Shown in pieces: positions 1 to 64,000 of a DNA stretch of 64,000 nt; position 1 is the stretch's first letter; every line of letters starts with the position of its first letter. This stretch comes from Peribolospora baueri (taxonomy: Eukaryota). Under the pieces are notes generated by a model. It worked only from the letters and a program-made list of their open reading frames with translations, was not told the origin of the DNA and ran no database searches. The stretch covers positions 1-64,000 of the forward strand of contig JAMDHS010000024.1 in NCBI GenBank assembly GCA_029717555.1. Direction: 5' to 3'. Both the position numbers and the translations under genes were made by a program.

Positions 1-206
<206 letters not shown>

Positions 207-872
207 ACGGCCTGCCTCGCCTTGCCGTGTTCCCTAGTTGGCTTTCCGTTCCATAACCCTCACCTGTAGGCTTTACCATCGAATGCAGATGACGTGACAC
301 TGCTTCCGGATGTAGAGCAGTATTCACGATATTGAATGTCAGTTGACTACGTACTGAAGCGGGAGGATAGCTTAGGTCATATTTTGCCTTGAGTGGCAAG
401 GTGTGGCAAGGTGGTGCAGGTAATCCTTTTTCTAATCCCGAAATGGGCATATGGAAAGATGACTTGACGTTCCTTTGCTGGACCGTAAAAGAGATAGTGT
501 GGCCCATGTCTGATGGAAATCCGCCTTACTTGCCGAAGACAGTAAACAAAGTCCATACACCGGACCAGACCCTACTTCGTGTTGCACACTCCACGCTCCT
601 CGCCAGCCGCCATCATTACCTTTGCAATGTACTGTACGCTCATCATCTCGCACAGGGCACACACATCTGCTTTCTCGGAACATAGTCAGACATACAAGGT
701 CTAGGTACTAATCCATTGTAGTAGAGTTATGTAGGTTAAGATACATTAGAGAGAATGTACGATCGAATATAAAACAGGGATGGGTCTCATCAAGCCAAGA
801 CGACAACGAAGCGGTGGAAAATCCATTTCGAACCTCTTCTACATGTGATTGAACGTGTGCACAGAAACAAAT

Positions 873-1943
873 TCAGACCACCTCGTACCCCATCTCCTCG
901 TCCTCCTCCGGCGCGTCCTCTACGGTCGGCCTAGGCGGGCTGCGTGTGCTCGTGGCCGAGAGCGCGGGCGAGGTCGGCGGGTACGCGTGCGAGGCACCGT
1001 CCTCGGGCTTGGCAAGCGGAGTTTCGCTCTCGTTTTCGTTCTGGAGCGAGACCGGTTCCTGCGTCTTTGCAGAAAGGGTGCTCTCGTCGTCGGTGGAGAG
1101 AGGAGAGCGAGAGGGGGCGTGAACAGTCACCGGAATGCTGTGTTGGGTGTCCGTGGGAGGGGCGCCGGGCTGAACGTCGTCGAGGTCCATCTGAGCCTCC
1201 GCTTCCCGCTCTTCCCTCACTGTCGCCAAGTGCTTGCCGGTGTACGTTACCTCGACATCCCCGGTTTCGGTCGACTGCTGCTCCTCGGCTTTGGCCGCGC
1301 GAGAGGGGCCCGGCAAAGGTTGACCACCGATAAAGAGCGGAAGGACATCGCTCATGAAAGCGCCCACACCGTCCGTCAAACCCTCCAGAGCATGTATCCA
1401 CTCCTGCTCCTTCTCCTGCTCGCGTAGCCGCTCCAGGTAAGCACTCCTCTTTCGTTCACGCTCGCGCTCAGCAAGAAGTACGCGACGTCGTTGCTCGAGT
1501 TCGTACTCGTACCGGGCCCGACCTTGCACCTGGGCCCGAGAGGCCGCGGGAGCAAGAGCCGTGGCCAACTGGACTTGCTGAGCCCATTCTTGCTGCTGAC
1601 GGAGCTGGCGGCGTTCACGATCTAGTCGCTCTCGTTGTTCTTGCTCTCTCAGACGGAGCTGCCGGACGTATTCGTATTGCCGGGCCTGCCTCGCTTCGAG
1701 AGCTCGCTGGCGCTGAATTTGACGTACGAAGGAAGCGTAGTCCACACCAGAGTGATCATGGATCAGATATGGCTCGTTATGGAAGTAGGCCTCGCAACCG
1801 CAAGAGGTGCCTTGCAGACGCGCAGGGGTCCAGGAACGAGGCGAGCGACCGGCGATATAGGTGCTCCGATCCGCCAGCCCGAAAGGAGACGCGTCGAGGA
1901 CGAGGGGGTGCTGCACGTTGGAAGGGCGGAAGAAGAGCGCCAT
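873..1943 (-). CDS. Uncharacterised coiled-coil protein with acidic C-terminus
   Basis: Long ORF with likely ATG at 1943 (MALFFRP...) and TATAAAG upstream on the minus strand (2081-2087). E/R/Q-rich central coiled coil; ends EEDEEMGYEVV*. Confidence 0.7.
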   Translation of the reverse strand: MALFFRPSNVQHPLVLDASPFGLADRSTYIAGRSPRSWTPARLQGTSCGCEAYFHNEPYLIHDHSGVDYASFVRQIQRQRALEARQARQYEYVRQLRLREQEQRERLDRERRQLRQQQEWAQQVQLATALAPAASRAQVQGRARYEYELEQRRRVLLAERERERKRSAYLERLREQEKEQEWIHALEGLTDGVGAFMSDVLPLFIGGQPLPGPSRAAKAEEQQSTETGDVEVTYTGKHLATVREEREAEAQMDLDDVQPGAPPTDTQHSIPVTVHAPSRSPLSTDDESTLSAKTQEPVSLQNENESETPLAKPEDGASHAYPPTSPALSATSTRSPPRPTVEDAPEEDEEMGYEVV

Positions 1944-2225
1944 TGCGAATAGATAAAGGATGTGAGGTGTGGTCGATGAGGAGACAAGCTGAGAACAAGG
2001 AAATAGTGAGCGGGTGAGAGGCGGCGAGAAGAACGAATTGGGAGCTGTGGAGATGGGACAATCAGCCTCGCAACCCGATACTTTATACACGCGGACTGCC
2101 TTCCATAACGCTTGCGCGGCCTTGTCTCCTTCGTCGCTCACTGCCCCGGACGTTGCACTCTGGCTCCTTCGTCACCATTCGAGCACCGTCCTTGTGGAAT
2201 GGGAGGCGGTCGTCGTAACGTCTAC

Positions 2226-2300
2226 TTGCCACCACCGGCACCTTCCGGTGTCTTCCACAAGCTTCGCCGTCACGGCCGCTAATACCCGTCAGTGCACGTG
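2226..2300. promoter_or_regulatory. Divergent promoter with step-type HSE-like, PACE-like and E-box motifs
   Basis: TTC at 2243, 2253 and 2263 (TTC-N7-TTC-N7-TTC); GGTGGCAAG on the minus strand at 2225-2233; CACGTG at 2295-2300. Confidence 0.35.
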
Positions 2301-2447
2301 ATAGCCCGCGCTGCGGCCGATCCACTGACGCGGCCGATCGACGTTTGGTATCAGGGAAAGTCGGGGAATAGAGACGAGGACACCGGGAACGACGACGGCG
2401 ACGGCGACGATAGATCATCATCGGACCACTCCAGTTGATCTCTCATC

Positions 2448-5244
2448 ATGGTCAGTGCTACGTGCAGAGGATTCTGCTTTTGCAGTTTCCGGATCTTGTG
2501 CTGACTCGATCCGATCTGGGTATCCATCAGCTCATCCGCGTCAGATCCAAGGATGGGGCGTTCCGCTTCAACGTCGAGCCCACGGATGACTTTGCACTGT
2601 TCGTTCAGAAGGTGTGTGCATTTAAATTGTGCTGCATTATTTCATACTAGCGCTTACATTGCTGCCGACCGACCTTGCTTTTTATTTTCTCGGTGTCCGT
2701 CTCAAGACCCTTGAAACGGCGCCCAATGCAGACCCCACGACCCTTGTCTTCTCCAACGAACCCTCGGGAAAGGACGGTATGCCTGCGGAGCAGCTTCGAG
2801 GGAGCTCCATAGGCTCACTAGGCCTAACGTGAGCAACCCGTTTTGCCTGTCGACCTGCGCGATCATTTCATGTCCCCTCAAGGCAACTGACACCGTTGGC
2901 GCATCCGCCCAACTCTTCAGTCACGGACATCTACTTTACGCGAACTACAAAGAGCTCGGTGCTGTTCCGTCTGGTGATACTGAATTTGCTGCTGCACAGG
3001 CGTCATCACCGTCCGGACCATCAGTCCCAGCGGCAGGTGCAACATCTGGCGCTACAGACGGCCAGGCGAGCACTGCGGCAAACAAGCCGTGGGAAGGCGT
3101 CAAGGAGGATGCAGTGGACGAGTACTGGGAACGTCAGGGCGGCTTAATTCCGAGGAAGAGGGATCCGAAAATGTGCAGGCACGGTGAGAATGCGATGTGC
3201 GATCATTGCATGCCTCTCGAGGTGAGTCTGCGAAAGTGAAAGTTCCTGTGCTTTTCGTGCAGTATCGTTTAACCAATGCTACCCAATCGTAGCCCTACGA
3301 TGAGCGTTACCAAGCAGAGAACAATATCAAGCACCTCTCCTTCCACGCCTACCTCCGCAAGTTGGACGCCCAGGTTATGAAGAAGGCCGCCTCCACATCC
3401 TACATTCCTCCCTTGGAGGAGCCCAACTTTAGCGTCAAGGTCCCATGCCCGTCGGGCAGCCACCCGCCGTGGCCGGCAGGGATCTGCACGAAGTGCCAGC
3501 CTTCGGCAGTGACGCTGGTCCGACAACCGTTCCGGATGGTCGATCACGTCGAGTTTTCCGATCCTCGGCTCATCGACGACTTGCTCCAGTTTTGGCGCTC
3601 TACCGCCACGCAGCGCTTTGGTTTCATGCTTGGTCACTACGAGCCGTATCCTGACGTGCCCATGGGGATCAAGGCCGTAGTGGAAGCCATCCACGAGCCG
3701 CCGCAGGAAGGCGAGCTCGATGGCCTGACCCTTGGGGTTCCCTGGGACGACCAGGGGCGGATAGAGGCCCTAGCTAGCGAGTGCGGCTTGCAGATTGTGG
3801 GAATGATCTATACGGACCTGGAAAACGAGACGGAGGACCCGGAGAGAGTAGGACAGGTCCGCTGCAAGCGCCACAAGGACAGCTTCTTTCTCTCCTCCCT
3901 CGAGACAATCTTCTCCGCCCATCTCCAGTCTGCCAACCGCAGCCCAAGCAAATTCAGCATGAGTGGGAAATTTGGAAGTAAATTCGTGACATGCGTGCTG
4001 AGCGGCACCGAGGAAGGCGGCATCGACGTGACCGCGTACCAGGTCAGCTTGCAGGCGCAAGGGATGGTCGACGCGGTCATGATCGAGGCGAGCGTCGATC
4101 CAGGTACGGTAAGGGTGAAGATGAGCGAAGGGAGCAGATACGTGCCGGAAGTGTTCTACAGGTACAAAGTGAGCAAGTGAAAAAGGGTGGCTATAATTGC
4201 CGTATGGAATGACTGACGACGAATTTTGGCTATTGGACTCAGAATGAATACGGCATCGATGTCAAGGACAGCGCCAAGCCCACCTTCCCGGTTGAATACC
4301 TTCTCGTCAACGTGAGTTGCATGCTTCACGGTCCATGCTCGTATACCCTTGCGTGCTCGCTCCCTCAGGTGCTCACAGTCCATACTCCGTTTTTACCTTC
4401 ACCCTTCCGCAGGTCACCCACGGTTTCCCCAAATCACCCGACCCTCGCTTCATCACGCCCCGTCCATTCGCGATCGAGAACCGTGCAGGTCTGCACGACC
4501 AAGACCTACAAACGGTGCTAAGCCGAGTCAACGATGTCCTCGACGACCGTCCTCTCCTGCCGCGCTACGAGCATGATCTCGCAGGAGCGGACGGGAAGGG
4601 CAAGGGGAGGGAGGAGAGTACGGCTGACGTGGAAAGGAGAAGGAAGCTTGTCGAGCTGCTCAGCGATTGGCACTTGCTCGTATTCTTGGACGGTTCCGGC
4701 ATTCTTGATAAGGTAAATCAAGGCTCTGTTTTTTTTTTTTTCATCTGAACAACATCCCCGCCACCCTGACCATTCTCTGCGTTCCTTCACCCTTTTGACA
4801 TGTATCGTCTCAACCTTCCTTCCTCCACTCTTTGTTCAGCCCGACATACGCGCCCTGGCCAAAGTTGTCACGACTCACGATGGAACCGACGCCCTGGATG
4901 CCTTTCTGTCTACGAGCGGCTGGCAGACTCTTCAGGCCATCGCGCGCGAGAGCGCTCCTTCGTCTGCACGTTCGCCTCACCCTCCTCCCACTCCGGCCCG
5001 GGACTATCCCGCGTCTGGATCTGACTCCATGCATGCTACTGCCAGCTTCGACGAAGACGTTGACATCCCGTCTGAGGCGTACGACGATGCTGCCGCTCTC
5101 CGAGGATTTGACGACGCTGGTCCACAGCAAGGTGAAGGAGGGGGTGAAGGTGCGGGGACGAGGATCTGTCCTCACTGCACCTTTGAAAACCCCGCCGGGA
5201 GCGGCCCAGATTGCGAGGTTTGTGGTCTGCCTCTCAGCGGCTGA
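2448..5244 (+). CDS. NPL4: Nuclear protein localization protein 4 (Cdc48-Ufd1-Npl4 cofactor), multi-exon
   Basis: ATG, intron 2451-2530, then LIRVRSKDG. Zinc-finger motifs [12 protein letters not shown] and [37 protein letters not shown]-terminal NZF finger CPHCTFEN...CEVCGLP. Confidence 0.95.
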
Positions 5245-5930
5245 TAGTAGGCCATTGGACGATCTGGCCCGGTAACCCGTCAGTCATCCCGGCTTACTTG
5301 TAGGTCTAGACGCATATGACTTGATGATACATTCCCTGGCTTCCGAACGTGTATGGAGTGAGAGGTGGGCATCGTCGCCACTGGGCATATAGCGAGGAGT
5401 CGGTCGTGGTTTTCCCCTCGTCATCAGGAAAAACAAGAACGTGGCCGACGTGGTCCATGCTTGATGAGGTGCGGAGAGTGTGAGTAAGGGCTTCGACGGA
5501 GGTTGGAAAGGTGGGGGAGAGGTACGCCACTTCTCGCCACCTCTCTAAGCCATAGTCTGCTCGTTCAATCCCCAAGTCACCACCATAATCATCATCGGCA
5601 ACATGTATCTGGCAGTCGATGCAGGCGGAACTGCCAGCGCGTTCTGTTCCTTATGATGCGATTTCAGATGCGAAAGAAGGGGAGGAGCGGGGCAGAGGGG
5701 AGAGCGGGGGAAAGAACTGTGGCTCGCGCAGCGCGCCGTGCCGTGCCGTGTGATACCGACGACGAAGCGGGTCCGGTAAAGAAGGCAGTAGAGACGGAGA
5801 TGGTAAAATAGGAAGCGAGAGGGAAGGCGAGAAAGACGTGGCTCTCGCCGTCTTACAGAACGACCCTGACACTCGGCGGCTTAGCTACAACAGCCGTCTC
5901 CGATAAATAGGTGGAGAGGGCAGATGATGT

Positions 5931-6263
5931 TCAGAGCTGGTGGATAGCGTACAAAAGGAAAAGAAAGCAAGATCAGGAAATGTGGGAAACGGGTGCGGCC
6001 CGAGGGACAGCAAAAGAACGTAAACAAAGAGGGGAACTCACCATGAACGAGAGCGGGTTCTCCATAGCTTCCTTGAATGCGGAGAGCCACTTGGCACCGA
6101 CGGCTCCGTCGACGGTACGGTGGTCAGAAGAGAGGGTAGCGTTCATCACCTGGATGGTCTTGAAACCCTTCTCGCTCGTGGCATCCGGGACGAGCTTGGG
6201 AACGGTGGAGCCGATGGCAAGAATGCAGGACTGCGGAAGGTTGATGATCGCCGTGAAATGTTG

Positions 6264-6296
<33 letters not shown>

Positions 6297-8121
6297 CGTG
6301 CCTCCCTATAAAAGTGAAGGGACAGGAAAAAGACCGAGCAGTAAGGTCGGTGAGCTACCGGCTCGCTACATTTTGGAAATGATGGGCTATCGACAAATCT
6401 CGGCCTCCCTAACTCTGCTTCAATCCCCAAACCCACCTGGTACTCAGCCGGCGCGAGTTTGCCGTCCCGAGCCTTAACGGCCAGCGCCTTGCACTCAGCC
6501 GAGATGGTGGCGAGACCCTTCGCGCCGGCGTTCTTGACGATCGGCGTGATCAAGCCGTTCGGGGTGGCCACGGCGACGGAGATGTCCGCGTTCTTGTACC
6601 TTTATGTAGTATAACAGAGTGGGTGGGGTCAACTCGTCTCGTGCGGTGCAATCGCAAGCTAGATACCCTCATCTAGACAGACTGCCGACTCACCGCCGGA
6701 TGAAATCGCCATGCCACGCCGAATTGGCGTCAGGCACCTCCCTGAGGGCCTGCGCCACGCCCTTGATGATGAAATCGTTGACGCTCAGCTTGGCCGCCTT
6801 GGCGGCCTCCTTGTCCTTCGCCTTCTGGGCGGATGCGTTGTTGAACACCTCACGGAGCTTGAGCACCTTGTCCATGTCAATCTCCACGGTGAGATAGTAG
6901 TGCGGAAGGTTGACCTTGCTCTCCGTCAGACGGGAGGCGATGGTTCGGCGCATGTTGGACACGGGAATATCCTCGTACTCGCCGGACACGCCTGCCGGCG
7001 CGCCGGGCTGAGGAGCAGCGGCGCCGACCTGAGGAGCGCCAGCGGGGGCGGCCGCCTTGAACTTCTCCACGTCCTCCTTGACGATGCGGCCCGAGGGGCC
7101 GGATCCCTTGATCTGGGTCAGCGGGATGCCACGTTCCTGGGCGAGACGACGGGCGATAGGAGTAGCGAAGAGGCGCTCGCGAGGAGCTTCAGGCGCAGAA
7201 GGAGGGGCCGATGCGGTGTCAGCCTTGGGCGGAGGCGAAGGCGCGGACTTGGGCTCTTCCTTTTTCGGCTCCTCTTTGGGCTCCTCCTTCTTGGGTTCCG
7301 GAGCCGAAGCGGCGGCCTCCTCCGCCAGCTTGGCCGCTCCGGACAGATCATCGCCTTCCTCCCCGGTGACAGCAATGAGAGTGCCAACCTGGATGTTCTT
7401 TGAGCCGTCGCCGACCTGTTCAGGGCATATCAAGCAACCAGAGAGCATAAGCATTGGAGTGGAGATCAAACTCCGAATGAAAGAAAGGGACTCACGATGA
7501 TCTTGGCGAGCACGCCGTCGTCCTGAGCCTCCACGTCCATGGTAGCCTTGTCCGTCTCCTATGAACGCCAATAGAACATCAAGCAAGACGTTTGAGGTGA
7601 TCGGTCCTTCATTCCCCTCTATTATCGCCCAGAACCGAGTAGAGTCTCTTTCCTTCCCAGACCCGCTCCTCTTCATCCTCTCACAAGGTCGGATCGCGAG
7701 CGACTGAGCACGGAAAAGACTCACGATCTCAAGCAAGACGTCACCGGCAGAGAAGGACTGTCCCTCCTTGACCTTCCACTGGGCAATACCGCCCTCGGTC
7801 ATGGTGGGGGACATCGCAGGCATGGAGAACTTGGAGAGCTCCCGGTCGATGGCCGAGGCGTGGAAGGCTGTCGTTAGAAATAGAATGAAGAGAAGGAGGC
7901 AAAGGAGACGGGAATGGGAGATGTGAGCTGAATGAATGAAGGAGAGTAACGACTTGGAGACACGCCTCCGCTGCGCCCCAGGCAATGGCCCATATGAAGA
8001 AGACCTTCCGAGGGGTGCTTTGATGCTCCATCCCACCCCTCGCACACTCACACCGCGCAACGGGCACCCTGGAGCGCACGGCCGAAGCCAGGCCGCGCTG
8101 AAGAAGACGAGCGGAGTACAT
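5931..8121 (-). CDS. LAT1: Pyruvate dehydrogenase E2, dihydrolipoamide acetyltransferase (mitochondrial), multi-exon
   Basis: Presequence [10 protein letters not shown]; lipoyl domain [11 protein letters not shown]...[21 protein letters not shown]; catalytic DHRTVDG. Last coding exon is only CTC TGA (5931-5936). Confidence 0.95.
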
Positions 8122-8470
8122 GCTGATGATGAAGGGGTAGTGATGATCGGGCACGGATCACGAAGGTGGAGGTAGGTGGAGGACGAGGAAGCGCGAAGGG
8201 GGTAGGGCGTTGGAGGGTGGATGGAGAGGGAATCGGCGAGGCGACGTGGACGTTGCTCGCCGCTGGGGCTGAAAGGAGGGGAGCAGAGCGTTGGCCAAGG
8301 CTACGGAGGTGGGAGGATGGTGCGGAAGGGCAAGGAAGGAAGGAACGAGCGACGGGATCTCGAAGGAACGGTGCGGTTGCTGCGGCAACCCATCGATTAC
8401 TCTTTGCTCGGTGCCAGTGTTGGGGAAGACGCCGGCGTTTGACCGGGAGCCGAAGCGAGAGCGCGATAGT

Positions 8471-8537
8471 GATGGGATGGGATGGGATGGGATTGGAATG
8501 GAATGGATTGGAATTGGAATTGGATTGGATTGGAATT
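8471..8537 (+). repeat. Pentanucleotide microsatellite (GGGAT/GGAAT/GGATT-type)
   Basis: gatgggatgggatgggatgggattggaatggaatggattggaattggaatt... Confidence 0.8.
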
Positions 8538-8936
8538 GATTCTCAAGTCAGGTTGTTCACTAGGGGACTATAGAGTTTGGGCGGAAGCCAGACCGAAGGA
8601 CGGAAAGGTCATCAAGAGAAAAAGGAAAGGTAACGAGCGAAAACTACCGTGTAAGGCAAGGCAAAAAACAAACGAGTGGGAGCCGGTCTATCCTATATGA
8701 TGGATGACGGATGAAGGGATGCACGAACGGCGTCGTGACGACTAGGAATTAGGAAAAATTATGAAGTGGAAAGGAAAGGGGTAACTGGGACCTCGATTCG
8801 TTCATGATGAGTCTGCTCGGCTCGACAATATGAGACAGACCAGAGTAGGACGAAATCTATCCGTTCATCGCACCGCGGCCCAACGCCGCACACGCTCACG
8901 CCCTCGCTCCTGCGGCGCCAGGTCCAAACATCTAGC

Positions 8937-11077
8937 TCAGCCCTGGATGTTCGCCTCACTGTCCTCGCGCTTTTTCAGCACGAGCTTCTCGCCCGTAGCG
9001 CGCTGGAACACTTCGTAGATGTCGTCGACGACCGTCTCGAAGTGCGAGGTGGAGTCGTACGAGCGCGTGACGAATACGTTGTCCTCCTTGCCATCGAAGG
9101 TGGGCTCCTCGAGGGCGGTCACCGAGACAAACCTGTAAGGGAGGACACGATCGCCAGATGCACGGACAGCAGCGCGCGACGTCGACAAAGAGAAATTGAC
9201 ATCAGCGAAAAAGGCCTTATCGATACCCGCGGCTTGCTCTCGTCCTTCAACTCAGAAACGTACTTCTCGTGAATTGGACCGAGGAGGTCCAGACCGGGCT
9301 TGATCTCAAGCTCCGGCATGTCCGTCTCGACGATGGTCGAGACGATGGCAACATACACATCCTTGGCGCAGACGTTGTGCGTCGACGACACCTCGGCGAT
9401 GTAGATGTCTGGAGTCCGAGATCGAATCAGATTCGAAGCACACATGGAAGACGAATTTTCGACGGAAAGCAAACAGGACGGCCGGTCCGGTCAGATCTCC
9501 CGGTCCTACTCTCAGGCATCCCTCGAACCGGTACCGTGACGTGGCCAGCGAGGATGCATCCGGGGTCGCACCACTCACCGTGCTTCCGCTTGACCTGGTT
9601 CTGAGGAATGATGAGCTGCACCGAGTCGGCGTTGTCGGTGTTGGGGATGGGGTGCTTGAGCAAGCAGATGGCCCTGACCACCTTGGCAGTTTCCTTCGTC
9701 CTCCCCGTACCGGTAAAGTAGCTAGGGTCGCCGATGAGCATCTTGGCCTTGACGGTCTCGTCTCCGCTGCGCACACCGACGAACTTTTTCGTCTCTGGGT
9801 CGAGCACGATCTCGTCGACGGGCTTGTCGAGCATGTACGTTCCGCCGTAGATGGCCGACAGGCGTGCGAAGCCCTGGGGCAGCTCACCGAGACCGTAGAG
9901 AGGGTAGATGTAGGGGGACTTGCCGAAACGGGCCATCGAAGAGCTGTACAGGATGATGCGATCAACCGTTTCGCGGGCGGGACGGCCGAGGTAGCTATCG
10001 AGGCGGTCAAGTGGGTAGGGTAGGAAACAAGTCAGCGTAAGCTCAAAGTGAAAGCGCACCGCGGTTTGATCCAGGCGTGCAGTGGCACTCACGCATCGTC
10101 AAGGTAAAGTGCCATGGCGTGGCCGATAAAGTCCTTAGTGCCGGGCTCGAGGCCGAAGTGGTTAAACACCTTGTCCATGGGGTCAGTGTCAAGGTTCAGA
10201 CCTGAGCATGAGAGACAGGAGAAACAGCGAGAGCCGAATGAGATATCCAGCCACATCGGGTGGGCTACATAGCGACTTGCCTGCCTTCTTTGGCCAGACG
10301 ACTTACCCTGATGCGTCGCGGGGTCCTCGTCGTTCCAGTTCTGAACAAACTCGAAAAACTTCTTCGCCCTCCTCTTTTCAAAAAGGCCCATGAGCGGGCT
10401 CCGCACCGCCTCCATCTCGTTGCTGGGCACCTTGTTGATCCTGCCGTCGCGGTAGACGAACGAGCCGGCGATCTGCTTGAACTCGAGGTAGCGCGTGACG
10501 TCGGTGTGCACGAGGATCTTGGTGAGCTCGCCGTTGGCCATCATGAACTTGGGGATCAGGTCCACTGCATAGTCCCTGTCTCGGCCCAGCTCCGCCGGGG
10601 GCTCTTGACCGGCGCGGAACTTGCGGTAGAGCTGCGTCAAGTTGAGCGAGGCACATTCGCCGCCGTAGTACTGCACAGTGCCGATGGCAACGTCAGCGTC
10701 CGCTTCCCCCTTCTCGCCGAGGATGCACAAAACAAGCCAAAATGCAGAGCATACGAATCGACACTTACGTCGTTCCGGTCGATGTGAAGAACCTTCTTCC
10801 CCTCCACGCTGAGCAAGCCGGAGAGGATGGTCTGGGAGCACGGAAGTGGACGACGGATCGGTGAGCATCACAGAACTGAGATCCAGCAACGGGACGAGGC
10901 TCAACGTGCGTACGAGGTCGTCGCGGCCGTTCCTCTTTCCCTCACCTCGGTGAGACCGGTGCCAAGGATGATCGCATCGTAGGTCTCATCTGCATGATGG
11001 GACAGGGGTAAGAGTTCCGGTCACGATCAGCTCATGAGCTCAAGAGAGGGGGCACAAAGAACCTCGAACTCGCCCAT
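8937..11077 (-). CDS. GDI1: Rab GDP-dissociation inhibitor, multi-exon
   Basis: MDETYDAIILGTGLTE, YYGGECASLNL, DLIPKFMMANG, SPYIYPLYGLGELPQGFARLSAIYGGTYML, SYDSTSHFET. Confidence 0.96.
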
Positions 11078-11250
11078 GGTGAACAATGCGGTGTGGGGTA
11101 ACTGGGGAAGGCGGCAAGAAGTAAAGGTGCAGGAGAGGAAGGAGGGGTGCTGCAAAAAATCGACGGTGTCTACGCAAGAAAGGTAGATACCGACTGACGA
11201 TGCCGTGCCGGACTGGACGCGCTGGGGCGGAGAGGTCTTGACAACTGGGA

Positions 11251-11268
11251 TCACGTGATGTCACGTGA
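11251..11268. promoter_or_regulatory. Tandem TCACGTGA E-box palindromes upstream of GDI1
   Basis: tcacgtgatgtcacgtga, two sites one helical turn apart, about 175 nt upstream of the GDI1 ATG. Confidence 0.55.
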
Positions 11269-12600
11269 TAAATGCCGCTCCGTTCCGGCGATTCTGAGGA
11301 GACCACGCGTCGCTAATCTATCTGGTCTGCTGTCTCTACCTGTCGAGACTCCCAGCTCAAGGCCGTACCACGCGTACACGTATACCTTTTTCGCCTTTTT
11401 TCGACCTCACACAATGTCAGCCCATGCTCCACTGTCTGAGCTTTACATTCTTGTCGACGCCCAAGTCCTGACCCGCTGTCCACGGGTAGTAGGTGATACG
11501 CGGAGGGGACGATCAGTCTCACGAACGCACGCGACCATAAAGCCGTGTGTGTAGGGAAGTGCCGACCGAGTCGCCCTTACTGTACACACGGTTTTCTGGG
11601 GAGTACGACAGTTATGCGCTATCTTTCAGGACCCTCCTGTCTCATGGGCAGAGCGTGTGTGGTACGGCTTGTAGCGCATCGACGGAGTCGCCCAGGCCCG
11701 CGTATCTATTCGAGGCCCGTCCGGTACTCCGTCATGTCCGTACGTAGAGCCGATCTTCCATGCTCGTCCCTTCCATTTTGACCGCGCCCGTGTCCATCCT
11801 GACCTCGTAGCTAGACACTCGTTCTTCTGACCGACCGACTCGGCTTTTCAGCTATCTCATCGGCGCACACGCGCTTGGCTCGCATCGTTCTGGAGCCGGT
11901 GTGGACATCCGCGCCCAAGCAAGCAGTTTTTGTACTCTCATCCAAAGCGCATGTCGGCTTCGTTTTTGCGCCGATGCCGATGCCACGTCGAGGTCCACTT
12001 GATCTCGGTTCGATTCGATTCGGACCGGGCATTCGGATGTACAAGTCGTTCCCCTATCGGGCCAAACAAGCCAAGTCCCCTTCCGACGGCCTTCGCGCAG
12101 CTTCAAAGTGTAGGTAGCGACATAAGGGCGGAGCCAAGCCAGAGCATGAGGCAGGTCAATCGGTCGAAGCCAGCGAGCGAACGAACGAACGAGTCGTCCG
12201 TCCCATGGCGCAGCCGTGCCCCGGATCGGATGGGGTGGATAGAAAGGGAGCTACGGAAGGTGGAGATGGAACAGCGCAAAGCGCAAGTGGCTTGCCATTG
12301 TTTACCACAGGGCGATCAACGACGAGTGGGGGAATGCTGAACTATAACTATATCAATGTGGGGTATGGACACCGCGCTCGCGGCGGGTGAGTGGGCGAGC
12401 GGGGGACTCGATGGTCCCCGGGACGCTCAGAAGCCAGTGAGGCCGCCGGCGCCGAGGCCAGAGAGGGCATTTCCGAGGGCGGCGAGGCTGGGCGGGCGAG
12501 AAGACAAAGAAGGATGGCAAAAAACGCAAAGAGACGTCAGGGGTGAGGCCTGCCCCCAAAGAGTATCCAGGAGGCCCCGCTCGAGATGAGAAGGCGAAGC

Positions 12601-13408
12601 TCACAGGTCGCGGAGGAGGTCGAGGACGCCCTTGAGGACCTCCTTGAGGCCGGCGATGATCTCATTGAGGTCCTTGGCGATCGGCGAGAGGACGGGGCCG
12701 ATGCCGGGGACGTTGGCGCCCAGGAGCTGTGGAAGGGAGGGAAAAAGTGTCAAGGACGGGCCTCTATTATAAGACGAACAGTTGCTCGCAACGAGAGTGC
12801 CTCCTGGGTCCGCCCCACCCATCCACCCAAGGAACTCACCTCATCGAGCACTTTCTGAAGATCGTCGAGCAAGGCATCCAACGCGGCATTCAAGTCGTCG
12901 ATGACGTTTTGACGCTTTCCGAAGGCGTCGAACCCGTCGGGAACGAAGGAGCGCCTGGTGACGTGGGTGGTGATGCCCTGGGAGGTTGATGCCCTAGGAG
13001 GCCATGCTTTCGAGCGACGAGGCGACCTGCTGTAGGGCGGCGTCGATGGCGCTGATGGGCGACTGGTAATCTGCGGCGTTCTTGTCGCCGGAGGCGGTGA
13101 GCGACTCTGAAGCGAGCAAGACATTGAATGGCGTAAAATGGTCAGACAACCTTCAGAGACGAGACGAGATGGCAAAGGGCGAAGGGAAAAGACGGCTGGG
13201 GCTCACTCTGCGCGAGAGGGCTCGCAATAGCCAAGCTGGCGGTGTTGAAGATGGCAGCGACCTGCTCCTGCACCTGGTCGGAGCCCTCTTGCCTCCCGGC
13301 GATAACGCGTTTCTGACTAGGGAGGGCGCTGGTATCAGCAAAGGGGACGATGCTGAAGAGGGGGAAGAAGCCCAGAAGGGCGAACAGGATGGCGCGAAGG
13401 CTGAACAT
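12601..13408 (-). pseudogene. Small secreted amphipathic-helix precursor with Kex2 sites, frame broken by a 16-bp duplication
   Basis: Signal peptide MFSLRAILFALLGFFPLFSIVPFA; KR/RQ sites; three exons. Exon 2 reaches TAG (plus-strand cta 12994-12996) inside a 16-bp tandem duplication, and deleting one copy restores the frame to ...GKRQNVIDDLNAALDALL...KGVLDLLRDL*. Confidence 0.6.
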
Positions 13409-15479
13409 GGCTGCGGACAAGTAGGATGTGTGTGCGGGCGAGGGAGCGGCGGCCAGTGAGGCTAGGGTAGTGGAAAGAGACGGCGGAAGGCTGGGGGAAT
13501 GAAGACGGACGAGGGGAAGGAGGGCCCTTTTTATGCTTTTCCCTTTCGCAGTGCTTCTCAGGAGCTTGGGCGAGGAAACGATGAGCGTATCTTCCGCGCA
13601 CCAATTTTCTTCATCCCCTCATCCTCGTCTTGCTTCTATTCCTGCTCGCGGTGAGGTCAAAATGCACAGCATTGGTTCGCCTCGAACTTTGGTCGAAATT
13701 TCACCGCTTCCCTCCCGCCAAGGTCGGGCATGCCGATTCCTGGCGAGATCCTCGTTTAGTCTTGCGTCGCGTCGATCGTCGCCGCCGGTTGGTTTCGACT
13801 CGAACTTGGATGAAATGAAGGAGAGGAGTGGAGAGAAAAGAGACGAGGCGCCCGTCGAACCGAGGACGCTCGCTTGAGCTCCGCCCGGCACCGCGTCTCC
13901 ACCCTGGCCGCGGAGCTGGCTGCTAGCAGGGCCGTTCCTGCTTATAGCGTTGTCGCTGGTGTCACTCGCCTCGCCTCGTTTCGCTGACAGTCCGAACATC
14001 TTCCTTCGCTCTGGGCATGAGACGAGATGAAGAAAGAAGAGGAGAGGGCGAGGGATTGCGGTTCGTGCGTGGACGCGGGTGAATCTGACCGGCCCTTGCG
14101 AAGGAGAGAAGAGAGCACGATGACCGGTCAGAAAGGAGAAAGAAACTGTGTGTCGCACCATGACCTGGTCGGAGGAGAAGGGCCTGCCTCGCCGTCGCTG
14201 GGCCATATGGGTGGGTACGAGCGCCAGCGTGTGTTGTACCGGTCTTGGTCCGTTCGTTCGTTCGGCGGAGAGCGGTGGGAGACTAGAGGGACGAAGGAAG
14301 ATCGGGGTCTAAATCACATACATACATTGCGGGTGTGCGTGCGTCCGCAATAACGAGACAGGGGGCTTAGGTGAAGTGCGGGCAGCTGCCTGTGCCATGT
14401 ACAACGGGCCATGGTTGTACATACCGAAGGGGAGAACGGGCGACAGCAGAGCACTGGTGATCAGGTGCTCCACGTTTTCAAGCCCAAACCGCATGTGGGG
14501 GGCGAGGGTTGGGGGTCCCGATCTGGCTGAGTGAGCATTGACGCCGCCCTGCATAGAAAGTTGAGAGAGAAGAAAAGGGGAAAAAAAAATGAGGGGGTGG
14601 ACGCTGTCCCACCATGCCGTCCCGGCACACCTAGCTGAGGAGGGCAAGTGAGGGACTGATGGAACGGAGAGTGAGAGCGGACCGTACAGAAAGGGAACTT
14701 GGTGGGGGAGGATGGAGTCGCAACTCACGCCGGTCGGAGACAGAGAGAAAGATGAGAGATTCGAAACTTCTGCACCAGCCATGCTGTGCGGGCGCTGCTG
14801 GACGATCGATGATGTTATGTGCTTCGAGATGGAGGGACATGTACGATGGACGGATGGAGGCGGAAGGAAACGACGGACTGACGGACGATCGACGCGCAAA
14901 TGGCCAGCCGTCAGTAAGAGCGACGTCAGAGCCGTACAGCAAGAAAATGGACGGCACACTGAATAACCCTCAGCTCGCTCCCCAGACAGACCGGACAGAT
15001 GGAAGATGGCGATCGGTATGCCAAGCAAAGTGCGGTCGGACGTCCACAGAGGAGTGAAGCAAGGAATGGACGGATGGCCCCTCGTCCGTCAATCACTGCA
15101 GGCCTAAGGCCAACCTGACCGGACTGCCGCTCCCTCACATTCGACATGCCGTCGCGCGCGCTCCATTCCCTACTTAATTTAGGGAATGGGGGTGTCGGAG
15201 AGAGCGGTCGAAGACCTCGCGCACGCATCTATTCGTAAATTAGTTCGTATCCGTGTCCGTCGTGTGGCCCGAAGTGCGAGGCCATAAAAGGACGCAACGT
15301 AGGTAGGTCTCGCGCGTGCCAGTATCTACGATAAAAAAATGGTGAACGCACCCCGCGGAGGAGTCCTAGAAGCTACTGCCATGTAAAGGACGGACAGTGC
15401 CCGTCGTCTTTCTAGCTCTAACCCCAGCACACGTTCGGCATTCGCCTTCTCGCTCCCTCCCTCGCGCGCATACACGCAT

Positions 15480-16791
15480 TCACTCCTGCTTGATCGCCTT
15501 GGCCTCCTCGCGCCCCTTCTCCTTCTTCGCCGCCTGCCGGGCGCGCAAGGCCTTGTACTGCTTGTCGGTGCCCAACAAGTGGTCCCAGTGGCGGAAAGAG
15601 GTGGAGAAGCAGTTAATGAACGCTTGGTGGTGGTAGTCGTGGTGGTCCGCGCCGGCCCAGAAGGGCAGGAAGTTGTGCAGCGACCAGGGGAAGTCTGCGA
15701 GGCCAAGTAGAGAACGCATTCCGGTTTTTCAGTCCGGAACGTCCTTCCACCCCACCCGTTCGTGCGGCTTCTCGTGCTCGGTTACTCACCATAGCCCGAG
15801 TGGGCGTCGACGGCCTGGAAGAGTCGGAGGGTGACCCAGATGTAGACGGTGACGATGTGGAGATCGCCGGTGAAGGCGCACCACAGGAACGGGCCGCCGA
15901 TGGTGCCAGCGCCGAGAATGAGCACCTCGAGCGGGTGCGCGTACTCGGCGGTGAGGCCGAAGGGCGCGCTGAACTCGTGGTGGAGCTTGTGGATGTGCTT
16001 GTAGAGCGGGCCCCAGTGGAGGGCGCGGTGGGCGAAGTAGTGGAACATGTCCTCGAAGAGGAAGAAGATGACGATGTGGCCGACCATCTTCTGCCACGAC
16101 GGGAACGGCACCTCGTGCGTTGTCAGACCGAGATACTCGCAGATCGGGTGGAAGCCCCAGATCTGGGGCAGCTCGACGGTAAAGTGGGTGAGGAGGACGT
16201 AGCGCGTGCACGCCCATTGCTGCGCCGCCGTGGGGATTTTTTGCTATCGTAAAGAAACGGCAAGGAGCGACGAGAGGGGCGAGGGGCGCGGTTCAGCGAG
16301 TGAACGCGCATGAACGAGAAGCAGCGCCGCGGCGCGCCTCGGACTCACGTCTTGGAGCTTCCATCGGCGGAAGTAGGGAATGGCGTCGATGATCATCCAC
16401 GGCAGGCATCGGCCAAAGTAGACAACCTGACAAACGGGGACGGAGAAAGGGCATGGGCGTTAAAAGGACGGACGGGCGCGGCGCCATCGGCGTATGCGAC
16501 CCGTGCCGGGCAGGGAGCGGAGAACGAACTGGACAGCGGGCCGCCTGGACTGACCTCGTGGAGAAGAAAGCTCATGACGCCGGTGGCGATGACGGGGTTG
16601 CCCCAGTAGAGGTACCACTGTACCCACCACGTCTCGAACACGTTGAGGCTGGCGTAGTCGATGCCGGCGTAGAGCTCGGCGGTGGGGGTGGAGTCGGCGC
16701 CGGTGAAGAAGTCGGCGACGCCGGCGAGCACGGCGTTGCTGGTGCCGTTGAGGGCGCCGAGGGCGGGGAAAGAGGAGGAGAGGTAGTCCAT
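15480..16791 (-). CDS. ERG25: C-4 methylsterol oxidase, multi-exon
   Basis: [11 protein letters not shown]; His boxes [14 protein letters not shown] and [26 protein letters not shown]. Confidence 0.95.
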
Positions 16792-17189
16792 GGCGGCGGC
16801 GGGGGTGGTGGAGTGGAGGAAGGTGACCGTCTTCCCGTCGCCGTCTGTCTATCTGTCTATATACTGTACTTTAAGGCTGGAGCCGCTGTGCGAGTCGGAT
16901 TCGCTCTCCCGCCGTGTTCCAAAATTCGCTTCCCTCGGAAGTCTCTCTCCTGGGCCATGCAGGCAGCGGGTTGAAATTTCCATTACAACCTTTCTATTCA
17001 CCATTTCAACATCGTCCTTTTTCTCCGACCACAGCGTCGGCCTCTCGGAGTCGGCTGCTCGGCCGCCAACCGACTGCGGCTCAAGATTTGGGGCGCACGT
17101 GACACATGCGCTCGACGAAATCCATCAGACCGACGCTGGAAAGAAAGAAGAGACAGAAAGAGCAGTCGTTCAACTCGGTGCTCGCCGCG

Positions 17190-20100
17190 ATGCCCAGGAC
17201 GACGTCGAGAAAGAAGAAGGAGAAGGCAGCCGATTTCGCGGTGGGTGCTCCTGCTCTGCTCCTGCCCGCCCGTCGTCCGCCGGCACGTCTGATTCCCGCT
17301 GCGTGGTCATCGCTGCGTGACCATCACCGGCGCTCTCTTGCTCTTGTAGAAAGCGAAACTCAAGCTCGGCAAGGGCAAGGCTGCCGCCTCCAATGCGACA
17401 GACACCTCCTTCAAGGCCAAGGGTGGGTCCTCTGCTCACACTCGCGCGAGCTCCTGCTCTCCGTTTCGTCGCCGTGCTCAACTCGTCGTCCCCCCACGCC
17501 TCGCCTCTCAAAAGGCATCGCTCTCCCTTCCCAGAGCATCAACGTCGACCGCTCCGCAGCTCCGACCACCAAGCGCAATCTCACACTCAACGACCTCGTC
17601 ACCCAGCTGCGACACTACAATGCCTCCGTGCGCAAAGGTGCGCTGCTCACGGACGGCTGCCCGCCCGAGTCCGGGCCGAGATCGAGCGAGCGAGCGAGGA
17701 CGCCGTTCTAAAGTCCTTTCCCTCTACCTCCCGCACAGATGCCATACTCGGCCTCCGAGAGCTACTGGGACAGCATCCAGAGCTGGTCGACCAGTCCCTC
17801 GGCACAGTCTTCAACAACGGTGTTCGTCTGATCGGAGACGAAGTGAGTCACCATGTTGAAGCACTTCCTTCTCTCTTTCATCGTCCCCTCACGCTCTCCT
17901 TTGGTGTTCTGTCTCAGGACCAAGCCGTCCGCCGGGCTCTGCTCAGCTTCTTTGCCTGGCTCCTCCCCTTGGTTGCCCCTGTAAGCTCTCATCGGACCTT
18001 CGTCGTGCTCCGGGTCCCCCATCGCTCATCGTGTTCCTTTTCCGTGCGTTGCCCCTCTCAGTCCGATCTCGCCCCCTTCAACAATCTCCTTCTCCTCTTC
18101 ATCACATCCTCCCTCTCCCACATCTTCCCCGAGATCCGTTTCGAGGCCGTCCGCTTCTTAGATCTCTTGCTCGAGCATATTCCCGAGGCCGTCGTCGAGG
18201 GTTGGGACCCTTCCGTGATGGGCCATGGCCAGCGCTCGGAAGGGGACCTTGAAGGTACCAGTGGCGGCGCCGAGGGGAACGGCCAACAGAGCCACGGACG
18301 ACGGGTCATGGCGTGCTACATGTCCTTGCTCGGCATTAGCGAACGGCAAAGTCAAAGCGGAGGTGAGCGAGTGGGAGTTGCGACCTCTTCAGAGCCCCAT
18401 GTCCACCGTGCGCTGACGTCGTCTCCGTGACCGGTCCTCTTGCCCCAGTCTCTGTTTCTTCAAATGCCAATCTGCCACCAGCGGTGCGCGTTCGCTCTTG
18501 TTCGAGATCTCTCCCATCGTTTCGTCACCTCGTCTGACTCTTTCTTCCTCCTTCGTCCCGTCTTCTCAGGCCAAGCTCCTGGTCTTCAACTCTCTCTCCA
18601 CCTTTGTTGGCGTCGCTTCGGAAGGGACCGGCGCCAACTATCGCGAATCCTTCGAGTCGTCCGGCTCATCCTCGGCCCAAGCGGGCTCTTCTCGGTTCCC
18701 CACGTGGTTGTTCGAGTCGTCCTTCACTCATGCCACTGACTACGAGTCCTTTCGTCGATGCCTTAGCCACGGCAATCCGCCTACATTCTCGCCGGCCGAA
18801 GACATGGACCGGCCCCAGACGTTCGCTTGGCGTCCGACGATAGACGGGTCGGGCATGGAGACGTCTACTTCTATGCTTGTCGAGGAGGAAGACTTCCGAG
18901 GCGACTTTTCGGCCGCCGACATGCGGCGGTGGGTCGGACGAGGTGTGTCGTTGGCAGACTTGGAAGGCGCACCGGATAAGGTGCTGGCTCTCCTCAAGAG
19001 CCGAACGAGCGGAACCGGCTCGGGCAAGGCGAAGGAGGAAATGGATGTTGGTTCCGGTGGCGTATTGGTAAGCGTCGCCCGGCTTAAGAGCGGCGGGATC
19101 GTCCGTGTTCACCTTCGGTCTGCGTCTGGCCTTCGTCTTCATTGCAGGGTCTCGCCCACCAAATCCACCCTCTCCTCCTCTCCACCTTCCTAGATGCCGC
19201 CCCTTCCGTCTTCTCGCCTTCTTTGTCCGATAGCGTCGCGGCGACCGCCTCCAGCGCCGCTGGACGAGCGGTAGCGAACGCCAACGCGTCGTCTTCCATG
19301 TCCGCGGCAGAAGTGAACCTCGGCCTTGTTTGTGCAGTGGGACGGATCGCACGGACGATGTGGAGGGCGGCGAGTAGGGTACGGTCGCCTTGGGCGACAG
19401 ACAAGGTGAGTCTTTCCGTCCGGTCCTTTTGCCCCGTATTTCAGGCCGTAGATGACACGATGGCCATTTTGTTTTCGACCGATTGTCAAAGGAACACTTG
19501 CGCCCCCTGCTTACCGCCATGGCGGCATACTTCCCCTTCGGAGCGGACGACCGGAGACGAGACGTGAAGGTAAGCGGAGCGTCACGCCGGTCCGTGGGAA
19601 GCGCGTTGGTCGCTCAATGTCGCCATTCCCGCCTCCCTTCCTCAGTCAGACCAGGCTCTCCGGGCGTTGAACCTCGCCTATTGCGAGCTCGTGGCGCTTT
19701 ACGCCATCGCCTCCGAAGCCCAGTCGACGACCACGACGAGACGCAAGACGTCCGCGAGAGGGCACGAACCGGATGGTGCGCTCTCAGTGCAGCTGGAGAG
19801 GGTCAGCGGATACGTGGTAAAAGCTCTGCGAGGCGAGGTGAGATGTCGCTTTCGGTGTCGCGCTCTAGGTTTCGCCCGTCGTCGGTGGCGTCCGCTCACG
19901 GCACTTGTTCTTTCTCCTTGACCCGGCCGTGCAGCTTACCTCTCGGTCAGAACCGATGGGAGCCCAGCTGACCGCTGAAGTGTACGAGGGACTTCTCCCG
20001 ACGATCTGGTGTCTCGTCCAACGCCAGGGGGGCGCGGGCGACGAAGTCATCGAGGCTGTCGTGGCGCAATTCTCCCGAGCTAGCGCGGGCTCGGCCGCCA

Positions 20101-20948
20101 AGGGAGTGGGCTTCGAGCTTGTCGCTCGGTTGTGTGTGGTGGGTTGTGCTGCTCCTGCTCGCCTGGCGAAAGCGACCGCGCTCCGATCCCTGACCGTTGC
20201 CCGGTGCGGCGTCTCATATCGTCATGATCCTTTCGCGAACCCGACAGCTTCAACAGTTCCCTTCCTACCAGGGCGCCTTTCGGATACGACCTTCGTCGCC
20301 GTTCAGAGACGATCTTCGCGCCTGGCTTCTCTCCTTGCCGAGGATGCTATGGGAGCTGGGCAGCAACCATTTGGAAGCGACCGAGGTGCGTGGCGTGGGG
20401 AAGCTCGTCTAGTTTTTGGCTTCTTTTCCGTTCACTCCGTCGCCCCTTCGTGCTCGCATTGATTGGCGCCCTCGTTCGAATTCGCTCTTCGCAGCGCGTG
20501 CTCGACTTGCTCCTCCGCGTAGCATCTGGCGATCTGCACGCCGTCTTTGGCCCAGACGTGAGTACTGCATTCAGACAGACGCCCCGCATGGCCGGCTGAC
20601 GCTCACTCACCTCCCGCGCCCACCGTCGGGCCCACACTTTTTTTTATTCAGGCTCTCGACGCCCTCCAGCCCTCGTTGGCGCCGTTCTTTCACATCCGCC
20701 ACCCGACCCGAGGCTCGATCCACGGCCCATTCGTACGCCTGCCGGCCCGACTGCAGCGACGAGCACTCGACGTCGTCTTCTACCTCCGCCCACTCGTCCC
20801 CGCCCTGCAGACCGCCGTGGACGCGGCGGTGTCCAGGGCGCGGGAAGGAGAGGAGGCACCGCTGACGACCGAAGACGGAGACGACCAGGTGGCGCGGCGG
20901 GCGTCCGCCTTTGGCATTGCGCGCCACGCCTTCTTAGCCGCGGCCTGA
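17190..20948 (+). CDS. IPI1: Pre-rRNA processing protein Ipi1 (Rix1 complex; TEX10 family), multi-exon
   Basis: MPRTTSRKKKEKAADFA|KAKLKLGKGK...NATDTSFKAK; LRHYNASVRK; SHIFPEIRFEAVRFLDLLLE; C-terminal GPFVRLP...ALDVVFY. Internal exon boundaries are approximate. Confidence 0.88.
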
Positions 20949-21365
20949 TCCGGTTTTTTTGTCTTTCTTTCGCCTCGCGCCTCGCGCGCTTTTTTCTTTC
21001 TTTGTAAAAGCTTGCTGGGGGGGGGATGCGACGGAACTTGGGGGGAGGGACTTTTTTTTTTTTTTTTCGAATCGATTTGCTAAAAAGGCAAGTGAAGACG
21101 AGATGGGGGGTGGGGGTGATCAGATGAGAGTGGGAGTGGGAATGGAATCGGTGACGGTTGGGGTGAATGAAGCGTCCGCGGCGTACGTGTGATGACTCGG
21201 GATGGATGGATGGTTGTAGCATGAATGTGAAGACGTGATGGAACACGAGACCGACTAAAGTAGCAAGATCAAGACCAAGACCCACAGACAGAGGGAGAAA
21301 GAGAGAGAGAGGGAGAAAGTGAAAGAAAGAAAAAAAAGAAAGAAAGAAACACGGGAAAGCGCGAA

Positions 21366-24056
21366 TCAAGAACCGTGACGGGGATTGGATTGGAGTGTCT
21401 CGGACAAGCCAATAGAGAGACCAATGATCAGGCTGAGGAGGAGAACGACGAGGAGGGCGACGATACCACCGACCCACCGGAGCCGCCTCCTCCTCCCTTC
21501 CTCCGCGGCAGCCCCGAACGTGCTCTTCCGCGCGCCCCTCCTCCTTGCGCGCACATCGACGCCGCCGACACCGCCGACGCCGACGTCTGCGTCCGCGTCT
21601 TCTCCGCGAGCGCGTGAGGGAGGAAGGTCGGGCAACGCCCTTTCCGTCAAATCCACCCACGCGACACCCGGCCTCGGCGTCGCGCCAGATGCGACTCCGA
21701 CGGCGTCCCCGTCGTCGTCATCTTCATCTCCATAGCCGTACCCGTAGCCGTGGCCGTGGCTGTCGTGCCGTCCGTAGCTCTGCCGCTTATGACGCCGCCG
21801 GTCGACGACGACGACGACGTCGGGAGCCACCGCATCCTCTCCCTCGCCGTGGCCCCGGCCCTGACCGTGGTAGTGGCCGTGGCTGGGAAGCCAGACGGTC
21901 TTCTCGTCCAACTCGTTAAAGCTACTGGCCAAATCTTCGGCGCTCGAGCCTTTGCTCCAGTGGCTCGCGAGCGCCGCACCGCCGCCGCCTTCAACCCCGC
22001 TGTTGCCGGCGTCATACAGGGGCGGGAAGGGAGGAGCGGGATCGGAGGCGCTTATGTGCGTACGCACATGGTGGGCAAAGAAAGTGGCCTGTGGACGAGG
22101 CGAGGTGCGGGCGTAAGTGCGATACGCCTCGATGGCCGCGGCGCCAGCCTTCCTAGTCGTTCCGACCGCACGTCCACCTCCGCGTCCGCCTCCGTCGCTG
22201 CCGCTGCTGCCAGAGTCGTTATGGAAAGACGTACCGCCGCCGCCGCCGAACAAGCCGAGTTCGGTGAGGGAGGCGATGGCGAGGCTCTGCATGCTCTGCC
22301 GTGCGCCCTTCATCCAGTCGGGAAGCCAAGGGGGATGGGAGGGAAGAAGAAGCGGGTCAGCGGGGAGGGCTTCTGAGGAGGGATAGGCGCTGTACAGACT
22401 GCCTGGTGGTGGGCGCGGCCCACCACCGGGCGGGTGCGGGTCGGCCTGGCTCTCGAGCTTGACGGCGAGGCGGTCGGCACGAAAGATGAGGTCAGGAAGG
22501 GCCATTCTACGTTCCTCCTCCTCGACGCGAGGGTCGATGGCTAACCTGCGTCTCATCACGTCGTTCCACGGGCCTCTCAAGACGCCGATGCGGGAGCGGG
22601 AGCGGCTGGACCGGACGCTCCGGGTGCCCGTGCCTGTCCTCCCGCTAAACGTCGTCCCCACGCTCGTCCTCCCGCTCACGCCGACCGGAAGCGGGGGCAA
22701 GTCCTTTGCGGCGACGCCCCAACCGAAAACAAAAGGGAAGGGACTGGACCGACCAGAGAAAAAGAGGCCGCCGCCGTTGGACGACCTTGTCTTGCGACTG
22801 CTCTTCGTACTCCGTGATGACCGACTCGCCGTGCTGTTTCGTTTGCTGTCGTTGGACGGAGCGGCGGCAGCAGCGGAGGAAGAAGGAGCTCGGGACGCGG
22901 TACGGCCGCCCCGACGAGCGGCGGCGGCGTACTCGGGTCGGACGGCTCGGCGATGGAGGAGGCGGGCCTCGTCGTGGTCGTAGCCTTGATCGCCGGCGTC
23001 GTCGTGGTCGTCGTCGTCCTTCTCCTCCCAGATGAGGTCGACTCGCCGCCGACCGACATCTGATCCATCACCACGACCACGACCACCATCCTCGTCCGAG
23101 GGCGTCGCATGCTGTGCGTACATCTCAGCGATTCCCTCAGTGTCAGTGACGGCGACGGAAACGGAGGCGCTCGAGTCTGGCTCCTCGGCTGGCCAAGGGA
23201 AAGCGGTATGAACGGGGCTTGGGAGGAAAGGCGAAGGAGGGCCGGAGCGTGGGCCGCCGCGGGAGGAAGCACGGCTGGGGGGACGGGGCAGAGTGAAGTG
23301 AAGAGAGAGGGGACTGCTGCTGCTGTTGCCATCGCAAGCCGGCGAGGCTTCCAACGCCATCCCTCGCCGGCTTGCGATGGCGCCAACGTCGTCGTCATCG
23401 TCGTCGCCATCGCCGTAGTCGTCGTGATGAGGTGCGCTGACGGTGCCAAAGCTGCCATGGACGGGAGTGAGCGGCACGAATCCGGTATAGACATCGGCGA
23501 ATGAACCAGTTTGGTGAAGGAGGGGCCGAGAGGGGTGACGTGGCACGATATCCGAGTCGGTCCGCGCGACGACGCTCGACGTAGGAGTAGGAGGGAGATG
23601 GAGCGACGGCGGCGGTCGTCGACCTGGAGCTGTATCTCTGTTCTCCCCGGAAGCGACGAGATGGAGACGGGGCTGGGCCGCCCGTCGCGCCTCGTCGACG
23701 GTTGTGCCGGGTGATGGTGGGAGGTGCGAAGGCGGGAGAGGGAAGGACAAGGAATCGGTAGAAGCGGGCGCAGGAGCAGGAGCGGGCGTGGGCGTGGGCG
23801 TACTAGTACTGGGACCGGCGCTGGTCGTTGTCCAATACGGAGCGCGGTGAGCCCAGGTGACGGTGGGAGGAGCGTCGGAGCGCAAGGCGATGGCAGAAGT
23901 GTGTCGTACGCGGACGGCGTCAGTGACGACGACGCCGACGCTGGTGTCCAACTCGGTCGACCCTCGCTCGCTCTGTCCTTCGCTGCGGGCTGCCGAGTAG
24001 GTGCTGGAAGCAAAGGTGCTCGAAGGACGCGAGGAGGGGTCGTACGAGCTTGCCAT
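21366..24056 (-). CDS. Uncharacterised disordered protein with a single C-terminal transmembrane helix
   Basis: Uninterrupted ORF with likely start MASSYDPSS at 24056. S/P/G-rich; short helical segment LPDLIFRADRLAVKLE; RRRRLRWVGGIVALLVVLLLSLIIGLSIGL near the end. Confidence 0.75.
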   Translation of the reverse strand: MASSYDPSSRPSSTFASSTYSAARSEGQSERGSTELDTSVGVVVTDAVRVRHTSAIALRSDAPPTVTWAHRAPYWTTTSAGPSTSTPTPTPAPAPAPASTDSLSFPLPPSHLPPSPGTTVDEARRAAQPRLHLVASGENRDTAPGRRPPPSLHLPPTPTSSVVARTDSDIVPRHPSRPLLHQTGSFADVYTGFVPLTPVHGSFGTVSAPHHDDYGDGDDDDDDVGAIASRRGMALEASPACDGNSSSSPLSLHFTLPRPPSRASSRGGPRSGPPSPFLPSPVHTAFPWPAEEPDSSASVSVAVTDTEGIAEMYAQHATPSDEDGGRGRGDGSDVGRRRVDLIWEEKDDDDHDDAGDQGYDHDEARLLHRRAVRPEYAAAARRGGRTASRAPSSSAAAAAPSNDSKRNSTASRSSRSTKSSRKTRSSNGGGLFFSGRSSPFPFVFGWGVAAKDLPPLPVGVSGRTSVGTTFSGRTGTGTRSVRSSRSRSRIGVLRGPWNDVMRRRLAIDPRVEEEERRMALPDLIFRADRLAVKLESQADPHPPGGGPRPPPGSLYSAYPSSEALPADPLLLPSHPPWLPDWMKGARQSMQSLAIASLTELGLFGGGGGTSFHNDSGSSGSDGGGRGGGRAVGTTRKAGAAAIEAYRTYARTSPRPQATFFAHHVRTHISASDPAPPFPPLYDAGNSGVEGGGGAALASHWSKGSSAEDLASSFNELDEKTVWLPSHGHYHGQGRGHGEGEDAVAPDVVVVVDRRRHKRQSYGRHDSHGHGYGYGYGDEDDDDGDAVGVASGATPRPGVAWVDLTERALPDLPPSRARGEDADADVGVGGVGGVDVRARRRGARKSTFGAAAEEGRRRRLRWVGGIVALLVVLLLSLIIGLSIGLSETLQSNPRHGS

Positions 24057-24408
24057 CTGTGACGGACAGGCCGCCGTGGGCTCTTGCTCGTCTTTTTTCT
24101 TTTTATTTTTCGTAGAGGGCCAAGAACGAGGGTAGGAGGGGGAGGTGCATGCGAAGAGAGCGACGGTGTGAAGGAGCGTGGGGGAGAAAGGAGTGTGGGG
24201 GAAGAGGACGAGGAAGAGAGCACGGGTTCTGGCGAGGAAGATGGAGGTGGGAGGAGGAAGCAACGGGAGGAGGAGGAGGATAAGGAGGATAAGGATGCAT
24301 GGTCGAGGATTGCGATGGGATGCAAGGCAAAGAAAAAGAAAGAAGGAGGCTTGTTAGATTGTTAGCGGAGGCCAGCGAGCGGGTTAGCAAGCAGGCAAGC
24401 GGGAGGCG

Positions 24409-24409
<1 letters not shown>

Positions 24410-24440
<31 letters not shown>
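24410..24440 (+). repeat. (CTG)n trinucleotide microsatellite
   Basis: About 10 consecutive CTG units upstream of the 21366-24056 gene. Confidence 0.85.
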
Positions 24441-24441
<1 letters not shown>

Positions 24442-24984
24442 GCCAGCCTCGTCCTGCACGTTATCGCTCCGTTGCAGGCGGCTCGAGCGAGCGAGCGAGA
24501 GAGAGAGCGAGAAAGAAAGTGAGAAAGAGACGGTCGAAGCGGAGCGGGAGCGGAAAGCGACCCGTCTACCTCCCCTCTCCTCCTCTTTCCTCATCCCAAT
24601 CCAAACCAAACCAAGCCATCGCAAGCCAGCATTCCTTCTGCCTGTCAACCCCTCGCACGAACCTGATCCAGCGCTACTGCACGCACTTTTTCCCCCGCAT
24701 CGGCATCGCACGTGACCCGCGAGCCACACTCCCACGGAGATGGACGGACGGACGGGCGGACAGACAGACGGACAGACAGACACAGACAAACGAACGAACG
24801 AGACAGCGAGCGACCAAATCGATCATTTCTTCATTCTGTCGTCAGTCATCAGATCCTCCTCCTTCCCTCTAAATAAAGATGATGAAAAAGAAAAGAAAAA
24901 AAAAAAAAACGGATAGGACCAGTCGAGCCGAGTCGCGCCCGCCTCGCTTCTTGGCCCTTCTACGCACCCCTCCTTCTCCTTCCT

Positions 24985-27900
24985 TCACGCCGGCGCGTTG
25001 TACGAAAGCGAGCCGACGTTGCCTCCTGCAGTCGTCGAGACGGGTCGTTTATGCCTGTGGTACGGTGGAGGCGTCGCCGACAAAATGTCCAACGAATCCG
25101 CGTCGACACCGGCGGCGGAAGAGGGGATGGAGGTGGAGGTGTAGGAGATTAACGAAGAGCGGCGCGATGACCGCGTTGTGTCAGGGCTCGTCCTACCCGT
25201 CCTTCCCCACTGGCTCCGCATCGTCGTCGACGACGATGACGGCGACGATGAGCCTGCCGCCGACGGCGAGCTCACCACCACTTCGCTCCTTCTCCTCACC
25301 CTCTTCTGTTCCTCCAACGTCATCCCCGACCCCACCCCGCCCCCGATCCCCGCCGAGCTACCCGGCCGACTCATGCTCATGCTCGTCTCGCCGCTGTTCC
25401 GCCTCTGCTCCCGCATCCGCGCCGCCAAGCTCGGCGTTCGCTTGAACTCGGTCAACCCGCTCCCCCGCCCTTGCACGTAGTCCTTCTCTGCCTCCTTCTC
25501 CTTGCGCTCCAGCTCTCTCAGAGCAGCCCGCGCCTCCGTCTCCGATGCCTGCGCTTGCACTTGTACTTGCGCCTGTGCCTGTGCGCCGGCGCTCGCGGCC
25601 GTCGACGCGCTGGAGCTCTCTCGAGACCGGCCGGTCATGCGCTCCAGAAAGCTGCCAAACGCAGACATGGGACCCGGCGACGGCAGCGGCGCAGAACCCA
25701 GCTGGTTCGCTGGTACCTCCATCCCCGCCAGCTTCAAGCTCGCTTTGATCCGCTCTCGCTCCCGAGCATCCTCCTCGTCCTCCTCCGTCTCCACCTTTTT
25801 CGCCCCTCCGCCCGCCGACGCTCCTCCCGCACCGCCGAGCGTCAGAGGACGGAGCTGGCTCTCCTTCTTCTCCCTCTCCCTCTCCGCCGCCGAGCCGCCG
25901 GGCATGAGGCTCCTCCAGTCGATCGACATCCTCCGCTTCCCGTCCCTGCTATCCTTCTTCTCCAGCGTCGGCGACGACAGCAAAGGCCTCTCCTGCTCCA
26001 GCATGCCCCCCGCCGCCGCCGTCGTGGACAAGGAAGGGTGAACGTGCGGGGCAAACTGCACCGCTCCTTTGCCGTCCTGGTGGCCACCACCGCCGAGCTG
26101 GGCCGACAGGCTCCGCAAGCTCTGGTTCTCCTGCTGGCGCTGCTGCATCTGCGCTTTGCTCGCCTTCCGACGCAAGCTCTGTCCAGTCCCACGCACCGAG
26201 CCCGCTCCGCCGCCGCCGCCGGGTCCGCGGGACGACGAAGAGGAAGGCAGCTCGACGGCGAGAATGGTCTCAAACCCCTCGTGGGCGATGATCCGATCGA
26301 TGATCTTGGAGATGTACAGCGTGAGCGCCCTGTTGGCCTCGCGCTCGTGCTTGAGTTCTTTGGCGAGACCTGCGCAGAAAGAAAGGAAGAGGAGGTGGGC
26401 GGGCGAGTCGAGCCGAGAGAGTCAGACGTAGAACACAGAAGAAAAAAAATGGCCACCGGAGGCAAGCACACTCACTCTCCACATCCCTGGCCCTGCCGCC
26501 AGACTTGGTCTTGGCATGCTTTTTCACCTCGCTTTCTTCGTCAGCCCATTCGCTTTCCTCCTTGCCGTCGGCGGCCGGCACAGACGACGGGACGGCCGCG
26601 TCGAGCTCCGCGGCGAGGCTCGAGCTGGGCGGAATCGCGTTCGCGTTGGCCTGCCCGCCGCGCTGGCCGCCGGCCTTGCTCCTGCTTTCTGGCGACGCCG
26701 ACGAAGACAAAGGCCCCGGTCGCCGACGCGGCGCCGGTCGAGGCGTGAGCGGCGACCGCCGTCCGTCCGACACGTCGTCTCCCTCCTCCCCCTCTCCCTC
26801 CCCCGCCTTTGCCTTACCACCTGCGCCGTCTTCGCGGCCGGCGTCGAACGACCGCTCGCCCTCGTCGTCCTCTTCCTCCGGCACGCCGGCGAGGGTGCTG
26901 CCCGTCTCACTGCCAAAGTCGCCCTCGAACACGGTCTCGTCGTGCGCGCTGCCGGAATCATACTCGCGGTTGAGGAGCTCGGAGCCGACGAGGAACTCGC
27001 CGTTGAGGGTGCGCTCGCGTAGGAGAACGTTGTAACTCTCGTTCTCCTCCTGCAGCTCCGCGTTGACGCGCTTGATCTCCGACAACTCGAGCTTGACGTG
27101 CTGGAGCGTCTCGGTGAGCGACGCGTGCGACGTGGTGAGCGTCGACAGCTGGAGCCGCAGAGACGCAATCTCGCCCGCGGCGGCAGAGTCAGAGGGGACG
27201 AACGACGTCGGGCCTCCGGAAGGCGTCCCAGGGGCGCCGTCGCTATCGACAGGAGTGCCATCGCGAGCCGAGGCCGACGATGAGTCAGCCTCGCCGTCCG
27301 CGGACGACGCCATGGCCGCCGCTCTGTCGGTCACGGACCGACGGCTTCCTTTGGCGGCGTTGGAGAGGTTGGCAATCCGCGCCTTGAGGTGCTGCTCGTG
27401 GTCTTCCCACGCTTGACGTTCGGCATCGAAGGATTGTGTCTAGACGACGACGGGGGACAAACGAGTTGGGATAAAGGAATAAAAAAGGTGGAAAGAGGCG
27501 AGATGCGCCGTACCCACCTGTTCCTTGTACCTCCTCTCCTTATCCCTATTCTCCCTCTCCAGTTCCCTGACCTGCTTTCTGAGCCTCTCTGTCACCTCTA
27601 TCCTCCCCTCCGTCTCCTCCTCCATCCTCGCTTGCTCGATTAACAGTTCGTCGATCTTGTCGCTGTGAGAAGACAGGGTGGAGATGAGCTGTGCGTTGTA
27701 AGCTTCGGCAGAAGAGAGCCTGGAAGAGAGTTCGGTATTGGCCGCGGAGAGGCCTTCTACGGTCTCGGCGCCCTGTGCGGACGGTGGGGATGAAAGGGAG
27801 CGGGTACGAAAAAAGCGGAGAGAGGTGCGCGTACGGTGAACCCTCGTCCTACGTGGGCGCAACGACGACGACGACGACGACGCACCTCCTCGGCCGCGCT

Positions 27901-28134
27901 CCTCAGCCTCGCGACGAGCGCCAGCAGCTCGTCCTTGGTGAGCGCAGCCAATTCGGCCTCGGAAGGCGGCACCCCTCCCTCGTCCCCTCCGTTCTCCTCC
28001 GCCGCCTCGGCCGACGCTGAGGGGGCCGAAGCGACGACGTCGCCGGCGGCGGTGAGCGTGTTTTTACGCCTCGTCGCGCCGCGCTTGCCGGCGGCGGGGG
28101 GCGTTGGGCGAGCGATGCCGTTGGTTTCAGACAT
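24985..28134 (-). CDS. Coiled-coil protein with a Rab11-FIP-like binding motif, multi-exon
   Basis: ORF pieces 27757-28134, 27440-27862, 26270-27334 and 24985-26196 join through GT-AG introns. Coiled coils LEEENESY-like (AELQEENESYNVLL) and EANRALTLYISKIIDRIIAHEGFETIL. Confidence 0.75.
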
Positions 28135-28950
28135 GATATGGTATGTGGGAAGCGATGGAATGTGGGCGGTTCGTTCCGCGGTCGTCCGACGCCGTGGCGG
28201 GGTCGTGTAGTGGTCGTCAAGTCAAAGGAGAAAGAAGAAAGAAAGAGAAAAGAGGGCCTGCCCGGTGTGCCTGTATGCGTCGGCGCTGGGTCGGCGGGGG
28301 CGTATGGAGAGGGTATCTACGCACGTTAAGCGTTCAGTCCAGGGCGGCGGATATGGATATGGATATGGATATGGAGGTGATGTGAGTGGTGCGGGTGGTG
28401 GTGGTGGGAGAAGGCGCAAGCGTGCGTCGGCTGTGTGCGCACAGAAAGGGGACGTGCACTCGCCGCGGCGCGTCTTCCGGCGGGCGTTCGTCCGCAGGGC
28501 CACTCACTGAACCGTCGCTACTTCGTACGCTGCACGTTCCTTGTCCCCCGCTCTCTGTACGGGTACACGAACTCGCTTGCTTGAGCAGGGCAAGGCGCGG
28601 AGGCTCGACGGCAGGGGATGTGGAATGTCGAGTGAGGCATGTCCTATTCGCGACGAGATAGCCTCTTATGACAGAAGTACAGGAGTGGAATGAAACGGTT
28701 GTACGTGGGCTCCCGTGGTCACCGCCGACCTCACCTGACGGACCCGAGTCCGAGAGGAACAGGGTCCAACGAGGACGGCCGACCTCGGAGAGTCGAAAAG
28801 AAGAAAACTCAGAACGACGATCTGCCAAGCTCGTCAAGCGACGTCGATGTAGGCTGCACTTTGACCTCGATCGTCCATGTGCCCCGAGCGGGGCTGAACG
28901 GCGAGGCTTCGATAGAGCCGGAGATGAACAGAAAAAGGAGAGCAAGACAG

Positions 28951-29059
28951 AGAGACAGAGGCAGAGGCAGAGGCAGAGGTAGAGGCAGAGGCAGAAGCAG
29001 AAGCAGAGACAGAGACAGAGACAGAGACAGAGACAGAAACAGAGACAGAGACAGAGACA
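28951..29059 (+). repeat. Hexanucleotide microsatellite (AGAGRC)n
   Basis: About 18 units of agaggc/agagac with a few variants, in the intergenic region upstream of ADE8. Confidence 0.9.
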
Positions 29060-29464
29060 AGAGAAGCGAGAAAGAGCGAGAAAGAGAGACAGGGAGAAGG
29101 AGAGAAGAAGCGAGCGTCGAGTGCGCCGACCGCGTTCACGTACGTCCAGACCGACGAAGACGTTTCTTTCCTAGCAAACACGGATCCGAGTCGTCGAAAG
29201 GAGACAAGCTGACAAGGGCGTGGATGACGACGAAGGGCGAGATGGCAAAAGCGAGGGACGTCGGCGACGGACGTTGCTTCCTCGCGTGTTGGTTAGGAAA
29301 GAAAAAAGAGCGCGAAGCTTTCGGTCTTGCTCTTCCGCGTCCCCGCCGCAGTCAGATGGCCTGCCGCAGTCTAGAAGACATGCTCGTCCAGGTGGGTTGA
29401 ATTTGGAAACGCGCAGACCGACGACCGATCCTCTGACGATCGTCTTCTGGGGCACAAATCAGAC

Positions 29465-30399
29465 ATGGACCGGGTCCCTCCAGGCAGCAAGCGGAAGCGG
29501 AACATCGCCGTCCTCATCTCCGGCTCAGGTGCGTCCTCCTCCTCGAGAGCGTTTCCATGTGGGCCGACCCGAGCGCGTCCTCCTTGAGCACGTTGGGAGG
29601 GCGACAAGCCGGCTTTTTAGGGATACGCTCCAACTGAGACTTTTTCTTTATCCCCCCTCCCCCCCCGGGCCGATCAGGAACAAACCTCCAAGCGATCCTC
29701 GACGCCTGCACGCCCACGGGCCCGCTCTCGGACGCATGCGTCTCCCTCGTGCTCTCTAACCGCAAGGCTGCCTACGGCCTGACGCGCGCGACGTCTCACC
29801 CAGCTTCGCTGGGCGGACCGGTGCGGACAAAAGTGCTAAGCCTCAAGACGTGGCGGGAGAAGAAGGAGAACGAAGGGAAGAGTCGGGAGGACTATGACGA
29901 GGAGGTTGCGAGGGCGGTGTTGGAGCTGGGCGCTGCGAGCGAGGGCGAAGGGAGGAGGGGAGGACCGGATTTGGTCGTTCTTGCCGGATGGATGCACATC
30001 CTCTCCTCGCGCTTTCTCCGCGCTCTCGGCCACGGCGAAGGCGATGAGCGACCAGCGTCGTCGTCGTCCTCTTCCTCCTTCTCGCCGCCGGCTCACCCGA
30101 TCCCCATCATCAACCTCCACCCTGCGCTTCCCGGCGCCTTCGACGGCTCGTCGCATGCCATCCGAGACGCGCACGAAGCGTTCGCGCGCGGCGAGGTGCT
30201 GTCGAAGAAGACGGGCGCGATGGTGCACGAGGTGATCGCGGACGTGGACAAGGGCGCGCCGGTCGTGGTGGAGGAGGTGGAGATGCGGCCTGGCGAGACG
30301 CTCGACGAGCTGGAGGCAAGGATACACCAGGTGGAGCATCGGATCATTGTCGACGGTGCGAGGAAGGTGTTGGACCGGCTCGAGAAGGAGGGGCGATAG
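29465..30399 (+). CDS. ADE8: Phosphoribosylglycinamide formyltransferase
   Basis: IAVLISGSG|TNLQAILD; VLSNRKAAYGL; DLVVLAGWMHIL; INLHPALPGAFDG; MVHEV...VDKG; IHQVEH. Confidence 0.94.
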
Positions 30400-30714
30400 G
30401 CCGAGCGGGCGAGCGATCGATCGATGCGGCTGCTCTTTGCTCTCCTCCTCCCGTTGGTTAGTTCATGGGAAAATCTGGCGGACGATGATGGCAAACGAAG
30501 AACGCTGCACGCACGCACGGCCGGCCGGCCGAGCTTGCCTCGCTTGCCAGCCAGCCAGTCAGTCAGTCGACCGCTCCCTTTCGTTGACGACGAGCGACAA
30601 GACAAGACGTATGTACAATGGATGGATGGGACCGTCGCCTCCTCGACCTCTGAGAAAACATACATGACCGATCCGAACGCGAACCGACGGACGGACCGCC
30701 CGCGCTCGTTGTCC

Positions 30715-31279
30715 TCACACAGAGCCGTAGCCGGCGGCGAGGCCCTCGACCAAGCGCATGATGCCCCAAGCGCCCGGATCGGGGGGTAGAACGACGTCCC
30801 CCCCGTCGCCTTCGCCGCCGCCGCCGTCGCCGACGTACGTCGCCCTGCCGAGTCTGGCCTTCATGCCTCTCGTGCTCTCGGCGCCGCGTCGACAGGCATC
30901 GACGGCTTCGGGGAGGGTGCGCATCTGCTCGCCGATGGCGATGCAGAAGGGAGACAGAGCGTCGACCAGCGTCCGGTCCCCTGGCCGGGCGGGCGTGTGC
31001 TCGGAGAGCGAGCGCAGGGCCACGCGCGATGCTCGGCGCCAGTCCGGTCCCGTTCCCGTTCCGGCCGACTTGGAGGAGGAGGAAGAAGAGAGGAGGCCCT
31101 TGGACATGCCGGCGAGGAAGATGGCATAGATGGCACCGGACGTGCCGCCCATGGTGTTCTCGACGGTGGACGAGATGGACTGGACGAGCTTGGCCGAGTG
31201 GGTGAGTGGGAGAGAGCCGGAGCGGAGGGCGGAAAGGACGGCTTTGCAGCCTGCCGAGAGCGTCTCGCCGCACTGCGAG

Positions 31280-31312
<33 letters not shown>

Positions 31313-33319
31313 GCGACGCGCACAGGTTCTTCGATTGAGCTACGTGAACGACGAGCGAGGGAGAGACGGCACGGCACGGCACGGCACTCACGTCGCCGTC
31401 TCCCACAATCGTATCCATCTCCGTGAGCTCCGGCTCGGCGTCTATGGCACGCTGACAAGCGCCCTCGATAGCCTTGCGGATCCTATCCCGCTCCGCCACG
31501 GGGATCTCTGCGCCCGTGGCGCCGGTCTCGCGCTTGAACTCGGCCACGCCGAGTTTCTGGATGAGGGCGAGCGTTTCTGCGTCTTGCTCCGATCGGGTGC
31601 GGGGGAGGGGAGAGGGGGAGCAATGCGGGTCCGGCCAGGAGGTGCGCGCGCCGGACCACGCCGTCGCTGTCGTGGGGGCGTCGAGGAGGGAGAGGATGGA
31701 CAATTGCGTCGCCGCCGATGCTGGCACGGAGGAGGGCGGAGACGCGCAGAGCGCTTCGGTGGCGGCTACGTTGAGGAGCTGGGGTCGGGCGGGCGATGAA
31801 GAAGAGGAGAGAGACGGGAAAGAGATGGAAAGATGTCAACTTGGGAGCGACGCTGACGGAAGACGAAGGCGCCAAACGAGCAACGCGACGGGGGACGCAC
31901 GCCGATGGAGAAGCCAGGCATGTTGAGACTGGTCATGTACGTAGAAGCGTATATCCTGCTCGGACGGAGTGAGTAGTCGGATTCTGTTCGGGGGAGCGGA
32001 CACGATTGGTGGTGAGCCTGGAAGGTGCCCAAAAGCAAGAGAAGCCAGATCTGCCACGAAAGCAAGAAAAGGCAGAGAAGCGAGAAACAGGACAAACCCA
32101 GCTGTGTGACGACCTCGTCAACAACCGCTCCAAATTCGAGCACGCTCATTCCGCCGAGGTTGTTGATGAACAGGACTGGGCCCTGTAGCCGAGGAGAAAA
32201 AGAAAAAGGAAAAAAAAAAAAAAAAATCAGCGGTCGAGCGATGAACGCCGTCTAGGGACGACGAGAACGCGGACTAACCGTGCCGCCGGTCTGATCGTCG
32301 CACTCGCTTCCAAACGGGACGAAGGCCCTCTGCTTGTCAGCAGGGTCTAGGAGAAGACGTAGGCCGTCCTTGACCACTCCTGCCGTATCGGGTTTCTGAG
32401 GCACCCTGCTGACACCAGGTTCGTTGTGAAGACCCAAGCCGAGCTCGTAGGCGCCTTCTGGCATCGCCTCGCGTTCCTTGTCGCCCTTGGCTCGGCCGGG
32501 GACGTGGCAGTGGTCCAAGCTTGCGGCCACCGTCACGAGGTTCGCCGCGTTGCTCCTTCCGAGGTGGGCGAGCTGGGCGAGGGAGAGCGAGGGGCGGAGA
32601 GAGACGGCGGCAGCGCCGAGGATCTTGCAGACCAAGATGTTGCCAGCGTGGCCGCGCCTTCCTACGAGTCCGATGCGGGAGCGAGGGACAGAGACGTCGT
32701 CGGCGACGTGCACCACCTCGATGGCGTAGCCCTGCGAGCGAGCCGTCTCCGCGGCGAGGCCAAAGTTGAGGCAGTCACCTGCCGAAGGGTGTTTTCCAAC
32801 CAGCGGTGAGGGCCCTCCCGGGTCGGTTCGAAAACGAGGCGATGCGATGGGATGCCACGCGATGCCCACCGGCGGACCCTACTCACCGGTGTAATTATTG
32901 ACAACGAGCACAGCGCCCATCTCGCCAGCGCCGAGCTCAATAGCCGTCCTAACCTGATCAGCCGAGGGGGAAGCAAAGACGTTACCGCTGACGGCGGCGG
33001 CGAGCATGCCGTGTCCGACGTAGCCGGCGTGCGCAGGTTCGTGGCCTGCGCCACCGCCGGAGATGATTGTCACGCCCGGGTGACGGGGGATGGGAGCGGG
33101 AGCGTATGGCGCGGCGAGCGTGGCGGGGAGGTAGACGACCTTGTGTGGCAGGTAGCTGACGGTCAGAGGGCCAAGCGACGGGCGATCGGTCAGAAGGACG
33201 CTCGTCGAGGAGGCGGACGGAGCGACTCACCATCGCAGGGCCGGGTTGAGGGCGATGGTGCCCCTGAGCGACTTTTCGACGAGACCGTCGGGGGACTCGA
33301 AAAAGTGCTTGGTGGCCAT
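30715..33319 (-). CDS. DAK1: ATP-dependent dihydroxyacetone (triose) kinase, fused Dak1+Dak2 domains, multi-exon
   Basis: ISGGGAGHEPAHAGYVG; VFASP; NYTGD; VGRRG; GLHNEPG; GDGDCG; MGGTSG; GDRTLVDAL; GRATY. Confidence 0.94.
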
Positions 33320-34528
33320 GTCTGCGAGAGAGAGAAAGGTGGTGTGGTTTGGGAAGGAGAAGGAAGGCGTTGGTGTTGGGAGTGGAGCGGCTCGTCGTCG
33401 TTGTCTTGTTCTTCTTCTTCTTCTCCCAGGTCGCTCCGCTCCGAACTGATGTTCTCGATGGTGGTGAGCGATGCGGGGAAGGCCGACGGCGACGGCGACG
33501 GGGCTGGTCGCCGAGGGTGCGTGGAGGCGTGCGGAGACGGGGTGCGTGTGTGATTTGGTTGGCTCGCTCGCAGCCGCCGTCGGTGTCTCTGCTCTGCGCG
33601 CGGCTTCTGTGCGAGGTGCGGCCGGCGGCGGCGTGGGTGGAGGAGGCGGAGGTGCGTTTATGGAACGAGATTGCATGGCTTGAGCGGCCGGCGGATGGAT
33701 CACTCGCTCGACCGACACGCGGCGAGCTGGAGGTGAGACAAGAACGAGACGAGGGAGGGTGCGGTGGGAAAGACGCCGCGGTCGGCGACGCTGACACACA
33801 CGGCGGTCATCGGTGGGTCGGCATCTTGCAAGCTCTTGCGACACGGGGCGGCAGACGCGGACGTTGGCTGAGCGTCGGTTGGAGGTGGTCGATGGCGCGG
33901 AGGTTAGTAGCGTCGGTCGAATTCGACCTCGTGGAAGGCGTCGATGCTTCCGTGCGGAGTCCCGCATCGGTGGGCTGGGCTTGGCTTAACTCGGCTCGGC
34001 TTGGCTTGCGAGATGCCGCCGGTTGACGGTGCAAGGATCGGCGCTGGTGAAGATGGATGGATGGCTGGTTGATTGGATGGCTTGCTGGCTTGCTAGTTGC
34101 TAGTCGCTCGTTGCTTGTCGCTCGTCCGCTCGCCGCCGCCGGTTTGAACGCCGACGGTGACCTCGACGATGGCCCGACCGCGTTCGACGCCGTCGCTCCT
34201 CGCTGGCTCCTCACGGACGGCGTATGGGTCGGTGGACGAAGACGGCGGTCGGTGACTAACTACTATGCTGGGCGCTGTCCCCATCGGCCTGTCTCGGCCT
34301 CCACAACCGCTCGCGTGGTGTGGTATGGTGTGGGACATACAGACAGACATATACTACAGACAGGCGCATGGATAGACAGACTGACATACGCATGAACCAC
34401 CGACCCACCCCGACGGCCATCGACCCGACCCCGTCGTCCTCAAAAGGCGACGCCAGCCGTTCTATTCCCTCCCCCTCTACCACCATCCTCGCCCTCTTCC
34501 GCACGGCTGACCCCCACCCCGATCAATC

Positions 34529-36004
34529 ATGTCCGCTCCCAACGCCAACGGCGTCGCCACGCCCGGCTACGGCTTCGCCTCCTCGACCAACGTCGCCTCC
34601 GGCAGCCCCACCGACCCTCTCTACCCCGCCCACCCGCCCCACCTCGCCGCCCAGCTCATCCGCACCGCCCGCGCCCTCGTCGAGCCCCGCGGCAAGGGCA
34701 TCTACGCCACCGACGAGACCCCCGAAGGCATCCAGGCCAGGTTGGCCGCCTTCGATAAGGAGGCCGACGTAGCTCGGTCCGAGGAGGAGAACAAGGCCAG
34801 GAGGAAGGCCTGGAGGGAATGCCTCTATAAGAACTTGCCCACAGACTACATCTCCGGCGTCATCCTCTACTCGGAGACGCTCCACGACTTCAACCTCGCG
34901 CCCCTCCTCACCTCCCGTGGCATCATCCCGGGCGTCCGCGTCGACACCGATGGCTACCCGCTCCCCTTCCCCACCTACACCACCTCGCTCGGCGCAAAGG
35001 CCCCCACCGCGGCCGGCGAGGTGGCCACCCAGGGCCTCGACGACCTCCTCCCCCGGTGCCAAAAGGCCTTCACCGCCGGCGCCAGGTTCACCAAGTGGAG
35101 GGCGCCCTTCCTCGTCGACGACGCTGGCGCCCTGCCGAGCCCCCAGGCCATAGACGCCCAGGCCGAGGGGCTGGCCAGGTTCGCGGCGACCAGCCAGGCC
35201 GCCGGCCTCGTTCCGTGAGTCGCTCCCCGTCCGTCCACGAACAATGTATCAGCCCAAAATGACTCGTTCCTTCCGTTCCGCCCGCCCGCCCCCGCAGCAT
35301 CGTCGAGCCCGACCTCGACTTTTCCGGAGACGCCTCCCTCGCCCGCTCCGTCGAGGCGCACGTAAAGGTCATCAGCGCCATCTACGCCAAGCTCGCCGTG
35401 TACGGGGTCTTGCTCGAGGGTGGGTGTAGAGAGAGCGTGAGAGAAGCGGATGCGATGCGATCGATCGTACCGTGGCAGTCTTGTGTTGTCGTTCGTTAAA
35501 ATCATCGCGACGATCACTCACGCACGCAATTTCTTCCCAACTTGGCGTCCCGCTCGACGGCTTTCTCCTTTGTTATTACACGCTCTCCCCGCCGCAGGCA
35601 CCCTCCTCAAGCCCTCCTTCCCGCAACCAGGCCTCAAACACCCGTCGCGCGCCAACGTGACCCCGGCCGAGATCGGCGCCGCGACCGCCGCCGTGCTTGC
35701 CCGCTCCGTGCCCGTCGCCGTGCCCGGCATCGTCTTCCTCAGCGGAGGCCTTTCGGACGAGCAGAGCGCCCAATTCCTCAACGCCGTCAACAAGGTCCGC
35801 GACGGCAAAACTGGCTCTTCTTCTTCTAACCACGCAGACGGACCGTCATACGGCACCAGGCTACCCCTAATGACCTTCAGCTTTGGACGCGGACTGCAAG
35901 GCGACGCGATGGAGAAGTGGGCCGGTGGAGACGAGAAGGCGGCCCAGGCGGCGTTTGAGAAGAGGGCCAAGGTGTGCTTCGCTGCGGCTAAGGGGGAGCT
36001 TTGA
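34529..36004 (+). CDS. Class I (Schiff-base) fructose-phosphate aldolase family protein, three exons
   Basis: GKGIYATDE; ISGVILYSETL; TQGLDDL; GARFTKWR; LARFAATSQAAGLVP|IVEPD; EGTLLKP (Schiff-base Lys); FLSGG; TFSFGRGLQ. Confidence 0.92.
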
Positions 36005-36026
36005 AAGAGCCGACGACCGACTAGAC

Positions 36027-36080
36027 CGCTCCCTCGCGTGTATCGAAGGTCTTCGCTCCCTCGCGTGTATCGAAGGTCTT
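36027..36080 (+). repeat. Perfect 27-bp tandem duplication in the aldolase 3' flank
   Basis: cgctccctcgcgtgtatcgaaggtctt occurs twice (36027-36053 and 36054-36080). Confidence 0.9.
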
Positions 36081-36599
36081 CTTCTGCGGTGGTGCTTGTT
36101 CGTATTTAAGACTCCTCTTCTTGTTCGTATTTGGGACTCCTTGGGACTCCTCCTTCCTCTTCTTCTTCGCGCGCTCTCCCCGCTACCGAACCCGATCAAA
36201 TCGATGCAATCCCCTCGGCCGATCGCCCACCGCTTCGAAAAAAAGGAGAAAAAAAACCACTTCTTTCTTGCTAGGTTGGACGGAAACTGGACTTTGTCCG
36301 AAGCTTTCGGTCGTGTCCTAAGCGCAGGGAGGGGAGAACAAAGCGGTGCAGTCCCGACCGTCCCCGCCTTAGTCGTTCACGGCGGCCGACGGACAAGCGG
36401 ACGGACGGATGGCGGTGCGGGGTTTTTATTTTATTTTTATTTTATTGTTTTTTGGAAACCGACGGTCGGCTTCGATCCATACACGTAGTCGCCTCCGACG
36501 CCCACCGGAACTTGGCCCTCCTTCACTGCCGCCATTTTCGCCTCCCACCTTCCCGGCCTCTAGCCCAGCCCAGCGTCGACATCGACATCGCCTCCACCG

Positions 36600-37504
36600 A
36601 GCGCTGCGCTCTCCGGTCCTTTATCTGATTTCTCATGTTTGGTACCAGAAGCGCATGCAGGACGACAGCGACAGCGACCGACGAGGAAGGCGAAATCAGC
36701 GCAGACGGTCAAGCCAATCGTCCAGATGGGTGGGCGCGTCGTTGTCATGGTAGATGAAGGCGCCTGGCCTGTGCAGTTTGAGATGAAGGAAAGAAAAAAA
36801 GGTACATAAATAAAGAAGGAAGGGCGGAGCGACGTCTTGTCAACGTATTTAAAACCGTCGAGCAAATGTCACGCACCGATGGTCCCTCCCACCTGGTCCA
36901 CTGACACGGTCATTCCGATGGCGAACCGCCCTCTGCGTCTCCGTGAGCGCGTCGTTGCTCGTCCAAGAGACGATGGTGGGAATGGTAGGGTAAGTGCCAA
37001 GGGTGATCAGGAAGGTGGAAAAGTAGCGGACGCGGTTACTGTAGTGCTTGCACCGTGTCAGGACAGCGGCCATTCGACCGAAGACGTCGGTCAAGATGCC
37101 AAAGAGGACTGCGCTGACGGAGACGAAGAGGAGGGTCAAGGTGATGGAGACGATGATGGTGGAGATGGAGCGCTTGTATCGAGCTGAGAGCTCGTCGGTG
37201 ACGAGGTTGACGGCATTGAAGTCGTAGTCGTCTGACGTCCAAGCCGCGCTGGACAGAGAAACATGTTGTTCGCCATCTTCTTTAGCCGAACGCATGAACC
37301 TTTCCGGCGGCGCGACGAAAGGGGCGAGGGGCGAGTCACAGTCCGACCAGAAAGAAGGTCCAGTCCTGCGCGGAGAGGAGGCCGACGACCTTCCAAGGGG
37401 CGGGAGGGCATTACCTTGGGCACCCTCTCGGCGACCAAGACCCCTCGCTCGTCGATCAAGGTATCATTGTTTTCCCAGAGCCTCAAATTTTGCAAGACAC
37501 CCAT
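36600..37504 (-). pseudogene. Degraded chimeric MFS transporter: JEN1-like N-terminus joined to DAL5/TNA1 (ACS)-like C-terminus
   Basis: AWTSDDYDFNAVNL...ITLTLLFVSVSAVLFGILTDVFGR, then RVRYFSTFLITLGTYPTIPTIVSWTSND...TQRAV. Frameshift near 36923 into AIGMTVSVDQVGGTIG, followed by AFIYHDNDAP and a decayed tail. Confidence 0.7.
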
Positions 37505-38322
37505 GCTGGATCGTGCTCCGCGAGAATGAAAAGGACCATCATACTGAAAAAAAAGGGCTCCCGTCGATAAAAAACGTGAAACGAACGGAAACGCGGGACG
37601 CGAAAAAAGGTACATCGACACGACAACGTATCAACACAGCGTTAGTACACATCAACTTATCGTCCAGGCGTTACAGAGCGGAGCGGTCGGCCGTCCCGTC
37701 GTCGACAAACAAGATAAAAGGGAAAAAGGGGGGAAGGAAAAAAGAAAAGAGAAGGGTATGGGGCGGGAGACAAGGGGGTCATCGTTCTTATGGGGCATAT
37801 GCGGTCGGCGACGGCGCGGTGGCGAGGGGAGGGCGCGCAACTGTTCTGACTCAGGGTTAATGAGAAGAGACGGGAGAAAGGCGCACGAACGGACGGGGAA
37901 GTACGGATGGAGGGCCGAGGCAAGCCAAGCCAAGTTAAGTTGAGCAGAGTCGGGAGCCACCGAGAGACGACGAGAGGGAACGGTCTGACGAGCGAGAGCC
38001 GCACGAACCGAGCGGGTCTGGCTTACCACGCCGGGAATCTCTGCTTATCGGGGGTATCGCATTCCACAAGCGGCGGTGTGACGGCGTGAGCGGGTTGGTC
38101 ACTGAGTCACACGTCTTCGCGCTCAGTACTTGGGGCGGCGGCCCCAAGGGCGGTACGAGTCTGCGTGGATGGAAGTAGGGACGAGAGGGAAGGAAAGAGT
38201 AGTCCGGGGAAGGTATGGGGTAAGGCAGGAAGTCTATAATACAGGGGCGACGGACGGACGAGCCGCACCGACTCCCCAATATTTTTTATTTGTTTTTATT
38301 TTTTTTATTTTTCGCTTTTTTT

Positions 38323-39373
38323 TCATACGCCAGCCGGTTTGGCACACTTTCTCTTCTCGATCCTCCCCGTCTTGGGATCTCGCATTTCGCACCAGCTGAT
38401 CGGCTCCATCGGGTTCCCGCCTCCGCCGCCGCCGCCGCTGGCCAACGAGGCGCTGGAGGGATCGGCGAGGGTGAGGAAAGAGGAGGAGACGGCGAAGATG
38501 ACGCCCAGCGAGTTGTGCGCCGTCGAGAGGTAGTACGACCGCGCGTCGCCGAGAGAGATCTGGCCATGGGATGGATGGCCGAGGGGAGCAACACGCGCAC
38601 CATAAATAGTGCCTTGGTGAGCGTTCGCGGCGCTTCCTATGCGACACCTGCACCGAACGGCCACTCACCACACTAGCGCGGACGATGTCTCCCGGCCGAA
38701 AGCACTCCCACACCTTGACCTTGTCCTTCTCCGTCGCGCGGATGTCCTGCACGCGGATCACGCCCTGGAACTCTTCCCGACACGGCCGGCCGTCGACCAC
38801 CTGGATGGAGAGCGTGGCCTGCCGGGATGTTATGCGCGTGATCTTTCCGATGACCTTGAAAAGTCGTACGAGTAAAAAAAAAAATCGGCGGGGGGAGGGG
38901 GGGCAAAACTGTCCATCAGCTCCGACGCCGATCGATGCAGGGAACATTCAAACTCAACGATGTGAGGAATGGGGAAGCCAAGCCTTCAGAAACAAATAGC
39001 GTATAAAATGAAGATTCGCCATCGTCCGCCTCGCGCACGAGTCTGACTCCGACAGCTCCAATATATAGCGGTCATCTCTGGCCAAGCCGAGCGATGGATG
39101 TACACTCGCACACCATCCTCCACCCCAACTCAGCCATGAAAAACAATCCCTACTCACCACGCTCTCAGGCTCCGGAACACCCGCCATCTCCTGTCCGCCC
39201 TTGACGCTCACGACCGCCCCTTGCCTCTCCATCTCTCCCACGAGCGATGAGAGAATGTGCGACCCTCGAGCAAACGTGCCCTCCCCCGGCACAAAGCTCG
39301 GCTGGGACGCTGATTTGGCGAGAGGCAACGGCTGCCCCGGGAGAAGCAGGTTAGACGTATTTGAAGACGACAT
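38323..39373 (-). CDS. CSL4: Exosome cap subunit Csl4, three exons
   Basis: LLLPGQPL...[79 protein letters not shown]. Confidence 0.94.
38981..39083 (-). ncRNA. Probable intronic box C/D snoRNA, U54/SNORD54-like, with two guides antisense to 18S rRNA
   Basis: Lies in the 303-nt CSL4 intron 1 on the same strand. Box C GAGAUGA (39078-39072); UAUUGGAGCUG followed by D'-like CGGA; C'-like ACGAUGG; UUUUAUACGCUAUU; box D CUGA (38989-38986); short GGCC/GGCU terminal stem. Both guides complement the conserved 18S segment CAGCUCCAAUAGCGUAUA. Confidence 0.72.
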
Positions 39374-39619
39374 GGTTGCAAGGCTCTTGCAAGCGCCAAG
39401 CAGGTCAACAACACAAGACCAGACGACGACGACAAGAGCCGCCAGAAGAAAGACCCACCTTGACGGCCGCAGTCGGTAGTCACGTGCCTCAACTACCTAG
39501 GTTGCCGAGGTGGGGGCCCTGCGGAACTTCGGACCGAACCCATGGACCACCATACCCTCCCTTCGTCCCTATAATTTCAAGTCTGGAAACCCCTTCTCTC
39601 CTTCCCCTTAGAGTTTAGG

Positions 39620-41886
39620 ATGTCCAAGATCGTCTCCGACCCTGTCCCGCTCGTATCGTCCCTTGCTTCCATTTACAGCTCGGCGGAGAGCGTGGCGAAG
39701 CAAGGCGAGCGCTGGGACAAGCTCGCTTCCAGCTTCCAGGAGCTTTACGGTACCAAACCGGATTTCGTCGCCAGGGCGCCTGGGAGGGTGAACTTGATTG
39801 GAGAGTGAGTGGAGAGCCGGCCCTGGTTGTGTGGGCGCTCATTGGCGCCTCCTGCTGCTCGATGTTGGGCGAAACGGGGCGTGACTGTGTCGAGCGTTCG
39901 GCGAACTCGATAGCGCGCTGACGGTCGTGGCCCGTACCTATCGCTCAGGCATATCGACTATGTCGGCTTCAGGTAGGTCGAACTGGACCGCCTCGGTGTT
40001 GGACCCGAGTCTCTTCTTGCCGCTCACAATCGTCTCGTCCTGGTCTCGCCTCGCTCAGCGTTTTCCCTGCGGCCATCGAAAAGGACGTGCTGATGGCTGT
40101 GCATGTGAGCCGGCCGACGTCCTACTCCTCAGCCGGCAAGATCCGCTTCCGCCTTTCCAACGTCTCCTCCGCCTTTGCGTCCACCGAGTTCACCTCCTCC
40201 CCTCAGAGTCCGGACGAGGTGACGCTCCACAAGGACGGCGACTCGGTGTGGGCCAACTACTTCAAGGTCGCCCTCAAGGGACTCCACCCTTATCTTCCGC
40301 CCGACCTCCTTTCTCCAGAGCACGCCCCGGCAGAAATTGACGTCCTCGTCGATGGCACCGTCCCGCCGGCCGCCGGTTTGAGCAGCTCCGCAGCCATGAC
40401 CACTTGCAGTTCCATCGTGGTCCTTCAGGCCTTCGGCGCCAGACAGCTCATAGGCCGGTCCCGGATGGCCCAGGTCGCCATCGAAAGCGGTGGGTAACTC
40501 AGACGTTGGTGACACGACTGTGACGGTCCTGTGTTGATGCTCAATTTCCACTTTTGTCCGACTTTGCGCTCGTGCAGAGCGCCTTGTGGGCGTCAACTCT
40601 GGGGGGTGAGCATCGAAGACACCCTCCCCAAGCCAAAGTTCGCCTGGCGCTCACAGCCTTTCCTTTTCCATGTGCGTTCATAGCATGGATCAAGCGGCTT
40701 CCATCTTCTCCGTTCCCGGCCACGCTCTCCACATCAACTTCTCCCCTTCCCTCTCCGCCACTCCGGTCAAGCTCCCTGAGACGGACCCGTCGATCAGCTT
40801 CGTCATCGCCAACACGCTCGTCAAGGCGGACAAGAAGGTCACTGGCCCGAAGAACTACAACCTTCGTGTCGTGGAGACGTGGATCGCCGCTCGCATCTTG
40901 GCCTTGCACCTGGGCCTTGCACAGAAGGGACCGGGAGGGGTCAAAGGCCCGAGGACGCTCCGAGAGGTCGTCAACCGATATTTCGACGCGCACCCGGACG
41001 AGCTCGCCAAGGTTAAAGAGGGCGGCGCACACCCTGCTGGAGACGAGGCGGCCAAGATAAAGTGGCTTGGCGGGGTCCTGGAAGAGGTCATCAAGAAAGA
41101 GGGATACACGAGGGAGGAGGCCGAGAAGGCAACCGGATTCGTGGGCAAGGCGTTTGACGAGGAGTATCTCAGCGCTTTCCCTGGTACGTAGAAGGAGAGC
41201 CAGTTGTCGTGCTGTCTGGTCAACCAACATTTATCGCCCGGCGTTGTCGATGACGAAACTGACGTGACCGACGTCGATTATGACCTCAGTCGTTTACGAC
41301 CGTCTGGCGATCTACAAAAGAGCGACACACGTCCTCTCCGAAGCCGAGCGGGTCTACCTATTCCGCTCCATCGCTACCGCCGCCTCCTCTTCGTCTTCCT
41401 CTTCGTCTTCCTCTTCTTCCTCCCCAGATGTCCTCCACGGTCTGGGTGAGCTGATGAACGCGAGCCAGAAGAGTCTGAAAGAGGACTTTGCGGCGAGCTG
41501 TGTCGAGATCGATGAGCTGTGCGAGATCGCCAGGAGGAACGGCGCCGTGGGCAGCCGGCTGACTGGTGAGTTGGATTTCACCCTGACGTTGCCGTCTTAT
41601 TGCTCTGGTGCTCTCCGCCCTACGACCGCGCCCGTAGTGGAGCGTCGACTGACGGTCTATCTGTCTCACCCTCCTTTCTCCTCGCGCATCTTTCCACCTC
41701 CTCAAAGGCGCAGGCTGGGGCGGATGCACGGTGCACCTGGTCCCGACTCCGCAGGTGCCGTCCTTCATCTCGGCGCTCCGAAAAGACTATTACGCGAAAC
41801 GCTTCCCCAACCTCTCCGAGGAGCAGTTGTGGGACGCACTGTTCGGAACGGGATGCGAGGGAGGCGCTGTGGTTTATGAGGTTTGA
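39620..41886 (+). CDS. GAL1: Galactokinase (GHMP kinase), multi-exon
   Basis: RAPGRVNLIGE|HIDYVG; WANYF; PPAAGLSSSAA; GVNSGG|MDQAAS; YNLRVVE; HVLSEAERV; GSRLTG|AGWGGC; stop TGA at 41884-41886. Confidence 0.93.
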
Positions 41887-42387
41887 GGGGAAAGAGGCGC
41901 TTCCCCCTTCACCGTCGGTCAGATGGCTGGCCGGATGGAGCGAGGGAGGGCCTGAGGCGATGTGTCTCGAGCAGAGGCTTGTATGCACACCACATTCACC
42001 GTCTGATTGACTGACTGTTGGCGGAAAGAAATCGAGTCGCGTCGCGTTGCAGTCATATATTTATTTATTTATTTGCTTTGCCGCCCGTGAACGCGGGCGT
42101 GCCGTGCCGATTGCGTGCGCGAGCCGGCTCCCGCACGCGTCCTGGACGTGCTCGAGCTCCGTCTCCGTCTGCCCGCGGTCGGGCTCGGCTCAGCGGCGGA
42201 CTGGCGGCAGACGAATTTTCGCAGAGCGCCGTTCCCTCCTCTTCCACCCTTGCTCCCATCCTCTGTCCCCTACCATCCACCCCCCTCGTTCGTCCTTGTA
42301 GGCTTCTGCTGCTCGGACTCTCCCTTTCCTCTTCGGCGTCCTCTCCATCCCTCTGTTCCCGTTTCCGTAAACAAAAAATCCGTCAAG

Positions 42388-45300
42388 ATGTGAGCCAACG
42401 CTCGTCGCGACCGCCCGGTGGAAGGCGGGAAAGGGGGTCACTCGAGCCGTGTCCTGCCCAGCGGTCGCTCACCCTTCTGTTTCCCTTCTTTTGCCGTCTC
42501 TTTTCCCACCATGCAGGGTCAAGTTCACCGTGGGCGAGATCCGCGGGCTTATGGACAAGCCGACCAACATCAGGTCAGTTCCCCTTTTTCCGTCGGTGGC
42601 AATCAGGGGCCAGCGAGACAGACGCCGGCCAAGCGAATCTCAATCTCACTCGAGCCTGGTCTTGAATCCATCTTTCCCTGCGATGTCTTTCGAACGAAAT
42701 GAAACAGGAACATGTCGGTCATTGCCCACGGTGTGTACTTCCTTGCCTCTCCGTCCCCGTCTTCGAAGCCATAGAGGATGGAGTGCTCATCTCTCTCCAC
42801 CTCCACTTTCTCTCCTCGTGTAGTCGACCACGGCAAGTCCACCCTCACTGACTCTCTCGTTTCCAAGGCCGGTATCATTGCCACCGCCAAGGCCGGCGAG
42901 GCGCGATACACCGACACCCGTGATGACGAGAAGGAGCGTGGTATCACCATCAAGTCTACCGCCATCTCCATGTACTTCGAGATGGAGAAGGATGACATCT
43001 CGTCGATCAAGCAGAAGACCGAGGGCAACGAGTTCTTGATCAACCTCATCGACTCGCCCGGTCACGTTGACTTCTCCTCCGAGGTCACCGCCGCTCTCCG
43101 TGTCACCGACGGTGCGCTCGTCGTCGTCGACTGCATCGAAGGCGTGTGCGTGCAGACCGAGACCGTGCTCCGCCAGTCTCTGGGTGAGCGCATCAAGCCC
43201 GTCGTCTGCGTTAACAAGGTCGACCGTGCCCTCCTCGAGCTCCAGGTGTCCAAGGAGGACCTCTACCAGACTTTCTCTCGTACCATCGAGTCGGTCAACG
43301 TCGTCATCTCGACGTACAACGACCCCGTCCTCGGCGACGTCCAGGTCTACCCCGAGAAGGGTACCGTCGCCTTCGGCTCCGGTCTCCACGGCTGGGCCTT
43401 CACCCTGCGCCAGTTCGCCGGTCGTTACGCCAAGAAGTTCGGTGTCGACAAGGACAAGATGATGGCCAAGCTCTGGGGCGAGAACTACTTCAACCCCGCG
43501 ACCAAGAAGTGGTCGACCAAGGACACGGATGCCAACGGAAAGCCGCTCGAGCGTGCCTTCAACATGTTCGTCCTCGACCCGATCTTCAAGATCTTCGACG
43601 CTGTCATGAACTTCAAGAAGGACTCCATCGCCCCCATGCTCGAAAAGCTCGACGTCAAGCTCGCCGCGGACGAGCAGGATCTCGAGGGCAAGCAGCTTCT
43701 CAAGACCATCATGAGGAAGTTCCTGCCCGCCGGTGACGCTCTCCTCGAAATGATCGTCATCAACCTCCCTTCGCCTGCCACTGCTCAGCGCTACCGTGTT
43801 GAGACGCTCTACGAGGGCCCGATGGACGACGAGTCCGCCATTGGTATCCGTGACTGCGACCCCAACGGTCCCCTCATGCTCTACGTTTCCAAGATGGTCC
43901 CCACCTCGGACAAGGGCCGCTTCTACGCCTTCGGCCGTGTCTTCTCCGGCACCGTCAGGTCTGGCCCCAAGATTCGCATCCAGGGCCCCAACTACACTCC
44001 CGGCAAGAAGGAAGACCTCTTCGTCAAGTCCATCCAGCGCACCATTCTCATGATGGGTCGCTACATTGAGCCCATCGAGGACTGCCCCGCTGGCAACATT
44101 GTCGGTCTCGTCGGTGTCGACCAGTTCCTCCTCAAGAGCGGCACTTTGACCAGCTCCGAGACTGCGCACAACATGCGCGTCATGAGGTTCAGCGTGTCCC
44201 CCGTCGTGCGAGTCGCCGTCGAGGTCAAGAACGCCAACGACCTTCCCAAGCTCGTCGAAGGTCTCAAGCGTCTCTCCAAGTCCGACCCGTGCGTCCAGAC
44301 CATGATCTCGGAGACCGGTGAGCACATCGTCGCCGGTGCCGGTGAGCTCCACCTCGAGATTTGCTTGAAGGTGAGCGTCCTTTTCGATTTCTCATGCGTG
44401 ATGCCCACGCCCCTCGCGACACTGCCCACTGATGCAATCCTGCTCCCTCCTTCACCGTACAGGACCTCGAGGAGGACCACGCCCAGATCCCCCTCAAGAT
44501 CTCGGACCCCGTCGTCGGCTACCGTGAGACCGTTCAGGCCGAGTCGTCCATGGTCGCCCTGTCCAAGTCGCAGAACAAGCACAACCGTCTCTACGTCAAG
44601 GCTGAGCCGCTCAGCGATGAGCTTTCGAATGACATCGAGGCCGGCAAGGTTGGCGCTCGTGACGATTTCAAGGCCCGTGCCCGCCTGCTCGCCGACGAGT
44701 ATGGCTGGGACGTGTCCGACGCGAGGAAGATTTGGTGCTTCGGCCCCGACACCACGGGCCCGAACCTGCTTGTTGACGTGACTAAGGGTGTCCAGTACCT
44801 CAACGAGATTAAGGACTCTTGTGTCGCTGCCTTCCAGTGGGCCACCAAGGAGGGCGTGTGCGCCGAGGAGAACATGCGCGGTATCCGCTTCAACATCCTT
44901 GACGTCACCCTTCACACCGACGCCATCCACCGAGGTGGTGGACAGATTATCCCCGTCACCCGTCGCGTCTGCTACGCCGCTGCCCTGCTCGCCACCCCTG
45001 GTCTCCAGGAGCCCATCTACCAGGTAAGCGGTCGTATTCGGGTGCGGCACAAAGCGACGCCAACTGACCACAGTCGCCCCTTCTCCTCCAAGGTCGAGAT
45101 CCAGTGCCCGGAGACCGCGCTCGGCGGTATCTACTCCACCCTCAACAAGCGTCGCGGCCACGTCTTCTCCGAGGAGCAGCGCCCCGGCACTCCCATGTAC
45201 ACCGTCAAGGCCTACCTCCCGGTCGCCGAGTCCTTCGGCGTGAGTGTCCCCCTTCTTCATCACTTCGTCCTCCTCCTCTTAACGCTGTTGGCCGTAACTT

Positions 45301-45546
45301 ACGTTGTGTCCGCCACCCGGCCCCGCTTCACTCTCCCTCCCTTCTCGCGCTCAGTTCAACGCGGACCTCCGCGCCCAGACCTCCGGCCAAGCATTCCCCC
45401 AGTCCGTCTTCGACCACTGGGCCCTCATGTCCGGCACGCCGCTCGAGAAGGGCAGCAAACTTGAGCAGCTCGTCGTGGGCATCCGTACTCGCAAGGGTCT
45501 CAAACCCGAAATTCCTTCCCTCGACACGTACTACGACAAGCTCTAG
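42388..45546 (+). CDS. EFT2: Translation elongation factor 2, multi-exon
   Basis: [40 protein letters not shown]; diphthamide loop [12 protein letters not shown]; ends YYDKL*. Confidence 0.98.
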
Positions 45547-46433
45547 ACGGCGATGGCTTGACAACCTCTGGGTCCGGGAGAATTTTCGGACTTCGTCTAC
45601 TAGAGCCCTCTACATGTCGTTCATCTAGCCACACGCAGGTACCTGGCGTGCTCATCTTTGTATTGTCCTACTTGGTGATGAGGTGAAATCGTTCGATGCT
45701 TGGGGGTGGTGTGATCGTGTGGAGAGGCTCTTATTTGTTTTCTGTCCTTTTGACTAGCGGAGAATGTGCACTATTCCTAACTCTCTTACAATATATGAGA
45801 GGTACGGCTTGATAGGAGCAAGGTCGTTTTCTGCCTTGTGCCAGCTGCATGCCTTTGTGGACAGACGACTGTCGTGACGAGTTCTCCAAGTGACAAGCCG
45901 CATGTGGAGTGGAAGCCAGAAGGAGATGCCGGTGCCGCCGGATGCTGATCTCGTCTTGGCTTGGCTGCCGTGCTCCTGGTGGGTGGTTCTCTCACAAGCG
46001 GCCAGAAAGCCCAGGAGAGGAGCGGCGGTCGCAGAACCGTGGCCTGGCAGATCGCTCCCAGCTAGAGAGCGAGAGGGAGGTGGAGGAAGGCATCAGACGA
46101 GACGAGGCGGCCCTGTTTTCGTTCGTATTGGCTTGTGCGCCCTGCTTCTTTCTTCCAGCTAGCCTGCCATTGAGGGGCCCTTAGTGGCATATTGTCGAAC
46201 ATTGAGTACATACACCTCGGCTCATTATCCACACAACATTCGAGTACAACAATCGCTCTCCAGAAAGTGCCAGGTCTTTCAGAAGCCGGTGGTCCGACCG
46301 AGTCCCGGATTGGTATCGTGCGATAGAAGAGAAAGAGCGAGAGAATGAGACTAGGAGGAAAAGACAAATCAGTCATCGTTATCGTCACCGGGGTGGGGAG
46401 GGCGCGCTCGTCGTCCAACCCCGTCTTTCGCTG

Positions 46434-49400
46434 TCATCCTTGCCCCCCTTCCATTCTTTCCCTTGCACCCGCATCAGATTCACTTGGCCGATTATCGTTC
46501 GCTTCGTCTCCGACTCGCCCTTCCCTTCCAGCTTGTGATGAATCACCACGGCCACTATCATCAGCCGCCGCGCCATCGGCCCGCGTCTCAGACGAGCTAG
46601 ATCCAGGTTCGATGGAGTGCTTGAGCTTTGAAGAAGAAGCCCTCCCGGCCAGGCCACCTTGAGCATAAGATTGAGCCCCCGTCCCTGTCGCCGAGCTCGC
46701 TCTCGGCCTCTCGCCTGGCCAGGGCTGAGGTTGGCTCAAACTCGTCGACTTCGAATCGAGCCTAACCGGTCCGGCCCCCTCTCTCGCTATCTTCCCCCCC
46801 ATAGCGACGCCAGCCGCTCCGCCTCGTTTGGGGGAAGATGCGAGTGAAGGCGAGCCAGAAGCGCTGGCGCCGGAAGAAGCAGAGATGAGCAAGTAATGCC
46901 CTGGAGAGAGGCCTGTTGGTATTGCCATCGCTGTGGCGGCCGTGCCAGCCGCCGAGGCTCCTCCAAGTTCTGCGCTCGTCGTACTGGCATGGATTCGACG
47001 TGGTCTGGTACCCACGCCCACTAAGGAGGATTGCGACATTATCCGGTTCACGAGTCCCGATCCTGTCAAGCCGAGATCCGAGCTGGTGGAGCTCCGGTTT
47101 CGCAGGAGAGGGGTGATCTCTCCTGGGATAGAGGACAGGCTCATGCGGAGAAAGGCATTGGGGAGGGAGCTGGATGAGCGAGAAGCACGAGGAGAAGACC
47201 TCGAGCCCGTGCCTGAGCCAGAGACGCGAATTCGAACGGACCCAGCAGGAGGTGCAGCACGACGAAGCGGGGCTGAGGAAGAGACAGACGAAGCGGGGAC
47301 GCCGACGGGGGTAAGGATGGCCATCTGCGGTGTTGTCATCGAGCTTGAGGAAGTATGACGCAAGCGAGACGAGGTGGTCTTGGTCTTCTTCTTCAGGCCG
47401 TCTACGCGGCCCAACTTGGCCTGTTGCCGACCTCCGTCCTCGTCTGCTCGTCGCTCTCCGTGGGTGTCCTCTTGCTCCTCCTCCACGCCTCCTTCCACAC
47501 GATGACGATGCCCGTCCGGCGCCAGTCCCATCTCTTCATCTCCCTCTTCCGCTATCTCTTGTCCCAAGCCTGCATTGCGGGTAAGGAGAAAGACGCCAGA
47601 GAAGATGGTGCAGACGCCGAAGAAAAAATTGAGCAGGCGGTGCGTCTCCAAGTCCTCGAAGTCGCGGTAGAGGATCGCTGAGCCGATGATGGCTGTCGTC
47701 CACGGTTCGGATATCACAAGGATGGTGAGCTTCGACGAATGCAACGTTCATATCGAACGAGGAAATGCAAGATAAGACTTACCGGACAGGGTGAACAAGC
47801 AAAACTGCGTAGGAATGACTTCACGGCTATCGAATCGCTGCAAAGCCCTGTTGAGGTACATGATCTGCATGATCGCTGTTGAAACCAGCACGAGGACGAT
47901 GGGATACGTGATCCACTCGCGGAGGGCGCCTATGAAGCTGTAGTTCAGCACCGAAGAGATTCCTTTCGTTGAAAGGACGGTAAAGCCACCTGCCAAGCGT
48001 ACGTGGAGAATATAAAGCCGGAAGGGCATCAGCTGAACGCCCGCTCCTCGTATCACTGACCTGACCGGACCAAAACAAGGGCTAGCAGCAAAAGAATGCT
48101 TAGGGAACAACGTATCTCACCGAAAACAGCACAAAGCCCCACGTCGACCAAAATCCATCTATCTCCGGCTTCCCTTTCGCTCAAAAAGGCCAGCACGGCC
48201 GCAAGGAAGGCGGAAACGGCGGCGTAGATCAAGAAGACGGTCTGCGTAATCGCGCGGATCAGAGCTTTGGTAGAGAGCTGGAGAGGCAAAAGGATGGCCG
48301 AACAGGTAGGTGAGCCGGTGGAAGACAGAAAGAAACGAGCATGAGACTTAAGGCAGCCTTGACCCGACCCGATTCGCTCACCCTCTTGTCTTGTGACCTA
48401 CTACTGAACACGACAGTGACGGAGCCAATGATTGCAAGCATCATGCCTTTGTTTGGACGTCATGCAGGCAATTTGCGAAACCCAATCAGAGACATGAGGC
48501 GAAGGATCAAGTCAACAGCCAACCTCCACGCTTCCTCGTGTCCACCAATCCCCCTTCCAAACTCAATCAACATAACGGGGCACGGAAGACCCTACTCACC
48601 AAAAATATCCCTCTTTCGGAAGCGCTCTCCAAGCAAGAGCGGCGAAATGATGCAGTTACTCAAGAGTGCCACAGCTCCTAGAGGGGCGACGAGCGAGGCG
48701 GGAGCGAAGCCGTATGCTGCGTTCATTGACATCAGTCGGCAAATTTGAACGGTTTTTCGTCGACAAGGGAGTTGAGCAAGGTGACGTAGAGAAGTATCGG
48801 ATGACAGTGCGGAAAGAAAAGATAAGAAGAAACTCTCTGTCTATCGCAACAGAAAAGGTAGAAAAATAGCGTGGACTCACAAAGAAAGTTTCCCGCTTCC
48901 CCCAGAGCCATCAAGCACAGCCCAGTCCACCAAAGCCTGCTCCTTAGATACAACGCTGGGCCATCGCTTCCTCCTCCCCCGTTCTCCCAGTCCATGTCGC
49001 CAGGGCCGCCCCGGCCGTTCTTGGCGGAGGATTCACTAGCAGAGCGGCGGGAGCGGGAAGGGGAGAGGAGTGAGGCTTTCCGTCGCTGTGAAGATTGAGA
49101 GAATGTGCGATAAGTGTCCGGGTGTGAATCCTCGGGTTGGGAGGACGAACGACGGCGGTTGGACTTGGAAGAAGTGGCGGACGAGAGGGGCAGCGTAGAA
49201 ACGATCATGGTAGGACTCGGGGTGGAAAGAGGAGCATGGCCGTCACGCTCCTCCTCGTCCCCGCTGCGTGCCCTCGCCGTCGCGTCGGACGATGAGGTTC
49301 CAGATCGTCCATCGTCCACTTCACCAACACCATGAGCGACGACGCCCATAAGGTCATGTCCCTCACGTCGGACTGCCAATCCGACCGTCTCGTCTGTGTC

Positions 49401-50363
49401 TCCCGGACTCCTCATGGCCTCAGCCTCCGATGCCTCGCGCGCCCTTTGAATCAATCGATTGACTTCGGCTGGCTCAGCAGTGATGGAGCGGACCATAGGA
49501 GGAGGGCTGCGCGGATCGTTCGAACCTCGATCGGACGGCAACGGTGGTGGTGGACTCCGAGCAGGGGAGGAAGATGTCGAGGATGGCGGGAAGAACGGAA
49601 CAGAATCCTCTGCTACTTGCAACTCCGTCGTTGCCGTGTTCACCGCCAACTTTGGGACTGATGAATCTGGACTGTACGAGCTGCCTGGCACTTCAAATGC
49701 AGTGGCCCGGGGCGTAAGCGTGTCGAGCGCTGTCTCTGGCACCACATCGAGCTCCAGCTCGGGGAGAAGAGGGCTAGGCGCACCGGATCGAGAAACGCTG
49801 GCGGGTCCAGAGGAGACAACGGAGGTGTGTGAGGCGAAGGATGAGGTTGAAGAGGCGGCAGAATAGCCACGTCTTCTCTTCCAAGCCGGGCATGAGCCGG
49901 AGTCCTGGTCCCTGTCGTCGTCGCGATCAGTTTGACTATTTTGCTCGTCCCCATGGTTGATGTCGCTCTCAGGACATCCGTCGTCTAATCGGGCTTCATC
50001 ATCGACCAAGGATGGGTGGTCAGACCCTCTGACGTCGTCGGCATCCTCGTAGATCGTGCTCCCCCACCCACACCTGCCCGGTTGCGGAGTGATCGAACTT
50101 GCATCCGCTTCGGTGCGGTTCTCCTCCCGCTCCTCGCCTACAATCTCCTCCTCTTCTTGCTCTTCCTGCCGCTCGGCAATGCGATGGTGTGCGAGCTTTT
50201 GGCAATTGAGAGCAAGGCTGATGATCACATTGCCAGCCACTGAGACGGCGACGCCGATCAGCCTGCCGCATTGCCGAGGAGAGAAAAAGCGGAGAGACTG
50301 AGCGAGTGGGTTGAGATGAGGGAACAACAGATGGACTCACGTTGCAGAGGATGCCGTGCTCAT
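46434..50363 (-). CDS. NIPA/DUF803-family magnesium transporter with long disordered insertions, multi-exon
   Basis: LIGVAVSVAGNVIISLALNCQKLAH; YLRSRLWWTGLCLMALGEAGNF; YGFAPASLVAPLGAVAL; GGFTVLSTKG; QIMYLNRALQRFDS; AIIGSAILYRDF. Start codon tentative. Confidence 0.9.
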
Positions 50364-50791
50364 CGTTTCTACCTTGCCTCGTCGTCAAGACTGAGAAAGA
50401 ATCCCATCGAGCAAGCTACGATGAGGTTCAGCTCAATGCGCGTCTTCGGCCCTCTGCGGTTCCCCGCTTCGACGGGGGCGGCAAAAAATTCCACGGCGCC
50501 CGCTTGCCTTTTCGGGTTAAGGCGCCCTTCCACCTCCTTTCCCTCCTTTTCGTTTTCCTTTCCTCAGAGCAGATCGCTGAGGCGGCGGGATGGTAGAACG
50601 AGGCCAAGTTCTCCCCGCGTTCCCGGCCACCGCCTTTACCAGCCTCCCAGGCAACCGCCCACCCAAGCAGGGGAAGTGGCTGCGGCCAATCGGGCGGCTG
50701 TACGCACGTGGTCATATCGGGCGAAACCGAGTGCGCCCTCGACCTGGTCGTTCCCTTCCTCTTTGTGGCAGCAACGGAGCAGACAAGGACG

Positions 50792-53058
50792 ATGCGTACC
50801 CATCACTACCCCGCCATTACCGACTTTCCGGTGTACGCCCTTGCCTTCGCTGGCGACGACCGGCTCTTCTACGCCGGAGGAGGCGGCCCGGGAAGGAGCG
50901 GCGTCAAGAACAGGATTGTAAGTCGCGAGCTGTCACATCGTTTGACGCCGCGACCGTCTGGACGATAGAACGGCATCGTATTCAAACGAAGGGTGGATTG
51001 AAACCTCGTACCTCGCTTCTTCCCACCCTTCCTCAGCGCCTTGTCCGCGTCCCTATTCCGGCCGCCTCTTCCGCCCCTCCGGCCCTCACCACGCTCTCCG
51101 AGCTCGAGCTGAGCAGTGACGAAGATGCACCCATGACCCTCGCCATCGTCCCTTCCGCCAGGGAAATCAACGAGAAGAACGATGATACGGCAGACACCAG
51201 CTCCACTAGCACCCTGGTTGCTGGAATCAACAGGCCCGAGTCGCTTATTAAGGAGGGGAGGAACGAGAACCTGAGGGTGTTCAAGGCGGAGGCCAAGGAG
51301 GGCGGGTGAGCGATGGACCGGCAAATGAGTGGGAAGTGGAAGCACTGAAGCTGACCAGGCCATCATGTACCATGCAGGATTAAGGTTGACAAGGCGGTCA
51401 AGACGATGACATCGCTCGATCCAGAGCAATATCAAGTGACTTTGAATCCTCCTTCTCAATCACCTCTTCATCATCCTTGCTCACCACCCTTCCCTCCTTC
51501 GTCCGTTTTGGCAACGACTTGCAATCGGCATGTCTGATCTTCACGGCCGCCCGCAGAAAGCCATGGTCTTCTCCCCAGATGGCAATCTCCTGGGAGTAGG
51601 CTCTACCGACGGTCAATTCTCGCTTCTGTCCTACCCTTCCCTCGTCGACGTTCTACCACCCTTGCAATTCAAGGGAGAGGAGGTTCTGGATGCAGATTTC
51701 AGCTTGGATGCGAAAATGGTAAGTCGAACTAGGCCGTTGGAATCGTCCATTGATCGGTCCGGCTTTGCCCGATCTTGCTCTGACCTTATCTTGTTGGTCA
51801 CCATGGTGTCCATCATGACGTCCAAGCTTCTTCTATTTACTTGTTCTCCCAACTGACTGTTTCGATCCGTATCGTGCCGTTTCCTCCCGTCACCTCGTCG
51901 CTCTGCAACCAGGTCGCCATTGCCACGCCAAAGCGCCTCTGCATCTACGCCACGGCGCTCGGAACAGACAGCGAGCGCAAGCTGATTCAGACCATTGAGC
52001 GCCCTGTCGTGAAAGGCCAGAACGATTGCGTTTTCAGGAACGTCAGGTAAGCTGGAATGGTGTGGATGAGGCGGATGTGCGGCGCCCTCCGCAGCACGAT
52101 CCAGCTAGCACGCTCACCCCGTCCTTGTCTCCATGCTTATTTTCATCTGGTCCAGGTTCTCCCGCTCTCAGAGAGCACCGTCCCGGCTCTTCACGCTCGT
52201 CAACTCGGTCGCCTCCCGAACGGCTAAGAAGGGCGCGCCTAGGAAGGCGTTCGTGAGCATCTGGAACACTGAAACCTGGGAGCTGGTGCGGACAAGGAGC
52301 GTGAGCGATAAGCCTGTTACCGGAATCGATTTGAGGTGAGCCAGAGGCTAAGGAGGGGCCATGCGGGTTTTGATAACGCGTTCGCGGGTTTGTCCGGATC
52401 TTGTTCGACATCCAATTGACCGCGCGCCCTTCTCGATCCCGCTTCGTCGCGCTCTTTCGAAACTCGGTCGATATAGCTCGGACGGCAAACTTTTCGCGTA
52501 CGGCTCGTCCGACCTAAGCGTCGGAGTTCTTCAGGCCGACACTCTGCGAGTGAGTGCTCGCGATCGCTTTCGTCAATGTCTATCTGCTGTCGGCGTTTAT
52601 GCTTGGAAGGCTTGCGAGGCGCCGCTCCTCTGGCCATGTCGTTGCGCATTTCCGCTATTGCCTTTTCTTACGCATTTTCTTCCACTCCGCACAGCCGGTC
52701 CTTCACATTCTCCGTGCCCACGACTTTCCTGCCACGGCGATCAAGTTCAATCCCTCTGCCTCGCTTCTCGTTACTGCCAGCGCAGACAACACGCTCAGGG
52801 TCATGTCGGTGCCTAAAGGTGCTGCTGAGGGTGGGGGTGAGTGTTGTCCTCAGTCTGGCCTGGGTGCTCGTCACTCGATTTGTTCGCTTTCAGGTCCACC
52901 TACGGTCATTCATCCGCTTCCTTTCCTTTGTTCTCCGCCCCGGTTACCTTGCATCCATCCCTGCACATCGAAAAGGCGTCCCCGTCCGCCTCATCCTCTT
53001 GCTCCTCTCGCTCCTCCTCATCCTCCTCGCCATCTTTGCACAGCGCGTCATGTCGTAA
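50792..53058 (+). CDS. SEC12: Sar1 guanine-nucleotide exchange factor Sec12/PREB (WD40 plus C-terminal TM), multi-exon
   Basis: FPVYALAF...AGGGGPGRSGVKNRI (K-loop GGGGxxxxGxxN); WD repeats FSPDGNLLGVG and AHDFPATAIKFNP...SADNTLRV; hydrophobic C-terminal tail. Confidence 0.88.
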
Positions 53059-53713
53059 TACAGATAGCGGGCGAAACCGTAGAATCTTCAGTTTATAATC
53101 AGACACGCCACGGGTTGTGCGGGGTCCGCGCCGCGATACGAGCGGCGAACGTATCTATACCCGAAAAAGGGATGTAGGTAGTCTGGCCGAGCGAGAAGAC
53201 CGAGCGAGGGGCTTTGTGCGACCTCGAGGTCTTCTTGCCTTGCTTCGGTGCTCCATCCCCTTGCCCTGGAAACCAAGATCGCGCGCGGGTTGAAGGTGGC
53301 CAGAGGAGAGGATTCATGTGCGAATGTATGGCCCGCTTGCCGCTCCTGACCCGTCAGCCTCGGGATCGTCGTCGGGTCCCGGAAGCACGACGGACGACTT
53401 GGAACGCTTTGAGGCGGACGCACGCAAGCTCGCTCGCTCCGCTCCCCAGACGGGAATCCCCTCCAACATATCGCACGACACCCAAGCCGCCTCCAAGTCG
53501 AGCGAGCAGCATCATCCAAGTCAGTGGCGCCAGTTCCTCCGCCCTTTCTCTCATGTATTGTTTTCTAGGAAACTCGCCGGCTTGTGTTCAGTTTCTCATC
53601 AGGAAAAGAGGAAGCAGCAAATGGAGACGAGTTCGACGGCGAGCCTACGCCTACGCGCCAGAGGCGAGCTGAACGAGAACGAGTGATGGCTAGGAGGGAG
53701 TGGGAAAGGAAAA

Positions 53714-53823
53714 GGGTGGGATGGAGGGCGGTGGGGGGCGGAGGGGGATGGGCGATGGGATGGGGTGGGATGGAGGGCGGTGGGGGGCGGAGGGGGGTGG
53801 GCGATGGGATGGGGTGGGATGGA
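53714..53823 (+). repeat. 49-bp G-rich tandem repeat (about 2.25 copies), G-quadruplex-capable
   Basis: gggtgggatggagggcggtggggggcggaggggg(a/g)tgggcgatgggatg starts at 53714 and 53763, with a partial copy at 53812. Confidence 0.85.
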
Positions 53824-54374
53824 AGGATGGAGGAAGAACGAAGAAGGAAGAAGGAAGAAGGGGGAAGGCGAAAACTGCTGGTTGGGTTGTGTGTCTCTAC
53901 CTATCTACCTACCTACCTATCTACCCTGCCTAAGAGCGCCTCCTCGAGCCCGTCCCGTCTCGTCGTACAAAGCAGGCCGTCGAGTCGAGCCCACGAACCA
54001 AAGCCGCCGAGGACGGCATCAATGCACACACACAGACGGACGGACAGAAGGACGGACGGACGGACGGACGGAGGGGTGTTCGTCAGAGGTATCGTCCCTT
54101 TGATTCCAAAGATTTCGAATACAAATACGATCTATGCTCGATCGAGCACGGTAGGTAAGTAGGTAGGTAGCTCGAGGTCGAGGTCGAAGGGCGAAGCTTC
54201 CTCCCCCCTGCTATCCAAAATACAATCAATCCATCAGCGCACCATCCATCCACCCACCCAGGTCGATTGCGACACCGGCGCGAAGACGCAGACAGGACTT
54301 GGGAGGAGCCGGGCGGTCCAAAGAAGAAAGGAAGAACGCAAGCGGGACGAAGAAAGTTCAAGAGTCGACTCAAG

Positions 54375-55792
54375 TCAGGCCTCGACCTCCATTCCATCAT
54401 CCTCCTCGCGATCTTCCTCCTCCCCCTCGTCCCGATAGCCTTCCAGAAGCCCGTTCCGCACCGTCGCGAGCTCCCTCCCCAAGTCCATCTTTTTATCCTC
54501 CCCCTCCTCTTCCTCCTCCTCCACCAGCGAGCCCAACCTCTCCGCGTTCTCCCCGCCTCCCCCTCCCGCCGCATCTCTCCGTTGTTCGCCCGCCTCCTCC
54601 CCAGACGGCAGCTCCTCAGGAACCGCAAGGCCAGTCTCCTCGAGCCTCGCCCTCAGCCTGCCCACCTCAGCCCTCAGCCTTCCGATCTCCATCTCCCTCC
54701 TGCCTATCCTCTTCCTACACCTCACCAGGTACTCATTCGAGTGTCGCAGCAGAGCAACCTTGCTAACCCCCTTGTTCGCCGTCGCACGAGCCCGCACGTC
54801 CTCGGCGGCCGGACCAAGCTGAGATCGATCAAACCGCTCTGCCACCTCGTCCTCCGGTCCTCCGTCCGGACCAAGTACGGTAAAAGTAGCCCCGTCGGCG
54901 TCTTCGGCAATGTGGATGACGGGTAGGAGAGCGCGGAGTTCGTCGAACGAGTGCTTAAGCGAGTCCCGACGTTTCTGCTCTGCCATCTTATGAGAGGACC
55001 TTCGCGACTCGAGGCCGTCCGACGCCGCCGCGTTTCCCGCGGAGGAAGAGGCTATATGCGCGTTGTTGGTCTTGGACGAGGAAGAAGGGGAAAAAGAAGG
55101 CGGGGGGAAGGACGGGGAGGACATCCACGCGTCCCGGTCTCCCCGAGAATTACCTGCCCTGGCTTTCGGGCCGGTCACCGAGCGTGCCGCCGGCGCGGCC
55201 GTACTGGGGGCGATGGGCCTAAAGTGCGTGGTGGTGCCGGAGCCTGACCCAGCCGTCCTCGTCGTCGTCGTCGGCAAGCTGGTCACAGGCGTTGGATCGG
55301 TGACCGCCTTGGCTTTGGCCTTGGCCTTTGCGCTCGACGGTGCGCTCGAGCCTCGACCGGCCTTGGCTGGAGAAGACACGGATGCCGTCTGCTCAACGCC
55401 ACCAGCGGAAGATGCGGCTGGCGAGGTGGAAGCGACGGCGCCGGGGGCGGACATCCTCCCACCGCGCTCTGCACCCACACCGACGATCGAAGAAGACGAA
55501 GGAGAAGAAGAAGACGCAAAGCCAATGCCCATGATGGAAGCGGGCGTGAGTGGCTTGGAAGAAGGCACCTGCGGCGGGGGCATCGCGGCCGCATCCACGA
55601 GGTTGAGGTCGATTGGACTGGGCGTGGACGTGGTATCGCCTTCCTCGCTCGCGTGCGGCCCAACCGGGCTCGGCTCCGCCGAAGCCGCTGAGACGCTCGC
55701 GCGGACTCGAGGAGCGGAGACGGCGGAGCCGGCATTAGCGCCTTGCATCTGGGAGAAGCTAGACGGGGTTGCGGTCATGTTGGGCGACGGCA

Positions 55793-55827
<35 letters not shown>

Positions 55828-57488
55828 GCCGAGACGCTGCGTCGCCGCGCTTGGCTGGCGCTGGCGACGCCACCGGGACCCAGGGCGGGGCTGGAAAGGC
55901 CGGCGGCGTCGCTGCGTTTACGGCTGCGACCGGTCTGAGGCTTGATGAGCGGCGACGGTCTTGCTTTTGCCGCCTTGGCCTCTGCCGTGGCTGTCCGCTT
56001 AGGACGGGAGGACGAGGGGCCGCCTGGGCGGGCAGTGAGGGCGTGTGGAGAGGCCGTCCCTGGCGGCGCGGGAAGACTGGCGAGCGCGGCCTGCTGTTCG
56101 GCGGTCATGGGAAGGAGCATGGGGGAGCTGAGGGCGGAGAGCGCGGCCTGGAGGTGGTGTTGTTGCTCTTGCTGCTGTTGAGGTGCGCCTCCTCCTCCTC
56201 CTTGTTGTGGCATGAGAGCGGGCGAGCTGAGAGGAGAGAGAAAGTCGTAGTGCGGTGTGGCGCCCCCGACGCTGGCGTTACTGAACGCGCTCGCGGGTGT
56301 CATCAAAGGCGTGCCGACAGGCGTGAAGGATTGCTAGACAGACGGAAGAAAAGGATGAGAAGAGAGGGATGAGCGATGAACATGCCTGTGGAAGCGAGCT
56401 CTACCCCGCTGTGATCGCCGTGTCTGTCTGCGGCGAGCGTTGGAGAAAGCGAAAGATTTGCTCACCACGTCCTGTCCGCCCTCTTTCTGCCTCGCCTCTC
56501 CGAAGGCGTGTACGTTCGGGATGAAACTCGTTCCGACGACAGGCATGGGACCGGAGCCGGCGGGCGTGTTCAGTCCATACTGATTCACCACGCCGGAGGA
56601 GGATGGCGTGGGGGAGAAGCCAGAAGGGGCGAGCTGGGGCTGCGATGTGAGATGCATGGACGCGGCGTGGTGGTGGTGGTGGTGCTGCGAAGGCTGCTGC
56701 TGGATGAAGGAGTGCGGCGAGTGGTGGACCTGGACGAGGTGCGCCTGCGAAACGGCGGGGGCAGAGGCGTGAAGGGAATCGGGAAAGGCGGGACTGCCGG
56801 GCGCGGAGATATTGCCTTGCATGCCGGCGGGGACGAAGGGGTTGGGCGAGCCGAACTGCGACGTGGCCGGTTGCAGACCGGGCTGGTGGTGGTGTTGGTG
56901 GTGTGATCGGGTGAGGGAGAGGGAAGCCTGAGGGTGGTTCTGCATCTGGAGCTGCTCAAGCTGCTTCCTGAGCTCCCTCGTTCTCAGCGCTTGAAGCTCG
57001 TCCATGCGCTCCTTTTCTTCGAGCGCGCGCTGAAGCGCCTCGATGGCGGCCTGCTGCTGATCGTTGGGCTGCCCCTGCTCCTGCTGTCCCTGCTGCCCCT
57101 GCTGTCCCTGTTGCCCCTGCTGCGCCTGCCGCTGCTGTTGCTGTTGTCCCTGCTGTTGCTGGGCAGCTCGTGCCGCGGCGACTGCGTGATGAGTCGAGAC
57201 GTCCATGGAGCTCGGAAGCGAGCCTTGGGCGTGGTGGGCGAGGATGGCGTGCATTCCTGCGACGTCGGCGTCTACGGCGTGCGCGTGCGGCGACGAGAGG
57301 GCGTCCATGCTCACGCTGACGGAGGCGACGAGCATGGGGGCGTCCGAGGCGGCGGCGGGCGTGCCGGCGTCGGCGGGCGAGGAGGGGTGAATGAGGGAGG
57401 AGAAGTCATGGAGGCCGGAGGGGAGAGTGAAGTCGGCAAAGTCGAAGGCGGCGTCGATGGAGAAGTCTTGCGACGTTGCAGCGTCCAT
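54375..57488 (-). CDS. bHLH transcription factor, Pho4/NUC-1-like, polyQ-rich, two exons
   Basis: RRSSHKMAEQKRRDSLKHSFDELRALLP, long loop, then SKVALLRHSNEYL and a following coiled coil. FLSPLSSPAL motif; Q- and H-rich N-terminus. Confidence 0.85.
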
Positions 57489-58550
57489 GGCCGGTGGGGC
57501 GAGACGCGGGTGGAGGGGAGGGGGGGTGGTGCGAGCACGGGCACGGGGGCAGCGAGCGAGCCGTGCTGGCTGGCTTGCTAGCTGGTTGGGTTTTTTTCTT
57601 TCTTGAGCGTGCTAGGGCGAGATGGAGGGAGAGAGAAGAGGAAGTGGCTAGGAGGAGGAAAGGGGATGGTGGAATGTGAAAGACGGATACCAAGAGAAGA
57701 GACAAGACGAGCGACTATGATGGCGGCGACCGGCGATGGACGGCGTTTAATTGCGGCCCCGGTGGACGGACGGACGGAGGCCGAGGCGGAACAGGAAGGA
57801 AGGAAGGAGAGCCGCAGCACTCAACAGGAACGAATCGGGACGCCGGGCTGGGCTGGGCAGGGCGACGCGGGTCAGTGCTGCGGCACGCACAACTCACACG
57901 CACACGCAGGCGCAGATCAAAGCAGCGAGAGCGGCGAAGAGGAAGGAAAGAAAAAAGAAAAAAAGGAGGAAGAAAAAAAAAAACCACGACGACGACGACG
58001 ACGACGACGAACGGATCCATCGGCGCGATCAAAATCAATCTCAGATCATCACATCTTTCGACTCGTCTCATCTCATAAAATCTTCAACCGTCTTCTACCT
58101 ACCATCTCACCCGCCGAAACCGAACCGAACCGAACCGGATGGATGTCTCTATGGCCCAGGCGCTAACTAAAACTGAACTTAGGATACGGTACCATTGTAT
58201 AGGTACCCACGCCACCCTGCGCCCGAACCTCCCCTCGTCTCTAATAAACTCGCGCGCACCCATATCGACGGACACACAGACAGACAGACAGACGGACACA
58301 CATACAGACAGACAGACCTTAAATTCAATTTCTCTATATGTATCTTCTTCCATCTCTCGACAAAAACAATTCCGGAACTACATCTTTCAAGAGCGGAGAA
58401 GGAAACTCGCTCGGACGGACGGACGGACGCGGCGGAGCAGGAAGCATGGAAGCGTGCGCACGGGAGGAAGAACAAGAAAGGAAGGAAGATGGGAACATCT
58501 TCCGACCAGGCTATCTATGAAAGCATCCCCCCGCCCCACCGCTCCCGCCC

Positions 58551-60453
<1,903 letters not shown>

Positions 60454-61303
60454 CTAGGGAGAGGAAACAGGGGAAGAGGAAAGGAGTGGTGGTGCCGGGC
60501 CCGGGTGGGTAGGCGGCCGAGCGTTCGCGTTCGTCGTTCCTGGGACGAAGGAAGGTGTCGACACGGACGGAGTCAGGAGGAGGAAGGGAAGATTGTGGGA
60601 AGAACGCAAGCGGGAAGACCCGCGTCGGGTCGCCGTATGGTCCGCCATGCGACAAGCAAGCCGAGGGACGGAAGGACGCGGGCGCAGGCGCGGGCGTAGG
60701 CGCAGGCTCAGAGTCAAGTCAGGCGCGTCGGCGGACGCCGGAAGGGAGCGACGTCATTGGCTCGTCTTCTTCACCCGCACCGCAACCATTCCGCCGTGCC
60801 TGCGCTCGGGGATGGCGTCGGACGACAAGATAGGACAAAAACAAGACAAGATACGGACATTCGCCGACACGACGCCGCCGCCGCCGTTCCAGATACACAA
60901 ACGGACCAAGATCGATCGAACTGCGTGGGGACTATGGACGAGACGTGACAAGCATCGTGATGTGACAGACAGGGATGCGGGCGCGAGGAGGACGGACGGG
61001 GAAACAGACGAGACGTGGGAAACAGGCCTAGACAGACATGCGTAGGAAAGCTTGATCAATCCGAATGCGGTTGGTTGGGCGGAACCAAACAGCGGAGAAG
61101 AAAACCGAATCGGCGAACGGGTTTCCGGTTCGCGTGGCGGTGCGAAGTCGGGGGCGACGGAGTTTGGGGCACCGAAGGCAATTTCTCCAAAGTCTCGACG
61201 GGGTGGTGGGATGGTAGGAGGGGGTGTGGGGGAGGACGGGAAGAAGGAGAAGGAGGAGGAGGGTCAAGAGAGAAGCCGTCGAATACCGGCGTTCTGCATC
61301 GTT

Positions 61304-63369
61304 TTATGGCGACCAAGCCGCGTTGCGGTCTTTGACGGTGGGATCGATGCCCTGTCGACGTTGCGAAATGGAAGAGAACGACGAGAGGTGAAAGGTGAGC
61401 GAAGAGTCAAGGTAGTGTCGACAGGATAAAACAAGAACCCGCCAAGCGGCCCATCCGAGACACTCAGACCTCCGCTTGAACATGTGGAGAAGCGAGGCGA
61501 AGCACAGAGGCGAAGCACTCACGACGGTGATGTACCCGATCAAGCCCTGCTGAAGGACGCCTCCGAGCATCTGCATGTCGAACGTCGCCTGATAGTCGTT
61601 CTCGTGCGCCTCGTCGAAGATGTTCAGCGAGTCACGCCAGTTGCGAGTTCGTCCTCGCGTCTCGCGGATCGGGTTCTCGGAGTAGGGCCAGAGCTGACGG
61701 AATCGGACGTGGAATGGGAAGGGGGTGGGATGAGAGCCGGTTGCCAGGCCCACCACCGATTCGATCCTCGTTCGAACAACCGAAGAAATAGAAGATGGAA
61801 CGCACCTTGTCGATCTCGATGTTAATTTCATCGGGGACGAAGAACTGTCCCGTGTGGACGAGCTTGTTGGACCTGAACGTGTTGTTCGGCATCACCTCGT
61901 AGTCAGTGTGGACGCGCACGTGGACGTGCGTTGCTCGTCCGGTGTAGTAGCCAGGGAAGATGGCTTCGAAAGTGGATGGGAGGGGGGAGACGGGGTGATG
62001 AGTCGGCCAGACCCGTAGACAAACCCTTCTAGTCAATGCGCCCTCCCTCGCCTCGGGCGTTCAGGTTACTCACAAGTGAACTGCGCGAGGCCGTTCTTGT
62101 CCGACGGCAGAGCGGCACGGAGCCAGGTCTCGTGGTCGTTCGTGCGGGGGTAGGCGCTCAGCAGACCCGAGCGCTTGCCGCCAACCTGGGGCTGCTCGTT
62201 CTCCTTGCCCTTCGCGGGAACTGGGTGGCCAGCGTAGTGACCCGTGGCATTGGCGTGCTGCGCGAGGGAATAATTGCGAAAGGGGGAGACATGTCCAGCA
62301 GGCGGATAGACAGCCAGAGCAGAGCAGTCAAATCAAAGCCTCAAGGATGTCCCACATCAGAACACCCCGATTCAGATGATCACAACTCACCCAGACGTCC
62401 ACAAGAACATTCTCGATCGGCTTGCACGTGTTCACGTCAATGACGCCGACGTCCATGAGCTGTCGCAGTAACGCATGGGACGAGAAGGTGAGCAAGTTGT
62501 GCGTACAACCAGCCACTATATATTGAATTCAATGATAGGGCCATGTTGCCGGCTCCGAGGAGGATTGTTTGGACTATAACGGTGGAGGAAGAAGCGCCTA
62601 CTCACGAACAGCAAGCCGAGCTGGTACTCTGCCATGTTCGACCGGATGGGGTGACCCTCGGTGTGGTAGTAGGGCCCCTGCGTTGTCTCCGGCGCTGAAG
62701 GTGGAGATGGGAAATGCTTGTGTTAGAATTTGGATTCAACAAGAGGCCAGGGAACGTCTCGGCCATGGTCCTCGAAACGAGTGCTCGCCGTCCAGGCCAG
62801 CTTCGACCGATCGTACATCCATAATTCAGCCTCGCCGGCATGGTCTCCCAACCGACTCGGCCGACCCCTGCTGGCCCCATCCCCTCTCCAACCTTTCTCC
62901 CGAAATCCGCAATGAAACTCGTAATAGACACTCACCAAGCACACAAGTGTGGTTCTTGATTTGCGTCTCGGCCACCTCGTCGCAGACGAGCTGCTTCTTG
63001 CTCCCCTCCGCAGCTTCGGTGCCAAGGTCATCGTAGGCGCCTTCAATGAAAAGGTCCTTGTGAGCGAGCGAGTCACCGCCGAGGACCTTTTGCGCCCACG
63101 AGCGCTTCCGTGCCGCCGTGTAGGCTGCCACGGCGGGGGCGCAGTGGTATGCGGAGGCTTGGAGGTCGCGGTAGGCCTTGACCTCCTCTGGAGTCGAGGG
63201 CTCCTTGTGAGCTGCAAAAGAAGGGCGGCAAGGCGCCGAATACGGGGCGTTCACCATCAGCAGCTGCCGTTGCCACCTTGCGACCGGATCGGGGGGTGTC
63301 GCTGGTCGACTCACCAGCGACGAGGGCGGCGCCGCCGATGGCGAGCAAGCCAGCGAGAGCAAACTTCAT
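61304..63369 (-). CDS. Secreted intradiol ring-cleavage dioxygenase-like protein, multi-exon
   Basis: Signal peptide MKFALAGLLAIGGAALV; TCVL|APETTQGPYY; DVNTCKPI...VDVW|HANATGHY; IFPGYYTGRATHVHVRVH; HTGQFF; ends GIDPTVKDRNAAWSP*. Confidence 0.9.
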
Positions 63370-64000
63370 GTCGTTCTCTCGGTTATCAATGCGGTGGAGG
63401 AGGGGGAAGGAGGGAAGGAGGGAAGGAGGGAAGGAAGTGAAGGAGGAAGGAGGACGGAGGTCAATCTATACGGCCGGCGAACGGATGGGAGGCGGGTCCG
63501 GGTTGCCTTATATCGCGCCGGCCGACGTGAGCTTCCTTTCGCTCGCGGCTTGAAGACGCGGAGAGCGGAGCGGAAATCAGCCGATGCTGTGGGGCTCGAG
63601 GAGGACGAGCGAAGCGACGAGAGCGAGCTGGCAATGCCATCCGTCTTTCCATATGACCATATCCGAAAGGTATGATTCACCGTCGAGTTGAGTTGTACAC
63701 GTCTTCGCCGGCACAGCGCACGATTTCAGGCACAACCGACGGGCCGACGACCTACAGACCGAGCTTCCGTTACATTCCGAACATCCGCGTTGCCTCGCAC
63801 AAATGGTTTTCCCTCTCACGTGGGCCGACTTGCCATCCTTGCCTTGCAAGCATTCACACGATCATCCAAGTCTTCCGGTCGCGCAGGTCAAGGAGGAGGA
63901 CGTCGGACAAGATCGGCCCCCGTCCGGCAAGGGAACTACTTTTAGCCGCGGGGCAAACGGCGCAGCGAGCGACACATGGCGCAGCCGGCGGCAGGAACCA

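Follow-up and report, generated by a model that had tools for sequence, protein, structure and literature searches.

The locus lies in a 64-kb window (the whole stretch of DNA that was analysed) and contains a dihydroxyacetone kinase (DAK) family gene and a class I aldolase gene. A first-pass annotation had described the two as head-to-head, with ATG codons at 33319 (DAK, minus strand) and 34529 (aldolase, plus strand), and our spliced models reproduce this layout. Both models are open, with GT..CAG borders at 8/8 introns, and both genes are intact.

Table 1. Coordinates of the divergent gene pair and its spacer within the window.
Feature	Position	Strand	Description
DAK gene	30715..33319	-	Fused DhaK-DhaL ATP-dependent dihydroxyacetone/triose-kinase family, basidiomycete clade A; 7 exons, 656 aa; assigned from gene model, tree and motifs
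DAK exons	33319-33231, 33155-32887, 32778-32279, 32182-32098, 31983-31901, 31778-31392, 31272-30715	-	Spliced model
Intergenic spacer	33320-34528	.	1,209 bp as measured; candidate bidirectional promoter, judged from orientation only
Aldolase gene	34529..36004	+	Class I (Schiff-base) DHAP aldolase from a derived clade confined to basidiomycetes; 404 aa encoded by 3 exons
Aldolase exons	34529-35214, 35298-35419, 35598-36004	+	Spliced model

A Pfam scan identified Dak1 and Dak2 domains in the single chain of the window DAK. The protein contains the GHEP histidine (residue 68), the NYTGD aspartate (residue 121), the LHNEPG hemiaminal histidine (residue 237) and the DGD ATP motif, and the roles of these His/Asp/His substrate-site and DGD residues are presumed from DhaK structures. 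These are the features of a fused ATP-dependent dihydroxyacetone/triose kinase (DAK/TKFC), with the accompanying match above the TIGR02361 cut-off being that of three orthologues (P0130, P0253 and P0140). No motif separating erythrulose/tetrulose kinases from triose kinases emerged from a motif comparison of DAKs, and the window DAK is likened here to Yarrowia EYK1 by DAK family and gene layout. A second DAK gene, located directly downstream of an aldo-keto reductase gene elsewhere in the genome, could cover glycerol and DHA.

The partner gene belongs to the PF00274 family by profile, TIM-barrel fold and the presence of the Schiff-base and P1 residues. Exons 1 and 3 scored above the Pfam cut-off, the AlphaFold model of an orthologue (P0005, pLDDT 92.6) matched class I aldolases with E about 1e-29, the fold of the Ramaria orthologue superimposed on class I aldolases with TM about 0.8 at 33-38% identity, and the ESM Atlas returned generic class I aldolase clusters only. 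We examined its active site using a residue list from PMC9959246, numbering positions by alignment to human aldolase B and counting residues over 88 clade and 32 outgroup proteins. The window aldolase retains D62, K189, R191, E232, K274, S318 and R367, equivalent to D33, K146, R148, E187, K229, S271 and R303. Across the clade, the Schiff-base Lys229, together with Asp33, Lys146, Arg148, Glu187 and the P1 site (Ser271, Gly272 and Arg303), is present in 83-88 of the 88 proteins, and in the window model as well. On the aldehyde side, R137, D234 and G67 occupy the positions of K107, E189 and S/T38. These changes are clade-wide (K107R and E189D in 87/88 each; Gly, Ala or Val at position 38 in 79/88), whereas K, E and T stand at the same positions in all 32 outgroup proteins. 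Of the residues typical of a canonical glycolytic class I FBP aldolase, namely Glu189 and the distal (P6) phosphate site, which we take to be Ser35, Ser/Thr38 and Lys107, the window enzyme thus keeps T35 but carries G38, R107 and D189.

The clade shares its fold and all Schiff-base and P1 residues with class I FBP aldolases (PF00274, NF033379; rabbit A, human B, Bartonella and plant cytosolic enzymes), but differs from them additionally in the loss of Lys41, an N231S change, an N-terminal extension and the absence of a C-terminal tail, the window protein stopping at the level of about residue 342 in the aldolase B numbering. Tail loss is weak evidence, since none of the last three residues is a Tyr in the canonical class I paralog of the same genome or in 22/32 outgroup proteins. 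The idea that an N-terminal Tyr replaces Tyr363 was dropped: the [TS]xG[YF]xF motif occurs in just 35/88 clade proteins, and residues 1-20 have a pLDDT of about 48. A bulkier residue at 107 would be expected to shrink the room for C5-C6-phosphate. Arg107 itself remains positively charged and could bind phosphate or carboxylate, which counts against the reading preferred below. On the phylogenetic tree, the clade is separate with 100% support, its branching follows the fungal species tree, and it includes proteins from 59 genera among those listed. Judged from these residues, the aldolase appears to be a neofunctionalised paralog, its DHAP half-site intact and its aldehyde half-site remodelled throughout the clade, and the changes on the aldehyde side are consistent with a substrate that is not fructose-1,6-bisphosphate (FBP).

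Fungal glycolysis is taught as class II aldolase-based, and the first-pass annotation had accordingly regarded the class I enzyme as accessory. The genome bears this out, as it encodes three aldolases: a class II FBA1 (G000:C561), a canonical class I paralog (C405) and the window enzyme. Nine scored PfkB candidates resolved into four loci, none of them ketohexokinase-like, although an intron-split divergent gene could escape detection. One locus is a ribokinase, and the other three, read from their translations, are presumably an adenosine kinase, a MAK32-like protein and a pseudouridine-kinase-like protein. RpiB gave 0 matches in the draft genome (668 contigs), in which the RpiA control was found, and a single TPI locus was present with no second TPI found.

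To examine the conservation of the pairing, we compared the positions of both orthologues across genomes. They have consecutive accessions in Ramaria rubella (KAF8585100/KAF8585101) and Sphaerobolus stellatus (KIJ53500/KIJ53501), are head-to-head with a spacer of about 240 bp at a metagenome locus (L022), and lie 11 genes apart in Dacryopinax. The synteny called for by the first-pass annotation is thus kept in several lineages, with two named genomes and L022 adjacent and one genome near, though the genes are on separate scaffolds in 42/46 species and on one scaffold in 4/46. In Gloeophyllum and Heliocybe the DAK and aldolase scaffolds differ in length, and three of four fungal genomic metagenome loci show no DAK upstream. 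Adjacency nevertheless exceeds chance, recurring as it does in Ramaria rubella, Sphaerobolus stellatus and L022, where the DAKs share only 44-46% identity with that of the window. Both orthologues are also co-retained where unlinked: the clade aldolase is listed in 44/55 Agaricomycotina genera with a clade-A DAK, versus 0/14 genera with another DAK type only. No DAK was found in Wallemia among those listed, and no DAK-aldolase fusion among 148 new representatives or 18 long proteins scanned. Clade-A DAK occurs in nine Ustilaginomycotina genera for which no clade aldolase is listed, indicating that the kinase works without the aldolase, and for many genera no other DAK is listed, which would be expected of a general triose kinase. 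The pairing is best explained by inheritance from an early Agaricomycotina ancestor.

A larger cluster had also been suggested, given that a decayed transporter and GAL1 lie within 6 kb of the pair. Both do lie there, but neither belongs to the unit. The "transporter" is pieced together from degenerate copies of two separate genes found elsewhere in the genome: positions 37060-37536 share 91% identity with a segment of a JEN1-like gene (TIGR00891 best match) that is intact at G000:C646, whereas positions 36473-37059 share 85% identity with another gene, at G000:C640. Moreover, apart from DAK and aldolase, none of the window genes matched any of four fungal metagenome loci (L022, L023, L024 and L028). 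The larger cluster was ruled out on these two grounds. GAL1 yields an aldose-1-phosphate, which an aldolase cannot cleave, and is not a ketose kinase. The window spacer shares one 12-mer with that of L022, but this was not taken as a site, being reached in 7/300 shuffles and located at non-equivalent positions.

Together, these observations suggest that the two genes form a ketose-1-phosphate module, probably transcribed bidirectionally. We consider it reasonably probable that DAK and aldolase share a pathway and that FBP is not the preferred substrate of the aldolase. Because no ketohexokinase-like PfkB gene was found, the two genes can form a complete reaction sequence only if DAK makes the ketose-1-phosphate, and we infer that DAK itself supplies the aldolase substrate. 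Together the two enzymes probably make up a pathway of two steps, new to the literature, that acts on a small ketose, for instance erythrulose. The specific L-erythrulose (tetrulose) version of such a module is put forward tentatively: L-erythrulose, from erythritol or L-threitol, would be phosphorylated at C1 by DAK, as by two other members of the family, Yarrowia EYK1 and bacterial LerK, and the product, whose 3S centre is of the kind handled by class I aldolases, would be split into DHAP and formaldehyde, replacing the isomerase route. DHAP would enter glycolysis and formaldehyde would pass to glutathione-dependent oxidation. Since the reaction is reversible, the pair could also run backwards and add formaldehyde, perhaps released by the demethylation of lignin and pectin, to DHAP derived from DHA. 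That the pair constitutes a natural, dedicated L-erythrulose kinase and erythrulose-1-phosphate aldolase (EC 4.1.2.2), serving tetritol catabolism or reverse formaldehyde fixation, is held with slightly less confidence.

In the Yarrowia lipolytica erythritol cluster (EYD1, EYK1, EYL1/EYI1, EYL2/EYI2 and EUF1), too, a DAK-family kinase gene stands head-to-head with one whose product acts on a ketose phosphate further down the pathway; excerpts of PMC9835291 describe EYK1 and a downstream pathway gene diverging from an erythritol-inducible bidirectional promoter, and those of PMC5992420 call EYK1 a putative dihydroxyacetone kinase. Unlike that cluster, the pair described here includes a class I aldolase rather than RpiB-type and TPI-type isomerases, and no polyol dehydrogenase or regulator adjoins it within the 64-kb window. 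With no RpiB and a single TPI locus in the 668-contig draft, the Yarrowia isomerase route appears to be absent. As for the aldolase, the proposed reaction (DHAP + formaldehyde = L-erythrulose-1-phosphate) is that of ketotetrose-phosphate aldolase, or erythrulose-1-phosphate synthase (EC 4.1.2.2), and of the synthetic EuMP cycle. Portions of PMC10733421 report that LerK produces L-erythrulose-1-phosphate and that class I FBP aldolases have a side activity that forms it by joining formaldehyde to DHAP; all known enzymes, by that account, act in this way, whereas a dedicated natural enzyme is proposed here.

An alternative that follows the ketose-1-phosphate cleavage envisaged in the first-pass annotation is a module of the Hers type, in which another kinase makes fructose-1-phosphate, L-sorbose-1-phosphate or D-xylulose-1-phosphate, the aldolase releases DHAP and a free aldehyde, and DAK phosphorylates the released glyceraldehyde. 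The general premise of that annotation stands, in that the aldolase is accessory and its aldehyde-side changes fit a non-FBP substrate; an enzyme that has lost its distal-phosphate residues and C-terminal tail would suit a substrate with a single phosphate, and the DAK, with conserved motifs and the three orthologue scores above TIGR02361, could be taken for a standard fused triose kinase. As in mammalian fructolysis (ketohexokinase, aldolase B and triokinase TKFC), a class I aldolase and a DAK-family kinase would act on one C3 pool. The fructolytic version fares worse: none of the four PfkB loci looks like a ketohexokinase, GAL1 is not a ketose kinase, and aldolase B, a 363-residue chain, cleaves fructose-1-phosphate with K107, E189, R42 and T38 all kept, of which K107, E189 and Thr38 are changed in the fungal clade. 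To our knowledge, the mammalian genes are not clustered. We regard the Hers-type route as rather unlikely. A gluconeogenic role is also unlikely; here DHA from glycerol or transketolase-type formaldehyde fixation would be converted to DHAP by DAK, and an aldolase still acting on FBP or SBP would condense triose phosphates. The xylulose-monophosphate pathway of methylotrophic yeasts (DAS, DAK, FBA and FBPase) similarly runs from DAK to a DHAP-using aldolase, although that enzyme is a class II FBP aldolase with a phosphorylated acceptor, and no DAS-like gene is adjacent to the window pair. In keeping with this role, the Ramaria orthologue scores narrowly above the NCBIfam class I FBA cut-off (252.1 vs 250), Arg107 is basic, a GC3 of 0.88, high like that of EF2, suggests good expression, and wood-decay fungi produce methanol and formaldehyde according to PMC9699415. 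Yet two other FBP aldolases are already present, replacement of S/T38, K41 and K107 across the clade is unexpected under selection on FBP, and no peroxisomal C-terminal signal is evident by eye in either model.

The pair could also be a relic of ancestral gene order, in which unrelated metabolic genes remain neighbours in slowly rearranging lineages with no shared pathway. Head-to-head gene pairs outlast other neighbour arrangements, the genes are apart in most species, and clade-A DAK persists without the aldolase in Ustilaginomycotina. However, other neighbours are not kept (an OGFr-domain gene lies downstream in L022, and no other window gene matches), the genes are co-retained where unlinked, and both enzymes act on a common C3 unit, making simple persistence of gene order quite improbable. 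Least likely, to our minds, is an acidic or otherwise unusual acceptor, either a carboxylate or sulfonate aldehyde bound at Arg107, or the substrate of a 2-keto-3-deoxy-sugar-acid aldolase in a non-phosphorylative galactose route, with DAK acting on D-glyceraldehyde. The invariant Arg107 and Asp189 look more like a new site under selection than like the outcome of decay, and PMC9781776 assigns the last two steps of the fungal galactose route to an unidentified aldolase and DAK. Nothing is missing, however, from the P1-phosphate site (S271, G272 and R303) or the DHAP catalytic set, and this points to DHAP rather than pyruvate as the donor.

Should the erythrulose-1-phosphate assignment prove correct, mushrooms and their relatives would be able to break down tetritols by way of an aldolase or, in the reverse direction, to fix formaldehyde onto DHAP. 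It would also supply a gene for a step that has long been postulated for the breakdown of erythritol by fungi (bioRxiv 10.64898/2026.07.28.741190), and a natural candidate for the key reaction of the formaldehyde-fixing EuMP cycle, which now relies on side activities in the account excerpted from PMC10733421. Because of the ancient link to DAK, the substrate can be sought among a few ketose-1-phosphates for a clade that is widespread, uncharacterised and annotated everywhere as a plain FBP aldolase despite its rebuilt aldehyde site.

The window carries a fused DhaK-DhaL kinase of the triose-kinase family (DAK) and a class I aldolase where the first-pass annotation had placed them, as the spliced models and their Pfam domains confirm. 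The two genes are divergent, with 1,209 bp between start codons, and all eight introns of the two models are GT..CAG. GC at third codon positions (0.88 in the aldolase, 0.80 in the kinase) is near that of EF2 (0.85), so neither gene looks decayed. The pair is real, ancient and made of known families. It is also undescribed, and its aldolase is a distinct subfamily; searches of full-text literature, in which subscription journals are mostly uncovered, returned no description of the pair or of the aldolase clade.

Kinase and aldolase genes of Peribolospora baueri
Feature	Position	Strand	Description
Fused DhaK-DhaL kinase (DAK)	window 33319 to 30715	minus	7 exons, 656 residues, open after splicing; Pfam Dak1 and Dak2 on exons
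Class I aldolase	window 34529 to 36004	plus	3 exons, 404 residues, open after splicing; PF00274 on exons
Second class I aldolase	L014:5162-6969 (contig C405)	minus	7 exons, canonical residues
Second DAK	L017:638-5415 (contig C230)	plus	immediately downstream of an aldo-keto reductase gene, same strand

The remainder of the genome supports the proposal that the window aldolase is accessory, with a separate class II FBA1 present: an FBA1-type gene lies on contig C561, in addition to the second class I aldolase on C405. The latter is canonical in alignment at S35, S38, K41, R42, K107 and E189, and is 40% identical to the window aldolase and 59% identical to its Heliocybe sulcata orthologue. Heliocybe has the derived form as well, indicating that the split of the two class I paralogs is old. 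Three FBP (fructose-1,6-bisphosphate) aldolase-family genes, two of them class I, are unusual among Dikarya. The second DAK shares 36% identity with its window counterpart and falls on a long, unsure branch outside clade A, the kinase clade that includes the window DAK; its order with the aldo-keto reductase gene suggests glycerol/DHA use, possibly as a glycerol-DHA-DHAP pair.

Residues of the derived aldolase were numbered as in human aldolase B (1qo5) through alignment with the Ramaria orthologue. D33, K146 and S271 are present in all 88 derived-clade proteins, R148 and E187 in 87, R303 in 85 and K229 in 83, the remainder being mostly gaps. The aldehyde side is altered: 87 of 88 proteins carry Arg in place of K107, 87 carry Asp in place of E189, and 79 have Gly, Ala or Val at position 38; K41 is mostly replaced by Ala. 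All 32 outgroup proteins carry K107, E189 and T38. In aldolases, the C6 phosphate is bound by Ser35, Ser38 and Lys107. K107 and E189 are described as active-site residues conserved across aldolases A, B and C (PMC9959246), and Ser38, Lys41, Arg42 and Lys107 are placed in the aldolase pocket (PMC13081170). Among 148 additional representatives drawn from a 1.84-billion protein library, 111 have K107/E189 and 10 have R107/D189; of the latter, eight share 44-63% identity with the window aldolase, and the other two (33-35%) show no Schiff-base lysine when aligned to it pairwise. D189 is also found elsewhere among these representatives without R107. The chain ends level with residue 341-342 of 363, so that the Tyr363 tail is missing, which is weak evidence because only 10 of 32 outgroup proteins, against 3 of 88 clade proteins, have Tyr at any of their three final positions. 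As modelled by AlphaFold (pLDDT 92.6), the Ramaria orthologue folds into an unremarkable class I barrel. We read the derived enzyme as a DHAP-dependent aldolase with a rebuilt acceptor site, thereafter kept under selection, and consider annotation of the subfamily as FBP aldolase doubtful. Class I aldolases were also seen fused to a PfkB kinase (P0410), triosephosphate isomerase (P0420) and lactonase (P0352); the first may be another ketose-1-phosphate module.

Conservation of the pairing was assessed with an aldolase exon 1 protein search, of which the best 120 of 250 matches were examined, and two DAK searches yielding at least 197 different proteins. The named proteins in the best 88 of those 120 matches (E 1e-66 to 1e-36) are all from Agaricomycotina or Wallemia, and beyond these, scores fall to plant, protist and bacterial enzymes. 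Linkage in named genomes was judged by equal scaffold lengths, then by the spacing of accession numbers. The pair has consecutive accessions in Ramaria rubella (KAF8585100 and KAF8585101) and in Sphaerobolus stellatus (KIJ53500 and KIJ53501), and the genes are 11 apart in Dacryopinax primogenitus and 50 apart in Jaapia argillacea. The derived aldolase clade is present in 6 of 21 metagenome loci, two of which (L020, L021) span only 1.2-1.6 kb with no neighbours visible. Among the four longer loci, L022 has a DAK head-to-head with the aldolase across a spacer of ~240 bp, and a DAK is absent upstream of the aldolase in L023 (3.5 kb), L024 (10 kb) and L028 (10 kb). Because the L022 kinase is close to that of Ramaria, L022, Ramaria and Sphaerobolus were counted as one lineage. 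Among the matches listed, species with both proteins have them on the same scaffold in 4 of 46 cases and on different scaffolds in 42, with scaffold length as a proxy and many assemblies fragmented. The conserved basidiomycete synteny that the first-pass annotation proposed to check is seen in Ramaria, Sphaerobolus and L022, but, by the scaffold-length proxy, not in those 42 species.

In a quick-method tree of 56 of the best 120 aldolase matches plus two models, P. baueri falls outside Agaricomycetes, as do Dacryopinax and Wallemia; in a tree of 89 of the at least 197 kinases plus two models, all aldolase-linked kinases lie within the supported clade A. The most economical account is that an ancestor had the two genes linked and that most mushrooms arising later lost the linkage. 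The flanking genes are not conserved: no window reading frame besides DAK and aldolase matches L022, L023, L024 or L028, and L022, which ends 300 bp beyond its DAK, carries an OGFr-domain gene downstream. The window spacer (33939-33950) and the L022 spacer have a 12-base word in common, a length matched in 7 of 300 shuffles; the positions are non-equivalent and the word is probably chance. After GHEP, the window kinase keeps the usual AHAG, and the linked kinases of Ramaria (P0130), Sphaerobolus (P0253) and Dacryopinax (P0140) have ASVS, ASAA and FAAA.

For co-retention, 113 named kinases of the at least 197 were assigned to clades by best match, leaving out unnamed proteins and same-genus repeats. 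Among the matches listed, the derived aldolase occurs in 44 of 55 Agaricomycotina genera having a clade-A kinase and in none of 14 with only another kinase type (seven tremellomycetous yeasts plus Mycena, Roridomyces, Schizophyllum, Guyanagaster, Cylindrobasidium, Stygiomarasmius and Sphagnurus). The Fisher p of 3e-8 for this contrast is too strong, given non-independent genera, partial listings and counter-examples. Among these same matches, 11 genera have the clade-A kinase without the aldolase, 15 the aldolase without the kinase, and all nine Ustilaginomycotina genera the kinase and no aldolase; no Polyporales name appears among the aldolase or clade-A kinase matches.

Of five readings of the pair, our tentative first choice is the one with L-erythrulose as substrate. 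From kinase specificity onward we infer that DAK would phosphorylate L-erythrulose to L-erythrulose-1-phosphate, which the aldolase would interconvert with DHAP and formaldehyde; the two-gene unit is self-contained if DAK produces the aldolase's substrate. The Hers-type fructolysis of the first-pass annotation comes next and appears rather unlikely. Fructolysis requires a ketohexokinase, and a PfkB search of the genome gave six matches at four loci, none ketohexokinase-like: one is a ribokinase, and we take the others, from their translations, to be adenosine kinase, MAK32-like and pseudouridine-kinase-like. Moreover, aldolase B performs its cleavage without the changes at 107, 189 and 38 that mark the derived fungal clade.

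The L-erythrulose reading is favored because it has precedents for both enzymes, while the isomerases of the Yarrowia route of erythritol use were not found. The DAK-family enzyme LerK yields L-erythrulose-1-phosphate, and interconversion of this compound with DHAP and formaldehyde is a reported side activity of class I FBP aldolases (both PMC10733421). Yarrowia EYK1, by description a putative dihydroxyacetone kinase (PMC5992420), lies head-to-head with a downstream isomerase gene across a bidirectional, erythritol-inducible promoter (PMC9835291). EYK1 makes L-erythrulose-1-phosphate and is paired with an isomerase gene, whereas the P. baueri DAK is paired with a class I aldolase. In the P. 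baueri genome RpiB had no match (the RpiA control was found) and TPI has a single locus, hence the Yarrowia-route isomerases were not found. For fungi, breakdown of erythrulose phosphate into DHAP and formaldehyde has been put forward as a hypothesis, with no gene attached (bioRxiv 10.64898/2026.07.28.741190). If the L-erythrulose reading is true, the pair's aldolase is a dedicated erythrulose-1-phosphate enzyme. DAK motifs do not separate kinase specificities in our comparison set, drawn up without EYK1 and LerK. A gluconeogenic DHA route employing FBP aldolase ranks third and is unlikely; adjacency as a relic of gene order is less probable again, and other acceptors for the aldolase are improbable and rank last.

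The larger cluster suggested around the pair, with a transporter and GAL1, dissolves on inspection. Window 37060-37536 matches, at 91% identity, the beginning of an intact gene for a JEN1-like carboxylate transporter on contig C646, and 36473-37059, abutting without a gap in the opposite orientation, is 85% identical to a different gene on C640, presumably a DAL5/TNA1-type MFS. The stretch 36473-37536 (and 38177-38249) is thus a mosaic in which two unlinked genes for membrane proteins are represented by decayed copies; it looks like recently captured fragments and is no old member of a cluster. GAL1, CSL4, EF2 and the formyltransferase are ordinary neighbours outside the unit, and GAL7 and GAL10 were not found with GAL1 in window 24-44 kb. 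The formyltransferase (PF00551; 29500-30399), a one-carbon enzyme that we take to be ADE8, is the left neighbour of DAK, tail-to-tail with it. CSL4 (exosome) and GAL1 (together 38237-39808) are also divergent, across a short spacer.
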